DNA of 64,000 bases from assembly GCF_051903065.1 (NCBI RefSeq), contig NZ_CP178438.1; one strand, 5' to 3'. How positions within the stretch are numbered: the stretch's first letter is position 1; every line of letters begins with the position of its first letter. The notes under the pieces were generated by a model that made no database searches, was not told where the DNA came from, and worked only from the letters and a program-made list of their open reading frames with translations. Source of the DNA: Escherichia coli. GTDB taxonomy: Bacteria; Pseudomonadota; Gammaproteobacteria; Enterobacterales; Enterobacteriaceae. The position numbers were made by a program, and so were the translations under genes. This document shows positions 1 through 64,000 of this stretch, in pieces.

Positions 1-9
1 GGAACAGCG

Positions 10-687
10 ATGCAGGAAAATAGTCCTTTGCTTCAGCTACAAAACGTAGGATATCTGGCGGGTGATGCGAAGATTCTTAATAACATCAATTTTTCGCTGC
101 GTGCTGGCGAATTTAAGTTAATTACCGGTCCTTCTGGTTGTGGCAAAAGTACGCTGCTAAAAATAGTTGCTTCATTGATCAGCCCAACCAGCGGAACGTT
201 ACTGTTTGAAGGTGAGGATGTCAGCACACTAAAGCCAGAAATCTACCGCCAACAAGTCTCTTACTGCGCCCAGACACCGACGCTGTTTGGCGATACGGTA
301 TACGATAATCTGATCTTTCCCTGGCAGATCCGTAACCGGCAGCCTGACCCGGCCATTTTTCTCGATTTTCTTGAACGCTTCGCCTTGCCGGACAGCATTT
401 TGACGAAGAATATCGCCGAGCTATCTGGTGGTGAAAAACAACGCATCTCATTGATTCGTAACCTGCAATTTATGCCGAAGGTTTTATTGCTGGATGAAAT
501 CACCAGTGCGCTGGATGAAAGTAATAAACATAACGTTAATGAGATGATCCATCGTTATGTGCGCGAGCAAAATATTGCCGTGCTGTGGGTGACACACGAT
601 AAAGACGAAATTAATCATGCGGATAAAGTGATTACACTGCAACCGCATGCCGGAGAAATGCAGGAAGCACGCTATGAACTCGCATAA
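10..687 (+). CDS. fetA: ABC transporter ATP-binding protein (iron export FetA/YbbL)
   Basis: 225-aa ORF; Walker A GPSGCGKST and ABC signature LSGGEKQR; synteny upstream of fetB. Confidence 0.9.
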   Translation: MQENSPLLQLQNVGYLAGDAKILNNINFSLRAGEFKLITGPSGCGKSTLLKIVASLISPTSGTLLFEGEDVSTLKPEIYRQQVSYCAQTPTLFGDTVYDNLIFPWQIRNRQPDPAIFLDFLERFALPDSILTKNIAELSGGEKQRISLIRNLQFMPKVLLLDEITSALDESNKHNVNEMIHRYVREQNIAVLWVTHDKDEINHADKVITLQPHAGEMQEARYELA

Positions 688-1453
688 TATTACTAACGAA
701 TCATTAGCACTGGCATTAATGCTGGTGGTGGTGGCAATCTTAATTAGCCATAAAGAAAAACTGGCGCTGGAGAAAGATATTCTCTGGAGCGTTGGGCGCG
801 CGATAATTCAGCTGATTATTGTCGGCTATGTGCTGAAGTATATTTTCAGCGTGGATGATGCCAGCCTGACATTATTGATGGTGTTATTTATCTGCTTTAA
901 TGCGGCGTGGAACGCGCAAAAACGCAGTAAATATATTGCTAAAGCTTTTATCTCATCGTTTATTGCCATTACGGTCGGGGCGGGAATTACCCTGGCGGTG
1001 CTGATTCTCTCAGGGTCGATTGAATTTATCCCGATGCAGGTGATCCCTATCGCCGGGATGATTGCCGGTAACGCCATGGTAGCGGTGGGGTTGTGTTACA
1101 ACAATTTAGGGCAACGGGTCATTAGCGAACAGCAACAGATTCAGGAGAAACTGAGTCTTGGCGCGACGCCGAAGCAGGCTTCAGCGATATTGATTCGCGA
1201 CAGTATTCGCGCGGCTTTAATTCCGACGGTCGATTCAGCAAAAACGGTTGGCTTAGTGAGTTTACCAGGAATGATGTCCGGGCTGATATTTGCCGGGATT
1301 GATCCGGTGAAGGCGATTAAATATCAGATTATGGTGACCTTTATGCTGCTCTCAACCGCCAGCTTGTCGACCATTATTGCCTGCTATTTAACCTATCGTA
1401 AGTTTTATAATTCGCGCCACCAGTTGGTGGTGACGCAATTGAAGAAGAAATGA
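674..1453 (+). CDS. fetB: Iron export permease FetB/YbbM (UPF0014 membrane protein)
   Basis: Hydrophobic multi-TM ORF; track ORF starts 647 but the internal ATG at 674 (MNSHNITNESL) gives the 259-aa K-12 length and overlaps the fetA stop. Confidence 0.85.
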   Translation: MNSHNITNESLALALMLVVVAILISHKEKLALEKDILWSVGRAIIQLIIVGYVLKYIFSVDDASLTLLMVLFICFNAAWNAQKRSKYIAKAFISSFIAITVGAGITLAVLILSGSIEFIPMQVIPIAGMIAGNAMVAVGLCYNNLGQRVISEQQQIQEKLSLGATPKQASAILIRDSIRAALIPTVDSAKTVGLVSLPGMMSGLIFAGIDPVKAIKYQIMVTFMLLSTASLSTIIACYLTYRKFYNSRHQLVVTQLKKK

Positions 1454-1515
1454 TGCGATGCCGGATGCGCAGCATCGCATCCGGCGTTGTGGTTCATGTG
1501 CCGATCAACGGAATA

Positions 1516-2412
<897 letters not shown>

Positions 2413-2430
2413 TTAAGCGCGCGCTTCAAC

Positions 2431-3240
2431 TCACCCCTGCAATATTTTGTCCATCACGCGCCCCGGCAGCAGGCGCTTAAGCACCATTACTGCCCAGGTC
2501 ACCAGCGTTACCGGATAGCGCATCTTCGGCTTCTCGCTAATAAAAGCATGGCGTACTTTGTCCACCACCGCTTCCGGTCCCAACGTAAAGCGGGCGGCGA
2601 TGCCGGGATTTTCGACTGGTTTATCACTTTGCGTCTGGTTGACGTTGTCGGTGAAGCGAGTACGAATGGGACCGGGTTCGATCAGGCTGACTTTAATTCC
2701 GCTGTGGCGTAGCTCCATGCGCAGCGCGTCTGACCACGCCTCCAGCGCATATTTACTGGCCGCGTAAGCGCCACGACCCGGCGTGGAGATTAATCCCATC
2801 ACCGATGATGTCATCACAATACGCCCTTCACCGTGCGGTAACATCGCGGGTAACAGGCGCATGGTGAGCTGGTGTGCGCCGAAAAAGTTGGCGGAAAACT
2901 GCTGTTCCATCTGCGCACGGCTGATGGTGGAAAGGGGGCCATACATGCCGAATCCGGCATTGTTAAAGATCCCATACAGACAATTATCGGTCAGGGCGAT
3001 CACCTCGTCGGCTGCGCGATCAACACTTTCTGGTGAATCCAGATCGATCAACACGCCGGTAAATCCCATGCTGTTCATGCGCTCAACATCATCCGGTTTC
3101 CGGCAACCTGCCAGCACATGAAAACCCTGGCGTTTTAATTCGAGCGCGCTTTCCAGGCCAATTCCACTGGAACATCCGGTAATTAAGACCGATTTTTGCA
3201 TAACTTTACCTGTCAGGATCTCCGTTGCTTTATGAGTCAT
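2431..3240 (-). CDS. ybbO: Short-chain dehydrogenase/reductase YbbO
   Basis: 269-aa ORF with Rossmann motif TGCSSGIG and SDR catalytic YxxxK (YAASK). Confidence 0.9.
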   Translation of the reverse strand: MTHKATEILTGKVMQKSVLITGCSSGIGLESALELKRQGFHVLAGCRKPDDVERMNSMGFTGVLIDLDSPESVDRAADEVIALTDNCLYGIFNNAGFGMYGPLSTISRAQMEQQFSANFFGAHQLTMRLLPAMLPHGEGRIVMTSSVMGLISTPGRGAYAASKYALEAWSDALRMELRHSGIKVSLIEPGPIRTRFTDNVNQTQSDKPVENPGIAARFTLGPEAVVDKVRHAFISEKPKMRYPVTLVTWAVMVLKRLLPGRVMDKILQG

Positions 3241-3856
3241 GATTTACTAAAGGCTGCAACTGCTTCGCCATCCAGTCGGCAATAAACGGCTGGGCGTCGC
3301 GGTTGGGATGAATACCGTCATCCTGCATCCATTGTGGCTTGAGGTAGACCTCTTCCATAAAAAAGGGCAGCAGCGGAACATCAAACTCTTTGGCGAGTTT
3401 GGGGTAAATGGCGCTAAAGGCTTCATTATAACGGCGACCATAGTTTGCAGGCAGACGTATTTGCATTAACAATGGTTCAGCGTTGGCGGCTTTGACATCC
3501 TGCAAAATCTGGCGCAGCGTTTGCTCGGTTTGCTGTGGCTGAAAACCACGCAAACCGTCATTGCCGCCCAGTTCAACCAGCACCCAGCGCGGCTGATGCT
3601 GTTTCAGCAGAGCCGGAAGGCGCGCCAGCCCTTGTTGCGAGGTGTCGCCGCTGATGCTGGCATTAACTACCGACGTTTTACTCTGCCACTTATCATTCAA
3701 CAAGGCAGGCCAGGCCGCGCTGGCAGACATTCGATACCCGGCGCTCAGGCTATCACCCAGAATCAATAACGTGTCCGCTGCGGCGGCACGGAAGGTTAAC
3801 AGGACCAGGAACAGGAAGGGCAAATGCCAGCGGAAAACATTGTTGAAGTTCATCAT
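3230..3856 (-). CDS. tesA: Acyl-CoA thioesterase I / lysophospholipase L1 (SGNH hydrolase)
   Basis: GDSLSAG SGNH motif after a signal peptide; start taken at MMNFNN (208 aa) rather than the track start at 3886. Confidence 0.9.
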   Translation of the reverse strand: MMNFNNVFRWHLPFLFLVLLTFRAAAADTLLILGDSLSAGYRMSASAAWPALLNDKWQSKTSVVNASISGDTSQQGLARLPALLKQHQPRWVLVELGGNDGLRGFQPQQTEQTLRQILQDVKAANAEPLLMQIRLPANYGRRYNEAFSAIYPKLAKEFDVPLLPFFMEEVYLKPQWMQDDGIHPNRDAQPFIADWMAKQLQPLVNHDS

Positions 3857-4510
3857 CTTAAGAAGTCCGTCGGTCAGGGGGAGCATGAACTCTCCATCCT
3901 CACCGGAGTTGAGCTGGTTGTCAAACGTGGCGAGACCATCGCGCTGGTGGGCGAGTCGGGATCGGGTAAGTCAACCTTGCTGGCGATCCTCGCCGGGCTG
4001 GATGACGGCAGCAGTGGCGAAGTGAGTCTGGTGGGACAACCGCTACATAATATGGACGAAGAAGCGCGGGCAAAGTTGCGCGCGAAGCACGTCGGCTTTG
4101 TTTTTCAGTCATTTATGCTAATTCCTACCCTTAACGCGCTGGAAAACGTCGAGCTTCCGGCGCTGCTGCGCGGTGAGAGTAGCGCGGAAAGTCGTAACGG
4201 AGCGAAAGCGTTGCTCGAACAGTTAGGGCTGGGTAAACGTCTGGATCATCTTCCGGCACAGCTTTCCGGCGGTGAACAGCAACGAGTGGCGCTGGCACGA
4301 GCCTTTAACGGTCGACCTGATGTGCTGTTTGCCGACGAACCCACCGGCAACCTTGACCGCCAGACCGGCGATAAAATTGCCGACCTGCTGTTTTCCCTCA
4401 ACCGTGAGCATGGCACCACGTTGATTATGGTGACCCACGACCTGCAACTGGCGGCACGCTGCGACCGCTGCTTACGGCTGGTGAACGGGCAGTTGCAGGA
4501 GGAAGCATGA
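3824..4510 (+). CDS. ybbA: ABC transporter ATP-binding protein YbbA
   Basis: 228-aa ORF; Walker A GESGSGKST, signature LSGGEQQR; stop overlaps ybbP start. Confidence 0.9.
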   Translation: MPAENIVEVHHLKKSVGQGEHELSILTGVELVVKRGETIALVGESGSGKSTLLAILAGLDDGSSGEVSLVGQPLHNMDEEARAKLRAKHVGFVFQSFMLIPTLNALENVELPALLRGESSAESRNGAKALLEQLGLGKRLDHLPAQLSGGEQQRVALARAFNGRPDVLFADEPTGNLDRQTGDKIADLLFSLNREHGTTLIMVTHDLQLAARCDRCLRLVNGQLQEEA

Positions 4511-6921
4511 TTGCACGCTGGTTCTGGCGCGAATGGCGTTCGCCGTCGCTATTAATTGTCTGGCTGGCGCTAAGCCTGGCGGTGGCCTGCGTGCTGGCGC
4601 TGGGCAATATCAGCGATCGCATGGAGAAGGGCTTAAGCCAACAAAGCCGGGAGTTTATGGCGGGCGATCGGGCGTTGCGCAGTTCGCGCGAAGTGCCGCA
4701 AGCATGGCTGGAGGAAGCGCAAAAGCGCGGCCTGAAAGTCGGCAAGCAGCTGACTTTCGCCACCATGACATTTGCAGGCGACACACCGCAGCTGGCGAAC
4801 GTTAAAGCGGTGGATGATATCTACCCGATGTATGGCGATCTGCAAACCAATCCCCCTGGCCTGAAACCGCAGGCGGGCAGCGTATTGCTGGCCCCACGCC
4901 TGATGGCACTGCTTAACCTGAAAACGGGCGACACCATTGACGTGGGCGATGCCACTTTGCGGATTGCCGGAGAAGTGATTCAGGAACCGGATTCCGGTTT
5001 TAACCCCTTCCAGATGGCTCCGCGTCTGATGATGAATCTGGCGGATGTCGATAAAACCGGAGCCGTGCAGCCGGGGAGTCGGGTCACCTGGCGCTATAAA
5101 TTCGGCGGCAGCGAGAACCAGCTCGACAGCTATGAGAAATGGTTGTTACCTCAGCTTAAACCCGAACAACGCTGGTACGGTCTGGAACAGGACGAAGGCG
5201 CGCTGGGGCGATCGATGGAACGCTCGCAACAGTTCCTGCTGCTTTCGGCGCTTCTGACCTTGCTGCTGGCAGTGGCAGCAGTGGCGGTAGCGATGAATCA
5301 TTACTGTCGCAGTCGCTACGATCTGGTGGCGATCCTCAAAACGCTGGGGGCAGGGCGAGCGCAACTGCGTAAGCTAATCGTCGGTCAGTGGTTGATGGTG
5401 CTGACGCTTTCAGCCGTTACCGGTGGGGCGATAGGCCTGTTGTTCGAAAACGTGTTGATGGTGCTGCTCAAGCCCGTTCTGCCTGCTGCACTACCGCCAG
5501 CCAGCCTCTGGCCATGGCTATGGGCGCTGGGCACCATGACGGTCATCTCGCTGCTGGTGGGGCTACGACCATACCGCTTGTTGCTGGCAACGCAGCCTTT
5601 ACGCGTATTACGTAATGATGTGGTAGCGAACGTCTGGCCGCTGAAGTTTTATCTGCCGATTGTCAGTGTGGTGGTTGTGCTGCTGCTCGCCGGATTAATG
5701 GGTGGCAGTATGCTGCTCTGGGCGGTGCTGGCGGGCGCGGTAGTACTGGCTTTGCTGTGCGGTGTGCTGGGCTGGATGCTGCTGAATGTACTTCGCCGCA
5801 TGACGCTGAAATCGCTGCCTCTGCGCCTGGCGGTTAGCCGCCTGTTACGTCAGCCATGGTCAACGTTAAGCCAGCTTTCGGCATTTTCGCTCTCCTTTAT
5901 GCTGCTGGCACTGCTGCTGGTGTTGCGTGGCGATCTGCTCGACCGCTGGCAGCAGCAGCTACCTCCAGAAAGCCCGAACTACTTTTTAATTAACATCGCC
6001 ACAGAACAGGTAGCACCGCTAAAAGCGTTCCTCGCGGAACATCAGATAGTCCCGGAATCGTTTTATCCGGTGGTGCGGGCGAGACTGACGGCGATTAACG
6101 GCAAGCCGACAGAAGGCAATGAAGATGAGGCGCTCAATCGCGAACTCAATCTTACCTGGCAAAATACGCGGCCCGATCATAATCCGATTGTCGCCGGTAA
6201 CTGGCCGCCAAAAGCCGATGAAGTGTCGATGGAAGAGGGGCTGGCGAAACGCTTAAACGTTGCCCTCGGTGATACCGTGACTTTTATGGGCGATACCCAG
6301 GAGTTCCGCGCTAAAGTGACCAGCCTGCGCAAAGTGGACTGGGAAAGTCTGCGGCCTAATTTCTATTTTATTTTCCCTGAAGGGGCATTAGACGGGCAAC
6401 CGCAGAGCTGGCTTACCAGTTTCCGCTGGGAGAATGGCAACGGCATGTTGACGCAACTCAACCGCCAGTTCCCTACCATTAGCCTGTTAGACATTGGCGC
6501 GATTTTAAAACAGGTCGGTCAGGTGCTGGAGCAGGTAAGTCGGGCGCTGGAGGTGATGGTGGTGCTGGTCACCGCCTGCGGTATGTTGCTGTTGCTGGCA
6601 CAGGTGCAGGTGGGAATGCGTCAGCGTCATCAGGAGCTGGTGGTGTGGCGCACACTCGGTGCGGGGAAAAAACTGCTGCGTACCACGTTGTGGTGTGAGT
6701 TCGCCATGCTTGGGTTTGTTTCCGGCCTGGTGGCCGCAATTGGTGCGGAAACGGCACTGGCAGTGTTGCAGGCGAAAGTGTTTGATTTTCCGTGGGAGCC
6801 AGACTGGCGATTGTGGATTGTTCTGCCGTGCAGCGGTGCGCTGCTGCTGTCGCTTTTCGGCAGCTGGCTGGGTGCGCGACTGGTTAAGGGTAAGGCGCTG
6901 TTCAGGCAGTTTGCGGGGTGA
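4507..6921 (+). CDS. ybbP: ABC transporter permease YbbP (FtsX/MacB-like)
   Basis: 804-aa ORF with duplicated multi-TM permease halves; coupled to ybbA. Confidence 0.9.
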   Translation: MIARWFWREWRSPSLLIVWLALSLAVACVLALGNISDRMEKGLSQQSREFMAGDRALRSSREVPQAWLEEAQKRGLKVGKQLTFATMTFAGDTPQLANVKAVDDIYPMYGDLQTNPPGLKPQAGSVLLAPRLMALLNLKTGDTIDVGDATLRIAGEVIQEPDSGFNPFQMAPRLMMNLADVDKTGAVQPGSRVTWRYKFGGSENQLDSYEKWLLPQLKPEQRWYGLEQDEGALGRSMERSQQFLLLSALLTLLLAVAAVAVAMNHYCRSRYDLVAILKTLGAGRAQLRKLIVGQWLMVLTLSAVTGGAIGLLFENVLMVLLKPVLPAALPPASLWPWLWALGTMTVISLLVGLRPYRLLLATQPLRVLRNDVVANVWPLKFYLPIVSVVVVLLLAGLMGGSMLLWAVLAGAVVLALLCGVLGWMLLNVLRRMTLKSLPLRLAVSRLLRQPWSTLSQLSAFSLSFMLLALLLVLRGDLLDRWQQQLPPESPNYFLINIATEQVAPLKAFLAEHQIVPESFYPVVRARLTAINGKPTEGNEDEALNRELNLTWQNTRPDHNPIVAGNWPPKADEVSMEEGLAKRLNVALGDTVTFMGDTQEFRAKVTSLRKVDWESLRPNFYFIFPEGALDGQPQSWLTSFRWENGNGMLTQLNRQFPTISLLDIGAILKQVGQVLEQVSRALEVMVVLVTACGMLLLLAQVQVGMRQRHQELVVWRTLGAGKKLLRTTLWCEFAMLGFVSGLVAAIGAETALAVLQAKVFDFPWEPDWRLWIVLPCSGALLLSLFGSWLGARLVKGKALFRQFAG

Positions 6922-6929
6922 TGACAGGT

Positions 6930-7250
<321 letters not shown>

Positions 7251-7339
7251 TTTTGGCAATAAATATGAAACCAACTGTCATGTCGGTTTTTTTAAAGGCC
7301 GAAGGTGGTAAACCTTCGGCCTTAGCGACGTTTCCTCAG

Positions 7340-7423
7340 TTATTCAATAAACTGACGGATCAGTTCCAGCAGCGCGATTAGCGCCTTAAGAACGATGAGA
7401 ACTTTATCGAGAAAAGTTTTCAT
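7340..7423 (-). CDS. Candidate type I toxin: 27-aa hydrophobic peptide MKTFLDKVLIVLKALIALLELIRQFIE (DinQ/TisB-like)
   Basis: Not in the ORF track (too short); hand-translated. Strong SD AAGGGAG 6 nt upstream of ATG; single predicted TM helix; an in-frame upstream ATG at 7495 would give 51 aa but lacks an SD. Confidence 0.5.
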   Translation of the reverse strand: MKTFLDKVLIVLKALIALLELIRQFIE

Positions 7424-7648
7424 CCGTTGCTCCCTTAAGGGAGAAAGACAATCACAGCTTACCCTTACGTTGCCTGTAACTATGATTTTCTTCATGTGCT
7501 AGATGAGGACTGCCTCTCTCCAAATTAGAGCACCAGAATCAGCACCACCTGTATCCTGACCAGGACTTAAAAGTACTTTTCCGCACTGCGGTAATCCCTT
7601 GAGGCAGTATCACTACTAGCGTCGGGATTGTATCGCCAACATAGCTGT

Positions 7649-7677
7649 TTGAATATGTAGGCATCCTGACTTATAAT
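7649..7677 (+). promoter_or_regulatory. Near-consensus sigma70 promoter (TTGAAT - 17 bp - TATAAT) for the candidate antitoxin sRNA
   Basis: -35 TTGAAT 7649-7654, -10 TATAAT 7672-7677, predicted TSS about 7684. Confidence 0.5.
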
Positions 7678-7683
7678 TCACTT

Positions 7684-7772
7684 GCTAGATGAGGACTGTT
7701 TCATTTCTGCCCGGAACCACCAAGTCTTGGGCGGAAAAAATAAAAAAACCGACTGTCATGTCGGTTTTTTTA
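7684..7772 (+). ncRNA. Candidate trans-encoded antitoxin sRNA (about 90 nt)
   Basis: Runs from the promoter above to the hairpin plus T-run terminator at 7749-7771; its 5' end (7683-7698 TGCTAGATGAGGACTG) is the exact complement of the toxin transcript region at 7497-7512. Confidence 0.4.
7735..7771. terminator. Bidirectional Rho-independent terminator (A-run, CCGAC-TGTCAT-GTCGG hairpin, T-run)
   Basis: Would terminate selU on the minus strand and the candidate sRNA on the plus strand; a degenerate copy lies at 7267-7293. Confidence 0.6.
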
Positions 7773-7834
7773 TATCTGTATTCTGGTGCAACCATTCTGT
7801 TCTCACGACAATCGCCGTTTCAGAATACCGCCCA

Positions 7835-8944
<1,110 letters not shown>

Positions 8945-8997
8945 TCAAATCAGCTTGCGCGCTATTTTACGCGCCAACGCGCAAGGAAACTTGATTT

Positions 8998-9924
8998 TTA
9001 ACTGCGTGGGTTGCCGAAAATTTCTAAAAATCCGCTGATTTCCGGCCTGCGCTGGGTAAACAAGGTCACAATATCTTCTACCGCTTTGCCGCTGCCAAAT
9101 TTGCGCCATGCCAGACTCAATGGCGAAGGAGGGCGCATCGTTGGGATTACCCGGCTGACCAGTTGTTGATTATCGATCATTGACTGGCAAAGCGATTTTG
9201 GCAAAAAACCAATGCCAACGCCCGCCAGATGGGCGGCGATTTTCGTTTCCATATCAGGAACAATAATCTCTTTTTGCCCTGGCAATCGCCAGGCGACGCG
9301 TTTGGTTAAGGTGCGGGCGCTGTCTTCAATATTGACCGCCGGAAAGCGCCGCAACTGCGCTTCTGTTAGCGGCTCTTCAACGTTCGCCAGCGGATGATCC
9401 GCCGCCATGACAAATCGCCATTGCACCGATCCTAAGGGATCAAGACTAAAGGTATTTGCCAGCGCCTCAGTTCCCGTGACGCCGATAGCCAGCGAAAAAC
9501 CTTCGTACAATAGCGAGTCCCAGACGCCCATATAGATTTGTCGGGAGATGTGAAACTGGGTAAAGGGGTAACGCTCATTCAGCCACGCCAGCAACTGGGC
9601 GACGGCCTGGGGGGTGTAGAGCAGGTTGTTGATGACAATATTCACCTGGCGTTCCACGCCATCATTCACCTGTTGCAGCTCGCTTGGCATACTTTCCAGC
9701 CAGCTCAGCCAGTCTCTGGCCTGGGAAAGTAGATGCTCGCCAGCCGCTGTCAACGTCACGCTGCGAGTCGTGCGAAAAAACAGCGCCACTCCGGTATTCT
9801 CTTCCAGAAGTTTAATGCGATAACTGATCGTCGCCGTGGTTTTACATAATCGTTCTGCCGCTTTTGAAAAACTTCCTGTTTCAGCAACCGCAATGAAAGT
9901 CCGCAAGGTTTCTGGATCGAACAT
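8998..9924 (-). CDS. allS: LysR-family activator of allantoin genes
   Basis: 308-aa ORF with N-terminal LysR helix-turn-helix; divergent from allA. Confidence 0.9.
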
Positions 9925-10031
9925 CTTCAGGTATCCCCTTTTAAATCCGCAAGTTGCGTGATTTTCTTATCCTCTGATTTATCAGTATTTTTACATGATA
10001 ACCCTGTTCAATTTGTGGACTAAATCTAGTT

Positions 10032-10048
10032 TTGGAAAAATATTCCAA
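10032..10048. promoter_or_regulatory. Probable AllR operator (palindrome TTGGAA-AAATA-TTCCAA) in the allS-allA divergent region
   Basis: Perfect inverted repeat; near-identical copy upstream of gcl. Confidence 0.55.
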
Positions 10049-10153
10049 CTTTTGTGTTGATGTTGTTCTCTTAAGGTTTTAGATTGCCTGTTATTGAAAC
10101 CAAGCTGACCGGTCGGCGGTGGTTGAACGGAATTATGTTACAAGGACAAAAAG

Positions 10154-10636
10154 ATGAAACTTCAGGTATTACCGTTAAGTCAGGAAGCCTTTAGTGCTTA
10201 TGGCGACGTAATCGAAACGCAGCAACGGGATTTTTTCCATATTAACAATGGCCTGGTGGAGCGTTACCACGATTTGGCGCTGGTTGAGATTCTTGAGCAA
10301 GACCGTACGCTTATCAGCATTAACCGCGCGCAACCGGCGAATCTGCCGCTGACCATTCACGAACTCGAGCGTCATCCGCTGGGTACTCAGGCCTTTATCC
10401 CGATGAAAGGTGAGGTGTTTGTGGTGGTCGTGGCGTTAGGTGACGACAAACCAGACCTGTCAACCCTGCGGGCGTTTATTACCAACGGCGAACAGGGAGT
10501 GAATTACCATCGTAACGTCTGGCATCACCCACTTTTCGCCTGGCAGCGCGTCACCGATTTTCTGACCATCGATCGCGGCGGCAGTGACAACTGTGATGTT
10601 GAAAGTATTCCTGAACAGGAACTCTGTTTTGCGTGA
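10154..10636 (+). CDS. allA: Ureidoglycolate lyase
   Basis: 160-aa ORF at the conserved position in the allantoin cluster. Confidence 0.9.
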
Positions 10637-10713
10637 CGCCTGCAACCGACTTGCATAAGATAAACTAATTGTTCATTGTTTATGCTCACTTGTAGGTCGG
10701 AGTTAACGTAGGT

Positions 10714-11529
10714 ATGACGGAAGTTAGACGGCGCGGCAGGCCAGGACAGGCGGAGCCTGTGGCACAGAAGGGCGCACAGGCATTAGAGCGGGGAATTGCG
10801 ATTCTGCAATATCTGGAAAAAAGTGGGGGAAGTTCGTCGGTTAGCGATATTTCTCTCAATCTGGATTTGCCGCTCTCCACGACCTTTCGCTTGCTGAAGG
10901 TTTTACAGGCAGCGGATTTTGTCTATCAGGACAGTCAGTTAGGCTGGTGGCATATAGGATTAGGTGTCTTTAACGTCGGTGCAGCGTACATCCATAACCG
11001 CGATGTCCTCTCCGTCGCCGGGCCGTTTATGCGCCGCCTGATGTTACTTTCTGGCGAAACGGTCAATGTCGCGATCCGTAACGGCAATGAAGCGGTATTA
11101 ATTGGTCAGTTAGAGTGTAAATCGATGGTCAGGATGTGTGCGCCACTGGGCAGTCGTCTGCCACTGCATGCTTCCGGTGCGGGCAAAGCGCTGCTTTATC
11201 CGCTGGCGGAAGAGGAGTTGATGAGCATCATTCTGCAAACCGGTTTGCAGCAGTTTACGCCAACTACGCTTGTGGATATGCCCACCCTGCTGAAGGACCT
11301 GGAACAAGCGCGTGAACTGGGCTATACCGTAGATAAAGAAGAGCATGTTGTAGGTCTGAATTGCATAGCTTCAGCAATTTACGATGATGTGGGTAGTGTT
11401 GTTGCCGCTATCTCCATCTCCGGGCCTTCATCAAGACTGACAGAAGATCGTTTTGTCAGTCAGGGTGAGCTGGTCAGAGACACCGCCCGCGATATCAGCA
11501 CGGCGTTGGGACTGAAAGCACATCCATAA
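10714..11529 (+). CDS. allR: IclR-family repressor of the allantoin regulon
   Basis: 271-aa ORF with IclR-type helix-turn-helix and effector domain. Confidence 0.9.
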
Positions 11530-11540
11530 TGTCTATCGCA

Positions 11541-11566
11541 TCCCGCTCTGCGGAGCGGGTTTTTTT
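11541..11566 (+). terminator. Rho-independent terminator after allR
   Basis: CCCGCTC-TGCG-GAGCGGG hairpin followed by TTTTTTT. Confidence 0.7.
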
Positions 11567-11581
11567 GACAAAATTTGAAAG

Positions 11582-11598
11582 TTGGAAAATTTTTCCAA
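11582..11598. promoter_or_regulatory. Probable AllR operator in the gcl promoter (TTGGAAAATTTTTCCAA)
   Basis: Perfect palindrome just downstream of a TTGACA -35-like hexamer, upstream of the gcl SD. Confidence 0.55.
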
Positions 11599-11618
11599 TT
11601 AATGGAGGTAGGAATAAA

Positions 11619-13400
11619 ATGGCAAAAATGAGAGCCGTTGACGCGGCAATGTATGTGCTGGAGAAAGAAGGTATCACCACCGCCTTCGGTGTTCCGGGAG
11701 CTGCAATCAATCCGTTCTACTCAGCGATGCGTAAGCACGGCGGTATTCGTCACATTCTGGCGCGTCATGTGGAAGGTGCTTCGCACATGGCGGAAGGTTA
11801 TACCCGCGCAACGGCAGGGAATATCGGCGTATGTCTGGGGACTTCCGGTCCTGCGGGCACGGACATGATCACCGCGCTCTATTCTGCTTCTGCTGATTCC
11901 ATTCCTATTCTGTGCATTACCGGCCAGGCTCCGCGCGCCCGTCTGCATAAAGAAGATTTTCAGGCTGTTGATATTGAAGCAATTGCTAAACCGGTCAGCA
12001 AAATGGCGGTTACAGTACGTGAAGCGGCGCTGGTGCCTCGCGTGCTGCAACAGGCATTTCACCTGATGCGTTCTGGTCGTCCGGGTCCGGTACTGGTGGA
12101 TTTACCGTTCGACGTTCAGGTTGCGGAAATCGAGTTTGATCCTGACATGTACGAACCGCTGCCGGTCTACAAACCTGCTGCCAGCCGTATGCAGATCGAA
12201 AAAGCTGTAGAAATGTTAATCCAGGCCGAACGTCCGGTGATTGTTGCCGGGGGCGGGGTAATCAATGCTGACGCAGCTGCACTGTTACAACAGTTTGCTG
12301 AACTGACCAGCGTTCCGGTGATCCCAACGCTGATGGGCTGGGGCTGTATCCCGGACGATCATGAACTGATGGCCGGGATGGTCGGTCTGCAAACCGCGCA
12401 TCGTTACGGTAACGCAACGTTGCTGGCGTCCGACATGGTGTTTGGTATCGGTAACCGTTTTGCTAACCGTCATACCGGTTCGGTAGAGAAATACACCGAA
12501 GGGCGCAAAATCGTTCATATCGATATTGAGCCGACGCAAATTGGCCGCGTGCTGTGTCCGGATCTCGGCATTGTCTCTGATGCTAAAGCGGCGCTGACAC
12601 TGCTGGTTGAAGTGGCGCAGGAGATGCAAAAAGCGGGTCGTCTGCCGTGTCGTAAAGAATGGGTCGCCGACTGCCAGCAGCGCAAACGCACTTTGCTGCG
12701 CAAAACCCATTTCGACAACGTGCCGGTGAAACCGCAGCGCGTGTATGAAGAGATGAACAAAGCCTTTGGTCGCGATGTTTGTTATGTCACCACCATTGGC
12801 CTGTCACAAATCGCTGCGGCACAAATGCTGCATGTCTTTAAAGACCGCCACTGGATCAACTGTGGTCAGGCTGGTCCGTTAGGCTGGACGATTCCGGCGG
12901 CGCTGGGGGTTTGTGCCGCTGATCCGAAACGCAATGTGGTGGCGATTTCCGGTGACTTCGACTTCCAGTTCCTGATTGAAGAGTTAGCCGTTGGCGCGCA
13001 GTTCAACATTCCGTACATCCATGTGCTGGTGAATAACGCCTATCTCGGCCTGATTCGTCAGTCACAACGCGCCTTTGACATGGACTACTGCGTGCAACTC
13101 GCTTTCGAGAATATCAACTCCAGCGAAGTGAACGGTTACGGCGTCGACCACGTAAAAGTAGCGGAAGGTTTAGGTTGTAAAGCTATTCGCGTCTTCAAAC
13201 CGGAAGATATTGCACCGGCCTTTGAACAGGCGAAAGCCTTAATGGCGCAATATCGGGTACCGGTAGTCGTGGAAGTTATTCTCGAGCGTGTGACCAATAT
13301 TTCGATGGGCAGCGAACTGGATAACGTCATGGAATTTGAAGATATCGCCGATAACGCAGCGGATGCACCGACTGAAACCTGCTTCATGCACTATGAATAA
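11619..13400 (+). CDS. gcl: Glyoxylate carboligase (TPP enzyme)
   Basis: Track ORF starts 11529; start at MAKMRAVD with SD GGAGG gives 593 aa. Confidence 0.9.
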
Positions 13401-13412
13401 GGGAGATAAATA

Positions 13413-14189
13413 ATGTTACGTTTCTCTGCTAATTTATCGATGTTATTTGGTGAATATGATTTTCTCGCCCGTTTTGAGAAAGCTGCGCAGTGTGGTTTTC
13501 GCGGCGTTGAATTTATGTTTCCTTATGACTACGACATTGAAGAATTAAAACAGGTGCTGGCGAGTAATAAACTCGAACATACGCTGCACAATTTACCGGC
13601 GGGTGACTGGGCGGCGGGGGAGCGCGGTATTGCCTGTATTCCTGGCCGTGAAGAAGAGTTTCGGGATGGCGTAGCAGCAGCGATTCGTTATGCTCGTGCG
13701 CTGGGTAATAAAAAAATTAACTGTCTGGTCGGTAAAACGCCGACTGGTTTCAGCAGTGAACAGATTCACGCAACGCTTGTAGAAAACCTGCGTTATGCCG
13801 CGAATATGCTGATGAAAGAAGATATTTTATTACTGATTGAACCTATTAACCATTTTGATATTCCTGGTTTCCATCTCACCGGAACTCGGCAGGCGCTGAA
13901 ATTGATTGATGATGTTGGTTGCTGCAATTTGAAAATTCAGTATGACATTTATCACATGCAGCGGATGGAAGGTGAATTAACCAACACCATGACTCAGTGG
14001 GCCGATAAAATTGGTCACCTGCAAATTGCCGATAATCCGCATCGCGGCGAACCGGGGACCGGAGAAATTAATTATGATTATCTCTTTAAGGTAATCGAAA
14101 ATTCTGACTACAACGGTTGGGTTGGTTGTGAATATAAACCCCAAACCACCACGGAAGCCGGTTTACGCTGGATGGATCCGTACCGTTAA
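13413..14189 (+). CDS. hyi: Hydroxypyruvate isomerase
   Basis: 258-aa ORF immediately downstream of gcl. Confidence 0.9.
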   Translation: MLRFSANLSMLFGEYDFLARFEKAAQCGFRGVEFMFPYDYDIEELKQVLASNKLEHTLHNLPAGDWAAGERGIACIPGREEEFRDGVAAAIRYARALGNKKINCLVGKTPTGFSSEQIHATLVENLRYAANMLMKEDILLLIEPINHFDIPGFHLTGTRQALKLIDDVGCCNLKIQYDIYHMQRMEGELTNTMTQWADKIGHLQIADNPHRGEPGTGEINYDYLFKVIENSDYNGWVGCEYKPQTTTEAGLRWMDPYR

Positions 14190-14288
14190 AACGTAACGCT
14201 GTTCAGGCAATGCTTTTTTAGGCCGCTAAGTTGGCAGGGGATCGTGTTGTCTGAATCCAGGAAAAGCGAAATTTAAAAGAGGTTAATT

Positions 14289-15167
14289 ATGAAACTGGGA
14301 TTTATTGGCTTAGGCATTATGGGTACACCGATGGCCATTAATCTGGCGCGTGCCGGTCATCAACTGCATGTCACAACCATTGGTCCGGTTGCTGATGAAT
14401 TACTGTCACTGGGTGCCGTCAGTGTTGAAACTGCGCACCAGGTAACGGAAGCATCGGACATCATTTTTATTATGGTGCCGGATACACCACAGGTTGAAGA
14501 AGTTCTGTTCGGTGAAAATGGTTGTACCAAAGCCTCGCTGAAGGGCAAAACCATTGTTGATATGAGCTCCATTTCCCCGATTGAAACTAAACGTTTCGCT
14601 CGTCAGGTGAATGAACTGGGCGGTGATTATCTCGATGCGCCAGTCTCCGGCGGAGAAATCGGCGCGCGTGAAGGGACGTTGTCAATTATGGTTGGCGGTG
14701 ACGAAGCGGTATTTGAACGTGTTAAACCGCTGTTTGAACTGCTCGGTAAAAATATCACCCTTGTGGGCGGTAACGGCGACGGTCAAACCTGCAAAGTGGC
14801 AAATCAGATTATCGTAGCGCTCAATATTGAAGCGGTCTCTGAAGCTCTGCTGTTTGCTTCAAAAGCCGGTGCAGACCCGGTACGTGTGCGCCAGGCGCTG
14901 ATGGGCGGCTTTGCTTCCTCACGTATTCTGGAAGTTCACGGTGAGCGCATGATTAAACGCACCTTTAATCCAGGTTTCAAAATTGCGCTGCACCAGAAAG
15001 ATCTCAACCTGGCACTGCAAAGTGCGAAGACACTGGCGCTGAACCTGCCAAACACCGCGACCTGCCAGGAGTTATTTAATACCTGTGCGGCAAACGGTGG
15101 CAGCCAGTTGGATCACTCTGCGTTAGTGCAGGCGCTGGAATTAATGGCGAATCATAAACTGGCCTGA
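14289..15167 (+). CDS. glxR: Tartronate semialdehyde reductase
   Basis: 292-aa ORF; N-terminal NAD-binding GxGxxG (GLGIMG). Confidence 0.9.
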   Translation: MKLGFIGLGIMGTPMAINLARAGHQLHVTTIGPVADELLSLGAVSVETAHQVTEASDIIFIMVPDTPQVEEVLFGENGCTKASLKGKTIVDMSSISPIETKRFARQVNELGGDYLDAPVSGGEIGAREGTLSIMVGGDEAVFERVKPLFELLGKNITLVGGNGDGQTCKVANQIIVALNIEAVSEALLFASKAGADPVRVRQALMGGFASSRILEVHGERMIKRTFNPGFKIALHQKDLNLALQSAKTLALNLPNTATCQELFNTCAANGGSQLDHSALVQALELMANHKLA

Positions 15168-15335
15168 TACCCGCAATAAAAATGGCCGATATCAGAATAT
15201 GAATCGGCCAGCAATATTAAAAAAGAAAGCAGCCAAAGATGTTGCTTCAGTATTAAAAATAATATTTTTATTTTATTTGTTCCTCATAGCTAGATTAAAA
15301 CAACGTTATTCGATACGTGAAATTAAGAGGGATTT

Positions 15336-16790
15336 ATGGAACATCAGAGAAAACTATTCCAGCAACGCGGCTATAGCGAAGATCTATTGCCGAAAACGCA
15401 AAGCCAGCGGACCTGGAAAACATTTAACTATTTTACCTTATGGATGGGTTCGGTTCATAACGTTCCCAATTATGTGATGGTCGGCGGCTTTTTTATTCTC
15501 GGCTTGTCTACCTTTAGTATTATGCTGGCAATTATCCTCAGCGCCTTTTTCATTGCCGCGGTAATGGTATTAAACGGTGCTGCGGGCAGTAAATACGGCG
15601 TACCGTTTGCCATGATCCTGCGTGCTTCTTACGGCGTACGTGGCGCACTGTTTCCCGGATTATTAAGAGGCGGTATTGCTGCCATTATGTGGTTTGGCCT
15701 GCAATGTTACGCAGGGTCACAGGCCTGCTTGATTCTGATTGGCAAAATCTGGCCGGGATTTTTGACTCTCGGTGGTGATTTCACTCTGTTAGGCCTTTCT
15801 CTACCGGGCTTAATTACTTTCTTACTCTTCTGGCTGGTCAACGTTGGTATAGGTTTTGGCGGTGGCAAAGTTTTAAATAAATTCACTGCCATTCTTAACC
15901 CGTGCATCTATATCGTTTTCGGCGGTATGGCGATTTGGGCGATTTCGCTGGTCGGGCTCGGTCCAATCTTTGACTACATTCCGAGCGGTATTCAGAAAGC
16001 AGAAAACAGTGGATTCTTGTTCCTGGTGGTGATTAACGCGGTAGTTGCGGTCTGGGCGGCACCGGCGGTGAGCGCATCCGACTTTACGCAAAACGCCCAC
16101 TCGTTTCGTGAGCAAGCGCTGGGGCAAACGCTGGGTTTAGTTGTGGCCTATATTCTGTTTGCGGTCGCGGGGGTATGTATTATTGCCGGAGCCAGTATTC
16201 ATTACGGCGCTGATACCTGGAACGTGCTGGATATTGTTCAGCGTTGGGACAGCCTGTTTGCCTCGTTCTTTGCGGTACTGGTTATTCTGATGACGACCAT
16301 TTCCACTAACGCCACTGGTAATATTATTCCGGCTGGTTATCAGATTGCTGCCATTGCACCGACAAAACTGACCTATAAAAACGGCGTACTGATTGCCAGT
16401 ATTATCAGCCTGCTGATCTGCCCGTGGAAATTAATGGAAAATCAGGACAGTATTTATCTGTTCCTCGATATTATCGGCGGAATGCTTGGTCCGGTAATTG
16501 GTGTCATGATGGCGCATTATTTTGTGGTGATGCGTGGGCAAATTAATCTTGATGAACTGTACACCGCACCTGGCGATTATAAATATTACGATAACGGTTT
16601 TAACCTCACCGCGTTTTCAGTAACTCTGGTGGCCGTTATTTTATCTCTTGGCGGTAAGTTTATTCCCTTTATGGAACCGTTATCGCGTGTCTCATGGTTT
16701 GTCGGCGTCATCGTCGCCTTTGCGGCCTACGCCTTATTAAAGAAACGTACAACAGCAGAAAAAACAGGAGAGCAAAAAACCATAGGTTAA
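15336..16790 (+). CDS. ybbW: Allantoin permease (NCS1 family)
   Basis: 484-aa polytopic membrane ORF at the conserved position. Confidence 0.85.
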   Translation: MEHQRKLFQQRGYSEDLLPKTQSQRTWKTFNYFTLWMGSVHNVPNYVMVGGFFILGLSTFSIMLAIILSAFFIAAVMVLNGAAGSKYGVPFAMILRASYGVRGALFPGLLRGGIAAIMWFGLQCYAGSQACLILIGKIWPGFLTLGGDFTLLGLSLPGLITFLLFWLVNVGIGFGGGKVLNKFTAILNPCIYIVFGGMAIWAISLVGLGPIFDYIPSGIQKAENSGFLFLVVINAVVAVWAAPAVSASDFTQNAHSFREQALGQTLGLVVAYILFAVAGVCIIAGASIHYGADTWNVLDIVQRWDSLFASFFAVLVILMTTISTNATGNIIPAGYQIAAIAPTKLTYKNGVLIASIISLLICPWKLMENQDSIYLFLDIIGGMLGPVIGVMMAHYFVVMRGQINLDELYTAPGDYKYYDNGFNLTAFSVTLVAVILSLGGKFIPFMEPLSRVSWFVGVIVAFAAYALLKKRTTAEKTGEQKTIG

Positions 16791-16849
16791 TTAATCCCGA
16801 TATTGAACATTGAGTTAAAAAACAATCTGTATTTTACAAGGAGTTTGTT

Positions 16850-18211
16850 ATGTCTTTTGATTTAATCATTAAAAACGGCACCGTTATTTTAGAAAACGAA
16901 GCTCGCGTTGTAGATATCGCCGTTAAAGGCGGGAAAATTGCTGCTATCGGTCAGGATCTGGGCGATGCAAAAGAAGTGATGGATGCGTCTGGTCTGGTGG
17001 TTTCGCCGGGCATGGTTGATGCGCACACCCATATTTCTGAACCGGGTCGTAGCCACTGGGAAGGTTATGAAACCGGTACTCGCGCAGCGGCAAAAGGTGG
17101 TATCACCACCATGATCGAAATGCCGCTCAACCAGCTGCCTGCAACGGTTGACCGCGCTTCAATTGAACTGAAGTTCGATGCCGCTAAAGGCAAGCTGACT
17201 ATCGATGCGGCACAACTCGGTGGCCTGGTGTCTTACAACATCGACCGTCTACATGAGCTGGATGAAGTAGGCGTTGTCGGTTTCAAATGCTTCGTCGCAA
17301 CCTGTGGTGACCGTGGTATCGACAACGACTTCCGTGACGTCAATGACTGGCAGTTCTTCAAAGGCGCGCAGAAGCTGGGCGAACTGGGTCAGCCGGTGCT
17401 GGTGCACTGCGAAAACGCGCTGATCTGTGACGAACTGGGCGAAGAAGCGAAGCGTGAAGGTCGCGTAACTGCCCATGACTATGTGGCTTCGCGTCCGGTA
17501 TTTACCGAAGTGGAAGCGATTCGCCGCGTACTGTATCTGGCGAAAGTCGCTGGTTGCCGTCTGCACGTTTGCCACATCAGCAGCCCGGAAGGCGTTGAGG
17601 AAGTGACTCGTGCGCGTCAGGAAGGCCAGGACGTTACCTGTGAATCCTGCCCGCATTACTTTGTGCTGGATACCGATCAGTTCGAAGAAATCGGTACTCT
17701 GGCGAAGTGTTCACCGCCGATCCGCGATCTGGAAAACCAGAAAGGCATGTGGGAAAAACTGTTTAACGGTGAAATCGACTGCCTGGTTTCCGACCACTCT
17801 CCATGCCCGCCGGAAATGAAAGCGGGCAACATCATGAAAGCGTGGGGCGGTATCGCCGGTCTGCAAAGCTGCATGGACGTGATGTTCGATGAAGCGGTAC
17901 AGAAACGCGGTATGTCTCTGCCGATGTTCGGCAAATTAATGGCCACCAATGCGGCGGATATTTTTGGTCTGAAACAAAAAGGCCGTATCGCCCCAGGAAA
18001 AGATGCCGACTTTGTCTTCATTCAGCCGAATAGCAGCTATGTTCTTACCAATGACGATCTGGAATATCGCCACAAAGTCAGCCCGTATGTTGGCCGTACC
18101 ATTGGCGCGCGTATCACAAAAACCATCTTACGTGGTGATGTGATTTACGACATCGAACAGGGCTTCCCTGTTGCGCCAAAAGGTCAATTTATCCTTAAAC
18201 ATCAGCAGTAA
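16850..18211 (+). CDS. allB: Allantoinase (cyclic amidohydrolase)
   Basis: 453-aa ORF with metal-binding DAHTH motif. Confidence 0.9.
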
Positions 18212-18261
18212 TCTGGCCCCTGCAATGCCCGTCCTTGCGGCGGGCATTCTCCGGTTAAGGT

Positions 18262-19569
18262 GTGTTTATGTTCAATTTTGCAGTGAGCCGCGAAAGCCTG
18301 TTATCAGGATTTCAGTGGTTTTTCTTTATTTTTTGCAACACGGTTGTGGTTCCTCCTACGCTACTTTCTGCTTTTCAGTTGCCGCAAAGTAGCCTGCTTA
18401 CACTCACGCAATATGCTTTTCTTGCTACCGCGCTGGCCTGCTTCGCTCAGGCGTTCTGCGGTCATCGTCGCGCTATTATGGAAGGGCCGGGTGGCCTGTG
18501 GTGGGGAACCATCCTTACTATCACCCTTGGCGAAGCATCGCGCGGGACACCGATCAACGATATCGCCACCAGCCTGGCGGTGGGGATTGCGCTCTCTGGC
18601 GTGCTGACGATGTTGATTGGTTTTAGCGGATTAGGTCATCGCCTGGCACGGTTATTTACGCCGTCGGTGATGGTCTTGTTTATGTTGATGCTGGGCGCGC
18701 AGCTGACCACTATCTTTTTCAAAGGTATGCTCGGGCTGCCGTTTGGCATAGCCGACCCGAATTTTAAAATTCAGTTACCGCCGTTCGCGCTCTCGGTGGC
18801 GGTGATGTGCCTGGTACTGGCGATGATTATCTTCCTGCCGCAACGTTTTGCCCGTTACGGCCTGCTGGTCGGCACGATAACAGGCTGGTTGTTGTGGTAC
18901 TTTTGCTTTCCTTCTTCGCATTCGCTCTCCGGTGAGTTGCACTGGCAGTGGTTCCCGCTAGGCAGCAGCGGTACGTTGTCGCCCGGAATTATTCTGACGG
19001 CGGTGATTACCGGTCTGGTAAATATCAGCAATACCTACGGTGCGATTCGGGGCACGGATGTTTTTTATCCGCAGCAGGGCGCGGGGAATACGCGTTATCG
19101 TCGTAGCTTTGTGGCGACCGGATTTATGACACTGATAACCGTGCCGCTGGCAGTAATTCCATTTTCACCGTTTGTTTCATCCATTGGTTTATTAACCCAG
19201 ACTGGCGATTACACGCGGCGTTCGTTTATTTATGGCAGCGTTATTTGCCTGCTGGTGGCGCTGGTTCCGGCACTCACGCGACTGTTTTGCAGTATCCCTT
19301 TACCCGTGAGTAGTGCGGTCATGCTGGTTTCTTATCTGCCTTTACTCTTTTCCGCGCTGGTGTTTAGCCAGCAAATAACGTTTACCGCTCGCAATATTTA
19401 TCGACTCGCATTGCCGTTATTTGTCGGCATATTTTTAATGGCATTACCGCCTGTGTATCTGCAAGACCTTCCATTAACGCTTCGTCCTCTGCTCAGTAAC
19501 GGCTTATTGGTCGGGATTTTACTGGCTGTTCTTATGGATAACCTTATTCCGTGGGAACGCATCGAATAA
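18262..19569 (+). CDS. ybbY: Putative purine/uracil-type permease YbbY
   Basis: 435-aa polytopic membrane ORF; true start may be a few codons in. Confidence 0.8.
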   Translation: MFMFNFAVSRESLLSGFQWFFFIFCNTVVVPPTLLSAFQLPQSSLLTLTQYAFLATALACFAQAFCGHRRAIMEGPGGLWWGTILTITLGEASRGTPINDIATSLAVGIALSGVLTMLIGFSGLGHRLARLFTPSVMVLFMLMLGAQLTTIFFKGMLGLPFGIADPNFKIQLPPFALSVAVMCLVLAMIIFLPQRFARYGLLVGTITGWLLWYFCFPSSHSLSGELHWQWFPLGSSGTLSPGIILTAVITGLVNISNTYGAIRGTDVFYPQQGAGNTRYRRSFVATGFMTLITVPLAVIPFSPFVSSIGLLTQTGDYTRRSFIYGSVICLLVALVPALTRLFCSIPLPVSSAVMLVSYLPLLFSALVFSQQITFTARNIYRLALPLFVGIFLMALPPVYLQDLPLTLRPLLSNGLLVGILLAVLMDNLIPWERIE

Positions 19570-19590
19570 TTTGTTGAAAAAGGATTGATA

Positions 19591-20736
19591 ATGAAGATTG
19601 TCATTGCGCCAGACTCTTTTAAAGAGAGCTTAAGTGCAGAAAAATGTTGTCAGGCAATTAAAGCCGGGTTTTCGACCCTCTTTCCCGATGCGAACTATAT
19701 CTGTTTGCCGATAGCGGATGGCGGCGAAGGGACGGTGGATGCGATGGTCGCCGCGACGGGCGGCAACATCGTGACGCTTGAAGTCTGCGGGCCGATGGGC
19801 GAAAAAGTGAATGCTTTTTATGGCCTTACCGGCGACGGGAAAACGGCGGTGATTGAGATGGCGGCAGCAAGTGGCCTGATGCTGGTCGCGCCTGAAAAGC
19901 GTAATCCGTTGCTGGCCTCCAGTTTTGGTACGGGGGAGTTAATTCGTCATGCGCTGGATAACGGCATTCGCCATATTATTCTCGGCATTGGCGGCAGTGC
20001 GACGGTCGACGGCGGTATGGGCATGGCGCAGGCGCTCGGTGTGCGTTTCCTTGATGCCGACGGTCAGGTGCTGGTGGCTAACGGCGGCAATTTAGCGCGC
20101 GTGGCAAGCATTGAGATGGATGAATGCGATCCGCGTCTGGCGAACTGCCATATTGAAGTAGCATGTGACGTTGATAACCCGCTGGTAGGGGCACGCGGCG
20201 CGGCGGCGGTGTTTGGCCCGCAAAAAGGGGCAACGCCGGAAATGGTCGAAGAGCTGGAACAGGGGCTGCAAAATTACGCCCGTGTTTTACAACAGCAAAC
20301 TGAAATCAACGTCTGCCAGATGGCGGGCGGCGGCGCTGCAGGCGGTATGGGTATTGCGGCGGCGGTATTTCTCAATGCGGATATTAAACCGGGTATTGAG
20401 ATTGTGTTGAATGCGGTCAATCTTGCGCAGGCAGTGCAGGGCGCAGCACTGGTGATCACCGGGGAAGGGCGCATCGACTCGCAAACGGCAGGCGGTAAAG
20501 CGCCGTTGGGCGTTGCGTCGGTGGCGAAGCAGTTTAATGTACCGGTGATTGGGATTGCTGGCGTATTGGGTGATGGCGTGGAAGTGGTGCACCAGTACGG
20601 CATTGACGCGGTATTCAGCATTTTGCCACGTCTGGCACCTTTAGCCGAAGTGCTCGCCAGCGGTGAAACCAATCTCTTCAACAGCGCGCGAAATATTGCT
20701 TGCGCCATTAAAATAGGTCAGGGAATTAAAAACTGA
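19591..20736 (+). CDS. glxK: Glycerate kinase II
   Basis: Start at [11 protein letters not shown] gives 381 aa; glycerate kinase fold. Confidence 0.9.
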
Positions 20737-20904
20737 CTCTTGCCTTTAAAGCGGATGCTATTTATTTCGTATAAGTGCGCAGTGCTCATGCCGGATGCTG
20801 CATGAGCACTATATCCTTCCTGAAAATCGCGCAAATTCTATATATTGCAGAGATCATGTAGGCCTGATAAGCGAAGCGCATCAGGCAATGTTACAAAAAA
20901 AGCC

Positions 20905-20935
20905 ACGGTATAAACCGTGGCAAAATCCAACATAG
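20905..20935 (-). terminator. Rho-independent terminator downstream of allE
   Basis: On the minus strand GCCACGG-TTTATA-CCGTGGC followed by TTTTTTT. Confidence 0.6.
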
Positions 20936-21408
20936 CTAAAAATAATCAGGCGAGTGGTATGACTTAAATCTCTACGTCGCGGTTGCAATCTTTCGAGTAA
21001 ATATAGCTGAACGCTTCACCACGCCCTACGCCATAACCAGCCTGTAAAGAATAAGCGCCCATAAAGATGTAATCGCCTTTTTTCACCGGGATCCAGTTAT
21101 TGTCGAGGTTATAAACCCCCTGACCGGAAAGAATATAGGCACCGTGTTCCTGAACGTGTGTTTCGATATAACCATGGCTGGCACCTGGTGCAAAAGAGAG
21201 GATATGCATGTTCATATCAAAACCTAACTCTTTGGGCAGAAAATCCAGCAGGATCACATCATCCATACCTTCATAGTGAATGCGTTCCAGTTCGCTGGCA
21301 TTGCCAGAAACCAGCCACGGTGCATGGCCTTCTACCAGAACATAGCGGCGCTTGGTGATGCTGCCAACTTACTGATTTAGTGTATGATGGTGTTTTTGAG
21401 GTGCTCCA

Positions 21409-21684
21409 GTGGCTTCTGTTTCTATCAGCTGTCCCTCCTGTTCAGCTACTGACGGGGTGGTGCGTAACGGCAAAAGCACCGCCGGACATCAGCGCTATCT
21501 CTGCTCTCACTGCCGTAAAACATGGCAACTGCAGTTCACTTACACCGCTTCTCAACCCGGTACGCACCAGAAAATCATTGATATGGCCATGAATGGCGTT
21601 GGATGCCGGGCAACAGCCCGCATTATGGGCGTTGGCCTCAACACGATTTTACGTCACTTAAAAAACTCAGGCCGCAGTCGGTAA
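21409..21684 (+). CDS. insA: IS1 InsA
   Basis: 91-aa ORF with zinc-finger [14 protein letters not shown]...CSHC. Confidence 0.95.
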
Positions 21685-22106
21685 CCTCGCGCATACAGCC
21701 GGGCAGTGACGTCATCGTCTGCGCGGAAATGGACGAACAGTGGGGCTATGTCGGGGCTAAATCGCGCCAGCGCTGGCTGTTTTACGCGTATGACAGGCTC
21801 CGGAAGACGGTTGTTGCGCACGTATTCGGTGAACGCACTATGGCGACGCTGGGGCGTCTTATGAGCCTGCTGTCACCCTTTGACGTGGTGATATGGATGA
21901 CGGATGGCTGGCCGCTGTATGAATCCCGCCTGAAGGGAAAGCTGCACGTAATCAGCAAGCGATATACGCAGCGAATTGAGCGGCATAACCTGAATCTGAG
22001 GCAGCACCTGGCACGGCTGGGACGGAAGTCGCTGTCGTTCTCAAAATCGGTGGAGCTGCATGACAAAGTCATCGGGCATTATCTGAACATAAAACACTAT
22101 CAATAA
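21603..22106 (+). CDS. insB: IS1 InsB' (transposase made as InsAB' by -1 frameshift)
   Basis: 167-aa ORF overlapping insA in the -1 frame. Confidence 0.9.
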
Positions 22107-22536
22107 GTTGGAGTCATTACCGCGGCGCTTATATAAAAAGATTTGGCTGTCTTCGGCCTGGGCGTTAACAAACGTCATTAAGGAGCCTGGCGGGCAATAA
22201 AGATAGCCACCTTCGCTTAAGGCAAATGTTTTGCCTTCGGCTTTGGCAGTGATATTTCCAGAGATCACATACAGGAACGTTTCAATGCCTTCGCCACCGA
22301 AGCCCTGTTGGTTGCCACCGTTTTGATGCAGTGTGACCAGATAATCAACAAAAGAGGCACCCAGCTTTGGCGTGGAGAGGATTGTCGCGTCACAATTTTC
22401 AAAGCCCGGAATAATATTTTTTACCAGACCGTCTGGTGTTAACAGTGCGAAATTACCGTGTTTCACAATCGCACGGTTAGCCAGTAAATCATCGCGGTAA
22501 CCGGTGACGTTATTTAAATATCCCATTTATGACTCC

Positions 22537-23772
22537 TTATTTCTGCCAGGCAAGTTGATAAAGCATGAGTGCCAACGTTTTGACCCCTTCGGCAAGGTCG
22601 GTAATATTGGTGCGTTCCGCCGGGTTATGGCTGATCCCGTTGATGCTGGGGATAAAAATCATGCAGGTTGGTACGCGAGGCGCGAAAATTTGCGCGTCGT
22701 GCCCGGCACCACTGTGCATCACCCGGTAATTCAGTTTTTCACTTTCACACAATTCTGTCAGGGTGGCGACCAGGTCCTTATTCATCGGCACGGGTTCTTC
22801 GTCCATCCATAAATCGATATCAATACCAATGTCCATTTCATCGCAAATCGCCCGCATGTCGTTTTCTAACTGTTGGGTGAAATCACGCAGCACGGCGGCG
22901 TCGGTATGACGACAATCAATGGTGAATGTGGTTTTACCCGGCACCACATTCACCGTATTCGGGCGCGGCTCTACTTTCCCAAAGGTCAGAACCAGCGGAT
23001 CGCCCATCTTTTTCGCTTTTTCGATCGACTGATGGCAAATGCGACTGAAAGCGTAAACCGTATCACGACGATAACCCATCGGCGTGGTGCCTGCATGGTT
23101 TGATTCGCCGTTCAGCGTCACCGTATAGCGACGTTGCCCGACAATTGCATTCACCACGCCAATTGATTGCCCATTACTTTCCAGCACACAGCCCTGTTCG
23201 ATATGCAGTTCGACAAAGGCTTTAATATCCTGACGCGGAGTTAGCGGGGCGTCCGGCAGAGTAAATCCGCAAGCCTTCATCGCATCGACAAAACTATTTC
23301 CTTTGGCATCACAGATATTCCGCACGTCGTCAGGATTCGCCAGCCCAAAGATATTTTTGCTGCCCCAGAAAACATACGGGAAGCGGCTGCCTTCTTCTTC
23401 CGCCATCGCCACCACTTCAACCGTACGTAACGGCGCGCCGTATTGCGTTTTCAACCAGTCAATTGCCAGCCACGCCGCCAGCGCGCCGAATTGCCCGTCG
23501 AGGTTACCGCCGTTAACCACGGTATCGATATGCGAACCGCTCAGAACCACTTCCTGTGGATATTCGGTGCCACTCAGGCGACCGTATAAATTCCCCACTT
23601 CATCGAAACGTGTTTCCAGCCCACTTGCGGCCATTCTTTTTTTAAATTGCTGCTGGGTTTCCAGCCATTCCGGCGAATAAAGTAAACGGGTCATCCCACC
23701 CGTTGGGTCTGCGCCAAAAGAGGAAAGCCAGGGCAGCGTTTCTTCTATGGCTTGACGAAAATGTGTAATCAT
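22537..23772 (-). CDS. allC: Allantoate amidohydrolase (M20 peptidase family)
   Basis: Track ORF to 23790; start at MITHFRQ gives 411 aa. Confidence 0.9.
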   Translation of the reverse strand: MITHFRQAIEETLPWLSSFGADPTGGMTRLLYSPEWLETQQQFKKRMAASGLETRFDEVGNLYGRLSGTEYPQEVVLSGSHIDTVVNGGNLDGQFGALAAWLAIDWLKTQYGAPLRTVEVVAMAEEEGSRFPYVFWGSKNIFGLANPDDVRNICDAKGNSFVDAMKACGFTLPDAPLTPRQDIKAFVELHIEQGCVLESNGQSIGVVNAIVGQRRYTVTLNGESNHAGTTPMGYRRDTVYAFSRICHQSIEKAKKMGDPLVLTFGKVEPRPNTVNVVPGKTTFTIDCRHTDAAVLRDFTQQLENDMRAICDEMDIGIDIDLWMDEEPVPMNKDLVATLTELCESEKLNYRVMHSGAGHDAQIFAPRVPTCMIFIPSINGISHNPAERTNITDLAEGVKTLALMLYQLAWQK

Positions 23773-23793
23773 AAGAAAGTCCTGTCTCAATAA

Positions 23794-24843
23794 TTATTGC
23801 GCAAAGGGATTTTTCGTTTCGTATGACGTGTTATAAAGCGCGTCGGAAATTAAATACTGGTAAATATCATCAACAATTTCGATGCCTTCGACGGCGGCTT
23901 TGCGTTGTTTAATATCCTGATCCTGTCCGGGATAATAAACCTGATTAAAACCGGGCGCGGGGGTAATGGCATTTAATTCGCGCATGGTCTGGCTAAGATG
24001 TTGACGGAATAATTCGCTGGAGGAGAAAAAGTTCGGGTTAATAACTACATGTAATTGCCCCAAATTACGCCCGGCGTGTAAATCGTCATACATCGAACTC
24101 ACCTGTCGCCCGAACGGTAAGCCGAGTAAGACGCCTGAGAGAACGTCAATCATCATCATCAGGCCATACCCTTTCGGCCCGGCTGCGGGGAGCAGAGCAT
24201 GTACCGCGAACGGATCGGTTGTTGGTGCACCGTTTTTATCGACCGCCCAGGTATCCGGGATAGACATATTACGCGAGCGGGCGTCGAGCACTTTTCCCCA
24301 TGCCTGTACGGTAGTCGCCATATCAAAGGTAAGGATCTCGTCGCCTTCTCCCGGCGCGGCAAAGGCCAGTGGGTTAGTACCGTAGTAAATTTCCGCGCCG
24401 CCAAACGGCACCACCATTGGATCGGACTGGCACATCGAAATGCCAATTAATCCGGCGCGGGCTGCCCGCTGCACAAAATAAGAGATTGCGCCGCTGTGAC
24501 CCATCCGGCTGATACCGACCACCGCAACGCCATTTTGCTGGGCGGTTTTGATGGCATGTTCCATACCCATTTTCGCCGCGACCTGTCCGGCGGCATTGTC
24601 GGCATGTAAAATTGCCGAGCACGGCCCGGTTTCCTCAAGACGAAACTCCGGTTCGCGGTTGGTGCCGCCTTTTGAAATGCGTTCCGCGTAGTATTCCACG
24701 CGCACCGCGCCATGAGAGTGGATCCCTCTGGCATCGGCGTAAACCAATACTTCAGCCACGGTTGCAGCGTGCTCACGTTTTAACCCAGCCTGGCAGAGTT
24801 TATTCTCAATTAGCTGGTGGAGTGTTTCCCGACTGATTTTCAT
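23794..24843 (-). CDS. allD: Ureidoglycolate dehydrogenase
   Basis: 349-aa ORF of the malate/L-lactate dehydrogenase-2 family. Confidence 0.9.
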   Translation of the reverse strand: MKISRETLHQLIENKLCQAGLKREHAATVAEVLVYADARGIHSHGAVRVEYYAERISKGGTNREPEFRLEETGPCSAILHADNAAGQVAAKMGMEHAIKTAQQNGVAVVGISRMGHSGAISYFVQRAARAGLIGISMCQSDPMVVPFGGAEIYYGTNPLAFAAPGEGDEILTFDMATTVQAWGKVLDARSRNMSIPDTWAVDKNGAPTTDPFAVHALLPAAGPKGYGLMMMIDVLSGVLLGLPFGRQVSSMYDDLHAGRNLGQLHVVINPNFFSSSELFRQHLSQTMRELNAITPAPGFNQVYYPGQDQDIKQRKAAVEGIEIVDDIYQYLISDALYNTSYETKNPFAQ

Positions 24844-25298
24844 CTGTCTTCCTTTTTAACGACGGTGTGAAGCATGACTGCAATTAACATACAGGGAAAA
24901 TATCTGGATTATGTGATCCAGACAGGCAAAAAAATATAGTTAGAATTTATTTGATAATCCGCTCGCTTTTAACCTGGTTTTTAAAACAACCACGCTTATT
25001 AAAAAATAACACGTAATAGCATGGCGGTTATTTGAATTCTTTTGTTAATAATCCCTGTGTGATATTCATCACCTTATTTACCCGTTGTCATCGATACCGT
25101 AATCGCCACATTAACACTGCTCGTGCAATTGCCATGGGTGCAATTTTTAAGGAGTTGTTATGATCCACGCCTTTATTAAAAAAGGGTGTTTTCAGGATTC
25201 GGTCAGTTTAATGATTATTTCACGAAAACTCAGCGAATCAGAAAATGTTGATGATGTTTCCGTAATGATGGGTACGCCCGCCAGGTAATGACTCCAAC

Positions 25299-25802
25299 TT
25301 ATTGATAGTGTTTTATGTTCAGATAATGCCCGATGACTTTGTCATGCAGCTCCACCGATTTTGAGAACGACAGCGACTTCCGTCCCAGCCGTGCCAGGTG
25401 CTGCCTCAGATTCAGGTTATGCCGCTCAATTCGCTGCGTATATCGCTTGCTGATTACGTGCAGCTTTCCCTTCAGGCGGGATTCATACAGCGGCCAGCCA
25501 TCCGTCATCCATATCACCACGTCAAAGGGTGACAGCAGGCTCATAAGACGCCCCAGCGTCGCCATAGTGCGTTCACCGAATACGTGCGCAACAACCGTCT
25601 TCCGGAGCCTGTCATACGCGTAAAACAGCCAGCGCTGGCGCGATTTAGCCCCGACATAGCCCCACTGTTCGTCCATTTCCGCGCAGACGATGACGTCACT
25701 GCCCGGCTGTATGCGCGAGGTTACCGACTGCGGCCTGAGTTTTTTAAGTGACGTAAAATCGTGTTGAGGCCAACGCCCATAATGCGGGCTGTTGCCCGGC
25801 AT
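25299..25802 (-). CDS. insB: IS1 InsB'
   Basis: Identical 167-aa protein to copy 1. Confidence 0.9.
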
Positions 25803-25996
25803 CCAACGCCATTCATGGCCATATCAATGATTTTCTGGTGCGTACCGGGTTGAGAAGCGGTGTAAGTGAACTGCAGTTGCCATGTTTTACGGCAGTGAGA
25901 GCAGAGATAGCGCTGATGTCCGGCGGTGCTTTTGCCGTTACGCACCACCCCGTCAGTAGCTGAACAGGAGGGACAGCTGATAGAAACAGAAGCCAC
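25721..25996 (-). CDS. insA: IS1 InsA
   Basis: Identical 91-aa protein to copy 1. Confidence 0.95.
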
Positions 25997-27613
25997 TGGA
26001 GCACCTCAAAAACACCATCATACACTAAATCAGTAAGTTGGCAGCATCACCCGCCCGCCAATAAAGCGTTATTAGATACCACAGGTTTCTGGCATGACGA
26101 TTTTAATAACGCCACGCCGAACGATATTTGCGTGGCAATTCGTAGCGAAGCGGCGGATGCGGGGATCGCGCAGGCGATTATGCAGCAGCTTGAAGAGGCG
26201 CTAAAACAACTGGCGCAGGGGTCAGGCAGCAGCCAGGCGTTGACGCAGGTGCGTCGCTGGGACAGTGCCTGTCAGAAATTACCCGATGTCAATCTGGCGC
26301 TGATTTCAGTGGCTGGCGAGTATGCGGCGGAGCTGGCGAATCAGGCGCTGGATCGCAACCTCAACGTGATGATGTTCTCCGATAACGTCACGCTGGAAGA
26401 TGAAATCCAACTTAAAACCCGCGCGCGGGAAAAAGGCTTGCTGGTGATGGGGCCGGACTGCGGTACGTCGATGATTGCCGGCACGCCGCTGGCTTTTGCT
26501 AACGTGATGCCGGAAGGCAACATTGGCGTCATTGGCGCTTCCGGTACCGGGATTCAGGAGCTGTGTTCGCAGATTGCGCTGGCAGGGGAGGGAATTACTC
26601 ACGCGATTGGCCTTGGCGGCCGCGACCTCAGCCGTGAAGTGGGCGGCATCAGTGCGCTGACGGCGCTGGAGATGCTCAGTGCAGACGAGAAAAGCGAAGT
26701 GCTGGCATTTGTTTCAAAACCACCTGCCGAAGCGGTGCTTCTGAAAATTGTTAATGCCATGAAAGCAACCGGCAAACCGACGGTGGCGCTGTTTTTAGGT
26801 TATACCCCGGCGGTGGCCCGCGACGAGAATGTCTGGTTTGCCTCCTCGCTGGATGAGGCCGCACGCCTGGCTTGCCTGCTTTCACGCGTTACGGCGCGAC
26901 GTAACGCGATAACGCCTGCCAGCAGCGGATTTATTTGCGGTTTGTATACCGGCGGTACGCTGGCTGCCGAAGCGGCGGGATTACTTGCCGGACACCTTGG
27001 CGTGGAAGCCGATGATGCCCATCATCACGGCATGATGCTCGACGCCGATGGTCACCAGATTATTGACCTCGGCGATGATTTCTACACCGTCGGGCGTCCC
27101 CATCCGATGATCGACCCAACCTTACGCAACCAGTTAATTGCCGATCTCGGCGCTAAACCGTCAGTGCGCGTATTGCTACTTGATGTCGTGATTGGCTTCG
27201 GCGCGACCGCCGATCCTGCCGCCTCGCTGGTAAGCGCCTGGCAAAAAGCCTGTGCTGCGCGTTCAGACAATCAACCACTGTATGCCATTGCCACGGTGAC
27301 AGGCACTGAACGTGACCCGCAATGCCGCTCGCAGCAAATCGCCACGCTGGAAGATGCGGGGATTGCGGTCGTGAGTTCGCTACCGGAAGCCACCTTGCTG
27401 GCGGCAGCGTTAATTCATCCGCTCTCGCCTGCCGCACAGCAACACACACCGTCATTACTGGAAAACGTCGCCGTGATTAACATCGGATTACGCAGTTTTG
27501 CGCTGGAGCTACAAAGCGCCAGCAAACCGGTTGTGCATTACCAATGGTCGCCAGTCGCCGGCGGCAATAAAAAACTGGCTCGTTTATTAGAACGTTTGCA
27601 ATAAGGGGTTCCC

Positions 27614-28873
27614 ATGTTTACATCAGTGGCGCAAGCCAATGCTGCGGTTATCGAACAAATTCGTCGCGCTCGTCCACACTGGCTGGATGTGCAACCGGCT
27701 TCTTCACTTATCAGCGAACTACACCCGGGCAAAACATTGCTTCACGCCGGGCCGCCAATGCGCTGGCAGGAGATGACCGGACCCATGAAAGGGGCGTGCG
27801 TGGGCGCATGTCTGTTGGAAGGTTGGGCGAAAGATGAAGCGCAGGCGCTGGCAATACTGGAGCAGGGGGAAGTGAACTTCATTCCTTGTCACCATGTGAA
27901 TGCCGTCGGGCCAATGGGCGGTATTACTTCTGCCAGTATGCCGATGCTGGTGGTCGAGAACGTGACCGACGGCAACCGGGCGTACTGCAACCTCAACGAA
28001 GGTATCGGCAAAGTGATGCGTTTTGGCGCTTACGGCGAAGATGTCCTGACTCGCCATCGCTGGATGCGCGATGTGTTAATGCCAGTATTAAGCGCGGCGC
28101 TGGGGCGCATGGAGCGCGGTATCGATCTTACCGCGATGATGGCGCAGGGCATTACGATGGGCGATGAGTTCCATCAACGCAATATTGCTTCCTCAGCACT
28201 GTTAATGCGTGCGTTGGCCCCACAAATTGCTCGCCTCGATCATGATAAACAGCACATCGCGGAAGTGATGGATTTCCTCAGCGTGACCGATCAGTTCTTC
28301 CTCAACCTTGCGATGGCTTACTGCAAGGCGGCGATGGATGCTGGCGCGATGATCCGCGCAGGCAGCATCGTCACGGCAATGACCCGCAACGGCAATATGT
28401 TCGGGATTCGGGTAAGCGGGCTGGGCGAACGCTGGTTTACTGCGCCTGTAAACACTCCGCAAGGTCTGTTTTTCACCGGCTTTTCGCAGGAGCAGGCGAA
28501 CCCGGATATGGGCGATAGCGCGATTACCGAAACCTTTGGTATCGGAGGTGCGGCAATGATCGCAGCGCCTGGCGTAACGCGCTTTGTCGGTGCGGGTGGC
28601 ATGGAAGCGGCAAGAGCGGTATCTGAAGAGATGGCGGAAATTTACCTTGAACGCAATATGCAGTTGCAGATCCCAAGCTGGGATTTTCAGGGCGCGTGCC
28701 TGGGGCTGGACATTCGTCGCGTGGTAGAAACCGGCATTACGCCACTCATCAATACCGGTATCGCCCATAAAGAGGCGGGGATCGGGCAGATTGGCGCAGG
28801 CACCGTGCGGGCACCGCTGGCGTGCTTTGAACAGGCGCTGGAAGCACTGGCTGAAAGCATGGGTATTGGTTGA
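27614..28873 (+). CDS. ylbE: DUF1116 protein YlbE (oxamate carbamoyltransferase component)
   Basis: Intact 419-aa ORF downstream of fdrA. Confidence 0.8.
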
Positions 28874-28883
28874 GGAACGCGCA

Positions 28884-29699
28884 ATGACGATCATCCATCC
28901 TCTGCTTGCCAGTAGTAGCGCACCGAATTATCGCCAGTCCTGGCGGTTAGCGGGAGTGTGGCGGCGGGCGATTAACCTGATGACGGAAAGCGGCGAACTG
29001 TTAACGCTGCATCGTCAGGGTAGTGGTTTCGGCCCCGGAGGATGGGTGCTTCGCCGTGCGCAATTCGATGCGTTATGCGGTGGATTATGCGGCAATGAAC
29101 GACCACAGGTTGTGGCTCAAGGGATTCGCCTCGGGCGTTTCACGGTTAAACAGCCACAGCGTTATTGTTTGCTGCGTATTACGCCGCCTGCGCATCCTCA
29201 ACCACTTGCAGCTGCATGGATGCAACGCGCGGAGGAAACCGGGCTTTTCGGGCCACTGGCGTTGGCGGCAAGCGATCCGCTGCCTGCTGAGTTACGCCAG
29301 TTTCGTCACTGTTTTCAGGCCGCGCTCAATGGCGTTAAGACCGACTGGCGGCACTGGCTGGGTAAAGGCCCCGGATTAACGCCGAGTCATGATGACACGC
29401 TGAGCGGAATGCTGCTGGCGGCCTGGTATTATGGCGCTTTAGATGCGCGCTCCGGTCGTCCGTTTTTTGCCTGTTCCGACAATCTGCAACTCGTTACCAC
29501 AGCGGTGAGCGTCAGTTATTTACGTTATGCCGCGCAAGGATATTTCGCCTCGCCACTCCTGCACTTTGTTCATGCTCTGAGTTGCCCGAAACGTACCGCT
29601 GTTGCGATTGATTCGCTGCTGGCGCTGGGGCATACGTCAGGGGCAGATACACTGCTGGGGTTCTGGCTTGGTCAACAATTATTACAAGGAAAACCATGA
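28884..29699 (+). CDS. ylbF: YlbF (DUF2877; oxamate carbamoyltransferase component)
   Basis: Track ORF starts 28791; start at [11 protein letters not shown] gives 271 aa. Confidence 0.8.
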
Positions 29700-30589
29700 A
29701 AACACTGGTTGTAGCTCTTGGGGGCAATGCCTTGCTTCAGCGCGGTGAGGCGCTGACGGCAGAAAATCAATATCGCAATATCGCCAGTGCTGTACCCGCG
29801 CTGGTACGCCTGGCCCGTTCTTATCGGCTGGCGATTGTTCACGGCAACGGGCCGCAGGTGGGGCTGCTGGCGTTACAGAATCTGGCGTGGAAAGAGGTAG
29901 AACCGTATCCGCTGGATGCGCTGGTGGCGGAAAGCCAGGGGATGATTGGCTATATGCTGGCGCAGAGTTTGAGCGCACAGCCGCAGATGCCGCCTGTCAC
30001 GACGGTGCTGACGCGCATTGAGGTTTCGCCTGATGATCCGGCGTTTTTGCAGCCAGAGAAATTTATTGGTCCGGTTTATCAGCCAGAAGAACAAGAGGCA
30101 CTGGAAGCGGCTTACGGCTGGCAGATGAAACGTGATGGTAAATATTTACGCCGGGTGGTGGCGTCTCCGCAACCGCGTAAAATTCTCGACAGCGAAGCCA
30201 TCGAGTTGTTGCTCAAAGAGGGGCATGTGGTGATTTGCAGTGGCGGCGGCGGTGTGCCTGTGACGGGTGACGGAGCAGGGAGTGAAGCAGTGATTGATAA
30301 AGATCTCGCCGCTGCGTTGCTCGCCGAGCAGATTAATGCAGATGGACTGGTGATCCTCACCGATGCTGATGCGGTATATGAAAACTGGGGAACGCCGCAG
30401 CAACGTGCCATTCGCCATGCCACACCGGATGAGTTAGCGCCATTTGCCAAAGCCGATGGTTCGATGGGGCCGAAGGTAACGGCGGTGAGTGGTTATGTCA
30501 GAAGCCGTGGTAAACCCGCGTGGATTGGGGCGTTATCGCGGATTGAAGAGACGCTGGCGGGCGAAGCGGGGACCTGTATTTCGCTGTAG
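29696..30589 (+). CDS. ybcF: Carbamate kinase-like protein
   Basis: 297-aa ORF; amino-acid kinase fold with N-terminal GGNAL motif; overlaps ylbF stop. Confidence 0.85.
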
Positions 30590-30599
30590 TGATGAGAGC

Positions 30600-30720
30600 A
30601 TCCAGCAATCGGTGCACCATGCCTGATGCGACGCTTGACGCGTCTTATCAGGCCTACAATGGGTACCGGAGCGGTGTAGGCCGGATAAGGCGTTCACGCC
30701 GCATCCGGCAATCAAATGAG
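30600..30720. repeat. REP/BIME element
   Basis: GCCTGATGCGACGCTTGACGCGTCTTATCAGGCCTAC ... GTAGGCCGGATAAGGCGTTCACGCCGCATCCGGCA. Confidence 0.85.
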
Positions 30721-30727
30721 CACCAGG

Positions 30728-31795
30728 TTAACTGAACTTACTCTGTGCCCACATCACGCCGCTGGCATACTCCGGCGGCAGCAGCGGGATTAAGGCTTCC
30801 AGCGTCGCGGACAGACGCGATGTGTCGCTGTCGGTCAAATTCAGATGCCCCACTTTACGGCCCGGACGGACTTCTTTGTCGTACCAGTGCAGATGCACCA
30901 GCGGCAGTTTCAGCCAGTCATAATTCACATCGCTACCAATCAGATTGATCATCACCGACGGATTATTCACCACTGGTTGCGGTAACGGCAGATCGGTAAT
31001 CGCCCGCAGATGCAGCTCAAACTGGCTGATGCTGGCACCGTTTTGTGTCCAGTGACCGCTGTTATGCACACGCGGAGCCAGTTCGTTGATCAGCAGACCT
31101 TGCGGGGTGACAAAACACTCCATCGCCATCACGCCCACATAGCCCAGCTCCTGCATAATCGCCGAAAGCATCTCTTCGGCTTGCGCTTGCTGCTGTGCAT
31201 TGGCCTGCGGGAAAGCGACGCTGGTGCGCAAAATACCGTCCTGATGCAGGTTATGCGTCAGCGGATAAAACACGGTGCTGCCATCAAAGCCGCGCGCGCC
31301 AACCAGCGACACTTCACCAGAGAAGTTTATGCCCTGCTCGACAATACATTCGCCGTAGCATTCAGCCGGTAACTGCTCGGTTTCATCGGCGCGTAAACGC
31401 CATTGACCGCGTCCGTCATAGCCACCAGTGCGACGCTTAACAATCGCCAGCTCACCTAAACGATCAAACACCGCAGGCCACTCGCTGCGATCGGCAAGTA
31501 ACTGCCACGGTGCGGTCGGCAGGTGGAGCTTATCGAAAAGCTGCTTCTGAGTCAGACGGTCAGCAATAATCGGGAACACATCGCGGTTCACAAAGGCAGG
31601 ATGGCGCGCCAGCTCGCGGGTTAATGCGGTTTCCGGCCAGCGTTCGATCTCAGCGGTAATCACGCTTTGTTGAAAAGGCACCGCCGCCGGTTCAGCGTCC
31701 AGCCCGACTGGCCAGACAGCAATGCCTAACGGTTCGCCTGCCTGACGCAGCATACGGCCTAACTGCCCGTTCCCGAGGACGCAAACCTGTTTCAT
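30728..31795 (-). CDS. purK: N5-carboxyaminoimidazole ribonucleotide synthase
   Basis: 355-aa ATP-grasp ORF overlapping purE stop. Confidence 0.9.
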
Positions 31796-32301
31796 GCCGC
31801 ACCTCGCGGGTCCGGGTTTTCCAGCACTTCGTCGGTCTGGGCTTTGCGCCAGTCATTCAGACGCTGGTGCAGTTCTTTATCATGAGTCGCAAGAATTTGT
31901 GCTGCCAGTAACGCCGCGTTTGCCGCGCCAGCTTTACCAATCGCCAGCGTACCCACCGGAATGCCGCGCGGCATTTGTACGATGGAGTAGAGGCTATCGA
32001 CACCGCTCAGTGCGGCGCTCTGTACTGGCACGCCCAGCACTGGCACCAGCGTTTTGGCGGCAATCATGCCTGGCAGGTGCGCTGCGCCGCCTGCGCCCGC
32101 AATAATCACCTGATAACCGTTCTCTTCGGCACTTTCGGCGAAGCTGAATAGTTTATCGGGGGTGCGGTGAGCAGAAACCACTTCAACGTGGTGCGGGACA
32201 TTCAGGATTTCGAAGATTTCGGCGGCGAACTGCATGGTAGCCCAGTCGCTTTTGGACCCCATCACGATGGCGACACGCGCCGGATTATTGCGGGAAGACA
32301 T
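31792..32301 (-). CDS. purE: N5-CAIR mutase
   Basis: Track ORF to 32328; start at [16 protein letters not shown] gives 169 aa. Confidence 0.9.
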
Positions 32302-32418
32302 GCGTCTTAAAACTCCTGTGGTGCACAACTCTCGGCTTTAGAGGGCACAGAGAATAGCACGGAAAGAGAGCAAGGAAAACGGTTGCGTGGCTGTGAAATC
32401 AGCAAAGTTGCGGGTTTT

Positions 32419-33141
32419 TTAAAACGGAAAATGAATTAGCTCAACGTCATCCGCCGTGACTTTCACCATCGAACCTTCCGTATGCCAGGCACCCAGTACC
32501 ACGCGAAAAGCAGGCTGCTGATTGGCGATAAGTTCATGTACCGCCGGGCGATGGGTATGCCCGTGGATCAGCCATTGCACCTGATGTTTTTCCATCGCAC
32601 TGACCACCGCGTTTTGGTTAACGTCCATGATCGCCAGCGATTTACTGCTGTTGGCTTCTTTACTGTTCGCGCGCATTCGCGCGGCAATGCGTTTGCGCAC
32701 AAACAACGGCAGGGCGAGGAATAGCGTTTGCAGCCAGGGTTTGTGGACTTTGGCGCGAAAAGCCTGATAACCCGCGTCATCGGTGCACAGCGTGTCGCCA
32801 TGCATAATCAACACCCGACGACCATAAAGTTCGAGCACCTTTTCTTCCGGCAATAACGTCATGCCACTTTCACGGGCAAAGCGTTTGCCGAGCAGAAAAT
32901 CACGGTTGCCATGAATGAAATAACAGGGAACGCCGGAATCGGACACCGCTTTGATCGCTGCCGCCATCTGGCGATGGAGTGGATTGGGATCGTCGTCGCC
33001 AATCCACGCTTCAAACAGATCGCCAAGAATATACAGCGCGTCGGCCTTGCGAGCTTCCCCCGCTAAAAAACGCAGAAAACCGGCGGTGATCGCCGGTTCT
33101 TCCACGCAGAGATGAAGATCTGCAATAAAGAGTGTCGCCAC
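32419..33141 (-). CDS. lpxH: UDP-2,3-diacylglucosamine hydrolase
   Basis: 240-aa ORF with calcineurin-like metallophosphoesterase motifs (DLHL, GNRD). Confidence 0.9.
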
Positions 33142-33143
33142 GA

Positions 33144-33638
33144 TTACTCGCTAACGGTCACGCTTTCAATGATAACGTCTTCTTTTGGCACGTCCTGGTG
33201 CATACCGCTACGACCGGTTGCAACACCTTTGATTTTGTCTACCACGTCCATGCCTTCAACCACTTCAGCAAACACGCAGTAGCCCCAACCTTGCAGGCTT
33301 TCGCCAGAGAAGTTCAGGAAGTCGTTATCAACCACGTTGATGAAGAACTGTGCAGTTGCAGAGTGCGGAGCCTGAGTACGGGCCATTGCCAGCGTACCAC
33401 GGGTATTTTTCAGGCCGTTGTTGGCTTCGTTTTTGATCGGTTCTTTGGTGGCTTTTTGTTTCATGCCCGGTTCAAAACCACCGCCCTGAATCATAAAGCC
33501 GTTGATAACACGGTGGAAAATGGTGTTGTTGTAAAAACCTTCGCGGCAGTAGTCCAGGAAGTTTTTAACTGTTTCAGGTGCTTTATCGTCAAAAGTTTTG
33601 ATGACAATATCGCCGTGATTGGTGTGGAAAGTAACCAT
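33144..33638 (-). CDS. ppiB: Peptidyl-prolyl cis-trans isomerase B (cyclophilin)
   Basis: 164-aa cyclophilin-type ORF. Confidence 0.9.
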
Positions 33639-33811
33639 TTTTGCATCCTGTTCCGTTTGATTGGTGCTTCAACCCAGTTCGGGTCATATATAGGGTGGTG
33701 TTATAGCATAACCGCACGATCGGATCATCACGCAATGTATGCTGATTCGCGCGGGAAATATGGGTATTATACGCAACTCAATTACCCACACATGTCTAAA
33801 CGGAATCTTCG

Positions 33812-35197
33812 ATGCTAAAAATCTTCAATACTCTGACACGCCAAAAAGAGGAATTTAAGCCTATTCACGCCGGGGAAGTCGGCATGTACGTGTGTGGAAT
33901 CACCGTTTACGATCTCTGTCATATCGGTCACGGGCGTACCTTTGTTGCTTTTGACGTGGTTGCACGCTATTTGCGTTTCCTCGGCTATAAGCTGAAGTAT
34001 GTGCGCAACATTACCGATATCGACGACAAAATCATCAAACGCGCCAATGAAAATGGCGAAAGCTTTGTAGCGCTGGTGGATCGCATGATCGCCGAAATGC
34101 ACAAAGATTTTGATGCTTTGAACATTCTGCGCCCGGATATGGAGCCGCGCGCGACGCACCATATCGCAGAAATTATTGAACTCACTGAACAACTGATCGC
34201 CAAAGGTCACGCTTATGTGGCGGACAACGGCGACGTGATGTTCGACGTCCCGACCGATCCGACTTATGGCGTGCTGTCGCGTCAGGATCTCGACCAGTTG
34301 CAGGCTGGCGCGCGCGTTGACGTGGTTGATGACAAACGCAACCCGATGGACTTCGTTCTGTGGAAGATGTCGAAAGAGGGCGAACCGAGCTGGCCGTCTC
34401 CGTGGGGCGCGGGTCGTCCTGGCTGGCACATTGAATGTTCGGCAATGAACTGCAAGCAGCTGGGTAACCACTTTGATATCCACGGCGGCGGTTCAGACCT
34501 GATGTTCCCGCACCACGAAAACGAAATCGCGCAGTCCACCTGTGCCCATGATGGTCAGTATGTTAACTACTGGATGCACTCCGGAATGGTGATGGTTGAC
34601 CGCGAGAAGATGTCCAAATCGCTGGGTAACTTCTTTACCGTGCGCGATGTGCTGAAATACTACGACGCGGAAACCGTGCGTTACTTCCTGATGTCGGGCC
34701 ACTATCGCAGCCAGCTGAACTATAGCGAAGAGAACCTGAAGCAGGCGCGTGCGGCGCTGGAGCGTCTCTACACTGCGCTGCGCGGCACAGATAAAACCGT
34801 TGCGCCTGCCGGTGGCGAAGCGTTTGAAGCGCGCTTTATTGAAGCGATGGACGACGATTTCAACACCCCGGAAGCCTATTCCGTGCTGTTTGATATGGCG
34901 CGTGAAGTGAACCGTCTGAAAGCAGAAGATATGGCAGCGGCGAATGCAATGGCATCTCACCTGCGTAAACTTTCCGCTGTATTGGGCCTGCTGGAGCAAG
35001 AACCGGAAGCGTTCCTGCAAAGCGGCGCGCAGGCAGATGACAGCGAAGTGGCTGAGATTGAAGCGTTAATTCAACAGCGTCTGGATGCCCGTAAAGCGAA
35101 AGACTGGGCGGCGGCAGATGCGGCGCGTGACCGTCTTAACGAGATGGGGATCGTGCTGGAAGATGGCCCGCAAGGGACCACCTGGCGTCGTAAGTAA
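33812..35197 (+). CDS. cysS: Cysteine--tRNA ligase
   Basis: 461-aa class I aaRS with HIGH (CHIGHG) and KMSKS motifs. Confidence 0.95.
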
Positions 35198-35232
35198 TTG
35201 CGCTATTGCCGGATGCGAGTTTTCGCATCCGG

Positions 35233-35754
35233 TTATCGTCTGCGCCACCACAATATTCCCATCAGTAGCATCCCCGGCAACCACACCCACATCAATTCAG
35301 AAATAATCACCTGATGCCCGTACGCTGTGGTGTAACGAGACAATGCAAACGGCGCGACTTTAATCACCTGCCAGGGAGCGAAAAAGCGTTCATCTGACCA
35401 CGGCCACAGCCAGCCAACACCCTTACCGCCAGTGGTTACCGAATCCAGCATGCTGTGCGATAGCAACGAGACGGTTAAAAACAGCCAGCAGCGAATCAGC
35501 CCAGCCCTGAACCATCGGCGTCCAATCAGCACACATAACAGCGGGACAACAAACGCAAACACCAGCGAATGGGTAAACCCGCGATGACCAAAAACATTGC
35601 CGTAAGCAAGGCCAAATTTAAACGACAATACGTCTGCGTCGGGCAGCATCGCCAGGATGATTCCGGCAAATAACAGACGCGGAGGGATGACTTTCGAACC
35701 CAACCCTAAACCAATGCATAGGGGAACGGCGGCGTGCGTAATAACGGTTGGCAT
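35233..35754 (-). CDS. ybcI: Inner-membrane protein YbcI (DUF457)
   Basis: 173-aa hydrophobic ORF. Confidence 0.8.
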   Translation of the reverse strand: MPTVITHAAVPLCIGLGLGSKVIPPRLLFAGIILAMLPDADVLSFKFGLAYGNVFGHRGFTHSLVFAFVVPLLCVLIGRRWFRAGLIRCWLFLTVSLLSHSMLDSVTTGGKGVGWLWPWSDERFFAPWQVIKVAPFALSRYTTAYGHQVIISELMWVWLPGMLLMGILWWRRR

Positions 35755-35861
35755 GATGGTCGCTTCGGCAAAATGTCGATGCTATCAGCATGGATGAACG
35801 GGGCGTAGAGGGCAAAAGTCTGAAAAGAGAACCGGCCTGTTGATACAGGCCGGGAAAGGGA

Positions 35862-36074
35862 TCAGGCAACAACCTGTACGCTGTGACCTGCAAAACTCAC
35901 TGTCTGCCCGGCGACGATTTTGCAGCGTTTGCGCGTTTCAACCGCACCGTCGACTTTCACCTGGCCTTCGGCAATCGCGATTTTCGCCTGCGCGCCGCTT
36001 TCGCTCCAGCCTTCCAGTTTCAGCAAGTCGCACAGCTCAACGTGCGGATGTTTACCTAAAGAAAATGTCGCCAT
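35862..36074 (-). CDS. ybcJ: S4-domain RNA-binding protein YbcJ
   Basis: Track ORF to 36128; start at MATFSLGKHPHVEL gives 70 aa; 2 nt from folD stop. Confidence 0.8.
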   Translation of the reverse strand: MATFSLGKHPHVELCDLLKLEGWSESGAQAKIAIAEGQVKVDGAVETRKRCKIVAGQTVSFAGHSVQVVA

Positions 36075-36075
36075 G

Positions 36076-36942
36076 TTACTCACCCTGTGGATCATGATAT
36101 TCAACGCACGCCTGTAGCGTGTTTTCAATCAGCGTGGCAACCGTCATCGGGCCAACGCCGCCGGGAACAGGCGTAATGTATGAGGCGCGTTTAGCCGCGT
36201 CTTCAAACACGACGTCGCCCACAACTTTGCCATTTTCCAGACGGTTGATGCCGACATCAATCACAATTGCGCCTTCTTTGATCCAGTCACCAGGAATAAA
36301 ACCTGGTTTACCGACGGCAACGATCAGTAGATCGGCATTTTCTACGTGGTGACGCAGATTTTTAGTGAAACGGTGAGTCACGGTGGTGGTGCAACCTGCG
36401 AGCAACAGTTCCATGCTCATCGGGCGGCCAACGATATTCGATGCGCCAATCACCACGGCGTTGAGGCCGAAGGTATCAATGTTGTAACGCTCAAGCAGCG
36501 TGACAATACCGCGCGGGGTGCAGGGACGCAGACGCGGCGCGCGCTGGCACAGACGACCGACGTTATAAGGATGGAAACCGTCTACGTCTTTGTCCGGGTG
36601 TATACGTTCCAGCACTTTGACGTTATCAATACCCGCCGGTAACGGCAGTTGAACCAGAATGCCATCGATGGTGTTATCGGCATTCAGCGTATCGATAAGC
36701 TCCAGCAGCTCCGCTTCGCTGGTGGTTTCCGGGAGGTCGTAAGAGCGGGAGACGAACCCGACTTCTTCACAAGCCTTGCGTTTGCTTGCGACATAAATTT
36801 GCGATGCAGGGTTACTACCCACCAGCACAACGGCCAGTCCTGGTGCCCGCAGTCCGGCTGCAATACGCGCCTGAACTTTTTGAGCAACTTCAGAGCGCAC
36901 CTGCTGCGCAATCGTTTTACCGTCAATAATCTTTGCTGCCAT
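36076..36942 (-). CDS. folD: Bifunctional methylenetetrahydrofolate dehydrogenase/cyclohydrolase
   Basis: 288-aa ORF. Confidence 0.95.
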
Positions 36943-37412
36943 CAGAGAGAGGATTCCATCTGTTACGTAGGTCGAAGGGGATGCGCCTATTTTGTCAGAA
37001 GCGGGGCGCGCTGTCAGGTTTCGTTTCAGATTTATCGCGTGAAGCGACCTCTTGCGAAGGTGAGGCGCACTGTCGCTGAGATTGAAAGCTTCATTTTTCG
37101 TCCATGATGGCGTTGTAAATCTGGAACTGACTTATTTCCTTGTCAAAGGATTAAGATAATTTAAGAAATACCTGACAATATAAAAAGAATTTTCAGCCTG
37201 GTAATTTACCGCTTCAGGTCTATATTTGTGTTGAATATATTTTGCGCGGAAGTATTCATCTAACGGGGCTCTCTATTTTTTAGAATAGAGTGCATATTTT
37301 CAATTAAGACATTCTTAGAGGATAAAAAGGAATTTACTACTATCAGTGTCTTAAATAAAGTAATCGGTTATATACGGATATGGAGTCGATAAATGAGATT
37401 GAAGGAATATAT

Positions 37413-37955
37413 ATGAAATTAAGATTTATTTCGTCTGCGCTGGCTGCCGCACTATTCGCCGCTACGGGTAGTTATGCTGCCGTTGTAGATGGCGGTACAA
37501 TTCACTTTGAAGGCGAACTGGTGAATGCTGCCTGTTCAGTGAATACTGACTCGGCAGACCAGGTTGTCACACTCGGTCAATATCGTACCGATATTTTCAA
37601 TGCTGTTGGTAATACCTCTGCATTAATTCCATTCACCATTCAGTTGAACGACTGCGATCCTGTTGTTGCCGCTAATGCTGCCGTTGCATTTTCTGGTCAG
37701 GCTGATGCAATCAATGATAATTTATTGGCCATTGCATCCAGTACCAATACAACAACAGCAACGGGTGTCGGTATTGAAATACTTGATAATACATCCGCAA
37801 TTCTCAAACCTGATGGGAATAGCTTCTCAACCAACCAGAACTTGATCCCCGGGACCAACGTTCTTCATTTTTCTGCACGTTATAAAGGCACCGGTACAAG
37901 TGCATCAGCAGGGCAAGCAAATGCTGACGCGACTTTTATTATGAGATACGAATAA
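37413..37955 (+). CDS. sfmA: Type 1-like fimbrial major subunit
   Basis: Start at [14 protein letters not shown] (signal peptide) gives 180 aa; AT-rich upstream region. Confidence 0.85.
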
Positions 37956-38174
37956 TCAAAACCACGTTGTTTTGAATTATATATCACGTCTTATAACAAA
38001 GTAATGTACCGGTTGTCTGAAGCGGTATGGTGGCAATGTAAATCGAAATCATGTTCACTTTGTATCATGCCGCTTTATTAAATGAAAAGGGAATGATGTG
38101 TTGTAAGAAACCAAAGCAATTATTTCTTTATATTTCTTATTTTTGCCGTCAGGAATACACAAGGCGTATTAACT

Positions 38175-38867
38175 ATGATGACTAAAATAAAGTTATTGAT
38201 GCTCATTATATTTTATTTAATCATTTCGGCCAGCGTCCATGCTGCCGGAGGGATCGCATTAGGTGCCACGCGTATTATTTATCCCGCTGATGCTAAACAG
38301 ACTGCGGTATGGATTAGAAATAGCCATACCAATGAGCGTTTTCTGGTCAATTCGTGGATTGAAAACAGCAGCGGTGTAAAAGAAAAGTCATTCATCATTA
38401 CACCGCCACTATTTGTTAGTGAACCCAAAAGCGAAAATACTTTGCGTATTATTTACACCGGTCCACCGCTGGCGGCAGATCGTGAGTCTCTGTTCTGGAT
38501 GAATGTTAAGACGATCCCTTCGGTAGATAAAAATGCATTGAACGGCAGGAATGTTTTGCAACTGGCGATTTTATCGCGCATGAAATTATTTCTCCGTCCA
38601 ATTCAATTACAAGAATTACCCGCAGAAGCGCCGGACACACTCAAGTTTTCGCGATCCGGTAACTATATCAATGTTCATAATCCATCACCTTTTTATGTCA
38701 CCCTGGTTAACTTACAAGTGGGCAGCCAAAAGTTGGGGAATGCTATGGCTGCACCCAGAGTTAATTCACAAATTCCCTTACCCTCAGGAGTGCAGGGAAA
38801 GCTGAAATTTCAGACCGTTAATGATTATGGTTCAGTAACCCCGGTCAGAGAAGTGAACTTAAACTAA
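38175..38867 (+). CDS. sfmC: Periplasmic pilus chaperone (PapD-like)
   Basis: 230-aa ORF with signal peptide. Confidence 0.9.
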
Positions 38868-38897
38868 CCGAATCATCTGACAATATCAGAGCTAATT

Positions 38898-41507
38898 ATG
38901 AAAATACCCACTACTACGGATATTCCGCAGAGGTATACCTGGTGTCTGGCCGGAATTTGTTATTCATCTCTTGCCATTTTACCCTCCTTTTTAAGCTATG
39001 CGGAAAGTTATTTCAACTCGGCATTTTTATTAGAGAATGGCACATCCGTTGCTGATTTATCGCGCTTTGAGAGAGGTAATCATCAACCTGCGGGCGTGTA
39101 TCGGGTAGATCTCTGGCGTAATGATGAGTTCATTGGTTCACAGGATATCGTATTTGAATCGACAACAGAAAATACAGGTGATAAATCAGGTGGGTTAATG
39201 CCCTGTTTTAACCAGGTACTCCTTGAACGAATTGGCCTTAATAGCAGTGCATTTCCCGAGTTAGCCCAGCAGCAAAACAATAAATGCATCAATTTACTGA
39301 AAGCTGTACCTGATGCCACAATTAACTTTGATTTTGCAGCGATGCGCCTGAACATCACTATTCCTCAGATAGCGTTGTTGAGTAGCGCTCACGGTTACAT
39401 TCCGCCTGAAGAGTGGGATGAAGGTATTCCTGCTTTACTCCTGAATTATAATTTCACCGGTAACAGAGGTAATGGTAACGATAGCTATTTTTTTAGTGAG
39501 CTCAGCGGGATTAATATTGGCCCGTGGCGTTTACGCAACAATGGTTCCTGGAACTATTTTCGCGGAAATGGATATCATTCAGAACAGTGGAATAATATTG
39601 GCACCTGGGTACAGCGCGCCATTATTCCGCTGAAAAGTGAACTGATAATGGGAGACGGCAATACAGGAAGTGATATTTTCGATGGTGTTGGATTTCGTGG
39701 TGTACGGCTTTATTCTTCCGATAATATGTATCCAGATAGCCAGCAAGGGTTTGCCCCAACGGTACGTGGGATTGCCCGTACGGCGGCCCAGCTAACGATT
39801 CGGCAAAATGGTTTTATTATCTATCAAAGCTATGTTTCCCCCGGTGCTTTTGAAATTACTGATTTGCACCCGACATCTTCAAATGGCGATCTGGATGTCA
39901 CCATCGACGAGCGCGATGGCAATCAGCAGAATTACACAATTCCGTATTCAACAGTGCCGATTTTACAACGCGAAGGGCGTTTCAAATTTGACCTGACGGC
40001 GGGCGATTTTCGTAGCGGTAATAGTCAGCAATCATCGCCTTTCTTTTTTCAGGGCACGGCACTCGGCGGTTTACCACAGGAATTTACTGCCTACGGCGGG
40101 ACGCAATTATCTGCCAATTACACCGCCTTTTTATTAGGGCTGGGGCGCAACCTCGGGAACTGGGGCGCAGTGTCGCTGGATGTGACCCATGCGCGCAGCC
40201 AGTTAGCCGACGACAGTCGTCATGAGGGGGATTCTATTCGCTTCCTCTATGCGAAATCGATGAACACCTTCGGCACCAATTTTCAGTTAATGGGTTACCG
40301 CTATTCGACACAAGGTTTTTATACCCTTGATGATGTTGCGTATCGTCGAATGGAGGGGTACGAATATGATTACGATTATGACGGTGAGCATCGCGATGAA
40401 CCGATAATCGTGAATTACCACAATTTACGCTTTAGCCGTAAAGACCGTTTGCAGTTAAATATTTCACAATCACTTAATGACTTTGGCTCGCTTTATATTT
40501 CTGGTACCCATCAAAAATACTGGAATACTTCGGATTCAGATACGTGGTATCAGGTGGGGTATACCAGCAGCTGGGTTGGCATCAGTTATTCGCTCTCATT
40601 TTCGTGGAATGAATCTGTAGGGATCCCCGATAACGAACGTATTGTCGGACTTAATGTTTCAGTGCCTTTCAATGTTTTGACCAAACGTCGCTACACCCGG
40701 GAAAATGCGCTCGACCGCGCTTATGCCTCCTTTAACGCCAACCGTAACAGCAACGGGCAAAATAGCTGGCTGGCAGGTGTAGGTGGGACCTTACTGGAAG
40801 GCCACAACCTGAGTTATCACGTAAGCCAGGGTGATACCTCGAATAATGGGTATACGGGCAGCGCCACGGCAAACTGGCAGGCCGCTTACGGTACGCTGGG
40901 GGTCGGGTATAACTACGACCGCGATCAACATGACGTTAACTGGCAGCTGTCTGGCGGTGTGGTCGGACATGAAAATGGCATAACGCTGAGCCAGCCTTTA
41001 GGGGATACCAATGTTTTGATTAAAGCGCCTGGCGCAGGCGGTGTACGCATTGAAAATCAAACTGGCATTTTAACCGACTGGCGCGGCTATGCGGTGATGC
41101 CGTATGCCACGGTTTATCGGTATAACCGTATCGCGCTTGATACCAATACGATGGGGAATTCCATCGATGTTGAAAAAAATATTAGCAGCGTTGTGCCGAC
41201 GCAAGGCGCGTTGGTTCGTGCCAATTTTGATACCCGCATAGGCGTGCGGGCGCTCATTACCGTTACCCAGGGCGGAAAACCGGTGCTGTTTGGATCACTG
41301 GTACGGGAAAACAGTACCGGAATAACCAGTATGGTGGGTGATGACGGGCAAGTTTATTTAAGTGGTGCGCCATTGTCTGGTGAATTACTGGTTCAGTGGG
41401 GAGACGGCGCGAACTCACGCTGCATTGCGCACTATGTATTGCCGAAGCAAAGCTTACAGCAAGCCGTCACTGTTATTTCGGCAGTTTGCACACATTCTGG
41501 CTCATAA
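38898..41507 (+). CDS. sfmD: Fimbrial outer-membrane usher
   Basis: 869-aa usher-type ORF. Confidence 0.9.
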
Positions 41508-41519
41508 AGGAAATTATCA

Positions 41520-42527
41520 ATGAAGATAATCTGCAGATTATTATTGGCGATGGCATGTTTGTGTCTGGCAAACATATCCTGGGCTACTGTTTGTGCAAAT
41601 AGTACTGGCGTAGCAGAAGATGAACACTATGATCTCTCAAATGTCTTTAATAGCACCAATAACCAGCCAGGGCAGATTGTTGTTTTACCGGAAAAATCCG
41701 GCTGGGTAGGTGTGTCAGCAATTTGCCCACCCGGCACGCTGGTGAATTATACATACCGTAGTTATGTCACCAACTTTATTGTTCAGGAAACTATCGATAA
41801 TTATAAATATATGCAATTAAATGATTATCTATTAGGTGCGATGAGTCTGGTTGATAGCGTGATGGATATTCAATTTCCCCCGCAAAATTATATTCGTATG
41901 GGAACAGATCCTAACGTTTCGCAAAACCTTCCGTTCGGGGTGATGGATTCTCGTTTGATATTTCGTTTAAAGGTTATTCGGCCCTTTATTAACATGGTGG
42001 AGATCCCCAGACAGGTGATGTTTACCGTGTATGTGACATCAACGCCTTACGATCCGTTGGTTACACCTGTTTATACCATTAGTTTTGGTGGCCGGGTTGA
42101 AGTACCGCAAAACTGCGAATTAAATGCCGGGCAGATTGTTGAATTTGATTTTGGTGATATCGGCGCATCGTTATTTAGTGCGGCAGGGCCGGGTAATCGA
42201 CCTGCTGGTGTCATGCCGCAAACCAAGAGCATTGCGGTCAAATGTACGAATGTTGCTGCGCAGGCTTATTTAACAATGCGTCTGGAAGCCAGTGCCGTTT
42301 CTGGTCAGGCGATGGTGTCGTACAATCAGGATTTAGGTTTTATTGTCGCCGATCAGAACGATACGCCGATCACGCCTAACGATCTCAATAGCGTTATTCC
42401 TTTCCGTCTGGATGCAACTGCGGCAGCCAATGTCACACTTCGCGCCTGGCCTATCAGTATTACCGGTCAAAAACCGACCGAGGGGCCGTTTAGCGCGCTG
42501 GGGTATTTACGCGTCGATTATCAATGA
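41520..42527 (+). CDS. sfmH: FimH-like fimbrial tip adhesin
   Basis: 335-aa ORF with signal peptide. Confidence 0.85.
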   Translation: MKIICRLLLAMACLCLANISWATVCANSTGVAEDEHYDLSNVFNSTNNQPGQIVVLPEKSGWVGVSAICPPGTLVNYTYRSYVTNFIVQETIDNYKYMQLNDYLLGAMSLVDSVMDIQFPPQNYIRMGTDPNVSQNLPFGVMDSRLIFRLKVIRPFINMVEIPRQVMFTVYVTSTPYDPLVTPVYTISFGGRVEVPQNCELNAGQIVEFDFGDIGASLFSAAGPGNRPAGVMPQTKSIAVKCTNVAAQAYLTMRLEASAVSGQAMVSYNQDLGFIVADQNDTPITPNDLNSVIPFRLDATAAANVTLRAWPISITGQKPTEGPFSALGYLRVDYQ

Positions 42528-42537
42528 GGTACGGAGA

Positions 42538-43053
42538 ATGAGAAGAGTACTCTTTAGCTGTTTCTGCGGGCTACTGTGGAGTTCCAGTGGATGGGCAGTT
42601 GACCCTTTAGGAACGATTAATATCAATTTGCACGGTAACGTTGTTGATTTCTCCTGTACCGTAAACACAGCGGATATTGATAAGACGGTAGATTTAGGCA
42701 GATGGCCTACGACACAACTACTGAACGCTGGCGATACCACGGCACTCGTCCCTTTTAGCCTGCGGCTGGAGGGATGTCCTCCGGGTTCAGTTGCGATTTT
42801 ATTTACGGGAACACCGGCATCTGATGTCAACCTGCTGGCTCTGGATGATCCCGCAATGGCACAAACCGTCGCCATCGAATTACGTAATAGCGATCGCTCC
42901 CGGCTCGCACTGGGGGAGGCGAGCCCGACTGAGGAAGTAGATGCAAATGGCAATGTCACACTAAACTTTTTTGCCAATTATCGAGCGTTAGCCAGCGGTG
43001 TTCGGCCAGGTGTGGCGAAAGCGGATGCGATATTTATGATCAATTATAATTAA
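42538..43053 (+). CDS. sfmF: Fimbrial minor subunit
   Basis: Track ORF starts 42343; start at MRRVLFSCF with SD GGAG gives 171 aa. Confidence 0.85.
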   Translation: MRRVLFSCFCGLLWSSSGWAVDPLGTININLHGNVVDFSCTVNTADIDKTVDLGRWPTTQLLNAGDTTALVPFSLRLEGCPPGSVAILFTGTPASDVNLLALDDPAMAQTVAIELRNSDRSRLALGEASPTEEVDANGNVTLNFFANYRALASGVRPGVAKADAIFMINYN

Positions 43054-43055
43054 TA

Positions 43056-43688
43056 TTATATTAATTCGTATAATTTGGCGTAGTCGATAAGCTCTACAAT
43101 TGAATGCAAACCTAGCTTGCCATAAATATTAGATTTATGCGCACTAACTGTTTTATTGCTAAGTAATAACTTATCGGCAATTTCTTTATTAGATAATCCG
43201 CTGACCAGATAACGTAATATCGTCACTTCACGATTAGATAGCACAGTGATCGTTGAACTATTCGTACTACATTTATTGCTTTTTATATAGTTGAGCGTTT
43301 CGCTGGGAAAAAAAGTGTATCCGGAGAGGATCATCTGAACGGCATGAAAAATATCATTCTGATCATTGCATTTACTGACAAAACCGTTAGCACCAGCTTG
43401 TATCGCTCTGCCAGCATAAAAGCATTCTGATTTCGATGATAAAAATAACACTTTCACTGTGCTCTGGATTTGTTTGATCCTTTTCAGGAAGGTAAAACCG
43501 TCTGTTCCGGGCAAGTCTATATCCATAATGATTAAATCAACAGGACGGGTTCGGAGATAATCGATGGTTATGCGGTAATCATCCGTTTTCAGGACAATCT
43601 GCAATTCACTGTTTTTTTGCAACAGAACTTCAATAGACATTCTGATGATAGGATGAGTATCCATAATGATCACCGACGTTGGTTTCAT
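43056..43688 (-). CDS. fimZ: LuxR/FixJ-family response regulator FimZ
   Basis: Receiver domain plus C-terminal LuxR helix-turn-helix; start at MKPTSVIIMD gives 210 aa. Confidence 0.9.
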   Translation of the reverse strand: MKPTSVIIMDTHPIIRMSIEVLLQKNSELQIVLKTDDYRITIDYLRTRPVDLIIMDIDLPGTDGFTFLKRIKQIQSTVKVLFLSSKSECFYAGRAIQAGANGFVSKCNDQNDIFHAVQMILSGYTFFPSETLNYIKSNKCSTNSSTITVLSNREVTILRYLVSGLSNKEIADKLLLSNKTVSAHKSNIYGKLGLHSIVELIDYAKLYELI

Positions 43689-43930
43689 AGTTACCAGTCT
43701 CATAGGAGCGGACAATTTTCCGTTAGGGCGGTAAATTGTACTTTGATACATGAAAATACGGGTTTTCTTGATTCAGACGCGCAGCGGTGTGCGTTTGTTT
43801 GCCGCTATAGCGAAATAAATCAGAAAATCAGACGCGGTCGTTCACTTGTTCAGCAACCAGATCAAAAGCCATTGACTCAGCAAGGGTTGACCGTATAATT
43901 CACGCGATTACACCGCATTGCGGTATCAAC

Positions 43931-44007
43931 GCGCCCTTAGCTCAGTTGGATAGAGCAACGACCTTCTAAGTCGTGGGCCGCAGGTTCGAATCCTGCAGGG
44001 CGCGCCA
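43931..44007 (+). tRNA. argU: tRNA-Arg (anticodon UCU, reads AGA)
   Basis: GCGCCCTTAGCTCAGTTGGATAGAGCAACGACCTTCTAAGTCGTGGGCCGCAGGTTCGAATCCTGCAGGGCGCGCCA; cloverleaf with TCT anticodon and 3' CCA. Confidence 0.95.
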
Positions 44008-44052
44008 TTTCTTCTTCATTTATGCCCGTCTTATCCGTTTCCGCTTTGCCCT

Positions 44053-44814
44053 TCACCACATCACTTTTTGTCGCTGTTTGGCGAGATAATTCAACGGTGT
44101 CAGGCCGTAAAACGCCTTAAAAACAGAGATAAAGTACGACGTGCTGCTATAGCCACATAATTGCGCCACCTGAGTGATATTTTTGTTATCCATCAATAAC
44201 ATCTGTACGGCGTAACGCATACGACACTCTGTGACAATCTGGCTATAGCTGGTATTTTCGTTTTTTAATTTCTTTTTGAGCAGGCTGGGGCTTAAACATA
44301 GCGAACTGGCGACAATTCGCAGATTCCAGTAATGCTGAATATCGCTTTGAATAATGCGGCAGACGCTGTCGCGGACGCTGCTGCGTAAGATATACATCAG
44401 TAGGGCAATAAACCGCGATTGCTCAAGAAAGTTAGACAATACGGTAAAAAGCAATGCGCGTGTCAACTCCGCTTCGCAGGGTTTGCTGGGTTGCTGCTTG
44501 CTGTGGTTGGCGGCTAGCCGGAACACTTCCGGTGTACGGCTATGACAAGCGATAACCGGGGTAGCCAGCCGCGACCAGGGCTTTACACAGGTTAAGTTCT
44601 TATTTAAAAACAACAGATAATCGTTGATGATGTTACGGTTGATGTGGGTGATTAATACGTGATTTAACGTTGAGAGTTCAATGACGTTATTGTTGCACGC
44701 GAAGGCGGCCAGGTAGTTTTTCGGAAGGGTAAACGTAGCATGGTTATTGACGCTTACCTCTACCTCTTTTTCGGTCAGGATCACCACGCAAGGTTCACTG
44801 CTGCTCAATTGCAT
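44053..44814 (-). CDS. envY: AraC-family transcriptional regulator EnvY
   Basis: 253-aa ORF with C-terminal AraC helix-turn-helix. Confidence 0.85.
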   Translation of the reverse strand: MQLSSSEPCVVILTEKEVEVSVNNHATFTLPKNYLAAFACNNNVIELSTLNHVLITHINRNIINDYLLFLNKNLTCVKPWSRLATPVIACHSRTPEVFRLAANHSKQQPSKPCEAELTRALLFTVLSNFLEQSRFIALLMYILRSSVRDSVCRIIQSDIQHYWNLRIVASSLCLSPSLLKKKLKNENTSYSQIVTECRMRYAVQMLLMDNKNITQVAQLCGYSSTSYFISVFKAFYGLTPLNYLAKQRQKVMW

Positions 44815-44996
44815 TTCGCACTCCTCAGATATCAGAAACTCCGCTCAAAGGATCTATGCTTCCTGCATGAGTGATCGGCCCGTTCGCCGATAACGATCTT
44901 CTTTCTTTAGCACGCTTTTTAGCAATTAATCTTGATGGAATTCTGACGAGAGCGAAAGAGGTAAGCCAGGTCGTACCCGACTTACCTGGAGGAGAT

Positions 44997-45887
44997 TTAA
45001 TACTCGAGAATGCCGTGCGCGACGGGCAAATAGCGCAGAGAGAAATAGAGAGTGTCTTTACCGCAAGAGGAACGTTTCGCTAACAGCGAGGCAATTTCTG
45101 CGTCCGGTTTCGGTTTCGCTGTAAAGGTTTTGCCTTTGCCGGCGACAAACAGTTCATAAACAATGCCGCTTGCTGGGGCGGAGCTTTGGCAATCGGCGCT
45201 GGCCTGTAGATAACGTTCACGCTGTTCAGCGGTAAGTTTATCCACGCCGCTGCCATCCTGTACCCAGACATTAACGCCGGTTGCTTTAACGTGTTCCAGC
45301 AGTTGGCGATAGCCATCTGGCGACATGTTTCCGGCGAAAAAACTACTGATATAAACCGGTTTTGCTGAAACATCGCTAATCAGCCGCTGCGCGTTGTTTA
45401 ACCATGTTAGCAAAGGCTGACGGGCGGCTTCGCTGCGCCAGTTCAGGTCGTCAATTTCCGCGCTGATGTACCAGCCATCCGGCGTTACGCCAGGTACGGC
45501 ACTCCATAATCTGGCTTGCTGGAGATCGGCAGCCAGCAGGCGGTTAAGATAGCTTTCCAGCGCTGCGGACGACTGTTTCTGGTGCATAAAAAATTCCGGA
45601 TCGGCGTTCAACCCGACAATCAGCTTCAGGCCAGCCTGTTGCGCAGCTGCGGCGCGCTTAAACAATAACGTGCGCTGTTCTGGCTGGGTAAATGCATCGC
45701 CGTAACGAGTCCATTGCAAAACCAGGGTATCGAAGCCTTGCAAACGTAACTGACTCATCAGCCCCTGCCACTGGGTATCGGTAACCTGACTATCGCGGTT
45801 TTGTGGTTGCCAGATAATACCTTTCATCGCAAAGGAAAAAGGGCTGACCAAAAGCAGTGTCAGCAATACGAAAATGAACTTACGCAT
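44997..45887 (-). CDS. ybcH: Periplasmic protein YbcH (DUF4434)
   Basis: 296-aa ORF with signal peptide immediately downstream of nfrA. Confidence 0.85.
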   Translation of the reverse strand: MRKFIFVLLTLLLVSPFSFAMKGIIWQPQNRDSQVTDTQWQGLMSQLRLQGFDTLVLQWTRYGDAFTQPEQRTLLFKRAAAAQQAGLKLIVGLNADPEFFMHQKQSSAALESYLNRLLAADLQQARLWSAVPGVTPDGWYISAEIDDLNWRSEAARQPLLTWLNNAQRLISDVSAKPVYISSFFAGNMSPDGYRQLLEHVKATGVNVWVQDGSGVDKLTAEQRERYLQASADCQSSAPASGIVYELFVAGKGKTFTAKPKPDAEIASLLAKRSSCGKDTLYFSLRYLPVAHGILEY

Positions 45888-48860
45888 TTACCAGTGCACT
45901 CCAATGGTGAGAAACGCGTTGTTGCGCTCTCCGTTACGTTGATTAATCGCCTTAAAGGTATGTTGATACTCGACGCCGAGACTGACTTTGTGCGGCCAGG
46001 CGTCGTAGTGCGTCTCGCCGGTCCAAATATTCCAGCGGACCCCGACACCGCCAAGCTGCGCGCCCTGAGTGCCTTTATCACGATAGCCGTTGTCCTGAAC
46101 GTGAGCGTAAGGCTCAATAGTCTGTCCGTTAGCTACCTTCTGATGCCAGCTGACGCGATAATCTGCCGTCCACGCCTGAATATCCTGGCGGATATATTGC
46201 GCCGCATCGAGGTACAGGTTTTGGGCAAACCAGCCTGAACCGTTCGGGTGCCATTCGTCGCTGTATTTGCCGCCATTAAAGAATGAGGCGCTGGCGCGCA
46301 GCATGGTATCGGATGCGCCATTTTGCCCGTTCAGCGGCAACTGCTGTTCGACGGCGAGGAAAAAGATCTGATCGCGCAGCGGCTTCCAGCGTAGACCGGT
46401 GCCGGACATCGGATTTTTCACCGGCATCATCACCCCGTTTTCTCCGGTATCGGCAAAGACGCGGCTATAAACTGAGAGCAGGTCGCCTTCCAGCAGCATA
46501 TTGCGTCCGATGCGGTATTCGGCTTCCAGTTGCCCGTAGCTACGATAGCTTTTCCCTGGCGCTGCGCCGCCGACATTATTGTTAGCGGTACTCATTGCGC
46601 CGGAACGCAAGCCGATAGAAGAATCGAAACTGAACGTCCAGCGGCGACCGACCTCCTCATGCAAACGGCGGAAATTGAAGCGTTGTTGATTTTGCTCTGG
46701 CGTCAATGGGGTTATCAGCGCCTGATTATCAATGTCATCAATCACCAGCCGGGTGTAGTGCTGCGTCGCAGGCATGTCATCCAGACGCTGGTTCACATAG
46801 GCCAGTTGTCGGATCAGTGCCGGATCGTCCGGAAGCCCTTTATGCGCCTGTTCGAGCATTTCCCGCGACTGTGCGATATCACCGCTATCCCACAAGGCGT
46901 AACCAAGCGCTGCCTGGGTGTTGCTATTATTCGGTTCCAGTTCCAGCGCGGCGCGCAAATCACTCACCGCGGCCGGGACATTATGACGTTGGCGATAAAT
47001 TGTCGCCCGCGCAACGTAAGCGTTGGCAGAAGGCGCAATATTGATTGAGCGCGTGAGATCGTTCAGTGCGAGTTCCGGCTGACCAGGAATGTAACGTTGC
47101 GCATGCAGCCACCAGTAGAGGGCATTGCTTCCCAGTCCACGTTGTTCTGCCTGTTGTAGCCAGCGATCGCGAGCCGCACCATTTCCTGCCGCCTGGGCGG
47201 TATTGGCAGCAGCAAGCAGATCCTCATTGCTCATGTCGTGAAGACTGATTTTCTGCCAGGCCGCCAGTGCGGTGGCGTAGTCCTCAACCTGATACGCCTG
47301 ATAGGCTACCGCACGATGTTGCCAGGCGTTCGGTTGTCGTTGTTCGGCCTGAAGCCATGCATACAACGCCACACCGGGTAGCGTGTCCCGATAACACTTT
47401 GCCAGACGGTTCCAGGCGGCGGCATCGTAGGAAGGCGACATATCGCCCAGCAAGCGAACTATTGCCGGGCAATTATCTGCAATACCCGGCAACTGACTTT
47501 GCCACTGACGTTGCTCCGCCAGCGGTAAGGGTTTCGATAAAATCGCCACCTTCGCCGGCGTTGCCAGGTAAGGATGACTTTCCAGCAGAGACGCCAGTCG
47601 CGCCATTAAAGTCTGGCTGATACGCGCATCGCCCTGGAAAGGATAGCGTTGCAGCAATAAATCGGCAGCTTCCCGTGACTGCTCGTTCTGCATCAGTTGC
47701 CAGGTTAGTTGATCCAGGCGGGTAAGATTTGCCGGTTCTTGCTGATACAGCAAGCGTGCCAGACGCAGAGCTTCAGCCTTGTTACGGGTCGCCACGCTGA
47801 CAGCATAACGCTCCTCAAGCATTTCATTGGCGGGGAGGGTGGCGAGCAGTTTTTGCGCTGCGTCGTACTGACCTTCTTTTAACAGCACCGGTAGCGTCGC
47901 GCCAACAACATACTGGCGGTTATCGGCAAACTGCACCGTATAATTCGCCAATGCCTGAACGGGGTTGGCGCTGTATTTAGATAACAGATAGAGCCAACTT
48001 TTCTCTTGTGCGTCCGTGGTAAACAGCGGCTTATTTTCAATGAGATAATGCTGGAGGCGTGCTTTTTCGCCACGATAAGCCAGCGCGGTCGCGTAAGTAA
48101 TATATGACTGAGGATCGGTGAAGATCCCCTGTGATTGCAGTGCCAGGATCCGATCGTCCAGCTGCCCGGCAAGAAGCACGTCAAACCACTGACGGCGTTC
48201 TGCCGCGCTTAATGTGTTCTGCTGGCGTGCTTCATTGTATAGCGTATCTGCCTGGGACCATTGTTTCAGGTAGATTGCCCGTTGCAGCAGATCGGTTCGC
48301 AGCGTTTTTCCTTCCGGCGATGCAGCAAACGTCGCATCGTTCAGTTGCGCTCTGGCGACAGGTAACTGTGCCAGCCGCAGGGCATTCTGCCCGACTTCAC
48401 TGCGACAACGCAGGGTCGGCGCAGCATCGCACGCTTTTTGCTGGGCAAGCAGTTCTTCAACTGTCGTAACGCTTTTCACTTCAACTGGAATAGCCGCCAG
48501 ACTGCGCTCAAGTCGGGCATCTCCTGGGTGACGTTTCAGTTGATCCTCAAGCAACAGCCGCGCCCGGTCATCATGACCAAAATGGCGATAGGCTTCCGCA
48601 AGGTATAAAGTCAGCGGAATATTATCCGGCACCTGCTGGTGTATATATTCAAATTCGCGGATGGCGGTTGCTTCGTCGTTATTTTTCTGTGCCTTCAGCG
48701 CCTTATCGAGACGGGGATAAATAACAAAATGGCGATAATCGCTCAGCCCCAGCTCTTCTGCGCTGGTGCCGATATTGTCTGCGAGTGCGCTGGTACTCAA
48801 TAAAGACGTCAGCAGTAAACCAGACCATCCGATGACGCGATTAAGGTTATTCTCCTTCAT
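45888..48860 (-). CDS. nfrA: Phage N4 adsorption protein A (outer-membrane TPR/beta-barrel)
   Basis: Start at MKENNLNRVIGW gives 990 aa; overlaps nfrB stop. Confidence 0.9.
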   Translation of the reverse strand: MKENNLNRVIGWSGLLLTSLLSTSALADNIGTSAEELGLSDYRHFVIYPRLDKALKAQKNNDEATAIREFEYIHQQVPDNIPLTLYLAEAYRHFGHDDRARLLLEDQLKRHPGDARLERSLAAIPVEVKSVTTVEELLAQQKACDAAPTLRCRSEVGQNALRLAQLPVARAQLNDATFAASPEGKTLRTDLLQRAIYLKQWSQADTLYNEARQQNTLSAAERRQWFDVLLAGQLDDRILALQSQGIFTDPQSYITYATALAYRGEKARLQHYLIENKPLFTTDAQEKSWLYLLSKYSANPVQALANYTVQFADNRQYVVGATLPVLLKEGQYDAAQKLLATLPANEMLEERYAVSVATRNKAEALRLARLLYQQEPANLTRLDQLTWQLMQNEQSREAADLLLQRYPFQGDARISQTLMARLASLLESHPYLATPAKVAILSKPLPLAEQRQWQSQLPGIADNCPAIVRLLGDMSPSYDAAAWNRLAKCYRDTLPGVALYAWLQAEQRQPNAWQHRAVAYQAYQVEDYATALAAWQKISLHDMSNEDLLAAANTAQAAGNGAARDRWLQQAEQRGLGSNALYWWLHAQRYIPGQPELALNDLTRSINIAPSANAYVARATIYRQRHNVPAAVSDLRAALELEPNNSNTQAALGYALWDSGDIAQSREMLEQAHKGLPDDPALIRQLAYVNQRLDDMPATQHYTRLVIDDIDNQALITPLTPEQNQQRFNFRRLHEEVGRRWTFSFDSSIGLRSGAMSTANNNVGGAAPGKSYRSYGQLEAEYRIGRNMLLEGDLLSVYSRVFADTGENGVMMPVKNPMSGTGLRWKPLRDQIFFLAVEQQLPLNGQNGASDTMLRASASFFNGGKYSDEWHPNGSGWFAQNLYLDAAQYIRQDIQAWTADYRVSWHQKVANGQTIEPYAHVQDNGYRDKGTQGAQLGGVGVRWNIWTGETHYDAWPHKVSLGVEYQHTFKAINQRNGERNNAFLTIGVHW

Positions 48861-51084
48861 TTTCGGACTCCAGTTGCGCAACCTGTTCTGTGTTTAAACC
48901 TGCTTTGAGTAATAGTGATTGCATCGAAACTTGTAATTCGCGTTGAATTGTCAGGACGCGATCCAACGTTTCCTGGCTGATAACGCCTTCGGTGACCAAA
49001 AACTTGCCGAGCGGCAGAGAACTGCGTTCATGGCGCAATAACAACACGTTAATTGCTGAACGATTAATATGACCGAGCGTGGTCAGTATTTCGGCGAACA
49101 GGAACTGATGCGGCACATATTGCCGCCAGATTTCACCGGCCTGCTGTTCCGTGAGCCACTGATGCTGAACCGCATTGTACAACATTGCCCGCGGATCGTG
49201 ACCGCGTCGGCGCGCATACCAGTGGCGTAACCCCGTGACAATTTGTCCCCGCAGAACAATGACGTAACGCACTTTGCGTCCGACTTTACGCGTCAGGGCC
49301 GCCAGCGAAACCGGGTCAATACCATCTTCACTGCCGACAATTAACACATCATTTTCCAGACGCAGCGGCAGCACTGCATAATGCAGCGCCACGGAGGCTG
49401 GCATTTCGGCAATCAGCGAGGACGGGATCTGCCAGGCATCGATGGATTCCCACGCCACGCCGTTTTGCTCTGCCAGCGCCTGTGCCAGCTGCTCGGCGCT
49501 AATCAGCCCCTGCATCAGCATTGAACCGCCCAGGCGTAGACCTTCGACGCGATTACGCAGTGCTGTATCGAGTTGTTCTTCAGTGATGACCTGATTTTCC
49601 AGCAGAATTTGACCTAACGGGCGCAACGAGCGGGTATCGCCAGTCACGCTGGGGAAGTCATGCGTTGTTTTATCCCACGCGACGCGACGTGGATCGCCGT
49701 GTTGAAGTACCTGTTTTAACGCGCGCCAGTTGGCCATGAAGTTAATCAGGTTGCCCCAGAAAAGACGCAGGACGGAAAGCAGCCCCTGCGTCAGGCCGTA
49801 GTAGCCAGTAACGAAAATCACCCGCTGCACGATGCGGTTAACCATCAAACCAAAGTTTAGCCACAGCAGGGTCATTAACCATGCGCTGCCGCTGAAAATA
49901 GAAAGGAAATGCCAGGCATCGGGCCACAAACTTTCATACGCCAGCAACAGCAAAAGCTGGATCATCACCAGCATCGCGAGGAAGCTGACAAAGTTACTGA
50001 TTGCCCCTTTGCGGTCGCGCCAGAGAAAGTAGTTCAGCGTCAGGCTGGAGGTCCATTTATGGGTTTTAAAGCCCTGGAAAACAATGCCGATGATCCAGCG
50101 GGATTTTTGTCGAACCGCAGTCGAAAAGGTATCGGGGAAATATTCGCGCACGCAGATCATGTTTGACGTCCGTGCGTGCTGTAAAAATTTACGCTGCTCG
50201 CGTTCTTTGGCTTCGTCCACCACCGGAAAACGGACAAAAATTTCCGTCATACCTTTTTCTTTCAGGCGGAAGCCAATGTCGTAATCTTCAGTCAGACTCT
50301 GCACGTCGAAAGCAATACCGTCACCGTCAGCTAACAGAGCGGTCACGGCGCGGCGGCTGAAACAGGTGCCGACGCCTGCGCTGGGCACTTGTCCGGCGAG
50401 GGCTTCACGCACCGGAACATCTTTGCCATGCAGCTCTGAAAACTCATCAATGTAAGTCATGCTGGTGAAGTGCGTCCATTCGCGTTCAAACGGATACACC
50501 GGGATCTGAATCAGATCTTTACGCTCGACCAGATAGTTGAACAGACGCAATTCCATCGGTGAAATCACATCTTCGGCGTCATGCAGAATAAAACCAGCAA
50601 AAGCGAAATTGGCGCTACGCTCAAACTGGGTGATGGCGTCCAGCACGTTGTTCAGACAGTCGGCTTTGCTGGTGGGGCCAGGACGCGCGCAGACTACCTT
50701 ATGCACATTCGGGAAGCGAGCGCACACTTCGTCAACATCACGCTGAGTATCGGGGTCGTTGGGATAGGTGCCAACAAAGATATGATAGTTTTCGTAGTCG
50801 AGCGTGGTCGCCGCCAGCTCGGCCATATTGCCGATGACGCCCGTTTCATTCCACGCCGGAACCATAATCGCTAACGGTTTTTCATCTGGTTTATACAGTT
50901 CGCGGTAACTCATTCGCGGGTAGCGGCGATAAACACTCAACTTGCGTTTAATGCGGCGTACCCAGTAGACGACATCAATAAAAAAATCGTCCAGCCCGCT
51001 GATGAACATGATGACCGCTAACGTTATCGCGATTACTTTTAAGCCGTAGAGCCAGGTAGCAAAAACATCAAGAAGCCAGTCCAC
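48847..51084 (-). CDS. nfrB: Phage N4 adsorption protein B (family-2 glycosyltransferase with C-terminal c-di-GMP-binding domain)
   Basis: 745-aa ORF: N-terminal TM region, GT2 core (DAED), C-terminal MshEN-like region. Confidence 0.9.
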   Translation of the reverse strand: MDWLLDVFATWLYGLKVIAITLAVIMFISGLDDFFIDVVYWVRRIKRKLSVYRRYPRMSYRELYKPDEKPLAIMVPAWNETGVIGNMAELAATTLDYENYHIFVGTYPNDPDTQRDVDEVCARFPNVHKVVCARPGPTSKADCLNNVLDAITQFERSANFAFAGFILHDAEDVISPMELRLFNYLVERKDLIQIPVYPFEREWTHFTSMTYIDEFSELHGKDVPVREALAGQVPSAGVGTCFSRRAVTALLADGDGIAFDVQSLTEDYDIGFRLKEKGMTEIFVRFPVVDEAKEREQRKFLQHARTSNMICVREYFPDTFSTAVRQKSRWIIGIVFQGFKTHKWTSSLTLNYFLWRDRKGAISNFVSFLAMLVMIQLLLLLAYESLWPDAWHFLSIFSGSAWLMTLLWLNFGLMVNRIVQRVIFVTGYYGLTQGLLSVLRLFWGNLINFMANWRALKQVLQHGDPRRVAWDKTTHDFPSVTGDTRSLRPLGQILLENQVITEEQLDTALRNRVEGLRLGGSMLMQGLISAEQLAQALAEQNGVAWESIDAWQIPSSLIAEMPASVALHYAVLPLRLENDVLIVGSEDGIDPVSLAALTRKVGRKVRYVIVLRGQIVTGLRHWYARRRGHDPRAMLYNAVQHQWLTEQQAGEIWRQYVPHQFLFAEILTTLGHINRSAINVLLLRHERSSLPLGKFLVTEGVISQETLDRVLTIQRELQVSMQSLLLKAGLNTEQVAQLESENEGE

Positions 51085-51233
51085 ACAAAAACCTTACATT
51101 AACGCTGGTTATGTTTAGGGTGGCGTATATTAAGGTTTTTTATGAATTGTGACAGCTTTTTACCATTAATAGGTATGACTATTGCGGCACGTTATTTTTA
51201 CACTGGTTATAAAAGTTGCCGTTTGCTGAAGGA

Positions 51234-52676
51234 TTAAGCGGGTAATGTGATAACAAACCTTGTCCCCCGCGCATCTGACGTTACTGCAACCGTGCCTTTA
51301 TGTGCGACAACAATCGATTTCACTATCGCCAGCCCAATGCCGCTACCTTCGCCTTTTCGCTGGCGGGAAGGGTCAACGCGGTAGAAACGGTCAAACAATC
51401 GCGGTAAGTGCTCGGGCGCAATGGGAGTACCGGGGTTTTCGACGATAACTTGCACCTGGTGATCGACCGTCTGGCAGCGCACTACAATAGCCTCACTGGG
51501 TGGCGTATAACGCAGGGCATTAGAAAGCAGGTTGCTTAACGCCCGACGCAGCATCAGCGGATCGCCCGCAACCTGACATTTGTCGCCAACAAACCGCAAC
51601 TCCACGCCGCGATCTTCCGCTAACGCCTCGAAAAAATCGAACACTTTGCCGATTTCATCCGCCAGGTTGAGCATTTTCTTTTCGGGGATTAGCTGGTTGT
51701 TATCGGCCTGAGCGAGAAACAGCATATCGCTGACCATTTTCGCCATTCGCGTCAGCTCTTCGAGATTAGAGTAGAGCACATCTTCCAGCTCCTTCTGGCT
51801 GCGAGACTGGCTGAGGGCGATTTCCGTTTGCGTGATGAGATTGGTAATCGGCGTACGAATTTCGTGAGCGATATCCGCTGAGAAATTGGACTGGCGGGTA
51901 AAGACATCCTCAATACGCTCGATCATATGGTTGAACGACAGTACCAGCTGTTCCAGCTCAATCGGCACGGTCTGCGGGTCGAGGCGAACGTCGAGATCTT
52001 TCGAGGTAATATTCTGGATTTGACGGCTGACGCTGCGGATCGGCGCGTGACCTTTATGTACCGCCAACAGCACGATAAAGACGATCAGGATGCTGATTAC
52101 CGATGCGGTCATAATAAGTTTATTCATCAAATCATTTATGTAATGAAGATGAAAATCGATCGAAAGCGCGATGTAGAGCGTATAAATCGGTTTTCCGTCC
52201 ACCAACGGGCCAACCGGCAAGTTAATCATCCGCCAGTTGCTGTGTTCCATATGCCCGTGACCGTGGCCTGGCATCATCATCGTCGGGCCGGAAAGGAGAT
52301 ACACCTCGCCACCCTGAGCGTCTTTATCGGGTATGGCGTCACGCGTAAACTCGCGGATATCCGGCGCACCGGGGGAGTGATACACCGTTTTACCCAGGCT
52401 ATCTGCCAGGGAAATCAACACATTGGAATAACCACTGACGATATCTTCCAGCGTCATTAAGCGTCGGGCTTGCGTTTCGTCAGGATGATTTAGTACCCGT
52501 TCAAGGGTGGCGCTAATCTCTTTTAAATCATTAATATCCTGCTCGGCAAAATGAACTTTTACTGAGTGGATCATGATCCATGCAAAGGCGAAAAACGCCG
52601 CGATGGTGGCCAGGCTGATAAAAAAGGTCAGGCGGGTTGCCAGCGAAAACGGGCGCTGAAATGGCTTACTGACCAT
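51234..52676 (-). CDS. cusS: Copper/silver sensor histidine kinase
   Basis: Periplasmic sensor, HAMP, H-box [10 protein letters not shown] and ATPase domain; start at MVSKPF gives 480 aa. Confidence 0.9.
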
Positions 52677-53349
52677 CCGGCACCTCAAGCATGTAACCCA
52701 CGCCGCGCACGGTCTGAATTAGCTTCGGCTCAAAGTCGTTGTCGATTTTGCCGCGCAGCCGCTTCACCGCCACATCAATAGCATTGGTATCGCTGTCAAA
52801 ATTCATGTCCCATACCTGCGAGGCGATAAGCGAGCGGGGCAGCACTTCGCCCTGATGGCGGAGAAAAAACTCCAGCAGAGTAAACTCTTTACTGGTCAAA
52901 GTGATGCGCGTGCCGCTGCGGGTGACTTTGCGGCTGACGAGATCGACCATCAAATCGGCAACCTGAAACTGACTTTCGATAATCACCGCCGCCCCGCGCC
53001 GCAGTAATGTGCGCACCCGCGCCAGTAGTTCAGCAAAAGCGAATGGTTTCACCAGGTAGTCATCTGCCCCCAACTCCAGCCCCTTGACGCGATGTTCAAT
53101 GGTGCCAAGCGCGGTAAGCAACAGAATCGGCATCCCTTTATTGGCGGAGCGTAACATGCGCACGATATCCCAGCCGTTCACGTCCGGCAGCATAATATCG
53201 AGGATTATCAGATCATAATCACCGGTCATCGCCAGATGGTAGCCATTCAGCCCGTTGTCGGCCAAATCGACCACAAAACCGGCTTCGATTAACCCTTTGG
53301 TCAAGTATTCTCCGGTTTTCTTTTCATCTTCGACAATCAACAGTTTCAT
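52666..53349 (-). CDS. cusR: OmpR-family response regulator
   Basis: 227-aa ORF with receiver domain (MKLLIVEDE) and winged helix. Confidence 0.95.
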
Positions 53350-53414
53350 ATTTCCTCCGCATGTTGCCCGGGCAATTCTAGAGTAGCGGGATCAGATGGC
53401 AATCGCTTATTGGC

Positions 53415-53436
53415 AAAATGACAATTTTGTCATTTT
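53415..53436. promoter_or_regulatory. CusR box (AAAATGACAA-TT-TTGTCATTTT) in the cusR/cusC divergent promoter
   Basis: Perfect 10-2-10 inverted repeat between the divergent operons. Confidence 0.7.
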
Positions 53437-53505
53437 CCTGTCACCGGAAAATCAGAGCCTGGCGAGTAAAGTTGGCGGTATAAAATCACCAGAAATTATG
53501 AGCCT

Positions 53506-54888
53506 ATGTCTCCTTGTAAACTTCTGCCATTTTGTGTGGCCCTTGCGCTAACCGGTTGTTCACTGGCACCGGATTATCAGCGCCCGGCAATGCCCGTACC
53601 GCAGCAGTTCTCACTCAGCCAGAACGGCCTCGTTAACGCAGCAGATAACTATCAGAACGCGGGCTGGCGCACCTTTTTTGTTGATAATCAGGTGAAGACG
53701 CTGATTAGCGAGGCGCTGGTGAATAACCGGGATTTGCGCATGGCGACGCTGAAAGTGCAGGAGGCACGGGCGCAATATCGTCTGACTGGTGCCGACCGCT
53801 ACCCACAGCTCAATGGTGAGGGCAGCGGCAGCTGGAGCGGCAATCTTAAAGGCGATTCAGCCACGACGCGGGAGTTTTCTACTGGCCTTAACGCCAGCTT
53901 TGACCTCGATTTTTTCGGGCGCTTAAAGAACATGAGCGAAGCCGGGCGACAAAATTATTTAGCCACTGAGGAAGCTCAGCGCGCGGTGCATATTCTGCTG
54001 GTTTCTAATGTCGCGCAAAGCTATTTCAATCAGCAGCTGGCGTATGCGCAATTGCAAATAGCCGAAGAAACGCTGCGTAATTATCAGCAGTCATATGCGT
54101 TTGTCGAAAAACAACTGTTGACAGGTAGCAGTAATGTTCTGGCGCTGGAACAGGCTCGCGGGATGATTGAAAGTACCCGCAGCGACATCGCTAAACGTCA
54201 GGGGGAACTGGCGCAGGCGAATAATGCATTGCAACTGTTATTGGGAAGCTACGGCAAGCTGCCGCAAGCGCAGACAGCAAACGGCGGCAGTCTGCAAAGC
54301 GTTAAATTACCGGCGGGCTTGTCGTCGCAAATCTTATTGCAGCGCCCGGATATTATGGAAGCTGAACATGCGTTAATGGCGGCTAATGCCAATATTGGTG
54401 CTGCACGCGCGGCATTTTTCCCGTCTATCAGCCTGACCAGCGGAATATCAACCGCCAGCAGCGATCTGTCGTCATTATTTAACGCCAGCAGCGGGATGTG
54501 GAATTTTATACCCAAAATTGAGATCCCCATTTTTAATGCCGGACGCAACCAGGCCAATCTGGATATCGCCGAAATTCGCCAGCAGCAGTCGGTAGTGAAT
54601 TATGAACAGAAAATCCAGAACGCCTTTAAAGAAGTGGCAGATGCGCTGGCATTACGTCAAAGCCTGAACGATCAAATCAGCGCCCAGCAGCGTTATCTGG
54701 CGTCGCTGCAAATTACTTTGCAACGGGCGCGGGCATTATATCAGCACGGCGCGGTAAGTTATCTGGAAGTGCTGGATGCCGAGCGTTCTTTATTTGCAAC
54801 CCGACAAACCTTACTTGACCTGAATTATGCCCGTCAGGTCAACGAAATTTCTTTATATACCGCACTTGGTGGCGGTTGGCAGCAATAA
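53506..54888 (+). CDS. cusC: Outer-membrane efflux factor (lipoprotein)
   Basis: 460-aa ORF with lipobox LTGC. Confidence 0.9.
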   Translation: MSPCKLLPFCVALALTGCSLAPDYQRPAMPVPQQFSLSQNGLVNAADNYQNAGWRTFFVDNQVKTLISEALVNNRDLRMATLKVQEARAQYRLTGADRYPQLNGEGSGSWSGNLKGDSATTREFSTGLNASFDLDFFGRLKNMSEAGRQNYLATEEAQRAVHILLVSNVAQSYFNQQLAYAQLQIAEETLRNYQQSYAFVEKQLLTGSSNVLALEQARGMIESTRSDIAKRQGELAQANNALQLLLGSYGKLPQAQTANGGSLQSVKLPAGLSSQILLQRPDIMEAEHALMAANANIGAARAAFFPSISLTSGISTASSDLSSLFNASSGMWNFIPKIEIPIFNAGRNQANLDIAEIRQQQSVVNYEQKIQNAFKEVADALALRQSLNDQISAQQRYLASLQITLQRARALYQHGAVSYLEVLDAERSLFATRQTLLDLNYARQVNEISLYTALGGGWQQ

Positions 54889-54911
54889 TTTTTAACTCCA
54901 GGAGAGAATAA

Positions 54912-55244
54912 ATGAAAAAAGCACTGCAAGTCGCAATGTTCAGTCTGTTTACCGTTATTGGCTTTAATGCCCAGGCTAACGAACATCATCATGAAACCAT
55001 GAGCGAAGCACAACCACAGGTCATTAGTGCCACCGGCGTGGTAAAAGGTGTTGATCTGGAAAGCAAAAAAATCACCATCCATCACGATCCGATTGCTGCC
55101 GTGAACTGGCCGGAGATGACTATGCGCTTTACCATCACTCCGCAGACGAAAATGAGTGAAATTAAAACTGGCGACAAAGTGGCGTTTAATTTTGTCCAGC
55201 AGGGCAACCTTTCTTTATTACAGGATATTAAAGTCAGCCAGTAA
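54912..55244 (+). CDS. cusF: Periplasmic copper/silver chaperone
   Basis: 110-aa ORF with signal peptide. Confidence 0.9.
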   Translation: MKKALQVAMFSLFTVIGFNAQANEHHHETMSEAQPQVISATGVVKGVDLESKKITIHHDPIAAVNWPEMTMRFTITPQTKMSEIKTGDKVAFNFVQQGNLSLLQDIKVSQ

Positions 55245-55259
55245 CCCAGGTTTAATGAG

Positions 55260-56483
55260 ATGAAAAAAATCGCGCTTATTATCGGCAGCATGATCGCGGG
55301 CGGTATTATTTCTGCGGCAGGTTTTACCTGGTTTGACCGGGCTGAACCGCCCGCAGAAAAAACGTCGACCGCAGAACGTAAAATCTTATTCTGGTACGAC
55401 CCGATGTATCCCAATACGCGGTTCGATAAACCAGGTAAATCGCCGTTTATGGATATGGATCTGGTGCCGAAATATGCCGATGAAGAGAGTTCTGCGTCTG
55501 GTGTGCGCATTGACCCGACTCAGACGCAGAATCTGGGGGTGAAAACGGCTACCGTCACGCGCGGGCCGCTGACTTTTGCCCAGAGTTTCCCGGCGAATGT
55601 CAGTTACAACGAGTATCAGTATGCCATTGTGCAGGCTCGCGCTGCCGGGTTTATCGACAAGGTGTATCCGCTTACCGTGGGCGATAAAGTGCAAAAGGGC
55701 ACACCGCTTCTCGACCTGACCATTCCCGACTGGGTGGAAGCGCAGAGTGAGTATTTACTGCTGCGCGAAACCGGCGGTACGGCGACCCAGACTGAAGGCA
55801 TTCTTGAGCGGCTGCGACTGGCGGGAATGCCGGAGGCGGATATTCGCCGCCTGATCGCCACGCAAAAAATCCAGACTCGCTTTACGCTCAAAGCACCCAT
55901 TGATGGCGTGATCACCGCGTTTGATCTGCGCGCGGGAATGAATATCGCCAAAGATAACGTGGTAGCGAAAATTCAGGGTATGGACCCGGTGTGGGTCACT
56001 GCTGCGATCCCGGAGTCCATCGCCTGGCTGGTGAAAGATGCCTCGCAGTTTACGCTCACCGTTCCGGCGCGACCTGATAAAACACTCACCATCCGCAAAT
56101 GGACGCTACTACCTGGCGTGGATGCCGCGACCCGCACGCTGCAGCTGCGTCTGGAAGTCGACAACGCCAACGAGGCGCTAAAACCGGGAATGAACGCCTG
56201 GTTGCAACTCAATACCGCCAGCGAACCGATGCTGCTCATTCCGTCACAAGCGCTGATTGATACCGGCAGCGAACAGCGGGTGATTACCGTTGATGCCGAC
56301 GGGCGCTTTGTACCAAAACGCGTTGCCGTTTTCCAGGCATCGCAAGGTGTCACCGCATTACGCTCTGGTCTGGCGGAAGGTGAAAAGGTGGTTTCCAGCG
56401 GCCTGTTCCTGATTGATTCCGAAGCCAATATTTCTGGCGCACTGGAGCGGATGCGCTCTGAAAGTGCTACCCATGCGCATTGA
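55260..56483 (+). CDS. cusB: Membrane fusion protein of the Cus efflux system
   Basis: 407-aa ORF. Confidence 0.9.
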   Translation: MKKIALIIGSMIAGGIISAAGFTWFDRAEPPAEKTSTAERKILFWYDPMYPNTRFDKPGKSPFMDMDLVPKYADEESSASGVRIDPTQTQNLGVKTATVTRGPLTFAQSFPANVSYNEYQYAIVQARAAGFIDKVYPLTVGDKVQKGTPLLDLTIPDWVEAQSEYLLLRETGGTATQTEGILERLRLAGMPEADIRRLIATQKIQTRFTLKAPIDGVITAFDLRAGMNIAKDNVVAKIQGMDPVWVTAAIPESIAWLVKDASQFTLTVPARPDKTLTIRKWTLLPGVDAATRTLQLRLEVDNANEALKPGMNAWLQLNTASEPMLLIPSQALIDTGSEQRVITVDADGRFVPKRVAVFQASQGVTALRSGLAEGEKVVSSGLFLIDSEANISGALERMRSESATHAH

Positions 56484-56494
56484 GGGAATAACCA

Positions 56495-59400
56495 ATGATT
56501 GAATGGATTATTCGTCGCTCGGTGGCGAACCGTTTTCTGGTGCTGATGGGCGCGTTATTTCTGAGTATCTGGGGCACCTGGACCATCATTAACACGCCAG
56601 TGGATGCGTTGCCGGATCTCTCCGATGTGCAGGTGATTATTAAAACCAGCTATCCCGGTCAGGCACCGCAAATCGTTGAAAATCAGGTGACTTATCCGCT
56701 AACTACCACCATGTTGTCGGTGCCTGGCGCGAAGACTGTGCGTGGTTTCTCGCAGTTTGGCGACTCTTATGTGTATGTCATTTTCGAAGATGGCACCGAT
56801 CCGTACTGGGCGCGCTCGCGGGTGCTGGAGTACCTCAACCAGGTACAGGGTAAGCTGCCTGCGGGAGTCAGCGCCGAGCTGGGACCAGATGCCACGGGTG
56901 TTGGCTGGATCTATGAATATGCACTGGTGGATCGCAGCGGTAAGCACGATCTGGCCGATTTACGCTCATTGCAGGACTGGTTTCTCAAATATGAGCTAAA
57001 AACCATCCCTGACGTTGCGGAAGTGGCGTCGGTGGGCGGCGTGGTGAAAGAGTATCAGGTGGTTATCGATCCCCAGCGCCTGGCGCAATATGGTATCAGT
57101 CTCGCCGAAGTAAAAAGCGCGCTGGATGCTTCAAACCAGGAAGCGGGCGGTTCGTCGATTGAACTGGCGGAAGCGGAATATATGGTGCGCGCCAGCGGCT
57201 ATCTGCAAACGCTCGACGACTTTAATCACATCGTTTTAAAAGCCAGTGAAAATGGCGTGCCCGTTTATCTGCGCGATGTTGCGAAGGTCCAGATTGGCCC
57301 GGAGATGCGCCGGGGCATTGCCGAACTAAACGGCGAAGGCGAAGTGGCGGGCGGGGTGGTGATCCTGCGCTCCGGCAAAAACGCCCGAGAAGTGATCGCC
57401 GCCGTGAAGGACAAACTGGAAACGCTGAAAAGTAGTCTGCCGGAAGGCGTGGAGATAGTTACAACATACGATCGCAGCCAGCTCATTGACCGCGCCATCG
57501 ACAACCTCAGCGGCAAGTTGCTGGAAGAGTTTATTGTGGTGGCGGTAGTCTGTGCGCTGTTTCTCTGGCATGTGCGCTCGGCGCTGGTGGCGATTATTTC
57601 GTTGCCGCTGGGGTTGTGTATTGCTTTTATTGTCATGCACTTCCAGGGGCTGAATGCCAATATTATGTCGCTGGGTGGCATTGCGATTGCCGTCGGGGCG
57701 ATGGTCGATGCCGCTATCGTCATGATCGAGAATGCACATAAACGGCTGGAAGAGTGGCAGCACCAGCATCCTGACGCCACGCTGGATAATAAAACGCGCT
57801 GGCAGGTGATCACCGATGCATCTGTTGAAGTGGGGCCGGCACTGTTTATCAGTCTGCTGATTATCACGTTGTCATTTATCCCGATCTTCACCCTGGAAGG
57901 GCAGGAAGGGCGTCTGTTTGGCCCGCTGGCGTTCACTAAAACCTATGCGATGGCGGGTGCGGCGCTGCTGGCGATCGTAGTGATCCCTATCCTGATGGGT
58001 TACTGGATCCGTGGCAAAATTCCGCCAGAAAGCAGTAACCCGCTCAATCGCTTTTTGATTCGTGTTTATCATCCGCTGTTGCTGAAAGTACTGCACTGGC
58101 CGAAAACCACGCTGCTGGTGGCGGCGCTTTCGGTGCTGACGGTTCTCTGGCCGCTCAATAAAGTTGGCGGGGAATTTTTACCACAGATCAATGAAGGCGA
58201 CTTGTTGTATATGCCATCGACGTTGCCGGGGATTTCCGCAGCGGAGGCGGCGAGTATGCTGCAAAAAACCGACAAGCTGATTATGAGCGTACCTGAAGTG
58301 GCGCGGGTATTTGGCAAAACCGGAAAAGCGGAAACCGCCACCGACTCTGCTCCGCTGGAGATGGTGGAAACGACCATCCAGCTTAAGCCACAGGATCAGT
58401 GGCGGCCAGGCATGACGATGGACAAAATCATTGAGGAACTGGATAACACCGTGCGTCTGCCGGGGCTGGCGAATCTGTGGGTGCCGCCAATTCGTAACCG
58501 TATCGATATGCTCTCAACCGGCATTAAAAGCCCCATCGGCATTAAAGTTTCCGGCACTGTGCTGGCGGATATCGACGCGATGGCGGAGCAAATTGAAGAA
58601 GTGGCGCGAACGGTGCCAGGCGTAGCTTCTGCGCTTGCCGAGCGTCTGGAAGGTGGGCGCTATATCAACGTTGAGATTAACCGTGAAAAAGCCGCGCGTT
58701 ACGGTATGACGGTGGCGGATGTGCAGTTGTTTGTGACTTCTGCGGTGGGCGGGGCGATGGTTGGCGAAACGGTGGAAGGGATTGCCCGTTATCCAATTAA
58801 TCTGCGTTATCCGCAAAGCTGGCGCGATAGTCCGCAGGCACTGCGCCAGTTGCCGATCCTGACGCCGATGAAGCAGCAAATCACCCTGGCAGACGTGGCC
58901 GACGTTAAAGTCTCTACCGGACCGTCGATGCTGAAAACCGAGAATGCGCGCCCGACGAGCTGGATTTATATCGATGCCCGCGATCGTGACATGGTGTCGG
59001 TGGTTCACGATTTGCAAAAAGCGATAGCTGAAAAAGTGCAGTTAAAACCGGGCACCAGCGTGGCATTCTCCGGGCAGTTCGAGCTACTGGAGCGCGCCAA
59101 CCATAAGCTGAAACTCATGGTGCCGATGACGTTGATGATTATCTTCGTGCTGTTGTATCTGGCGTTCCGTCGGGTGGGCGAAGCGTTGCTGATTATCAGC
59201 AGCGTACCGTTTGCGCTGGTGGGCGGCATCTGGTTGCTGTGGTGGATGGGCTTTCATCTTTCCGTGGCGACGGGTACCGGGTTTATCGCTCTCGCCGGAG
59301 TCGCTGCCGAATTTGGCGTGGTGATGCTGATGTATTTACGTCACGCCATAGAGGCAGATCCGTCGCTAGATAATCCACAAACATTCAGTGAGCAGAAGCT

Positions 59401-59638
59401 GGATGAGGCGTTGTATCACGGTGCGGTACTGCGCGTGCGCCCGAAAGCGATGACGGTGGCGGTGATTATCGCCGGTCTGTTGCCGATTCTGTGGGGAACA
59501 GGAGCAGGGTCAGAGGTGATGAGCCGGATTGCCGCGCCGATGATTGGCGGCATGATCACCGCGCCTTTGCTGTCGCTGTTTATTATCCCGGCGGCGTATA
59601 AGCTGATGTGGCTGCACCGACATCGGGTACGGAAATAA
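56495..59638 (+). CDS. cusA: RND heavy-metal efflux pump
   Basis: 1047-aa 12-TM RND ORF. Confidence 0.95.
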
Positions 59639-59739
59639 AAGCAGGATACCCCGTTTAACCGTGTGGATTGTGTCTTGCGACGATGGGCACTAAATGTTAA
59701 AAGGTGCCCCTCAACAAAAAAGACACACAGGGGAAAGGC

Positions 59740-61116
59740 GTGAAAAACGCGTCAACCGTATCGGAAGATACTGCGTCGAATCAAGAGCCGACGCTTCATC
59801 GCGGATTACATAACCGTCATATTCAACTGATTGCGCTGGGTGGCGCAATTGGTACTGGTCTGTTTCTTGGCATTGGCCCGGCGATTCAGATGGCGGGTCC
59901 GGCTGTATTGCTGGGCTACGGCGTCGCCGGGATCATCGCTTTCCTGATTATGCGCCAGCTTGGCGAAATGGTGGTTGAGGAGCCGGTATCCGGTTCATTT
60001 GCCCACTTTGCCTATAAATACTGGGGACCGTTCGCCGGGTTCCTCTCCGGCTGGAACTACTGGGTGATGTTCGTGCTGGTGGGAATGGCAGAGCTGACCG
60101 CTGCGGGCATCTATATGCAGTACTGGTTCCCGGATGTTCCAACGTGGATTTGGGCTGCCGCCTTCTTTATTATCATCAACGCCGTTAACCTGGTGAACGT
60201 GCGCTTATATGGCGAAACCGAGTTCTGGTTTGCGCTGATTAAAGTGCTGGCAATCATCGGTATGATCGGCTTTGGCCTGTGGCTGCTATTTTCTGGTCAC
60301 GGCGGCGAGAAAGCCAGTATCGACAACCTCTGGCGCTACGGTGGTTTCTTCGCCACCGGCTGGAATGGGCTGATTTTGTCGCTGGCGGTAATTATGTTCT
60401 CCTTCGGCGGTCTGGAGCTGATTGGGATTACTGCCGCTGAAGCGCGCGATCCGGAAAAAAGCATTCCAAAAGCGGTAAATCAGGTGGTGTATCGCATCCT
60501 GCTGTTTTACATCGGTTCACTGGTGGTTTTACTGGCACTCTATCCGTGGGTGGAAGTGAAATCTAACAGTAGCCCGTTTGTGATGATTTTCCATAATCTC
60601 GACAGCAACGTGGTAGCTTCTGCGCTGAACTTCGTCATTCTGGTAGCATCGCTGTCAGTGTATAACAGCGGGGTTTACTCTAACAGCCGCATGCTGTTTG
60701 GCCTTTCTGTGCAGGGTAATGCGCCGAAGTTTTTGACTCGCGTCAGCCGTCGCGGCGTGCCGATTAACTCGCTGATGCTTTCCGGAGCGATCACTTCGCT
60801 GGTGGTGTTAATCAACTATCTGCTGCCGCAAAAAGCGTTTGGTCTGCTGATGGCGCTGGTGGTAGCAACGCTGCTGTTGAACTGGATTATGATCTGCCTG
60901 GCGCATCTGCGTTTTCGTGCTGCGATGCGACGTCAGGGGCGTGAAACACAGTTTAAGGCGCTGCTCTATCCGTTCGGAAACTATCTCTGCATTGCCTTCC
61001 TCGGCATGATTTTGCTGCTGATGTGCACGATAGATGATATGCGCTTGTCAGCGATCCTGCTGCCGGTGTGGATTGTATTCCTGTTTGTGGCATTTAAAAC
61101 GCTGCGTCGGAAATAA
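59740..61116 (+). CDS. pheP: Phenylalanine-specific permease (APC family)
   Basis: Track ORF starts 59704; GTG start at VKNASTVSED gives 458 aa. Confidence 0.85.
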   Translation: MKNASTVSEDTASNQEPTLHRGLHNRHIQLIALGGAIGTGLFLGIGPAIQMAGPAVLLGYGVAGIIAFLIMRQLGEMVVEEPVSGSFAHFAYKYWGPFAGFLSGWNYWVMFVLVGMAELTAAGIYMQYWFPDVPTWIWAAAFFIIINAVNLVNVRLYGETEFWFALIKVLAIIGMIGFGLWLLFSGHGGEKASIDNLWRYGGFFATGWNGLILSLAVIMFSFGGLELIGITAAEARDPEKSIPKAVNQVVYRILLFYIGSLVVLLALYPWVEVKSNSSPFVMIFHNLDSNVVASALNFVILVASLSVYNSGVYSNSRMLFGLSVQGNAPKFLTRVSRRGVPINSLMLSGAITSLVVLINYLLPQKAFGLLMALVVATLLLNWIMICLAHLRFRAAMRRQGRETQFKALLYPFGNYLCIAFLGMILLLMCTIDDMRLSAILLPVWIVFLFVAFKTLRRK

Positions 61117-61147
61117 GGCATTCACGCTACATCCGACAAAACGATGT

Positions 61148-61181
61148 CCGCTCTCATCCATTCGATGAGAGCGGTTTTTTT
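61148..61181. terminator. Bidirectional terminator between convergent pheP and ybdG
   Basis: CCGCTCTCATC-CATTC-GATGAGAGCGG hairpin followed by TTTTTTT. Confidence 0.75.
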
Positions 61182-61183
61182 AA

Positions 61184-62479
<1,296 letters not shown>

Positions 62480-62519
62480 TTATGCAAATCAGGAGAATCT
62501 GAGGGGGGATTTCCTGCGA

Positions 62520-62640
62520 GGGCTGATGGCAAATACAAAATTGCCTGATGCGCTACGCTTATCATGCCTACCTGAATGAATTGGCACGAACTTGTAGGCA
62601 GGATAAGGCGGTCACGCCGCATCCGGCATAAACAAAGCGC
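62520..62640. repeat. REP/BIME element
   Basis: TGCCTGATGCGCTACGCTTATCATGCCTAC ... GTAGGCAGGATAAGGCGGTCACGCCGCATCCGGCA. Confidence 0.85.
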
Positions 62641-62688
62641 ACTTTGTCAGCAATCTGAGCCGGGATGGGGTCCCGGCTGTCAGGAGAA

Positions 62689-63342
62689 TTACACTTCGGT
62701 TAAGGTGATGTTTTGCGGCAGACGAGATTTCGGCAGCGTAGCGTTAAAATCTTCAACGCTGTGATGACCTACCGGAACAACCACCAGACTGGTGTAGCCT
62801 TTCTCTTTCAGACCAAATTCTGCATCGAGGATGGCGGCGTCAAAACCTTCGATAGGTACCGCGTCCAGACCCAGAGCCGCCACGCCGAGCAGGAAGTTAC
62901 CGACGTTGAGATAAACCTGTTTTGCCATCCACTCTGCATCATCATGCAGATCTTTACGGTGCATATCGGCGAAGAACTTGCGACCTTTATCGTTCGCGGC
63001 TTTCGCTTCCGGCGTGGCAAAGCGGCCATCAGCATCTTCCTGGTCAACAACCAGCTTCAGCCAGGCATCGTCCATCGCGGTTTTTGCACAGAACACTACG
63101 ACGTGCGAGGCATCAAGTATTTTACGTTCGTTGAACACATAATTACCGGCAGCGGATTTGGCAACACGCGCTTTACCTTCTTCCGTGCTGGCAACAATAA
63201 AATGCCACGGCTGGGAGTTGGTGCTGGATGGGCTGTATTGCAGTAGCGTTTTGATCTGCTCGGCCTGTTCCGGGGTAAGTTTTTTGCTGGCATCAAATGC
63301 CTTAGTGGAATGACGCTTTAAGGCGACAGAAATGATATCCAT
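62689..63342 (-). CDS. nfsB: Oxygen-insensitive NAD(P)H nitroreductase
   Basis: Start at [17 protein letters not shown] gives 217 aa. Confidence 0.9.
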
Positions 63343-63435
63343 AAAGACTCCATGTGAAAGTAATTTTGCGTGCCAGCAGATTACAAGGTTCAACGAGAAA
63401 TGGTAAGCGAGAAAAATGCGCTATAGATTTCCGCT

Positions 63436-63804
63436 TTAGCCTGGACGCACTCTTTTTTGATCGCGTTTAACCAGACCATCAACCACCAGATTCCACGAAT
63501 CGTTGATCAGATCGCGAAGTAACGCTTCGGAGATTTCCTCGCCGGGATACACCGAAATCCAGTGCTTTTTATTCATGTGATACCCTGGCTTAATGCTTGG
63601 GTATATTTGCTGATTTAACAGGGATTTTTGTGGATCGGACTTCAGATTGATAAAGGGGACGCCGCGTAGCTCCGACGACAGCATAAAAATCTTGCCGCCA
63701 ATTTTAAAAACATCGAACTCCGGGCCAAAAGGCCAGCAAAGCTCGACAAAGGGTAACTCAAGGGCCAGGCGTTTCGCCGTTTCGTGCAGTGATTGCTTAT
63801 CCAT
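63436..63804 (-). CDS. ybdF: DUF419 protein YbdF
   Basis: Track ORF to 63924; start at [13 protein letters not shown] gives 122 aa. Confidence 0.8.
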
Positions 63805-63868
63805 AAACGTTCCTTTAGGCGAAGGAGAATAAGCAAAGTATGCCGCGAAGTACGGCGATAATCGACGT

Positions 63869-64000
63869 TTAATCCGCCAGCGAGAACCAGCGTCGCCAGA
63901 TAAAGCGCAGAACAAAATACTCAATAGCGCCCAGCACTAAAAACCACAGACAAAACAATAAAGTGTAAAGCTGACTAAGATCCATCAGATGGAACGTGGT
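63869..64000 (-). CDS. ybdJ: YbdJ (DUF1158 membrane protein), 3' part only
   Basis: Hand-translated minus-strand frame ending ...[21 protein letters not shown]; runs off the window. Confidence 0.6.

Follow-up and report, generated by a model that had tools for sequence, protein, structure and literature searches.

In the window analysed here, i.e. a stretch of 64,000 nucleotides of Escherichia coli DNA (contig NZ_CP178438.1), the genes tesA and ybbA are divergent with their 5' ends facing each other, ybbA running on the plus strand from 3824 and tesA on the minus strand from 3856 or 3853. The tesA coding sequence (3230..3856) yields 208 residues from the ATG at 3856 and 207 from the ATG at 3853. 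The ybbA coding sequence (3824..4510) encodes a protein of 228 residues, the ATPase subunit of the YbbAP type VII ABC transporter. Each is flanked by a gene of its own orientation: ybbO (2431..3240, minus strand) lies downstream of tesA and overlaps its 3' end by 11 bp (3230-3240), while the start of ybbP (4507..6921, plus strand), encoding the permease partner, overlaps the ybbA stop by 4 bp (4507-4510, ATGA). All four genes are given by the ORF list and by the annotations of K-12 and O145 genomes, and they are joined without any intergenic DNA. Across 3200-4550 the sequence shows 100% identity to O145 genomes of E. coli, and of the 5426 complete E. coli genomes 5418 contain this region; over the 100 bp spanning the overlap (3806-3905), the K-12 MG1655 sequence is identical to that of the window.

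From the sequence and the ORF list, the doubly coding stretch is 33 bp long (3824-3856) if tesA begins at the ATG at 3856, and 30 bp long (3824-3853) if it begins at the ATG at 3853. The K-12 MG1655 reference annotation, with tesA at 519139..519765 (minus) and ybbA at 519733..520419 (plus), has the 33-bp overlap. PGAP, when annotating the identical O145 genome, starts tesA from the second ATG, which gives 30 bp. The initial annotation had spoken of at least 33 bp. The head-to-head overlap itself is borne out by the ORFs and by both annotations, but the defensible range is 30–33 bp and the words "at least" have to be dropped. Within 3824..3856, ybbA codons 1-11 are antisense, codon by codon, to tesA codons 11-1. 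This register, read directly from the sequence, is exact: the ybbA ATG is the reverse complement of the CAT codon for TesA His11, and the TesA Met2 and Met1 codons are the reverse complement of the CAT CAT codons for YbbA His10 and His11.

YbbA carries a nucleotide-binding domain with a Walker A motif, is homologous to LolD (E = 1e-54) and MacB, and matches residues 15-242 of the YbbA chain in PDB 9GE6/7/8 without a difference along its 228 residues. The ATPase domains of LolD, MacB and other proteins of solved structure align already from YbbA residues 5-9, so that the ybbA start cannot be shifted downstream. The ATG at 3824 is also the first start codon past the upstream stop in this frame, according to the ORF list. 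On both grounds the plus-strand start at 3824 that had initially been assigned to ybbA is retained. It is preceded by the Shine-Dalgarno sequence AGGAAGGG (3813..3820, plus strand, read from the sequence), located within the TesA signal-peptide codons Pro13-Phe14-Leu15, of which AGGAAGGG is the reverse complement. Its AGGAA core is conserved in nearly all Enterobacterales loci. Conversely, the conserved PFL in the hydrophobic core of TesA is the complement of this Shine-Dalgarno sequence, a complementarity that may explain the conserved PFLFL of enterobacterial TesA signal peptides.

TesA is a periplasmic GDSL esterase with an N-terminal signal peptide, whose homologues carry PF13472/PF00657. 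In an alignment of 30 sequences the residues of the SGNH/GDSL blocks are invariant (G33 D34 S35, G69, N98 and D179/H182). The leader, as read from the sequence, shows a basic n-region, a hydrophobic core and an AxA-type cleavage site, in the order MMNFNNVFR-WHLPFLFLVLLTF-RAAAA and then DTLL. The mature protein begins ADTLL, the leader cleavage position being known from earlier biochemical work. Because the signal peptide is cleaved, N-terminal proteomics, one of the checks suggested in the initial annotation, cannot locate the TesA start. The periplasmic location of TesA is stated in a recent article (PLoS Biol 2025, PMC12646458), which reports that TesA binds YbbAP on the periplasmic domains of YbbP. 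A search for direct mapping of the TesA initiation codon found none, and the supplements of the tetracycline ribosome-profiling study of Nakahigashi 2016 contain no entry for tesA or ybbA.

As there is no intergenic DNA, the control region of each operon sits within the partner gene. For tesA, the entry retrieved from supplementary file 2 of Kim et al. 2012 gives a minus-strand transcription start site (TSS) at NC_000913.2 position 519021, with 45 reads and a 32-nt 5' UTR. The 51-mer of this entry matches window positions 3938-3888 exactly, placing the TSS at 3888. Read relative to this mapped TSS, the tesA promoter (3896..3924, minus strand) lies in ybbA codons 25-34 and consists of a -35 element TTGACA (3924-3919), a 17-nt spacer and a -10 element GAGGAT (3901-3896), separated from the TSS by 7 nt. 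The -35 element lies opposite the codons GTT GTC AAA for YbbA Val-Val-Lys. Among 18 Enterobacterales compared, TTGACA is conserved in 15 and the -10 pattern nAnnAT in every one. The promoter was identified solely via the published TSS: a sigma-70 consensus scan over 3400-4300 returned no promoter, and it missed that of tesA because the -10 element matches the consensus at only 3 of 6 positions.

The plus-strand TSSs of ybbA are all weak, and their positions disagree between the two data sets from which entries were retrieved. Kim et al. 2012 list one at 3669 (K-12 518802, 2 reads, 155-nt UTR) and another at 3437 (2 reads), whereas Cappable-seq gives 3482 (K-12 518615) and 3255 (518388), with scores of 1.5-2.5; all are inside tesA and antisense to it. 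The excerpt of the Cappable-seq plus-strand list used here has no TSS between 518615 and the ybbA start, and in the study of Mendoza-Vargas 2009 the ybbA primer yielded no product. The mapping of TSSs proposed in the initial annotation could thus be made on published maps, and in the entries retrieved the tesA TSS (3888) falls inside ybbA and the ybbA TSSs (3669, 3482, 3437, 3255) fall inside tesA. The accompanying statement that each promoter lies inside the 5' coding region of the other gene is sustained as far as the location within the partner is concerned, with the tesA promoter in ybbA codons 25-34. It is too narrow in confining them to the 5' part, as the retrieved ybbA starts are 155-569 nt into tesA, at -155, -342, -387 and -569. 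On the same entries the two promoter sets face each other, tesA being transcribed leftward from 3888 and ybbA rightward from 3669 or further left; reckoned from the tesA TSS to the nearest ybbA TSS, the transcripts can pair with each other along ~220 nt or more.

To what extent the shared bases are constrained was assessed in an alignment of ybbA from the window and 17 other Enterobacterales species (n=18), the loci having been fetched with a TesA profile. Entropy at third codon positions amounts to 0.38 bits for the overlap (codons 2-11), 0.97 bits in the part corresponding to the tesA 5' UTR (codons 12-21), 0.87 bits over the tesA promoter (codons 22-35) and 1.33 bits in the remainder of the gene (codons 36-224). 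When the whole of ybbA is scanned in 10-codon windows, the nine of lowest entropy all begin between codons 1 and 9, followed by windows over codons 24-34, where the tesA promoter lies. When only codons for conserved residues are considered, the difference between the overlap and the rest of ybbA is retained (Mann-Whitney p = 7e-4). Low synonymous variation in codons 1-11 could partly reflect a constraint from translation initiation or from the tesA ribosome-binding region rather than from TesA coding. All 17 loci with a 30-33-bp overlap have a His at one or both of YbbA positions 10/11 (HH, HR or QH), versus 5 of the 61 other loci. These histidines are the imprint of the tesA ATG codons. On the TesA side, the n-region MNF(N/K)xVFRWH shows an invariance that is unusual for a signal peptide, as judged from the N-termini of 120 homologues. 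The expectation that the overlap constrains the N-terminal codons of both genes is borne out by the low synonymous-site entropy and by the mirrored His and Met codons. Within the species, polymorphism is strikingly low about the overlap and the tesA promoter: identity of at least 99% over 3806-3905 (100 bp) is found in 5416 of 5417 E. coli genomes, and over a control stretch of ybbA located 200 nt downstream (4006-4105) in 4797 of 5418.

Public models of TesA differ in its start: some have 194/197 residues (TTG start, no overlap), others 204-208 (tandem ATGs) or 218-220 (long ORF), and a few fused models of 286-347 residues extend far into the antisense of ybbA. The tandem ATGs at 3856-3854 (Met1) and 3853-3851 (Met2, the PGAP start) were compared with the N-termini of 120 homologues. 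Both are present in most genera, Met2 alone is retained in Salmonella, Erwinia and Superficieibacter, and Met1 alone in Photorhabdus. We take 3856 and/or 3853 as the TesA start. A start at the in-frame TTG at 3821..3823 (minus strand, Leu12), next to the ybbA ATG, would make the overlap an annotation artefact, the two coding sequences merely abutting. It is the start taken in many automated calls (the 194/197-residue models, including K. pneumoniae KPN_00472, 594 nt), being the way in which some gene callers get round the overlap, and the protein would still begin with a hydrophobic 16-residue peptide, MPFLFLVLLTFRAAAA. This codon is nevertheless not conserved, the position being TGG, TAC, ATC or TTC in other Enterobacterales, whereas an upstream ATG is always present. 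The shortened leader would also lose its basic n-region, Arg9 being the sole basic residue there. Moreover, the sharp rise in synonymous entropy along ybbA falls between codons 11 and 12, at the position of the tesA ATGs, and not at codon 1, and YbbA His10/11 follow the tesA ATGs. We rejected the TTG at 3823 and consider it very improbable that tesA begins there.

The longer ORF, with an ATG at 3884..3886 (minus strand), would give a TesA of 218 residues and an overlap of 63 bp, and had been mentioned in the initial annotation as the alternative to 3856. No start codon precedes this ATG in the ORF; it has GGAGAG upstream at a good spacing and agrees with some public TesA models of 218 residues. 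However, the TSS mapped at 3888 is only 2 nt away, so that the mRNA would have a 2-nt leader and the GGAG would be absent from it. The codon is not conserved either: its equivalent is CTG in Citrobacter, TTG in Yersinia, ATT/GTG in Photorhabdus and ACC in Rahnella, with GTT also among other genera, and in Rahnella a TAG directly before ATGATG closes the frame toward it. The third-position entropy of 0.97 bits in ybbA codons 12-21, far above that of the overlap, likewise speaks against TesA coding in this part. A start at 3886 was rejected as well, and its chances appear, if anything, slighter still than those of the TTG. Of the two positions first considered, 3856 (or 3853) is thus supported by conservation, and 3886 is dismissed on the TSS and on its lack of conservation. 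The further possibility raised at the outset, that the true starts lie downstream and the ORFs do not overlap, is contradicted by the beginning of the YbbA domain at residues 5-9 and by the non-conservation of the TTG at 3823. Taken together, the comparative evidence and the published TSSs favour true initiation codons at the ATG at 3824 and the ATG at 3856/3853, which would share coding bases.

A search with the TesA profile, limited to a single genome for each species, gave 80 loci, most of them gammaproteobacterial and one from a Massilia. A complete ybbA hit was obtained at 78 of these, and in every case ybbA lies next to tesA in divergent orientation. In Candidatus Pantoea persica (locus L019) ybbA is degraded to fragments with in-frame stops and no Walker A, and tesA is matched only partly, a state consistent with gene decay in a symbiont. 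Start calls were made for 77 loci, leaving out this degraded ybbA and two loci (L028 and L045) for which the rule gave no tesA start. TesA was taken to start at the most downstream ATG with a plausible leader, and YbbA at the most downstream ATG at least 37 codons ahead of the Walker A glycine; outside Enterobacterales these calls are a simple, uncurated heuristic. On this basis, 43 of the 77 junctions, almost all of them gammaproteobacterial, are overlaps, 23 have a gap of 0-30 nt and 11 a larger one, and the two starts are less than 30 nt apart in 66 loci. The larger gaps occur in Aeromonas, Marinobacter, Halomonas, Salinicola and others. A tight tesA/ybbA junction is judged not to be obligatory because these 11 loci have real gaps.

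The 30/33-bp geometry is found without any indel in 16 Enterobacterales loci. In Pectobacterium zantedeschiae (L012, ~2950-3050), the TesA leader has a 16-codon insertion, the usual ybbA ATG is lost and an ATG 15 codons upstream is used, with an overlap of 51-78 nt. Outside Enterobacterales, the two ATGs most commonly overlap by 2 nt within a shared palindrome, CATG. This was confirmed by eye in at least 19 loci, usually with GGA/GAGG well spaced upstream of the tesA ATG, and occurs in Vibrionaceae, Psychromonas, Rheinheimera, Marinobacterium, Nitrincola, Cycloclasticus and Dokdonella (among loci L020-L075; e.g. 2952-2955 in L020 and 3024-3027 in L054). No mention of a shared CATG start palindrome was found in the articles consulted. 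In Pseudomonas the junction is a 10-nt gap, or again CATG if a slightly longer TesA leader is assumed. The TesA leader measures 32-34 residues up to the GDS glycine in enterobacteria versus 24-27 elsewhere. A shift of the TesA start is likely for the Enterobacterales: the two starts would originally have shared CATG or been a few nt apart, and that of TesA would then have been displaced upstream by ~8-10 codons, into ybbA. The idea that the TTG at 3823 is a relic of an ancestral CATG-type start was rejected because the Vibrio-type and enterobacterial junctions differ in relative reading phase (distance modulo 3 of 2 versus 1).

We thus hold with considerable confidence that tesA/ybbA is a genuine and evolutionarily maintained head-to-head overlap of two protein-coding genes. 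The overlap is not a new phenomenon, as it is annotated in the reference genome and already published: the K-12 genes tesA (b0494) and ybbA (b0495), which encode components of the YbbAP-TesA complex, represent the same locus with no difference at the sequence level, and PMC12646458 notes that the tesA-ybbO operon partly overlaps ybbA-ybbP and that similar arrangements exist in other Gram-negative bacteria. That study treats the locus without analysis of start codons, promoters or conservation of the overlap. The present analysis adds the dismissal of the two other candidate tesA starts, positions for the promoters, support for dual constraint from the comparison of species, and the widespread zero-spacer junction.

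Several known systems bear on what such an arrangement could do. Co-directional coupling overlaps (ATGA/TGATG), exemplified at this very locus by ybbA/ybbP (4 bp) and tesA/ybbO (11 bp), are likewise compact junctions that share coding bases. They permit a hand-over of ribosomes, whereas the head-to-head overlap of tesA and ybbA cannot couple translation, and in E. coli the head-to-head type is ~300 times rarer (2 versus 586 pairs). In coliphages 186 and lambda, face-to-face (convergent) promoter pairs are under transcriptional interference and form switches whose interference has been measured. The likeness would be that polymerases from tesA and ybbA must pass or collide over at least ~220 bp; the phage pairs differ in having measured interference, the strengths of the tesA and ybbA promoters being known as read counts only (45 versus 2). 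Closest are the divergent excludons. In ExcludonFinder (NAR 2025, PMC12288877), tesA-ybbA is one of the 16 divergent excludons that occur in half or more of 58 MG1655 transcriptomes, a subset of the excludons having been validated by p19 pull-down. Overlapping 5' transcripts, which define this class of divergent neighbours, are indeed found for tesA-ybbA both in the published TSSs and in the MG1655 excludome, with at least ~220 nt complementary. Typical divergent excludons overlap through their 5' UTRs across an intergenic region, by ~95 nt on average, and here it is the coding sequences that overlap. The excludon model also predicts mutually exclusive expression, which is awkward for TesA and YbbAP as two parts of one complex.

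If the arrangement has a regulatory role, it might act through interference or antisense pairing. The first 10-11 residues of YbbA and of TesA are both encoded in the same 30-33 bp, the TesA part belonging to the signal peptide, and polymerases leaving the two promoter sets travel toward each other. In such a scheme the much stronger tesA promoter (45 versus 2 reads) could damp ybbAP, and perhaps the reverse also, by way of the face-to-face promoters and antisense pairing. Such damping would fix the ratio of the soluble esterase TesA to its membrane transporter partner YbbAP. In its full form, this model takes the near-absent tesA-ybbA spacer as a selected regulatory device, present as CATG in many Gammaproteobacteria and as a 30-33-bp dual-coding segment in Enterobacterales, in which buried face-to-face promoters and at least ~220 nt of antisense pairing would set or switch the TesA:YbbAP ratio. 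We consider this full form unlikely. Alternatively, the overlap may be real and functionally neutral, having arisen by drift of start codons in a compact locus, with a conservation that reflects only the cost of altering doubly coding bases. An overlap would be self-stabilising once formed, the real gaps in 11 of 77 loci mean that a tight junction is not required, and we found no regulatory data specific to this locus. Against neutrality, near-zero spacing persists in differing forms (the 30-33-bp overlap, the sharing of CATG and the 10-nt gap of Pseudomonas), the products TesA and YbbAP form one complex, and overlap of the antisense transcripts is present in most transcriptomes. The chance that the overlap is neutral seems to us somewhat short of even, and on the functional question as such we regard the neutral reading and the regulatory model as about as likely as each other.

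The shared bases have practical consequences. Gene callers that bar opposite-strand overlaps truncate the TesA signal peptide, as in the 194/197-residue models. Any engineering of tesA at its 5' end, leader or promoter alters YbbA residues 1-34 at the same time, and vice versa; tesA is often targeted in strains built for fatty-acid production. A start-to-stop deletion of tesA or ybbA takes out the start or promoter of the partner, and phenotypes of single-gene knockouts at this locus may therefore be double effects.

Divergent coding overlap is the rarest class of bacterial gene overlap: in the counts of Huvet & Stumpf 2014, 586 adjacent overlapping pairs of E. coli are co-oriented, 75 are convergent and 2 are divergent, i.e. 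2 of 663. In the present case the partners belong to one lipid-processing complex. The tesA/ybbA pair represents a small and clean case of dual-coding constraint, with its His/Met mirror and its suppressed synonymous change. Should the regulatory model prove true, this locus of E. coli would be a divergent excludon that acts on the subunits of one complex and not on antagonistic functions.

What the first reader, a model, noticed from the sequence alone, without database searches (positions are those of the whole stretch)
7262..7775. Candidate type I toxin/antitoxin module (27-aa DinQ/TisB-like peptide plus divergent sRNA) in the ybbP-selU spacer
Seen in sequence: (a) minus-strand ORF 7423..7340, MKTFLDKVLIVLKALIALLELIRQFIE, a single hydrophobic helix with charged ends, preceded by SD AAGGGAG; (b) plus-strand unit with TTGAAT-17-TATAAT promoter (7649-7677), about 90 nt, ending in a hairpin plus T7 terminator (7749-7771); (c) the first 16 nt of that transcript (7683-7698) are the perfect complement of 7497-7512 in the toxin gene's upstream region, roughly 20 of 22 nt with flanks. 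A small membrane peptide with a divergent short RNA pairing to its 5' leader is the tisB/istR-1, dinQ/agrB and zorO/orzO architecture. From memory the core KxxIVLxALIALLELIR closely resembles DinQ; this needs verification. I know of no annotated gene at this position in K-12, where rhsD sits instead.
Basis: partly seen in the sequence, partly recalled or inferred. Interest (0 to 1): 0.8.

Follow-up and report, generated by a model that had tools for sequence, protein, structure and literature searches.

The report
Second chromosomal DinQ/AgrB toxin-antitoxin copy
The ybbP-selU spacer of this E. coli strain holds a real small membrane-toxin gene and its antisense-RNA antidote, but it belongs to the described DinQ/AgrB (dinQ-like) family and public annotation already names the toxin, so it is a correct call rather than a discovery.

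Summary
This includes the 27-aa ORF at 7423..7340, its Shine-Dalgarno (SD) sequence, the plus-strand promoter and terminator, and the 16-nt match between 7497-7512 and 7683-7698.

The peptide passes the curated NCBIfam DinQ model (40.9 bits, cutoff 30). The small RNA passes Rfam AgrB (53.6 bits, gathering score 40). The leader, ORF and terminator align with K-12 dinQ at about 68-70% DNA identity.

It is not new:
- RefSeq already annotates this ORF as "dinQ" at this locus in about 1,300 of 5,426 complete E. coli genomes.
- Kristiansen et al. 2016 defined the dinQ-like (dql) family on chromosomes and plasmids.
- Plasmid DqlB/AgrB pairs were shown experimentally to be toxin-antitoxin systems in 2025.

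This copy differs from canonical dinQ-agrAB in several ways:
- It sits at a different locus, replacing the K-12 rhsD island.
- It has one complete sRNA gene, in the agrA position, plus a 3' remnant.
- Pairing is shorter (24 of 25 nt, counting G-U pairs).
- It has no correctly spaced LexA box, so the "damage-inducible" label is probably unearned.
- Pairing with the canonical locus's RNAs is predicted to be weak.
- About 15% of carriers have a 108-bp deletion that removes the SD, the start codon and part of the target.

Nothing was found on expression or toxicity of this copy. Interest is low.

The parts
7340..7423 (-). Toxin ORF, 27 aa: MKTFLDKVLIVLKALIALLELIRQFIE. It is a single hydrophobic helix with charged ends.
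   Evidence: Translation. NCBIfam toxin_DinQ 40.9 bits against a cutoff of 30. RefSeq annotates it as dinQ, WP_349808740.1. GRAVY 1.23.
7430..7443 (-). SD hairpin (homologue of dinQ elements 3:4): CUCCC-UUAA-GGGAG. The SD sequence AAGGGAG is at 7436..7430.
   Evidence: Sequence. The hairpin forms in the MFE fold of the full-length leader and in the cofold with the sRNA.
7497..7521 (-). sRNA target in the leader (mRNA nt 100-124), overlapping the homologue of dinQ element 2. There are 16 perfect pairs, and 24 of 25 when G-U pairs are counted.
   Evidence: It maps onto the K-12 AgrB site G88-A119 (PMC5066626).
7601..7620 (-). Predicted 5' end of the primary toxin mRNA (homologue of element 1). 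It pairs with the sRNA target region in the full-length fold. The +1 at 7620 is predicted by alignment with the K-12 +1.
   Evidence: The position is inferred by homology; no transcript data are available.
7627..7653 (-). Predicted toxin promoter: -10 TACAAT (7632..7627) and -35 TTCAAA (7653..7648), with a 15-nt spacer. There is no LexA box.
   Evidence: The -10 aligns with TATGAT (K-12) and TATAAT (plasmids). The consensus scan did not report it. LexA search.
7295..7323 (-). Toxin mRNA terminator hairpin, AAGGCCGAAGG-N7-CCUUCGGCCUU, followed by a short U tract.
   Evidence: Conserved in all four aligned loci. It forms in the MFE fold.
7649..7677 (+). sRNA promoter TTGAAT-17-TATAAT. Its -35 overlaps the toxin promoter's -35 on the other strand.
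   Evidence: overlap read directly from the sequence.
7684..7773 (+). AgrB-like antitoxin sRNA, about 88 nt: a single-stranded 5' pairing tail, an internal stem-loop, and a terminator with a T7 run.
   Evidence: Rfam AgrB 53.6 bits against a gathering score of 40. Fold z = -4.7. Stem conserved, with compensatory changes in 2 of 10 pairs across 7 homologues.
7258..7295 (+). Remnant copy of the 3' end (terminator) of an agr-type gene. It shares a 21-nt exact repeat with 7751-7771 and lies just downstream of the toxin terminator.
   Evidence: Its function is unknown. On the minus strand it forms a second hairpin.

Best explanation
This is a paralogous DinQ/AgrB-family (dinQ-like, 'dql') type I toxin-antitoxin locus. 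It occupies the ybbP-selU spacer in about a quarter of E. coli strains.

Inferred mechanism, by homology with dinQ-agrB:
1. A primary minus-strand mRNA of about 325 nt starts near 7620 and is translationally inert. Its 5' end pairs with the region around nt 100-124, and the SD sequence is locked in the hairpin CUCCC-UUAA-GGGAG.
2. Removal of roughly the first 45-50 nt frees element 2 (GGAGAGAGGC) to pair with element 3 (GUCUUUCUCC). This opens the SD hairpin and allows translation of the 27-aa inner-membrane peptide.
3. The constitutively made plus-strand sRNA of about 88 nt (7684-7771) pairs through its 5' end with element 2. The SD hairpin re-forms, translation is blocked, and the duplex is probably cleaved by RNase III.

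Unlike canonical dinQ, the toxin promoter has no LexA operator, so expression is probably not SOS-controlled.

Shown here: sequence features, family membership by two curated models, homology of every element, and cognate-specific pairing. Inferred: transcription, processing, toxicity and repression.
For: Family models: the DinQ HMM is passed and the AgrB covariance model is passed.

Homology: a four-way alignment with K-12 dinQ and two plasmid copies shows conserved -10, leader blocks, SD position, ORF core and terminator.

Folds: the full-length MFE fold has the same architecture as K-12 dinQ, with the 5' end paired to the sRNA target and the SD in a hairpin. In the +45/+49 truncations the MFE switches to a 14-bp element 2:3 duplex. 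In a cofold with the sRNA, element 2 is occupied by the sRNA and the SD hairpin re-forms, with a binding energy of -27.5 kcal/mol.

Specificity:
- The whole-RNA cognate duplex is -77.7 kcal/mol, against -45.0 +/- 3.9 for shuffled sRNA.
- In a 6x6 matrix of sRNA 5' ends against leaders, five of six cognate pairs, this one included, are best in both row and column. This shows co-variation of sRNA and target between loci.

Experimental basis for the family: dinQ/agrB in PMC3567139 and PMC5066626, and plasmid DqlB/AgrB toxicity, rescue and plasmid stabilisation in PMC12365149 and PMC12317039.
Against: - No transcript, processing or toxicity data for this copy were found in the searched literature.
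- Pairing is shorter than in every other cognate pair examined (-48.2 against -49.5 to -67.9 kcal/mol).
- The cofold binding energy (-27.5) lies between functional AgrB-dinQ (-37.1) and AgrA-dinQ (-22.9), and AgrA does not repress in vitro (PMC5066626). Antitoxin efficacy is therefore not assured.
- MFE modelling does not give a cleanly open SD in the truncated leader. The SD re-pairs with GCUCU, and P(unpaired) is only 0.20. The same modelling fails to reproduce the experimentally open SD of K-12 +44 dinQ, so it cannot decide the question.
- The toxin promoter has a poor -35 with a 15-nt spacer and was not picked up by the consensus scan.
- About 15% of carriers have a toxin-disabling deletion, which suggests the toxin is dispensable or costly.
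Confidence: 0.8

Rival explanations
1. The locus is a decaying, non-functional relic. It is homologous to dinQ/agrB but no longer expresses a toxic peptide. Weakened sRNA pairing and a weak toxin promoter would be signs of erosion.
For: It has the shortest pairing of six loci. The toxin promoter was not detected by the consensus scan, and its -35 has a 15-nt spacer. A 108-bp deletion allele occurs in about 200 of 1,326 carriers, and there is an IS200C-interrupted allele. The locus is absent from about 75% of E. coli genomes.
Against: In the intact allele the ORF, SD, SD hairpin, all three element complementarities, both terminators and a near-consensus sRNA promoter are all preserved. At least 1,124 genomes keep 80% or more of the module at 98.5% identity or higher. 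The peptide still scores above the equivalog cutoff.
Confidence: 0.12
2. It is an SOS-inducible dinQ orthologue, as the RefSeq product name ('damage-inducible type I toxin DinQ') implies. It would be regulated by LexA like K-12 dinQ.
For: The RefSeq name. The DinQ HMM is an 'equivalog' model and the cutoff is passed.
Against: No CTG-N10-CAG occurs anywhere in 7200-7850. At the position where the K-12 operator overlaps the -10, the window reads GGCGATACAATCCCGACGCT. The only CTG...CAG element (7549-7563) has N9 spacing and lies inside the transcribed leader. The near-matches have a mismatch in the CAG arm. The locus differs (ybbP-selU rather than arsR-gor), and carriers also have the canonical locus, with two places per genome.
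Confidence: 0.05
3. The sRNA's main job is cross-regulation. It would either neutralise DinQ or Dql toxins made elsewhere (canonical dinQ, or incoming plasmid dql as an anti-addiction function), or the module's toxin would be controlled by the orphan AgrA of the canonical locus.
For: All family members share leader and sRNA homology, so some cross-pairing is predicted. AgrA against the window leader gives -40.8 kcal/mol, better than AgrB at -35.3. AgrA has no known function (PMC5066626).
Against: Cross-pair cofold binding energies are weak: -10.2 (AgrB on this leader), -17.9 (AgrA on this leader) and -14.5 (this sRNA on dinQ). All are weaker than AgrA-dinQ (-22.9), which is experimentally ineffective. 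This sRNA against plasmid leaders gives -31, compared with their cognates at -58 to -68. K-12 keeps agrA without having this locus.
Confidence: 0.03

Closest known systems
dinQ-agrA/agrB of E. coli K-12 (arsR-gor spacer; Weel-Sneve 2013, Kristiansen 2016)
   Same: Both have a 27-aa single-helix peptide with the core IVLxALIALLELIR. The divergent sRNA does not overlap the toxin gene, and its 5' end pairs with the leader around element 2. The homologous leader has 1:2, 2:3 and 3:4 complementarities, and the SD sits in a hairpin. Terminator style is the same and the primary transcript is of similar length (about 325 against 331 nt). DNA identity is about 68-70%.
   Different: This copy is at a different locus (ybbP-selU). 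It starts with ATG where dinQ starts with GTG, has three extra N-terminal residues and a shorter C-terminus ending RQFIE. It has no LexA operator. It has one complete sRNA gene, in the agrA (proximal) position, plus a 3' remnant on the other side. Pairing is 24 of 25 nt including G-U pairs, against 32 of 33 in K-12. The two divergent promoters overlap at their -35 hexamers.
dqlB-agrB of conjugative plasmids (pOXA-48 IncL, pOXA-484 IncX3; PMC12365149, PMC12317039)
   Same: The family and layout are the same: a single proximal AgrB-like sRNA and no LexA box at the promoter. The C-terminal ELIRQFI[ED] motif is shared. These plasmid systems provide the experimental proof that LexA-less dql loci act as toxin-antitoxin and addiction modules.
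   Different: The window peptide fails the DqlB HMM (24.5 bits against a cutoff of 35) and lacks the 7-residue insertion of DqlB. It is chromosomal and not associated with a mobile element. DNA identity is about 67-71%.
Chromosomal dql copies in Photorhabdus (L015, L060-L062, L117)
   Same: This is the closest peptide found: MKAFIDTAIIVLKALIALLELIRAFLK, with 19 of 27 residues identical, the same length and the same MKxF[LI]D N-terminus. The conserved leader motif is the same.
   Different: The genus and loci differ, and there are several copies per genome. No AgrB match with E-value at or below 0.001 was found next to them.
zorO-orzO and tisB-istR-1 (E. coli)
   Same: Both share the architecture: a small hydrophobic toxin, a long leader that needs processing, and a divergent non-overlapping sRNA that pairs with the leader.
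   Different: No sequence homology was detected. OrzO-P scored 24.1 and 19.5 bits against a gathering score of 60. These are analogues, not relatives of this locus.

Membership tests
DinQ/AgrB (dinQ-like, dql) type I TA family | Toxin peptide matches the DinQ profile above the curated cutoff | tested here: met
   NF041472 toxin_DinQ: 40.9 bits, cutoff 30, E = 1.8e-10, full profile 1-22.
DinQ/AgrB (dinQ-like, dql) type I TA family | Antitoxin RNA matches the AgrB covariance model above the gathering score | tested here: met
   RF02891 at 7685-7773 (+): 53.6 bits against 40, full model 1-84.
DinQ/AgrB (dinQ-like, dql) type I TA family | sRNA gene is divergent from the toxin gene, lies 5' of it and does not overlap it | tested here: met
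   Predicted start sites are 7620 (-) and about 7684 (+). The layout matches K-12 agrA, pEC213_3 and Pantoea.
DinQ/AgrB (dinQ-like, dql) type I TA family | The sRNA 5' end is complementary to the leader region containing element 2, specifically for the cognate pair | tested here: met
   16 perfect pairs and 24 of 25 with G-U pairs. None of 1000 shuffles reached 16 nt. The window pair is best in its row and column of the 6x6 matrix.
DinQ/AgrB (dinQ-like, dql) type I TA family | Homologous 5' UTR with four elements able to form the mutually exclusive duplexes 1:2, 2:3 and 3:4 (SD hairpin) | tested here: met
   Alignment. Duplexes 1:2 and 3:4 appear in the full-length MFE fold. The 2:3 duplex appears in the truncated MFE fold. 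The 3:4 hairpin is restored on sRNA binding.
DinQ/AgrB (dinQ-like, dql) type I TA family | The SD sequence becomes accessible only in the processed mRNA | tested here: inconclusive
   P(unpaired) of the SD rises from 0.01 to only 0.20 on truncation. The same method fails on the K-12 positive control.
DinQ/AgrB (dinQ-like, dql) type I TA family | Peptide is toxic and localises to the inner membrane; the sRNA represses it | not testable with these tools
   Requires expression, rescue and localisation experiments. Shown only for DinQ and plasmid DqlB.
dinQ proper (orthologue of K-12 dinQ, 'damage-inducible') | LexA operator (CTG-N10-CAG) overlapping the promoter | tested here: not met
   There is no exact site in 7200-7850, and the homologous position has none. 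The K-12 control has CTGGATAATCATACAG.
dinQ proper (orthologue of K-12 dinQ, 'damage-inducible') | Located in the arsR-gor spacer with tandem agrA and agrB | tested here: not met
   It lies between ybbP and selU/mnmH and has one complete agr gene. Carriers also have the canonical locus.
DqlB subfamily | Matches the DqlB profile above the curated cutoff | tested here: not met
   NF041473: 24.5 bits against a cutoff of 35, covering only profile positions 15-30.

The most novel reading that the evidence does not exclude
A quarter of E. coli strains carry a second DinQ-type membrane toxin that is uncoupled from the SOS response and controlled by its own insulated AgrB-like sRNA. The 'damage-inducible' label would then be wrong. 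The toxin would respond to a different, unknown signal, and its presence, absence and recurrent 108-bp inactivation would reflect strain-specific selection on a depolarising or persistence switch.
Probability: 0.3. Interest if true: 0.4.

Novelty: already known. Interest (0 to 1): 0.2.

Why it matters
The practical value is small. It confirms that reading raw sequence can recover a complete type I toxin-antitoxin module.

Three modest points could be followed up:
1. RefSeq transfers the name "damage-inducible DinQ" to a paralogue that has no LexA box, and it leaves the partner sRNA unannotated.
2. E. coli strains differ in DinQ-family toxin dosage, carrying one or two chromosomal copies plus frequent plasmid copies. 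This is relevant to work on persistence, membrane depolarisation and plasmid addiction.
3. The two chromosomal circuits are predicted to be insulated from each other, which could be tested.

None of this changes what is understood about the family.

Tried and rejected
1. Genome-wide motif scan. I scanned 100,044 species genomes with the leader motif AAGTCCTGG-N9-13-GGTGGTGC. The pattern was too loose. Only Photorhabdus, Pantoea, one Haemophilus sputorum contig and one E. coli-like contig were real.

2. Thermodynamic test of the SD on/off switch. The method does not reproduce the experimentally established K-12 behaviour, so I did not use it as evidence in either direction.

3. LexA search. No exact box was found. 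The one-mismatch sites at 7645, 7666 and 7776 all break the CAG arm. I could not compute a heterology index because the Lewis matrix is not available here.

4. Whether this exact locus is among the 14 dql genes of Kristiansen 2016 or in T1TAdb. The figures and supplements are not held, so this is undetermined.

5. Anti-addiction and AgrA cross-talk ideas. I rejected these on pairing energies.

6. Covariation within E. coli. The intact alleles listed are 98.5% identical or more, so they are uninformative. I used between-locus co-variation instead.

7. The longer 51-aa ORF from the ATG at 7495. I rejected it as the product. It has no SD, it parallels the untranslated 49-aa ORF of dinQ, and RefSeq and the HMM both support the 27-aa form.

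Full report
**Setting**

The window is E. coli DNA. ybbA and ybbP end at 6921 on the plus strand. selU/mnmH occupies 7835-8929 on the minus strand and is followed by allS, allA and allR (annotated equivalent). The finding lies in the 913-bp ybbP-selU spacer. In K-12 this entire spacer is replaced by the rhsD-ybbC-ylbH-ybbD-ylbI-ylbG island. Homology to K-12 stops at window 6927 and resumes at 7833, with no remnant of the module.

- The minus-strand ORF 7423..7340 encodes MKTFLDKVLIVLKALIALLELIRQFIE. AAGGGAG lies 6 nt upstream of the ATG.
- On the plus strand, TTGAAT-17-TATAAT (7649-7677) is the only sigma-70-like site found in 7200-7850. A hairpin plus T7 run sits at 7740-7773.
- The RNA predicted between them (7684-7771, 88 nt) folds with z = -4.7.
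- The 16-mer TGCTAGATGAGGACTG occurs at both 7497-7512 and 7683-7698. No repeat of 16 nt or more appeared in 1000 shuffles of the region.
- When C-to-T differences are counted as G-U pairs, pairing between the sRNA 5' end and the minus-strand leader is 20 contiguous base pairs, and 24 of 25 over 7497-7521.

**What it is**

- The peptide passes the curated NCBIfam equivalog model for DinQ (NF041472: 40.9 bits, cutoff 30). It fails the DqlB model (24.5 bits against 35).
- The plus-strand unit passes Rfam AgrB (RF02891: 53.6 bits, gathering score 40, full-length match). This holds in a local scan and in a scan of the whole window at gathering thresholds.
- I aligned the minus strand with K-12 dinQ and with two plasmid copies (pEC213_3 'dinQ' and p1585m1_D 'dqlB'). 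The alignment shows a conserved -10 (TACAAT here, TATGAT in K-12, TATAAT on the plasmids), conserved leader blocks such as AAGTCCTGG...GGTGGTGC, a conserved SD position, the ORF core, and a GC-rich terminator with a short U tract.
- DNA identity to the canonical locus is about 68-70% over roughly 200 nt of the leader and the start of the ORF.

**Mechanism by homology**

The K-12 landmarks come from Kristiansen et al. 2016 (PMC5066626): +1, element 1 at U16-C28, +44, element 2 at G94-G106, the AgrB site at G88-A119, element 3 at U167-U178, and element 4/SD at A182-G187. I mapped these through the alignment.

- The window's predicted +1 is 7620. The sRNA target 7497-7521 coincides with the AgrB site and element 2.
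- The full-length leader folds like K-12 dinQ. Its 5' 20 nt (GCUAGUAGUGAUACUGCCUC) pair with GAGGCAGUCCUCAUCUAGC, and the SD sits in the hairpin CUCCC-UUAA-GGGAG.
- In 5'-truncated leaders (+45 to +53), the MFE structure switches to a 14-bp duplex between element 2 and element 3. This dissolves the SD hairpin.
- When the truncated leader is cofolded with the sRNA, the sRNA occupies element 2 and the SD hairpin re-forms. The binding energy is -27.5 kcal/mol.

This is the logic shown experimentally for dinQ/agrB. There is a caveat. In the truncated MFE the SD re-pairs elsewhere (P(unpaired) 0.20), and the same modelling does not reproduce the experimentally open SD of K-12 +44 dinQ. I therefore treat the on/off step as inferred rather than shown.

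**Specificity**

- Whole-RNA duplex energy is -77.7 kcal/mol for the cognate pair, against -45.0 +/- 3.9 for shuffled sRNA.
- I built a matrix of sRNA 5' ends (36 nt) against leaders from six loci: the window, K-12, two plasmids, Pantoea and a Haemophilus contig. Five of the six cognate pairs, including the window pair, are the best in both row and column. The window pair scores -48.2, against -25.5 to -39.4 for non-cognate partners. The exception is the Haemophilus sRNA, which scores slightly better on the closely related p1585 leader (-52.6 against -49.5). The sRNA and its target have therefore co-varied between loci.
- The window pair is nevertheless the weakest cognate pair. Its cofold binding energy (-27.5) lies between functional AgrB-dinQ (-37.1) and AgrA-dinQ (-22.9), and AgrA does not repress in vitro (PMC5066626).
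- Cross-pairs between this locus and the canonical one are weaker still (-10.2, -17.9 and -14.5). The two chromosomal circuits are predicted to be insulated.

**Differences from canonical dinQ**

1. No LexA operator. K-12 has CTGGATAATCATACAG overlapping the -10. The window has no CTG-N10-CAG anywhere in 7200-7850 and nothing at the homologous position.
2. One complete sRNA gene. Its distance from the leader motif (117 nt) matches K-12 agrA (129) and the plasmid and Pantoea copies (119-121), not agrB (360). The single proximal sRNA therefore looks like the basic arrangement, and K-12 agrB looks like an extra tandem copy.
3. A 38-nt remnant of an agr 3' end (7258-7295) lies on the far side of the toxin gene. 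It shares a 21-nt exact repeat with the sRNA terminator.
4. The two divergent promoters overlap at their -35 hexamers (7648-7654).
5. The peptide has three extra N-terminal residues and a DqlB-like C-terminus (RQFIE). The closest relative found is the Photorhabdus chromosomal peptide MKAFIDTAIIVLKALIALLELIRAFLK, with 19 of 27 residues identical.

**Distribution**

- The module is present at this locus in 1,326-1,331 of 5,426 complete E. coli genomes. It is always chromosomal and almost always 99% identical or more.
- Carriers also have the canonical locus (two places per genome).
- RefSeq annotates the ORF as 'dinQ: damage-inducible type I toxin DinQ' (WP_349808740.1) but annotates no sRNA.
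- The exact peptide is recorded at NCBI as 'MULTISPECIES ... DinQ [Enterobacteriaceae]'.
- About 200 carriers show less than 80% coverage of the 481-nt query. In the strain I aligned (Ecol_881) the cause is a 108-bp deletion (7401-7508) between GATGAGA and GATGAGG repeats. It removes the SD, the ATG, the first 7 codons and part of the eighth, and 12 nt of the sRNA target. It leaves the sRNA gene intact.
- One strain has an IS200C inserted in the module.
- Relatives at about 70% identity occur on 1,600 or more plasmids, mostly conjugative.

**Comparison with the literature**

- DinQ, AgrA and AgrB were characterised in 2013 (PMC3567139).
- The dinQ-like (dql) family was defined in 2016: dqlA and dqlB, on chromosomes and plasmids, with 'some strains [having] dql genes together with dinQ' (PMC5066626).
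- T1TAdb predicted antisense RNAs for those loci.
- Plasmid DqlB/AgrB pairs were shown to be toxic, rescued by AgrB, and to stabilise plasmids in 2025.
- I found no paper that mentions a dinQ-family gene at ybbP-selU. I could not check whether this peptide is among the 14 listed in 2016, because the figures and supplements are not held.

**Verdict**

The object is a member of a described family, and automated annotation already names its toxin. The only loose ends are:
- the probably undeserved 'damage-inducible' label;
- the unannotated sRNA;
- the relatively weak pairing;
- the presence/absence and deletion polymorphism.

Interest is 0.2.

Noticed in passing
window 6940-7245: An array of REP/BIME-type repeats lies between the ybbP stop codon and the module. 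There are two full naRNA4 (RF02564) matches above gathering score at 7005-7082 and 7105-7183, a partial one at 7206-7242, and an ES036 match at 6959-7001 (-). Strain Ecol_881 lacks about 200 bp of this array.
   Followed up: partly
window 7401-7508 (allele seen in L006, Ecol_881): A 108-bp deletion between the short repeats GATGAGA (7394-7400) and GATGAGG (7502-7508) removes the toxin SD, the start codon and 12 nt of the sRNA target, but keeps the sRNA gene. About 200 of 1,326 carrier genomes show the matching reduced coverage. RefSeq annotates no gene in most of them but still 'dinQ' in a few (H148, H149), which I did not examine.
   Followed up: partly
window 7258-7295 and 7739-7773: The 3' end and terminator of the sRNA gene is duplicated on the other side of the toxin gene, with a 21-nt exact repeat at 7274-7294 and 7751-7771. 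It could be a remnant of a second agr gene or a trace of how the module was inserted. The origin is unresolved.
   Followed up: partly
window 7549-7563; L004 leader: The conserved leader motif reads as CTG-N9-CAG here and as CTG-N10-CAG in DqlB plasmids (ACCTGTTTGTTCAGCCAGGA). PMC12211044 scored that exact sequence as a LexA site (heterology index 11.64) at -119 of dqlB. It lies inside the transcribed, structurally conserved leader and its spacing varies between loci. It may therefore be an RNA element rather than an operator.
   Followed up: partly
window 7648-7654: The -35 hexamers of the sRNA promoter (TTGAAT, plus strand) and of the homology-predicted toxin promoter (TTCAAA, minus strand) overlap almost completely. 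The two promoters may therefore compete for RNA polymerase.
   Followed up: no
H1/H31, NZ_CM129848.1 (strain TB06052): An IS200C (IS200/IS605 family) transposase gene is inserted within the module. The match is split into two pieces spanning about 1.28 kb.
   Followed up: no
L015, L060, L061, L062, L117 (Photorhabdus): There are several chromosomal dql-type copies per genome, encoding MKAFIDTAIIVLKALIALLELIRAFLK. One copy in L062 has an in-frame stop. No Rfam AgrB match with E-value at or below 0.001 was found nearby, so their antitoxin RNAs, if any, have diverged beyond the model.
   Followed up: partly
L051 (Haemophilus sputorum CCUG 13788, 1,319-bp contig): This contig carries a DqlB-like ORF (MMNLLIIVLRAVLAIANALIAIQKLIE) together with an AgrB match (50.2 bits). 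That places the family outside Enterobacterales, unless the tiny contig is plasmid-derived or a contaminant.
   Followed up: no
L002 1534-1617 (K-12 agrA) against the window leader: AgrA, whose function is unknown, pairs better with this paralogue's leader than AgrB does (-40.8 against -35.3 kcal/mol for the 5' 36 nt; cofold -17.9 against -10.2). It is still weaker than the AgrA-dinQ pairing, which is ineffective.
   Followed up: yes
window 20823-20957 and 43931-44004: Other Rfam matches above gathering score in the window: STnc480 (20891-20957, +), ES036 (20823-20865, +) and a tRNA (43931-44004, +).
   Followed up: no

Follow-up and report, generated by a model that had tools for sequence, protein, structure and literature searches.

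The spacer between the convergent genes ybbP and selU of Escherichia coli holds a type I toxin–antitoxin module of the DinQ family (DinQ-like/AgrB, dql), bracketed by two direct copies of a 27-nt unit that we identify, from its sequence, as the Rho-independent terminator of the module's own AgrB-like antitoxin sRNA. The arrangement is probably explained by a dql-agr module whose own terminator has been duplicated, whose left copy is decaying, and whose presence at this site has long been polymorphic in Escherichia through gain and loss. Published work already covers the family, its mechanism and its chromosomal paralogues. The new elements are small: an sRNA terminator duplicated around the module, an apparently strand-asymmetric decay of one copy, and a natural series of alleles with neither copy (S0), one copy (S1) or both copies (S2). 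No description of the ybbP-selU copy or of its flanking repeat was found in the literature searched. No new kind of system is revealed, and the locus reflects the ordinary biology of a known family.

The window, which is the whole 64-kb stretch of DNA that was analysed, includes the E. coli region ybbA-ybbP / selU(mnmH)-allS. The genes ybbP (4507–6921, plus strand) and selU (7835–8929, minus strand) converge on a spacer of 913 nt, the left part of which is a REP/BIME array with Rfam naRNA4 and ES036 matches at 6959–7242. The spacer is also an integration hot spot that has received rhsD and T6SS islands and one IS200C insertion. Features in the rest of the spacer, by position in the window, are:

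7251–7820, 570 nt: presence/absence segment, missing where E. albertii and E. coli SCU-484 have the copy-free allele
7295–7772, 478 nt: cassette plus one terminator copy, precisely absent from solo-terminator alleles
7268–7294: left copy, AAACCAAC TGTCAT GTCGG T7 A, with a poor plus-strand hairpin and a minus-strand hairpin that includes G.U
7295–7323, minus strand: toxin mRNA terminator hairpin, GGCCGAAGG/CCTTCGGCC, an inverted repeat that aligns with the K-12 dinQ terminator
7340–7423, minus strand: DinQ-like toxin ORF of 27 aa, MKTFLDKVLIVLKALIALLELIRQFIE; the mechanical ORF extends up to 7495
about 7430–7436, minus strand: toxin Shine–Dalgarno (SD) sequence, GGGAG
7498–7540, minus strand: AgrB target in the toxin 5′ UTR, with the perfect core GCTAGATGAGGACTG at 7498–7512 and pairing that extends beyond it
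7627–7632, minus strand: putative toxin promoter −10 element, TACAAT, placed only by alignment with the K-12 dinQ promoter region
7649–7677, plus strand: sigma-70-type sRNA promoter, TTGAAT-17-TATAAT, from a consensus scan
7685–7773, plus strand: AgrB-like antitoxin sRNA, about 89 nt
7740–7773 (27-nt core 7746–7772), both strands: right copy, a 14-bp A7/T7-extended hairpin

The two copies, AAACCAACTGTCATGTCGGTTTTTTTA at 7268–7294 and AAACCGACTGTCATGTCGGTTTTTTTA at 7746–7772, are identical at 26 of 27 positions and start 478 nt apart. The initial annotation had recognized this pair and its single-base difference, and both hold: the sole mismatch is A7273 against G7751. The positions it gave (7267–7293 and 7745–7771) were shifted by −1 and are corrected here. 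A 27-mer repeat with three or fewer mismatches occurred in none of 100 dinucleotide-preserving shuffles of the 64-kb window, and the window has no third copy. The pair can be extended to 40 nt at 83% identity, but the 13 added nucleotides are A/T-rich and the extension is not significant. The 570-nt segment consists of 17 nt (TTTTGGCAATAAATATG), the left copy, a 451-nt cassette, the right copy and 48 nt (7773–7820), with a boundary that is ambiguous by the dinucleotide ‘ca’. Local alignments against shuffles detected no origin for the 17-nt and 48-nt flanks that accompany the copies.

The small ORF, short repeat and sRNA promoter that had been noticed between the copies are all present (the repeat measures 15–22 nt, at 7491–7512 and 7677–7698, with the promoter at 7649–7677), and together they make up a DinQ-family module. 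Three family features that can be read from sequence are present: a small, hydrophobic, single-helix toxin that matches the DinQ profile, a divergent, trans-encoded AgrB-type sRNA with its own promoter and terminator, and complementarity between the sRNA 5′ end and the toxin 5′ UTR ahead of the SD. The toxin peptide scores 40.9 bits against the NCBIfam model NF041472 (toxin_DinQ), above its cut-off of 30, and 24.5 bits against the DqlB model NF041473, under its cut-off of 35. Homologues of the peptide carry PF28061 (DinQ), and RefSeq annotates an 84-nt dinQ CDS at this position. The sRNA scores 53.6 bits against Rfam RF02891 (AgrB; gathering score 40) over model positions 1–84 of 84 and folds at −33.9 kcal/mol (z = −4.9). 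Its 5′ end is complementary to the toxin 5′ UTR through a 15-nt perfect core (7498–7512 / 7684–7698) that lies inside the 22-nt repeat, and the sRNA/5′ UTR duplex has an energy of −50.8 kcal/mol compared with −25.8 ± 3.2 kcal/mol for shuffles. The putative toxin −10 element TACAAT was not flagged by the consensus promoter scan. Differences among lineages in the toxin ORF are synonymous throughout, which lends indirect support to toxicity of the peptide and its neutralization by the sRNA at this locus.

A close known relative is the K-12 dinQ-agrA-agrB locus in the arsR-gor spacer, where DinQ toxicity and sRNA neutralization were shown experimentally (Weel-Sneve et al. 2013, PMC3567139). Both loci encode a 27-aa membrane toxin together with a divergent AgrB sRNA that base-pairs to the 5′ UTR of the toxin mRNA. 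Their homology runs the full length between toxin terminator and sRNA terminator, both included, with ~69% identity to K-12 dinQ-agrA and an identical sRNA terminator stem. They differ in site, in the number of sRNA genes (one at ybbP-selU, two in K-12), in the terminator loop (TGTCAT at ybbP-selU, GCAAA in K-12) and in the lack at ybbP-selU of a perfect LexA box. The motif CTG-N10-CAG does not occur in perfect form in 7500–7700, where the best sites have 1 mismatch in the invariant triplets. The module has neither the arsR-gor location nor a perfect LexA operator at the promoter, which are the marks of dinQ proper, the SOS-regulated orthologue of b4613. Because every E. coli genome carries a separate arsR-gor dinQ, with ~69% identity to the ybbP-selU copy, and because there is no perfect LexA box, the ybbP-selU module is best classed as a paralogue (dql) and not as a dinQ orthologue, despite its RefSeq product name dinQ. 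The dql (dinQ-like) genes dqlA and dqlB were named by Kristiansen et al. 2016 (PMC5066626), who described 14 dql sequences; these DinQ homologues occur on Enterobacteriaceae chromosomes and plasmids, sometimes beside dinQ in the same strain (PMC5066626). In the DqlB-agrB addiction module of pOXA-48, experiments demonstrated that AgrB neutralizes DqlB by base-pairing (PMC12365149). The layout of promoter, SD and terminator in dql modules is the same as at ybbP-selU, whereas the plasmid modules have no second terminator copy.

Identification of the 27-nt unit starts from the right copy. A consensus scan finds it terminator-like on both strands, and the Rfam AgrB match closes with it at the 3′ end. 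It folds at −17.5 (plus) and −16.9 (minus) kcal/mol, with z about −7 to −8, and has the G+C-containing hairpin followed by a U-tract that is typical of a Rho-independent terminator. On the minus strand the tail is U-rich (UUUUUUCCGCC); on the plus strand the T7 run pairs with A7 inside the stem, leaving the tail AUCUGUAUUC. We infer that transcripts from both strands end at the right copy by intrinsic termination, the AgrB-like sRNA from the plus strand and selU/mnmH from the minus strand. This working copy is under strong constraint.

Comparison across the family points to the same origin for the unit. K-12 agrA and agrB both end AAAAAACCGAC-gcaaa-GTCGGTTTTTTTAC, and for modules from Salmonella and Yersiniaceae, whose surroundings are unrelated, the end is AAAAAAACCGAC-(attaa / ctcacca / ttcacca)-GTCGGTTTTTTTACGCC. 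The stem AAAAAACCGAC/GTCGGTTTTTTTA is common to all of these, and the conserved pattern of stem and tails is A6-7 CCGAC ... GTCGG T7 A. Modules on plasmids L089 and L090 share the terminator design alone and have a variant core, CCCGA/TCGGG. The loop varies across all family members. Because stem and tails are characteristic of the family, the repeated unit appears to be the sRNA's own terminator, and both copies would derive from it. A similarity of ~14 nt past the terminator between the window and K-12 agrA/agrB was considered and dropped (local alignments against shuffles, p = 0.08–0.99).

The second copy has no counterpart among relatives. In none of the related modules compared, with left ends of the form ..aaatgTTAAAGGCC.., is there a copy left of the toxin terminator; this makes the left copy peculiar to the ybbP-selU locus. 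The Agr terminator also occurs twice as a direct repeat in K-12 (agrA and agrB), but there both terminators are on the same side of the toxin gene and each ends a complete sRNA gene, whereas at ybbP-selU the second copy stands alone on the far side. The TGTCAT loop was not found outside ybbP-selU, and 10 of 10 metagenome matches to it are ybbP-selU loci. A plasmid search for a donor of the TGTCAT-loop terminator returned only distant dql/dqlB modules without the flanks, and plasmid and metagenome searches found no donor context with two terminator copies.

The K-12 pair agrA and agrB, each with the same terminator, raises the question of whether the left copy is a remnant of a tandem dql-agr duplication, produced by unequal crossing-over or slippage, in which the left unit was lost save for its terminator. 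Type I toxin–antitoxin loci often occur in tandem, the left copy runs straight into the first bases of the unit, as expected of a tandem junction (T7A/AAGGCC), and deletions at short repeats are frequent at this locus. Against such a history, the 17–43 nt left of the left copy have no significant similarity to the Agr body (p = 0.23 in the window and 0.87 in the divergent Escherichia lineage L010), and no partial Rfam AgrB match lies there. A candidate Agr-body remnant at this position was dropped when local alignments against shuffles proved not significant. No tandem genome was identified, and a two-unit query is covered 100% by single-copy genomes too. A trimmed tandem array is a rather improbable source of the left copy.

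The sequences of the two copies show how unequally they have fared. Among the 13 loci at which both copies are readable, the right copy never varies, and the left copy occurs in three forms: CCAAC...GTCGGTTTTTTTA in E. coli and Escherichia sp. E1V33, and CCGAC...GcCGGTTTTgTTA or CCGAC...GcCGGTTTgTTA in a group of three diverged metagenomic Escherichia contigs (L098, L099 and L105). Since there are three left forms and one invariant right form, the ancestral left copy was probably identical to the right copy and has since decayed independently. The ancestral base at the variable position is G, which is seen in the L098 group, in L010 and in all right copies; the A of the E. coli left copy is derived.

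The initial annotation described the left stem as weakened, which is borne out for the plus strand: the left copy folds at −6.3 kcal/mol (z = −0.86), which does not amount to a terminator hairpin, where the right copy reaches −17.5 kcal/mol (z = −7.9). On the minus strand the left copy is a weak terminator candidate, with 8 pairs including one G.U and the tail UUUCAUAUUUAUU. This minus-strand hairpin sits directly behind the toxin terminator, and toxin terminator and left copy together form a two-hairpin fold of −29.2 kcal/mol (z = −5.3). The toxin hairpin abuts the left copy, so that on the minus strand it is followed by only UUU and then by A7. With only three U after the toxin hairpin, the left copy probably backs up the toxin terminator.

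Energies reconstructed for the ancestral sequence suggest that decay has been strand-asymmetric. For the 27-nt core on the plus strand, the energy goes from −10.6 kcal/mol in the inferred ancestor to −4.6 kcal/mol in the E. coli left copy, and plus-strand hairpins of the L098-group left copies are at −5.5 and −6.1 kcal/mol. The minus-strand two-hairpin fold goes from −31.3 kcal/mol in the ancestor to −29.2 in E. coli and to −30.7 and −30.6 in the L098 group. In two lineages, this suggests, the plus-strand hairpin was destroyed and the hairpin on the toxin-mRNA strand was kept through G.U pairs, a pattern drawn from two substitutions (chance about 0.25) together with interruptions of the T-run. 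It also suggests that the left copy may be retained as a distal or back-up terminator, or as a 3′ stabilizer, of the toxin mRNA. The left copy would have begun as a duplicate of the sRNA terminator, placed directly behind the toxin terminator and identical to its source, and would now be decaying.

Natural alleles of the spacer form a series. The copy-free allele S0 has the junction REP-...gtgca/cagaat...-selU, which is exactly common to E. albertii and E. coli SCU-484. It occurs in at least 456 of 5426 complete E. coli genomes and is the commonest cassette-free allele; further B2-type variants exist (e.g., S88). When cassette genomes are aligned to the S0 junction, the matches break exactly at 7821. 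In the solo-terminator allele S1, one terminator lies within a segment of ~95 nt. This allele is present in E. coli PapRG-04-4 and PapM-32-1, which are baboon isolates from The Gambia and have the CCAAC version, and in lineage L010, which has the perfect CCGAC version. The E. coli S1 total is 2–7 genomes, where the upper bound of ~7 reflects the 1333 genomes that match the junction query and the 1326 that contain the cassette interior; a solo-junction scan of metagenomes gave 0 matches. The full cassette with both copies, S2, occurs in ~1326 of 5426 complete E. coli genomes (24%; ~1124 at full length) under the RefSeq label dinQ, and beyond E. coli in E1V33 and the three L098-group contigs. 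In a fourth class, S3, islands replace the whole spacer, for example rhsD in K-12 and T6SS/DUF2931 islands. In Citrobacter, Kluyvera and Pseudenterobacter the ybbP-selU interval holds a porin-like gene and lacks agr, dql and any copy of the terminator. These outgroup genera show the module at ybbP-selU to be, as far as sequence comparison goes, specific to Escherichia. It had been suggested that strains without the cassette should carry a single terminator copy; where the local spacer is kept (PapRG-04-4, PapM-32-1 and L010) they do, with the copy joined to the selU-side flank. The opposite pattern, with both copies around unrelated DNA, was never seen.

The two-copy arrangement is old. Cassette identity between the window and L098/L099/L105 is 96.5–97.1% compared with 92–96.6% for flanking genes, from which it follows that the module evolves more slowly than its flanks. 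A young cassette had been considered on the strength of 99.56% identity between E. coli and E1V33 (flanks 94–98%). This was overturned by the ~3% cassette divergence in L098/L099/L105, and local recombination is the better explanation for the high identity of the E. coli and E1V33 cassettes.

Loss of the cassette can be traced in E. coli. In E. coli the solo terminator has the base of the left copy, the derived A, and the nearest flank relatives of the solo genomes all carry the cassette, spanning exactly 478 nt more. For both reasons the E. coli solo allele is read as a deletion between the repeats from a cassette allele, and at least one such 478-nt deletion event has evidently occurred. The two copies, as direct repeats, would be the substrates for this precise deletion, which would leave a solo terminator. 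The locus also decays through other deletions at short direct repeats, which are common there: one of 108 bp between GATGAGAACT and GATGAGGACT, and one of 186 bp between the two antisense boxes. Recombination between flanking direct repeats can leave a solo repeat, as in solo-LTR-type deletions or in short-homology deletions in bacteria. The likeness lies in the alleles, with two repeats plus insert on the one hand and one repeat on the other, and in the exact loss of a repeat and the intervening DNA (478 nt). At ybbP-selU, however, the repeats are only 27 nt long, they are functional terminator hairpins and not element termini, and there is no element recombinase.

How the cassette was gained is a separate matter. 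The initial annotation proposed that it was acquired by insertion into, or duplication of, a resident selU/ybbP terminator. The solo alleles that this predicts do exist; the remainder of the proposal fares less well, in that the unit is an AgrB-type terminator, the commonest cassette-free allele has no copy and the E. coli solo allele is a secondary deletion. A different reading, target-site duplication by a transposase- or integrase-type element carrying the toxin–antitoxin cassette, draws on the classic transposition signature of direct repeats around an insert and on the use of the spacer as an integration hot spot (rhsD, T6SS islands, IS200C). It is effectively refuted. Neither the 478 nor the 570 nt contains a transposase, an integrase or a terminal inverted repeat, and the only inverted repeats are the terminator hairpins. 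The 27-bp length is far above that of usual target duplications, and the duplicated sequence is of cassette type and not arbitrary target DNA. The same cassette family occurs elsewhere without a flanking repeat, and this arrangement is confined to one locus across 5426 genomes and the metagenome collection.

The resident-terminator proposal, spelled out, starts from an older spacer with a bidirectional ybbP/selU terminator, as in the solo allele, into which a dql-agr fragment was copied so that the resident terminator was doubled. Two microhomology junctions or template switches would be involved, one between TTTA at the terminator end and the cassette left end TTAAAGGCC, the other between AAACCGAC at the terminator start and the 5′ half of the cassette's Agr terminator; a later deletion of 95 nt would have produced the copy-free allele. 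Solo alleles are exactly as this account predicts, and the L010 solo segment is old, ~6.7% diverged from the window like its own flanks, so that the L010 solo allele could be an ancestral resident terminator. The TGTCAT loop, unique to the locus where the loops of other family members differ, fits a resident origin, and the family-conserved cassette ends (..TTAAAGGCC on the left and AAAAAACCGAC on the right) supply the microhomologies needed. The account has costs. Before any cassette was present, the resident terminator must already have had the 8+13-nt stem and tails of the family-conserved Agr terminator, and S0, with its single junction in E. albertii and at least 456 E. coli (B2-type S88 among them), must be a derived state. 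It also requires three events instead of two, and the E. coli solo allele, with its derived A, is a secondary deletion regardless. We consider a resident terminator possible but on the unlikely side.

The more parsimonious path, and the one preferred here, would lead from S0 to S2 by gain of the 570 nt in one step, with later deletions turning S2 into S1. This would make the copy-free allele ancestral, a polarity drawn from a small number of lineages, with no species tree. The path assumes that the incoming DNA already had two terminators, or that a tandem duplication was later trimmed. We give a single gain roughly twice the weight of the resident-terminator path.

A broader proposal is that terminator duplication is how small type I toxin–antitoxin modules move, with hairpins stalling replication and microhomology template switching carrying modules into and out of matching terminators. 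This is a long shot. If it were true, a terminator-bracketed cassette would be a minimal mobile unit that works without an enzyme and arrives already protected from read-through at either end. The natural allele series (none, solo, full and internally deleted) displays gain, insulation, erosion and loss of a module via very short direct repeats. The RefSeq ‘dinQ’ at ybbP-selU appears to be a non-SOS paralogue that occurs in about a quarter of E. coli genomes and is absent from K-12, which matters when dinQ/agrB phenotypes or RNA-seq data from non-K-12 strains are interpreted.

The spacer between ybbP and selU (window 6921-7835), which holds the cassette, is an integration hot spot (loci L004, L007, L008, L011 and L012). 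The rhsD-ybbC-ylbG island stands in place of the entire spacer in K-12, and a T6SS/DUF2931 island replaces all of it in E. whittamii and other strains. Window 6959-7242 is a REP/BIME array, in which the number of REP units differs from strain to strain and falls to zero in the diverged metagenomic Escherichia contigs (L098 group). Rfam matches in the array are:

6959-7001, minus strand, ES036
7005-7082, naRNA4, full match
7105-7183, naRNA4, full match
7206-7242, naRNA4, partial match

The cassette of Escherichia sp. E1V33 (L009) is 99.56% identical to that of E. coli over window 7295-7745, whereas its flanking ybbP, selU and allS have 94.4-98% identity; this difference in sequence identity suggests that the spacer was exchanged recently between lineages by recombination.

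About 200 of approximately 1326 cassettes are short of full length. A recurrent loss of 108 bp between GATGAGAACT and GATGAGGACT (window 7394-7403 and 7502-7511; loci L002, L106 and L107) removes the toxin start codon, its Shine-Dalgarno sequence and the AgrB target. The gene for the sRNA and the two copies of the terminator are spared, and the dinQ annotation persists in some RefSeq records despite this deletion. A different deletion takes out 186 bp between the two GCTAGATGAGGACTG boxes (window 7498-7512 and 7684-7698), so that the toxin 5' UTR is joined to the AgrB body and both promoters are gone, in the following:

L091, O157:H16 strain Res13-Lact-PEA12-26
H189, H192 and H212, further matches

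In strain TB06052 (L108), an IS200C copy of ~705 bp separates the AgrB body from its terminator (window ~7736-7744); because the element inserted before the terminator, its own end hairpin now lies 3' of the sRNA body.

Variant toxins are encoded on other E. coli contigs (proteins P0019 and P0012). One of them, MKTFLDKVLIVLKALIALLELIRQLLNN, is possibly a chimera of dql and dinQ, with a DinQ-like C-terminus; another carries a C-terminal extension of six residues. Upstream of the sRNA, CTGTTTGAATATGTAG (window 7645-7660) has one mismatch to the LexA pattern CTG-N10-CAG and is a candidate site. This candidate overlaps the AgrB-like promoter at its -35 region, and the -35 element of the divergent toxin promoter may be located there too.

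Follow-up and report, generated by a model that had tools for sequence, protein, structure and literature searches.

The operators of the repressor AllR in Escherichia coli K-12 are textbook and database knowledge, documented by RegulonDB-type data, footprints, SELEX and ChIP-seq. They are said to have been described by Rintoul and colleagues in 2002, Walker and colleagues in 2006 and Hasegawa and colleagues in 2008; the first of these studies reportedly obtained DNase I footprints on both control regions and pointed out the likeness to the operator of IclR, and the second is said to have found that AllR goes from a tetramer to a dimer with glyoxylate. In published accounts, AllR has two targets here, the control region shared by allS and allA and the promoter of gcl; glyoxylate is the inducer and allantoin a co-repressor. 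A ChIP-seq compendium has modelled AllR as highly specific, with a single strong site or a few of them. Two explicit sequences have been put forward, both with reference to Rintoul et al. 2002, namely the motif KTTGGAAWAWTWTTCCAAC in a listing by Suvorova & Gelfand 2021, and AAATCTAGTTTTGGAAAAATATTCCAACTTTTGTATT, which a passage of a 2026 paper (PMC13300388) gives as 'the AllR recognition site' of K-12. For gcl, a K-12 fragment of about 83 bp, which begins just past the stop codon of allR and runs to the Shine-Dalgarno (SD) motif of gcl, kept a reporter at the basal level expected under AllR repression.

Two related systems are useful for comparison. IclR belongs to the same regulator family as AllR and is likewise a repressor released by glyoxylate; its operator (at aceBAK and iclR) is, like the AllR sites, an AT-rich palindrome of 15-17 bp with TGGAA/TTCCA arms, but the inner arms of the IclR box read AAT-N-ATT, in contrast to AAA-N-TTT in the AllR sites, and the regulator and the regulon differ. 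In the TtgV-operator complex (PDB 2XRO), which serves as a structural precedent, an IclR-family repressor occupies some 40 bp of promoter DNA as a tetramer. TtgV is detectably related to AllR (E=1.8e-15), but its operator is longer than that of AllR and is not a simple 17-bp palindrome. The comparison of AllR with the PDB returned no AllR-DNA structure.

The present analysis concerns a stretch of 64,000 nucleotides of an E. coli chromosome (contig NZ_CP178438.1, assembly GCF_051903065.1), called the window below, in which the genes and the positions of the two AllR operators are the same as in K-12 (Table 1). The allS-allA spacer is 229 bp long and has site 1 at its middle, with 116 bp separating the site from the start codon of allS and 114 bp from that of allA; site 2 is found between the intrinsic terminator of allR and the gcl SD motif, its end 20 bp before the ATG; the ~83-bp K-12 fragment includes site 2. 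Both 17-mers were recovered with the coordinates and sequences that the original prediction had given. It had also described them as two perfect palindromes, which holds for site 2 and fails narrowly for site 1, where position 7 (A) stands opposite position 11 (A). The two sites differ from each other at two positions on the same strand, and at one if either is read on the other strand. Extended by their flanking bases, site 1 (10031-10049, TTTGGAAAAATATTCCAAC) matches the published motif at 19 of 19 positions and site 2 (11581-11599, GTTGGAAAATTTTTCCAAT) at 18 of 19, the last base being T rather than C. In an alignment with K-12 MG1655, the 17-bp core of site 1 is identical and 36 of 37 positions agree over the quoted recognition sequence, while site 2 agrees at 16 of 17 positions and differs only at the centre base (T here, A in K-12). 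These differences amount to strain-level polymorphism only.

Table 1. Coordinates of the AllR operators, the putative promoters and the surrounding genes in the 64,000-nucleotide window
Feature	Position	Strand	Sequence or elements	Remarks
AllR operator 1 (allS-allA; site 1)	10032-10048		TTGGAAAAATATTCCAA	7/8 arm pairs
AllR operator 2 (gcl; site 2)	11582-11598		TTGGAAAATTTTTCCAA	8/8 arm pairs, unpaired centre base
37-bp counterpart of K-12 'AllR recognition site'	10022-10058		AAATCTAGTTTTGGAAAAATATTCCAACTTTTGTATT in K-12	covers site 1; G for A at 10056
Putative allA promoter	10057-10085	+	-35 TTGATG 10057-10062; 17-bp spacer; -10 TAGATT 10080-10085	
Putative allS promoter	9995-10024	-	-35 TTTAGT 10024-10019; -10 TATCAT 10000-9995	
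Putative gcl promoter	11565-11593	+	-35 TTGACA 11565-11570	weak -10 inside operator 2
allS	8998-9924	-		LysR-type activator; operator 1 target; from annotation
allA	10154-10636	+		ureidoglycolate lyase; operator 1 target; from annotation
allR	10714-11529	+		IclR-family repressor encoded between both sites; from annotation, profiles and PDB
allR intrinsic terminator	11542-11566	+		also 3' end of K-12 sRNA AllZ
gcl	11619-13400	+		operator 2 target; first gene of the gcl-hyi-glxR-allW-allB-ybbY-glxK operon
allD	23794-24843	-		
allD-fdrA spacer	24844-25159			

The regulator can be named from its protein sequence: the allR product scores 619 bits on the NCBIfam equivalog NF007548 (cut-off 406), carries the Pfam domains HTH_IclR and IclR_C, and matches PDB 1TF1, described as 'negative regulator of allantoin and glyoxylate utilization operons'. 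Both sites lie in control regions of genes that have been published as AllR-repressed (allS, allA and the gcl operon). The original prediction had placed an IclR-type repressor, AllR, at both sites, and this attribution is borne out by the confirmed identity of the regulator and by the fit to the published motif and to the K-12 recognition site. We are highly confident that both inverted repeats are operators of AllR, which is encoded between them.

The two sites are the only ones of their kind in the window. When each of its roughly 64,000 positions was compared with TTGGAAAANTTTTCCAA, site 2 had no mismatch and site 1 had one, no position had two, three or four, and 16 positions had five. 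A weight matrix built from the orthologous sites described below gave 30.3 bits for site 1 and 31.7 bits for site 2, and the third-best position of the window reached 6.3 bits. Additional AllR sites were not found in the window, the next best candidates having five mismatches and 6.3 bits, and none of them lying at the promoters of the cluster. A tandem second site for a tetramer was considered, given that sites of the IclR family often have a spacing of 18-22 bp; the only candidate, TTTGACAAAATTTGAAA at 11564, has five mismatches and its centre is 18 bp from that of site 2, and it was rejected as a sequence-specific site because this stretch is not conserved across species. The allA-allR spacer contains no AllR-type site, which is consistent with allR not being autoregulated through the AllR motif. 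Autoregulation via TGCAA-N5-TTGCA (10641-10655, two mismatches to the arm pattern) was also considered and discarded, the left arm not being conserved in other genera. It should be noted that within this spacer (10641-10655, 10646-10660) the palindrome TGCAACCGACTTGCA is confined to E. coli, and the block shared across genera is CGTGACGC...ATCTTGCATAAGAT, which is probably the -35 region of the allR promoter.

A scan of representative genomes with the AllR protein retrieved 22 enterobacterial loci with an AllR identity of 66-100%, from the genera Escherichia, Citrobacter, Klebsiella, Raoultella, Superficieibacter, Buttiauxella, Izhakiella, Atlantibacter and Providencia. The window and 18 other loci were aligned, giving a set of 19 species with 38 orthologous sites. 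Every locus that includes both regions (the 18 aligned loci and L022, from Citrobacter sp. 18056) has exactly two sites with at most two mismatches in about 12.8 kb, invariably placed with one between allS and allA and one directly upstream of gcl, and the truncated loci L003 and L007 have the sites expected of them. In the spacer alignments the flanks have diverged or have been replaced by indels, and TTGGAA...TTCCAA is nearly invariant. The most variable position of both sites is the unpaired centre base (A in 13 and T in 6 species at site 1, A in 10 and T in 9 at site 2), as would be predicted if a protein dimer with two-fold symmetry occupied the site. Towards allA the spacing between site 1 and the ATG is nearly constant, at 110-115 bp in 18 of the 19 species, and towards the ATG of allS it ranges from 86 to 215 bp, so that the variable part is the leader of allS. 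One further locus, L010 (CACSKA010000001.1), is labelled 'Chryseobacterium sp. 18061' but contains an allS-allA-allR-gcl cluster of enterobacterial type that agrees in layout and in site sequences with L022, another product of that study; mislabelling or contamination of the assembly is the probable reason.

The paralogous IclR might be thought to bind these sites as well or instead, in which case the regulator of the glyoxylate shunt would cross-regulate the allantoin genes. AllR and IclR are close relatives, as the NCBIfam IclR model gives 248 bits on AllR and an IclR domain in the PDB matches it with E=1e-44, and the IclR box TGGAAATNATTTCCA differs from site 2 at only 2 of its 14 specified positions and from site 1 at 3. 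However, these mismatches fall at the inner positions by which the two motifs can be told apart, and nearly all of the 38 orthologous sites have the inner positions in the AllR form. Furthermore, the sites always accompany allR, and the literature attributes the binding to AllR. Cross-binding by IclR is thus conceivable, but improbable, and AllR is retained as the regulator that recognizes both sites.

Far less probable still is a role of the palindromes as RNA hairpins in the leaders of gcl, allA or allS, where they would act as attenuators, terminators or stability elements. The predicted folds have energies of -4.4, -5.4 and -7.1 kcal/mol with z-scores from -1.3 to -2.5, but the stems are weak, AT-rich and not followed by a T-run. 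The arms are nearly invariant in the 19 species, and their few changes are single-sided and break the pairing, with no compensatory pair among them, which argues for base-specific contacts with a protein rather than for a stem. Site 1 would moreover not be transcribed, as it is upstream of both putative transcription starts. Conservation pattern and statistics together exclude an RNA function. Finally, short inverted repeats are frequent in AT-rich intergenic DNA, but chance palindromes of this kind have next to no probability and are excluded, both by the statistics (about 0.01 sites with at most one mismatch are expected per 64-kb window in a Markov-1 simulation and two were observed, dinucleotide shuffles gave 0.18 expected matches to a looser pattern with at most two mismatches where the real sequence has two exact ones, and the mismatch counts in the window jump from one to five) and by the conservation data, which refute such an origin: the 18 other aligned species have all kept both position and sequence amid diverging flanks.

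The original prediction had further stated that site 2 overlaps the gcl promoter. The geometry deduced from the sequence and the conserved sigma-70-like hexamers favour such an overlap, the promoter elements themselves being putative. The space is narrow: the T-run of the allR terminator abuts the putative -35 hexamer, a perfect TTGACA, and of the approximately 38 bp between this T-run and the gcl SD motif the operator takes 17. The candidates for the -10 element inside the operator are AATTTT (11588-11593, with a 17-bp spacer) and the extended -10-like TGGAAAATT (11583-11591), both of them weak matches to TATAAT; the left half of the operator, which reads TGGAAAAWT, resembles an extended -10. 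Scored across the species, the -10 does best at offsets of -4 to -1 relative to the centre of the operator. Among the three top pairs listed for each species, a TTGnnn occurs at -24/-25 in about 12 of the 19. With any start site compatible with the conserved SD motif and the functional 83-bp fragment, operator 2 would fall within about -35 to +25 of the gcl promoter, and AllR would therefore have to compete with RNA polymerase. The pair TTTCCA-17-TAAAAT, which a generic promoter scan offered as the gcl promoter, was discarded as it ends inside the gcl start codon.

Several other features of the allR-gcl region deserve mention. Downstream of operator 2, changes at 11600 and 11604 (TTAATGG here versus TAAATAG in K-12) alter the -10-like TAAATA of K-12 and strengthen the gcl SD motif to GGAGG. 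The small RNA AllZ (b4831), annotated in K-12, corresponds to about 11332-11566; it is made from the 3' part of allR as far as the terminator, and its own 3' end is 16 bp upstream of operator 2. The T-run of this terminator overlaps the hexamer proposed as the -35 of gcl. For the gcl operon, the literature mentions an upstream RutR site; the RutR box TTGACCANNTGGTCAA has no match with three or fewer mismatches in the allR-gcl region.

At the allS-allA spacer the predicted allA promoter is the better defined of the two. Its hexamer pair is the top-scoring sigma-70 pair in 16 of the 19 species, at offsets of +16/17 and +39/40 from the operator centre, and both hexamers are conserved columns of the alignment. 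For allS, the minus-strand -10 at offset +40 shares the top mean score over the 19 species, but the assignment is weaker, as there are competing candidates, among them a -10 inside the operator paired with an invariant TGTGG block. If it is correct, the allS promoter would mirror the allA promoter about operator 1, and the -35 hexamers of both would start 16-17 bp on either side of the operator centre. The 37-bp recognition sequence would then reach 2-3 bp into both -35 hexamers, because the operator lies between back-to-back promoters. The TGTGG block (10014-10018) and an ATCT block (10025-10028), both on the allS side of operator 1, are invariant or near-invariant in all 19 species and are not explained by the AllR motif; they could belong to a promoter, or could be where the nitrogen-responsive control of allS mentioned in the literature is exerted.

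A mechanism can be proposed in which binding, repression and effectors are taken from the literature, and promoters and transcription starts from the geometry described above. AllR, which according to the literature binds as a tetramer, would contact each palindrome through its N-terminal helix-turn-helix domains, with one subunit per TTGGAA half-site, and its occupancy would silence the gcl operon as well as the divergent genes allS and allA. At gcl, the operator would cover the -10 element of a promoter with little room between the terminator of allR and the ribosome-binding site, so that repression would be a direct occlusion of RNA polymerase, and at allS-allA a single operator midway between two back-to-back promoters would serve both. 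On this geometry, transcription would be predicted to start near 11598-11601 for gcl, at about 10092 for allA and at about 9988 on the minus strand for allS. Glyoxylate would weaken the DNA binding of AllR and thereby lead to induction, with allantoin as the reported co-repressor.

The allD-fdrA region contains no AllR site, its best position having 6 mismatches out of 16. The original prediction had noted that no equally good copy is obvious there, had given the correct coordinates for this region, and had regarded allD as controlled mainly by AllS; the latter view agrees with the literature, which predicts no AllR site in the allD-fdrA region, reports that a deletion of allR leaves the expression of allF'-lacZ unchanged, and places the binding of AllS at -203 to -144 from the allF start (24957-25016 in the window) and that of ArcA-P at -142 to -83. 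As allS is itself under the control of AllR, the AllS-activated allD and allF operons would be controlled indirectly and would need no AllR site of their own. The spacer does contain two other inverted repeats: TTTTTAA-N14-TTAAAAA (24978-25005) is inside the published AllS EMSA fragment, and TCTGGAT-N6-ATCCAGA (24903-24922), for which no assigned factor was found, is about 60-80 bp from the allD ATG.

The window is 100% identical to the closest annotated strain, 23CRST027, up to position 22563, and the coordinate shift of 1065 bases beyond this point is due to the absence from the window of an IS903B copy of 23CRST027. Two 768-bp copies of IS1 (21354-22121 and 25284-26051) are inverted relative to each other. 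Both are simple insertions flanked by a duplicated 9-bp target, which is GCGGCGCTT for the copy in allE and CGCCCGCCA for the one in fdrA/allF. Two genes of the anaerobic branch that depends on AllS are thus disrupted, and the AllR-controlled genes and both operators are intact; the pair also flanks allC-allD and could mediate an inversion.

One property of site 1 invites a further suggestion. Its position 11 (10042) is A, giving TATTCC, in 16 of the 19 species, in contrast to the equivalent position of site 2, which is the symmetric T in 18 of 19. It is possible, albeit rather doubtful, that selection maintains the imperfection of site 1 and that operator and promoter form one co-evolving sequence. 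If this were the case, the asymmetry could tune the affinity for AllR, so that allS/allA and gcl would be derepressed at different levels of glyoxylate. Alternatively, it could serve an overlapping promoter element, operator 1 containing both AATATT and the extended -10-like TGGAAAAAT.

In summary, the feature is real, its interpretation as a pair of AllR operators is correct, and it was already known, so that the importance of the result is mainly confirmatory, in that a reader without tools recognized the sites correctly. The additions are small and comprise the conserved asymmetry of site 1 and a putative promoter layout that would be symmetric about this site. For this strain, it means that the AllR sites have remained intact in spite of the IS1 insertions that break two genes of the AllS branch, and more widely, that the clean two-site signature, which is shared across genera, could help in the annotation of allantoin clusters elsewhere in the Enterobacterales.

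Follow-up and report, generated by a model that had tools for sequence, protein, structure and literature searches.

The allantoin cluster and its two IS1 elements

The window, a stretch of 64,000 nucleotides of Escherichia coli DNA, contains the whole ALL cluster in its K-12 order (b0504-b0521), from allS to ybcF/allK. Two genes of the cluster, allE and fdrA/allF, are each interrupted by a copy of IS1, while all 15 of the other genes are full length and encode products 97-100% identical to the K-12 proteins (Table 1). When allantoin is used anaerobically, AllE turns (S)-ureidoglycine into (S)-ureidoglycolate, and its gene is the last of the allD operon, allD-allC-allE (PMC12535856). The gene fdrA is the same as allF, the first of allFGHK, an operon that encodes the oxamic transcarbamylase and the carbamate kinase (PMC11326118). 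Outside the cluster, the window carries a tRNA-Arg(tct) gene at 43931-44007. The gene of a 253-aa AraC-type regulator lies within 46 bp of it, then come ybcH, nfrA, nfrB and cusS (window 43931-44814), and these ORFs leave no space for a prophage or ompT at that tRNA site. K-12 carries the DLP12 prophage and ompT there.

Table 1. Features around the interrupted allE and fdrA/allF genes of the window, followed by IS1 insertions in allE of other E. coli genomes
Feature	Position	Strand or orientation	Remark
Terminator-like hairpin and T-run 3' of allE	20902..20921	-	in the spacer common with convergent glxK
allE 3' fragment, codons 133-261 and stop	20964..21353	-	C-terminal cupin
Promoter-like match spanning the left IS1 junction	21339..21367	-	consensus match only
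Target-site duplication, left copy, 9 bp, GCGGCGCTT	21345..21353		sequence read and script
IS1 element, IS1A-like, 768 bp	21354..22121	+	transposase genes on + strand, opposite to allE
IRL, left terminal inverted repeat of IS1, GGTGATGCTGCCAACTTACTGAT	21354..21376	+	script
insA, 91 aa, zinc-finger/HTH part of the transposase	21409..21684	+	ORF list and profiles
insB' frame, 167-aa ORF, catalytic part	21603..22106	+	ORF list and NF033558
IRR, right terminal inverted repeat of IS1, GGTAATGACTCCAACTTATTGAT on the minus strand	22099..22121	-	script
Target-site duplication, right copy, 9 bp, GCGGCGCTT	22122..22130		sequence read and script
allE 5' fragment, codons 1-135	22122..22526	-	N-terminal cupin
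allC	22537..23772	-	intact, upstream of allE
allD	23794..24843	-	intact, upstream of allC
fdrA/allF	25160..27604	+	split near codons 39-42 by the second IS1
Second IS1 duplication, left copy, 9 bp, CGCCCGCCA	25275..25283		
Second IS1, 768/768 identical to the first	25284..26051	-	inverted orientation; self-BLAST of the window
Second IS1 duplication, right copy, 9 bp, CGCCCGCCA	26052..26060		
13P484A, IS1 in allE	21332-21341 (window-equivalent)	same as window	
2017.18.04CC, IS1 in allE	21234-21242 (window-equivalent)	same as window	
M21170, IS1 in allE	21239-21246 (window-equivalent)	same as window	
23CRST050, IS1 in allE	21184-21192 (window-equivalent)	same as window	
YJ4, IS1 in allE	near the 3' end of allE	same as window	
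OZ040331, IS1 in allE	21237-21245 (window-equivalent)	opposite to window	
ECSC054, IS1 junction	21222 (window-equivalent)	opposite to window	deletion into glxK
EC5931, IS1 junction	22140 (window-equivalent)	opposite to window	deletion to allW

What kind of element sits in allE? Its length, terminal repeats, reading frames with frameshift motif, profile match and 9-bp duplication are all those of the IS1 family. The terminal repeats are imperfect, with 18 of 23 positions identical between the two ends when compared by script. The frames of insA and insB' overlap, and a -1 frameshift at the A6C motif (AAAAAAC, read in the sequence at 21660-21666) gives InsAB'. Against NF033558, the NCBIfam profile of the IS1 transposase with a cut-off of 100 bits, the InsB' part scores 145.6 bits over profile positions 75-199 and InsA scores 91.3 bits over positions 1-81; InsA also matches the Zn-binding domain NF050000 in the profile search. 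The element shows no structural difference from the IS1A-type IS1 of E. coli and Shigella, with which it shares the 768 bp, the 23-bp imperfect terminal repeats, the insA/insB' A6C -1 frameshift, the 9-bp duplication, the AT-rich surroundings and, in the closest genome, a high copy number. Its divergence from the IS1A copies of K-12 is about 1% (98.9% identity).

Target-site duplications of IS1 are 8-10 bp long, and usually 9 bp. The original prediction placed a complete 768-bp IS1 between identical 9-mers and proposed that their identity be re-inspected. The sequence read over 20800-22700 and the script concur on the element, and GCGGCGCTT stands on both sides of it, identical at 9 of 9 positions; two given 9-mers would be identical by chance with a probability of about 4e-6. 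In the uninterrupted allE of K-12, which represents the empty site, the 9-mer occurs once and is then followed by TATATAAAAAG. As it is single there, the repeat around the element is a true target-site duplication.

The second IS1 was absent from the original prediction and lies 3.2 kb from the copy in allE. Removing it together with one 9-mer rejoins fdrA into an uninterrupted frame, and the encoded product begins as K-12 FdrA (555 aa) does. Judged by the general behaviour of IS1, this insertion probably silences allG, allH and allK by polarity. Both frames of the allE copy are open and its identical twin nearby has a duplication of its own, which suggests recent activity of the element.

The broken allE frame and the fate of AllE

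When the first IS1 and one 9-mer are removed by script, the minus strand shows a single open ORF of 261 codons. Its restored 261-aa product reaches 338 bits over residues 14-260 against TIGR03214, the (S)-ureidoglycine aminohydrolase profile with a curated cut-off of 200 bits, and it matches the structure of E. coli YlbA (PDB 1RC6) over residues 1-261 with an E value of 1.7e-177. Compared with K-12 allE, 15 of 786 nucleotides and 3 residues differ. By profile and gene position the gene is a member of the AllE/YlbA family; its frame is no longer intact, and this makes it a pseudogene.

Where does the element cut? The duplicated 9 bp are nucleotides 397-405 of allE, codons 133-135. Pfam assigns residues 56-136 of AllE to Cupin_3 and residues 184-230 to Cupin_2, and the insertion point, after codon 135, is the boundary between the two cupin domains of this bicupin protein. 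The 5' fragment continues for 26 codons into IS1 as a chimeric ORF of 161 aa (22041-22526). Downstream of IS1 and beyond the duplication lie codons 136-261 (126 codons), in a frame that is closed upstream by a stop codon within the IS1 end; the longest ORF left in this fragment has 100 aa and starts at Met162. The proposed split into 135 and 126 codons is thereby confirmed, as is the rejoining of the two pieces into a 261-codon frame once IS1 is taken out. The predicted loss of the enzyme also stands, the frame being broken between the cupin domains, and we infer from the sequence that functional AllE is not to be expected.

Does the insertion reach beyond allE itself? Given the final position of allE in the allD operon, no effect in cis on other genes is expected. 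The earlier suggestion that the insertion may be polar finds no target, since allE ends its operon and is followed by the hairpin with its T-run and by the convergent glxK. Fusion promoters of IS1 are documented (PMC9330008), and outward promoter activity had been proposed as well. The proposal has in its favour a promoter-like match at the left junction, with a -35 box TTGGCA in IRL, a 17-nt spacer and a -10 box TATGTT in allE, but this candidate promoter is aimed only into the dead 3' remnant of allE. The glxK-allE spacer (20770-20891) holds a REP-like palindromic stretch, e.g. GCCTGATAAGCGAAGCGCATCAGGC. Several other genomes (loci L003-L005 and L010) give no alignment to this palindromic stretch, which marks the spacer as variable.

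Could AllE function nevertheless survive? The two cupin halves might be made separately and reassemble, or another enzyme or spontaneous chemistry might fully replace AllE, and the insertion would then be phenotypically silent. The promoter-like match across the left junction could serve the 3' half, and the 100-aa ORF from Met162 does cover the C-terminal cupin; that ORF, however, is without residues 136-161. As for a replacement of the enzyme, the oxamate branch requires stereospecific (S)-ureidoglycolate, and the second IS1 hits this branch anyway. Ureidoglycine is unstable and decays spontaneously, but the reported products of this decay are glyoxylate, ammonia and urea (PMC4016543). Moreover, a K-12 delta-allE mutant does have a phenotype: its lag is prolonged when it has been starved of nitrogen for 24 h (PMC7417836). 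Survival of AllE function is, on these grounds, very unlikely, and we keep to the reading that the insertion knocks out allE.

How complete would the metabolic block be? The original prediction had the step from ureidoglycine to ureidoglycolate lost. The loss of the enzyme is upheld, but a complete block is not assured in view of the spontaneous decay. Because ureidoglycine decays in this way, loss of AllE may slow the pathway without stopping it, with a possible leak on the glyoxylate side. Two hits fall on the oxamate branch, the predicted absence of AllE and the insertion in allF. In its predicted loss of (S)-ureidoglycine aminohydrolase the window's allele equals the K-12 delta-allE (ylbA) knockout; unlike that knockout, it arose naturally by IS insertion and is accompanied by an IS1 knockout of allF.

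A simple transposition and its lineage

The two allE fragments lie on the same strand and are colinear with K-12, in agreement with the simple transposition that had been proposed. This colinearity also excludes an origin of the two flanks at separate places in the genome. Does the second element change this picture? A 3.16-kb segment (allE', allC, allD, 'allF) lies between two IS1 copies that are 100% identical and inverted relative to each other, and composite transposons, deletions and inversions are all known products of IS1 (PMC9330008). The pair with the DNA between it could be such a transposon, or the segment could have been inverted by IS1-IS1 recombination. Yet each copy has its own duplication, GCGGCGCTT for one and CGCCCGCCA for the other, the outer flanks of the pair differ, and gene order and orientation are colinear with K-12 across the cluster; an inversion would have exchanged the duplication halves between the two copies. 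A Tn9-like composite transposon was considered specifically and rejected: the two bracketing IS1 copies are present, but a shared outer duplication and a foreign passenger are absent, the segment between the copies being the native allE'-allC-allD-'allF. We regard both a composite transposon and an inversion as highly improbable. The matched duplication of each IS1 and the colinearity of the cluster imply instead that the two elements inserted separately.

Which other genomes carry this insertion? When 5,426 complete E. coli genomes were searched with IS1 and its 200-bp flanks, identical allE/IS1 junctions turned up only in 23CRST027 (NZ_AP045789.1) and 23CRST031 (NZ_AP045800.1), isolates from human faeces in Santo Domingo, Ecuador. 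Window positions 15154-22563 are 100% identical to 23CRST027, and the IS1 at the same allE site of that genome is likewise 100% identical to the window copy. RefSeq already marks the IS1 transposase and both allE pseudogene fragments in these two genomes; in 23CRST027 the annotation is a joined CDS, 'IS1-like element IS1A family transposase, programmed frameshift'. Both isolates share with the window the junctions in allE and the second IS1 in fdrA. What sets them apart is an additional IS903B, about 1.06 kb long, that interrupts the last codons of allC at its 3' end (window-equivalent 22554-22563; in 23CRST027 at 7411-8465 of locus L001, with 23CRST031 as locus L007). Since IS903B is absent from the window, the window shows an earlier state of the lineage. 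No genome in the complete E. coli collection has both IS1 copies without IS903B; a draft contig, GCA_036912935.1 (locus L008), fits this state. Its 3,377 bp extend exactly from IS1 edge to IS1 edge, with the same chimeric 161-aa ORF and no IS903B. With 37 IS1 places, 23CRST027 lies well above the collection's median of 11 for an E. coli genome, which suggests an IS1 expansion in this lineage.

A comparison with B-lineage genomes had been recommended. A B-lineage origin was rejected: among the complete genomes searched, the full junctions are carried only by 23CRST027 and 23CRST031, the closest genomes and both Ecuadorian human faecal isolates, the right junction by itself is shared by LR-29-1, and no B strain is among the insertion carriers. 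LR-29-1, also from Santo Domingo, has the right IS1/allE junction of the window, while its left side joins hyi, with a deletion that runs from glxR through the 3' part of allE. The IS1 of this genome (3001-3768 of locus L006) is chimeric, with positions 4-396 from another variant and positions 397-768 identical to the window copy. The flank differs from the window by five mismatches, all 310-370 bp from the junction. Such a structure would fit IS1-IS1 recombination or an IS1-adjacent deletion, and the right junction may be either inherited or independent.

That an assembler misplaced an IS1 copy is hardly worth entertaining: repeats are a common source of misassembly and IS1 is highly repeated in 23CRST027, but the perfectly duplicated 9 bp occur just once in the empty site, the same junctions stand in two separately assembled complete genomes, 23CRST027 and 23CRST031, and the draft contig carries the chimeric AllE'-IS1 ORF.

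A simple IS1 transposition knocking out allE, with an independent second hit in allF, appears to be the best explanation, with a probability of roughly 0.93. On this reading an active-looking, IS1A-type IS1 transposed once into codons 133-135 of allE with the usual 9-bp target duplication, and no further rearrangement followed. The site adjoins the AT-rich stretch TATATAAAAAG, which is in line with the known regional preference of IS1. The element cuts the bicupin AllE between its cupin domains, leaving a 5' part that ends 26 codons into IS1 and a 3' part without a start codon before Met162. A second copy of the same IS1 hit fdrA/allF independently, and the strain is predicted to have lost the enzymatic hydrolysis of ureidoglycine and, in anaerobic allantoin use, the oxamate branch that yields ATP. 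The damage to the ALL cluster is purely IS-driven and, because all other genes of the cluster are still intact, recent.

Recurrent IS1 insertion in allE and its meaning

Is allE an occasional victim of IS1 or a frequent one? Among the 5,426 complete E. coli genomes, IS1 interrupts this gene of 786 bp at at least nine distinct junctions and in both orientations. The independent insertions fall at window-equivalent positions 21184-21353 and at 22140 (loci L002-L005 and L010-L013). Several lie no more than about 30 bp from the window's site or belong to a second cluster at a distance of about 110 bp; they differ from the window's insertion in their junctions, occur in both orientations and involve IS1 variants that are 91-99% identical. 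Within allE the sites group into two clusters that adjoin local AT-rich peaks, and this clustering fits the known regional preference of IS1. Such a target preference was reportedly described by Zerbib et al. in 1985, a study cited in PMC9330008. The neighbouring spacers have been hit too, the 10-bp allC-allE spacer in CEA106S (locus L014) and the glxK-allE spacer in 2013C-4991 (locus L015). At three loci, ECSC054, EC5931 and LR-29-1, there are IS1-adjacent deletions, which extend into glxK, allW or hyi.

A bias of IS1 in allE toward one orientation was considered and rejected: every hit of the initial search was oriented as in the window, but that search had joined same-strand pieces only, and a query with flipped IS1 found reverse insertions. 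With chimeric queries, genomes with IS1 near allE numbered 19 in the forward and 9 in the reverse orientation. Control queries with the same IS1 set into allB or ylbE, in one orientation, gave 7 genomes for allB and 0 for ylbE against the 19 for allE, a crude comparison that counts genomes and not events and is not proof of enrichment. In the window's own lineage the hits are successive: allE and allF, then IS903B in allC, and possibly the deletion from hyi to allE in LR-29-1. Could selection be at work? The gene allE, with the rest of the ALL cluster, might be a recurrent IS1 target because some gut E. coli lineages benefit from losing allantoin catabolism, over and above target preference; we consider this unlikely. 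No paper dealing with IS1 together with allE or ylbA was found in the literature.

What does the insertion mean for the strain and its relatives? As a textbook IS1 insertion, it has little significance beyond strain-level annotation. Beyond what had been predicted, the analysis adds the second IS1 in allF, the lack of a target for polarity, the lineage, and the repeated insertion of IS1 in allE. We predict the strain to be a poor user or a non-user of allantoin as an anaerobic nitrogen source, and its recovery from long nitrogen starvation may be slower. Flanked by identical, inverted IS1 copies, the allC-allD segment is liable to be inverted, deleted or mobilised, and relatives of the strain already show more IS-driven decay of the ALL cluster. 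The repeated IS1 hits in allE of unrelated E. coli could serve as a small case study of insertion hotspot versus selection.

Follow-up and report, generated by a model that had tools for sequence, protein, structure and literature searches.

Two copies of the insertion sequence IS1A, lying in opposite orientation within the allantoin genes allE and fdrA (allF), were found in the window, that is, the whole 64-kb stretch of Escherichia coli DNA that was analysed. Very probably the same IS1A inserted twice, in separate simple events, in a commensal clone near-identical to strains 23CRST027 and 23CRST031, and the co-location would come from IS1 biology. An IS1 pair of this kind in allE and allF/fdrA is ordinary, and the annotation of two near-identical public genomes already shows it.

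The IS1A pair and the genes it interrupts

Positions 19000-29000 were searched for inverted repeats, and a single one was returned. Its two arms are the IS1A copies of Table 1; each was 768 nt long, they were 100% complementary, and 3162 nt separated them. A 60-nt probe from the IS1 left end gave two matches in the 64-kb window, both of them to this pair, with 0 expected from shuffled sequence. The left ends (IRL) face outward and the transposase genes inward, with IRR at both inner ends. The 23-bp terminal inverted repeats were imperfect (IRL, GGTGATGCTGCCAACTTACTGAT; IRR, GGTAATGACTCCAACTTATTGAT) and matched at 18 of 23 positions.

The 91-aa InsA and 167-aa InsB' reading frames matched NCBIfam model NF033558 (transpos_IS1) at profile positions 1-81 and 75-199, and the A6C motif for -1 frameshifting (AAAAAAC) was located at IS1 position 307. 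By length, terminal inverted repeats, insA/insB' frameshift and 9-bp duplication both copies are members of the IS1 family. The element is annotated in 23CRST027 as "IS1-like element IS1A family transposase" (WP_103215986.1), an accession common to the window's copies and to the IS1A of REL606 and DLI.6n. The 9-bp direct duplications were exact at both copies, by direct reading and by script. The preliminary description had reported two identical IS1 copies in opposite orientation, about 3.2 kb apart and with matched duplications, and this was borne out at 768 bp, 100% identity and exact 9-bp pairs.

Table 1. Positions in the window of the two IS1A copies, their target-site duplications and the surrounding allantoin genes.
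Feature	Position	Strand	Description
allE 3' fragment	20964-21353	-	(S)-ureidoglycine aminohydrolase, C-terminal part
Copy 1 target-site duplication, left	21345-21353		GCGGCGCTT
IS1A copy 1	21354-22121	+	768 bp; IRL at 21354; within allE, transcription opposite to allE
IS1A copy 1, insA	21409-21684		Open reading frame
IS1A copy 1, insB'	21603-22106		Open reading frame
IS1A copy 1, A6C frameshift motif	21660
Copy 1 target-site duplication, right	22122-22130		GCGGCGCTT, followed by AT-rich run ATATAAAAAG
allE 5' fragment	22122-22526	-	405 nt, codons 1-135; start ATG at 22526
allC	22537-23772	-	Allantoate deiminase, intact, 411 aa; inside invertible segment; annotation transferred
allD	23794-24843	-	Ureidoglycolate dehydrogenase, intact, 349 aa; inside invertible segment
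Divergent allD / allF (fdrA) promoter region	24844-25159		316 bp, AT 63-64%, intact; inside invertible segment
fdrA/allF 5' fragment	25160-25283	+	124 nt, broken in codon 42
Copy 2 target-site duplication, left	25275-25283		CGCCCGCCA
IS1A copy 2	25284-26051	-	768 bp; exact reverse complement of copy 1; IRL at 26051; within fdrA/allF, transcription opposite to fdrA
Copy 2 target-site duplication, right	26052-26060		CGCCCGCCA
fdrA/allF 3' remainder	26052-27604	+	Separated from own promoter and start codon
allG (ylbE)	27614-28873	+	Intact ORF, downstream of insertion, allFGHK operon
allH (ylbF)	28884-29699	+	Intact ORF, downstream of insertion, allFGHK operon
allK (ybcF)	29696-30589	+	Intact ORF, downstream of insertion, allFGHK operon

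The first insertion follows nt 405 (codon 135) of allE, with which the allD-allC-allE operon ends, and the second follows nt 124 (in codon 42) of fdrA/allF, with which the allFGHK operon begins. Each IS1 was excised in silico together with one duplication, which gave intact reading frames for allE (261 aa), allC (411 aa), allD (349 aa) and fdrA/allF (555 aa). With both ORFs whole again, the identification of the interrupted genes as allE and fdrA was confirmed. The IS-free reconstruction aligned with REL606 (NC_012967, E. coli B) in a single colinear alignment of 5,247 bp at 98.1% identity. Intact in the window were allS, allA, allR, gcl, hyi, glxR, allW, allB, ybbY, glxK, allC, allD, allG, allH and allK.

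From established pathway knowledge, the allE insertion is predicted to abolish AllE function. The allFGH genes encode oxamic transcarbamylase and form part of the operon allFGHK (PMC11326118), and the allF promoter is acted on by AllS and ArcA (PMC12535856). Silencing of allG, allH and allK through polarity of the allF insertion is likely, judging from the arrangement of the operon. The oxamate branch would then be gone through loss of the AllFGH transcarbamylase, and probably AllK with it, while the remainder of the allantoin cluster would stay intact.

Origin of the pair

In the proposed sequence of events each IS1A insertion would have made its own 9-bp target duplication, and the bracketed 3,162 bp would be native DNA made up of allE', allC, allD, the divergent promoters and 'allF. 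A matched 9-bp duplication was found at each IS1, which upholds the earlier claim of two independent insertion events. Mechanism, length (768 bp), 9-bp duplications and adjoining AT-rich DNA are all like those of other IS1A simple insertions that have made pseudogenes in E. coli and Shigella chromosomes; what sets this clone apart is only the site pair (allE codon 135, fdrA codon 42).

The window was near-identical to 23CRST027 and 23CRST031, two human faecal isolates from Ecuador, with 1 SNP over the 64-kb region. Of 5,426 complete genomes, no others carried the two insertions together, and the segment is un-inverted in both strains. Both strains carry a third insertion sequence, IS903B, at the 3' end of allC. 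In REL606 allE, allC, allD and fdrA are intact and the locus is without IS1. An origin in the B lineage, the framing given to the window in the preliminary description, was therefore rejected, the window matching the Ecuador isolates.

An assembly artefact, with one or both IS1 copies misplaced through collapsed or scattered repeats, was considered because IS1 is a multi-copy repeat. One IS1 copy of 23CRST027 has a 1-nt deletion and one of 23CRST031 is 99.8% identical, differences that resemble long-read consensus noise. Against this, the 9-bp duplications are perfect at both sites, the reading frames are precisely restored on excision, and the four IS1 junctions of the window recur identically in the two independently assembled complete genomes. 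The probability of an artefact is considered negligible.

IS1-flanked composite transposons exist, among them Tn9, with direct IS1 copies, and Tn1681, in which, as in the window, inverted full IS1 copies surround a cargo of a few kilobases. The 4,698-bp unit IS1-allE'-allC-allD-'fdrA-IS1 could be such a transposon, or have arrived as one, and its outer ends are two IRL ends that are in principle usable together. The outer 9-bp flanks differ, however (GCGGCGCTT and CGCCCGCCA), with a matched pair at each IS instead, and the interior carries on natively from the genes on either side, its order and orientation ancestral and colinear with REL606. No plasmid record carried the unit at >=80% coverage. 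Unlike Tn9 and Tn1681, the unit was built in place by two insertions, has native chromosomal cargo and lacks a shared outer duplication. Arrival as a composite transposon, which the preliminary description had also discounted, is thus refuted by the unshared outer duplication, the native cargo and the absence of a plasmid copy, and is left with almost no probability.

Inversion of the bracketed segment

An identical 768-bp inverted IS1 pair 3.2 kb apart is a substrate for RecA-dependent inversion, and the inversion potential of the window's pair is textbook. On the sequence, homologous recombination between the copies could flip the segment, and the two IS1 copies could also mobilise it as a unit. 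After inversion one IS would stay at each end and the inner duplication halves would be swapped. Such a swap was looked for with a negative result, the left flank of copy 1 being the reverse complement of neither copy 2 flank. An inverted interior with swapped duplications was absent from both sister genomes and from all 5,426 genomes, where an isomer would have shown as a match to the outer flank plus IS1 (86% coverage) that lacked the inner flank. Matches at 86% coverage were limited to LR-29-1, DLI.6n and strain 1506, all of them IS1-bounded deletions. The assembled sequences of the window, 23CRST027 and 23CRST031 all had the same un-inverted orientation.

The earlier statement that no inversion has yet occurred stands in part. 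The matched duplications and the colinear interior show that there is no net inversion, but the duplications give parity only, i.e. an even number of flips and not proof of zero. An inversion between identical inverted IS copies creates no new local junction and is therefore detectable only by reads or queries that span the 768-bp element; inversions between IS copies are invisible to short reads (PMC5009759). Examples of IS-mediated inversion have been described (PMC5009759, PMC4173774), including a 1.49-Mb IS1-IS1 inversion in LTEE population Ara-1 (PMC4173774). Identical inverted IS1 copies were the RecA substrate there as they are in the window, but in Ara-1 the inversion occurred, over 1.49 Mb, whereas that of the window is a potential only, over 3.2 kb. 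Since a flip of the 3.2-kb segment repairs neither gene, no phenotype switch is expected.

A one-step origin would also account for two copies that are identical and inverted. IS1 can transpose replicatively, and an intramolecular event of this kind both duplicates and inverts; a later homologous re-inversion would restore the native state, with a predicted end state identical to that observed. This route requires two rare events where one simple insertion is enough, and no trace of an inverted or swapped intermediate was found in the sister strains or in the 5,426 genomes. It is regarded as very improbable.

Co-location, target sites and selection

That both hits fall in one catabolic module had been taken in the preliminary description to suggest relaxed or negative selection on the pathway. 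This inference was not sustained in view of chance, local hopping, recurrent target zones and the intact state of the other genes. The sister chromosome (23CRST027) has ~37 IS1 places, for which 1.06 pairs within 3.93 kb are expected by chance (P of at least one = 0.65), as are ~2.4 19-kb bins with two or more IS1 copies; the calculation assumes uniform IS1 placement and leaves the positions of the other ~35 copies unused.

Of 233 new IS1A insertions recorded in mutation-accumulation lines, 21 lay <5 kb from an existing copy, against 2.6 expected, an excess of ~8-fold (PMC5009759). The 3.2-kb spacing in the window is inside this enriched range of the proximal insertion bias of IS1A and IS5, and the second copy probably arose from the first by such a hop. 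In contrast to those local hops, we infer the parent-daughter relation and the order of the two events, because none of the 5,426 genomes had one exact insertion without the other. The IS1 of DLI.6n is also 100% identical to that of the window, so that identity of the two copies is weak evidence of such descent.

Independent IS1 sites in other strains were placed on the IS-free reconstruction (5.2 kb). In allE they were at 285-293, 335-343, 340-347 and 434-442. The window's own allE junction (446) was reused in LR-29-1, with the same IS1-end/GCGGCGCTT junction but a 96.9%-identical IS1 variant. The allD-fdrA spacer was hit at 3363 (two variants) and 3394 (two strains), and the 5' end of fdrA at 3588 (two variants), 3611-3619, 3681 and 3657/8-3665, the last with three IS1 variants in both orientations; the window's fdrA site is 3599-3607. 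Local AT content was above the regional mean at 10 of 11 mapped IS1 sites. Reuse of a site by different IS1 variants argues for target preference rather than selection.

Several candidate patterns were discarded. The insertions of 13P484A and DLI.6n, at first taken as same-site, were offset by 12 bp and 11 bp on junction mapping, which confines exact reuse to the sites given above. An apparent orientation bias (all mapped allE IS1 copies in "+") was an artefact of joining pieces on one strand only. IHF sites as an explanation of the hot zones were dropped, with no WATCAANNNNTTR match in the 5.2-kb IS-free reconstruction. Regional IS1 enrichment was unsupported against the genome-wide mean, with ~7-9 IS1 per kb near allE and fdrA, summed over genomes, and ~12 per kb on average; this null is crude, and gene-level controls are more informative.

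As an observation apart, the exact-site reuse by IS1 variants in allE and allF is a possible natural data set for IS1 target specificity.

For the gene-level controls, IS1 within ~1 kb was counted in one orientation only, with kinship ignored, in the 5,426 complete genomes. There were 17 such genomes for allE and 18 for fdrA, compared with 26 for sfmH, 12 for nfrB, 1 for fetAB and 0 for pheP; AT content at two of these four control sites, pheP and nfrB, is lower than at the test sites. In IS1 load, the surroundings of allE and fdrA resemble those of the dispensable sfmH and nfrB and not those of fetAB and pheP, which partially supports tolerance of IS1 by the module. Because the load is far above that of fetAB and pheP, weak purifying selection is a real contributing factor, of a permissive kind. 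Loss of the pathway is evidently tolerated.

A stronger alternative is that in this lineage selection on the allantoin module was relaxed, or favoured its loss, and that the module was hit twice for that reason. The similarity of its IS1 load to that of sfmH and nfrB is in its favour, as are IS1-bounded deletions of most of the cluster in DLI.6n, 1506, PK8276, STEC409, ETEC1746, STEC2018-553, LR-29-1 and TUM1881 and the third IS of the sister strains. A second flagged pseudogene was present in some IS1-hit strains (allC in 13P484A, allD in WCHEC040047, gcl in PK8276 and hyi in LR-29-1). In a compensatory variant, the second hit blocks flux upstream, at allE, after loss of allF has given dead-end oxalurate or oxalate. 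A delta-allF strain lacked oxamate, rerouted flux to glyoxylate and oxalate, and overproduced oxalate (PMC11326118), which agrees with this variant; it is pure conjecture nonetheless, because the order of the hits is not fixed by the sequence. On the other side, chance or local hopping already predicts the co-location, different IS1 variants have reused exact sites, a sign of target preference, and the load comparison rests on four control sites, two of them less AT-rich, with kinship ignored. The other cluster genes of the window are all intact, and there is thus no signature of prolonged decay. Nothing specific on pseudogenisation of allantoin genes in E. coli was found in the literature. 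Selection as the cause of the two hits is judged unlikely.

A further reading, which is less likely still, is that natural IS1 hot spots exist at the 5' end of allF/fdrA (a zone of ~95 bp, codons ~35-66), in the allD-allF spacer and in mid-allE, with particular nucleotides used again by divergent IS1 variants in unrelated E. coli, and that anaerobic allantoin catabolism is recurrently lost in gut E. coli through repeated IS1 hits and IS1-bounded deletions. The loss may be adaptive, and a second hit, e.g. in allE, may offset the dead-end flux that follows inactivation of allF. If this were true, the window's pair would be one instance of a convergent pattern and not a coincidence.

For the co-location, IS1 biology is the best explanation, in preference to selection specific to the pathway; the pair would reflect the ~37 IS1 copies, local hopping of IS1A and AT-richer, recurrent target zones. 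In an IS-rich genome, two neighbouring IS copies can speak for selection only once chance, local hopping and target preference have been allowed for. The pair matters little beyond the annotation of the strain, apart from being a small potential substrate for inversion or mobilisation. The clone itself is predicted to be without AllE and without the ATP- and NH3-yielding oxamate branch of anaerobic allantoin use.

Structure of the IS1 pair and of the interrupted genes

A repeat search of 19000-29000 returned a single inverted repeat, with 768-nt arms that are 100% complementary and 3,162 nt apart, and a 60-nt IS1 left-end probe matched the 64-kb window twice, at these same two copies (chance expectation, none). 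The element is IS1 and every hallmark is present: the terminal repeats are identical at 18 of 23 positions, the AAAAAAC frameshift motif of copy 1 lies at 21660, and both transposase ORFs, InsA and InsB', have hits to NCBIfam NF033558. In both copies the IRL end points outward and the transposase genes are read inward, antiparallel to the gene that the copy interrupts. Each copy has its own exact 9-bp duplication (junction reading and script), so the preliminary description was right in reporting two identical, opposite copies from separate transposition events.

The allD-allC-allE transcription unit ends with allE, in which copy 1 follows nt 405 (codon 135); fdrA-ylbE-ylbF-ybcF begins with fdrA, in which copy 2 follows nt 124 (in codon 42). 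In-silico removal of each IS1 with one duplication restored allE (261 aa), allC (411 aa), allD (349 aa) and fdrA (555 aa), and against E. coli B REL606 the 5,247-bp reconstruction gave a single colinear alignment, 98.1% identical. Today fdrA, ylbE and ylbF go under the names allF, allG and allH, the product being oxamic transcarbamylase; with a carbamate kinase gene they form the allFGHK operon, and a delta-allF strain makes no oxamate, its allantoin carbon passing to glyoxylate and oxalate (PMC11326118). The allF promoter is activated by AllS and ArcA (PMC12535856). We infer that the window strain is without AllE and without the oxamate branch; the fdrA insertion is probably polar on allGHK. 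Since the remaining cluster genes in the window are all intact, the inactivation looks recent and not like the endpoint of long decay.

Insertion sites, by position in the window or on the IS-free reconstruction (junctions of 20 other genomes mapped)
Feature	Position	Scale	Remarks
Copy 1, IS1A in allE	21354-22121 (+)	window	
Copy 1 direct repeat	21345-21353, 22122-22130	window	GCGGCGCTT
Copy 2, IS1A in fdrA	25284-26051 (-)	window	
Copy 2 direct repeat	25275-25283, 26052-26060	window	CGCCCGCCA
allE	65-850	reconstruction	
fdrA start	3484	reconstruction	
IS1 sites in allE, other genomes	285-293, 335-343, 340-347, 434-442	reconstruction	
allE junction	446	reconstruction	window's own; reused in LR-29-1 (locus L009, 6001-6768), IS1 variant only 96.9% identical, background 98.1% identical
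allD-fdrA spacer	3363	reconstruction	two IS1 variants
allD-fdrA spacer	3394	reconstruction	two strains
fdrA 5' end	3588	reconstruction	two IS1 variants
fdrA 5' end	3611-3619	reconstruction	4 bp from window site 3599-3607
fdrA 5' end	3657/8-3665	reconstruction	three IS1 variants, both orientations
fdrA 5' end	3681	reconstruction	

Insertion history and possible inversion

A script run on the four junctions found neither a common outer duplication nor a swapped-duplication pattern. Arrival of the pair as a composite transposon is thus rejected, in line with the earlier proposal, and none of the plasmid records searched contained the unit. The further claim that no inversion has yet occurred stands only as no net inversion, since matched duplications are evidence for an even number of flips and nothing more. 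Replicative intramolecular transposition of one IS1, giving an inverted copy and an inverted interval, followed by one homologous re-inversion, predicts exactly the observed state but is less parsimonious than simple insertions.

Because both inner ends are IRR ends, inversion yields no new local junction; a 300-nt inversion-junction query matched the native junction on the opposite strand and is blind to isomers. Inversions between IS copies are also invisible to short reads (Lee et al., PMC5009759). In IS1-plus-flank queries an isomer would appear as outer flank plus IS1 with the inner flank missing. No inversion isomer was found in 5,426 genomes, such rows coming only from LR-29-1, DLI.6n and strain 1506, which have IS1-bounded deletions. 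In principle the pair could invert the DNA between its copies or be mobilised as an IS1-flanked unit; inverting the segment (allE', allC, allD, both divergent promoters and 'allF) would restore neither allE nor fdrA.

Relatives of the window

Among 5,426 complete E. coli genomes, both insertions were present only in 23CRST027 and 23CRST031 (human faeces, Santo Domingo, Ecuador), to which both IS1-plus-flank queries aligned end to end in a single piece. The orientation is identical and un-inverted in both sister genomes, the four junctions are exact in 23CRST027, and the RefSeq annotation of that strain already has IS1A transposases and allE and fdrA pseudogene fragments. As IS1A insertions go the pair is ordinary, and two public genomes already contain it in annotated form. 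A B-lineage comparison had been suggested; in REL606 the four genes are all intact and the locus is free of IS1, so the window is not of the B lineage.

The window differs from 23CRST027 by one SNP and one 1-nt indel (within an IS1), and over 64 kb the only structural difference is that the sister strains carry an additional IS903B, at a point corresponding to window 22554-22563 at the allC 3' end. Absent from the window, this element lies within the final allC codons (7665-8719 of the 23CRST027 locus, L001), is annotated as frameshifted and is a third IS in the same operon. One IS1 copy of 23CRST027 (L001 11450-12216) is 767 bp long, with a 1-nt deletion, and is annotated as frameshifted; in 23CRST031 the other copy is 99.8% identical, and both window copies are perfect. 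These differences are probably long-read consensus errors and not real.

Elsewhere, the ybbP-mnmH interval (window 6959-7773) has matches to ES036 and to AgrB antisense RNA and a tandem pair of REP-type naRNA4 (RF02564) copies. The adjoining gene carries the annotation DinQ type I toxin in 23CRST027, and the interval appears to be a second site with a dinQ/agrB-like toxin-antitoxin paralogue. In DLI.6n, as in K-12, an rhsD element lies between ybbP and mnmH. At ~43931-44814 envY directly follows tRNA-Arg (argU) and the DLP12-type prophage is absent; in REL606 such a prophage is integrated at the argU site (intD onward).

Target preference, co-location and tolerance of pathway loss

Six mapped IS1 events fall inside a ~95-bp stretch of fdrA (reconstruction 3588-3681). 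Strains called unrelated reuse exact junctions: LR-29-1 at the window's own site, and the strains of loci L004/L017, L002/L013/L022, L014/L020 and L015/L019. Four of the five reused sites hold different IS1 variants (divergence up to 9%), sometimes in opposite orientation; at 3394 a single IS1A variant is found in both strains, which may be of common ancestry. The reuse points to fine-scale IS1 target hot spots. Local AT content is above average at 10 of 11 mapped sites. Each window target, like the reused PEC178/D3 site, is a G+C-rich 9-mer directly beside an A+T-rich run, which fits the known preference of IS1 for AT-rich targets (PMC5009759); no IHF consensus is present in the IS-free reconstruction.

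Two hits in one module had been taken to suggest relaxed or negative selection. Co-location by itself does not imply this, given chance, local hopping and target preference. With ~37 IS1 places in the sister chromosome, uniform placement gives 1.06 expected pairs within 3.93 kb (probability of at least one, 0.65) and ~2.4 expected 19-kb bins with at least two copies. Of 233 new IS1A insertions in mutation-accumulation lines, 21 lay within 5 kb of an existing copy (2.6 expected), and most recombination involved IS copies separated by 1-3 kb (PMC5009759).

For approximate calibration, genomes with IS1 in one orientation within ~1 kb of the test site were counted among the 5,426 (raw counts, kinship ignored): 17 for allE and 18 for fdrA, with a small set of four controls at 26 (sfmH, cryptic fimbriae), 12 (nfrB, phage N4 receptor), 1 (fetAB) and 0 (pheP). 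IS1-bounded deletions remove most of the allantoin cluster in many strains (loci L004, L005, L009, L015, L016, L017, L019 and L022), with junctions rhsD/IS1/'fdrA, gcl/IS1/'fdrA, hyi/IS1/'fdrA, hyi/IS1/allE', ybbP/IS1/.../IS1/'fdrA and ybcF'/IS1/fdrA'. In STEC2018-553 a separate pair of inverted IS1 copies flanks a 183-bp segment spanning the fdrA start. Some IS1-hit strains have a second module gene flagged for a frameshift or internal stop: allC in 13P484A (L003), allD in WCHEC040047 (L018), gcl in PK8276 (L005) and hyi in LR-29-1. Such flags may reflect secondary decay, or errors of long-read assembly.

Most likely, one IS1A insertion came first and a nearby second one later, both into preferred targets, in a commensal clone, rich in IS1, that tolerated loss of anaerobic allantoin catabolism. 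Convergent, possibly adaptive, IS1-driven pathway loss at true hot spots is improbable. By the IS1 counts, the cluster deletions and the second pseudogenes, the module is thus akin to dispensable DNA in some of the species, and the selection claim is to that extent borne out in part.
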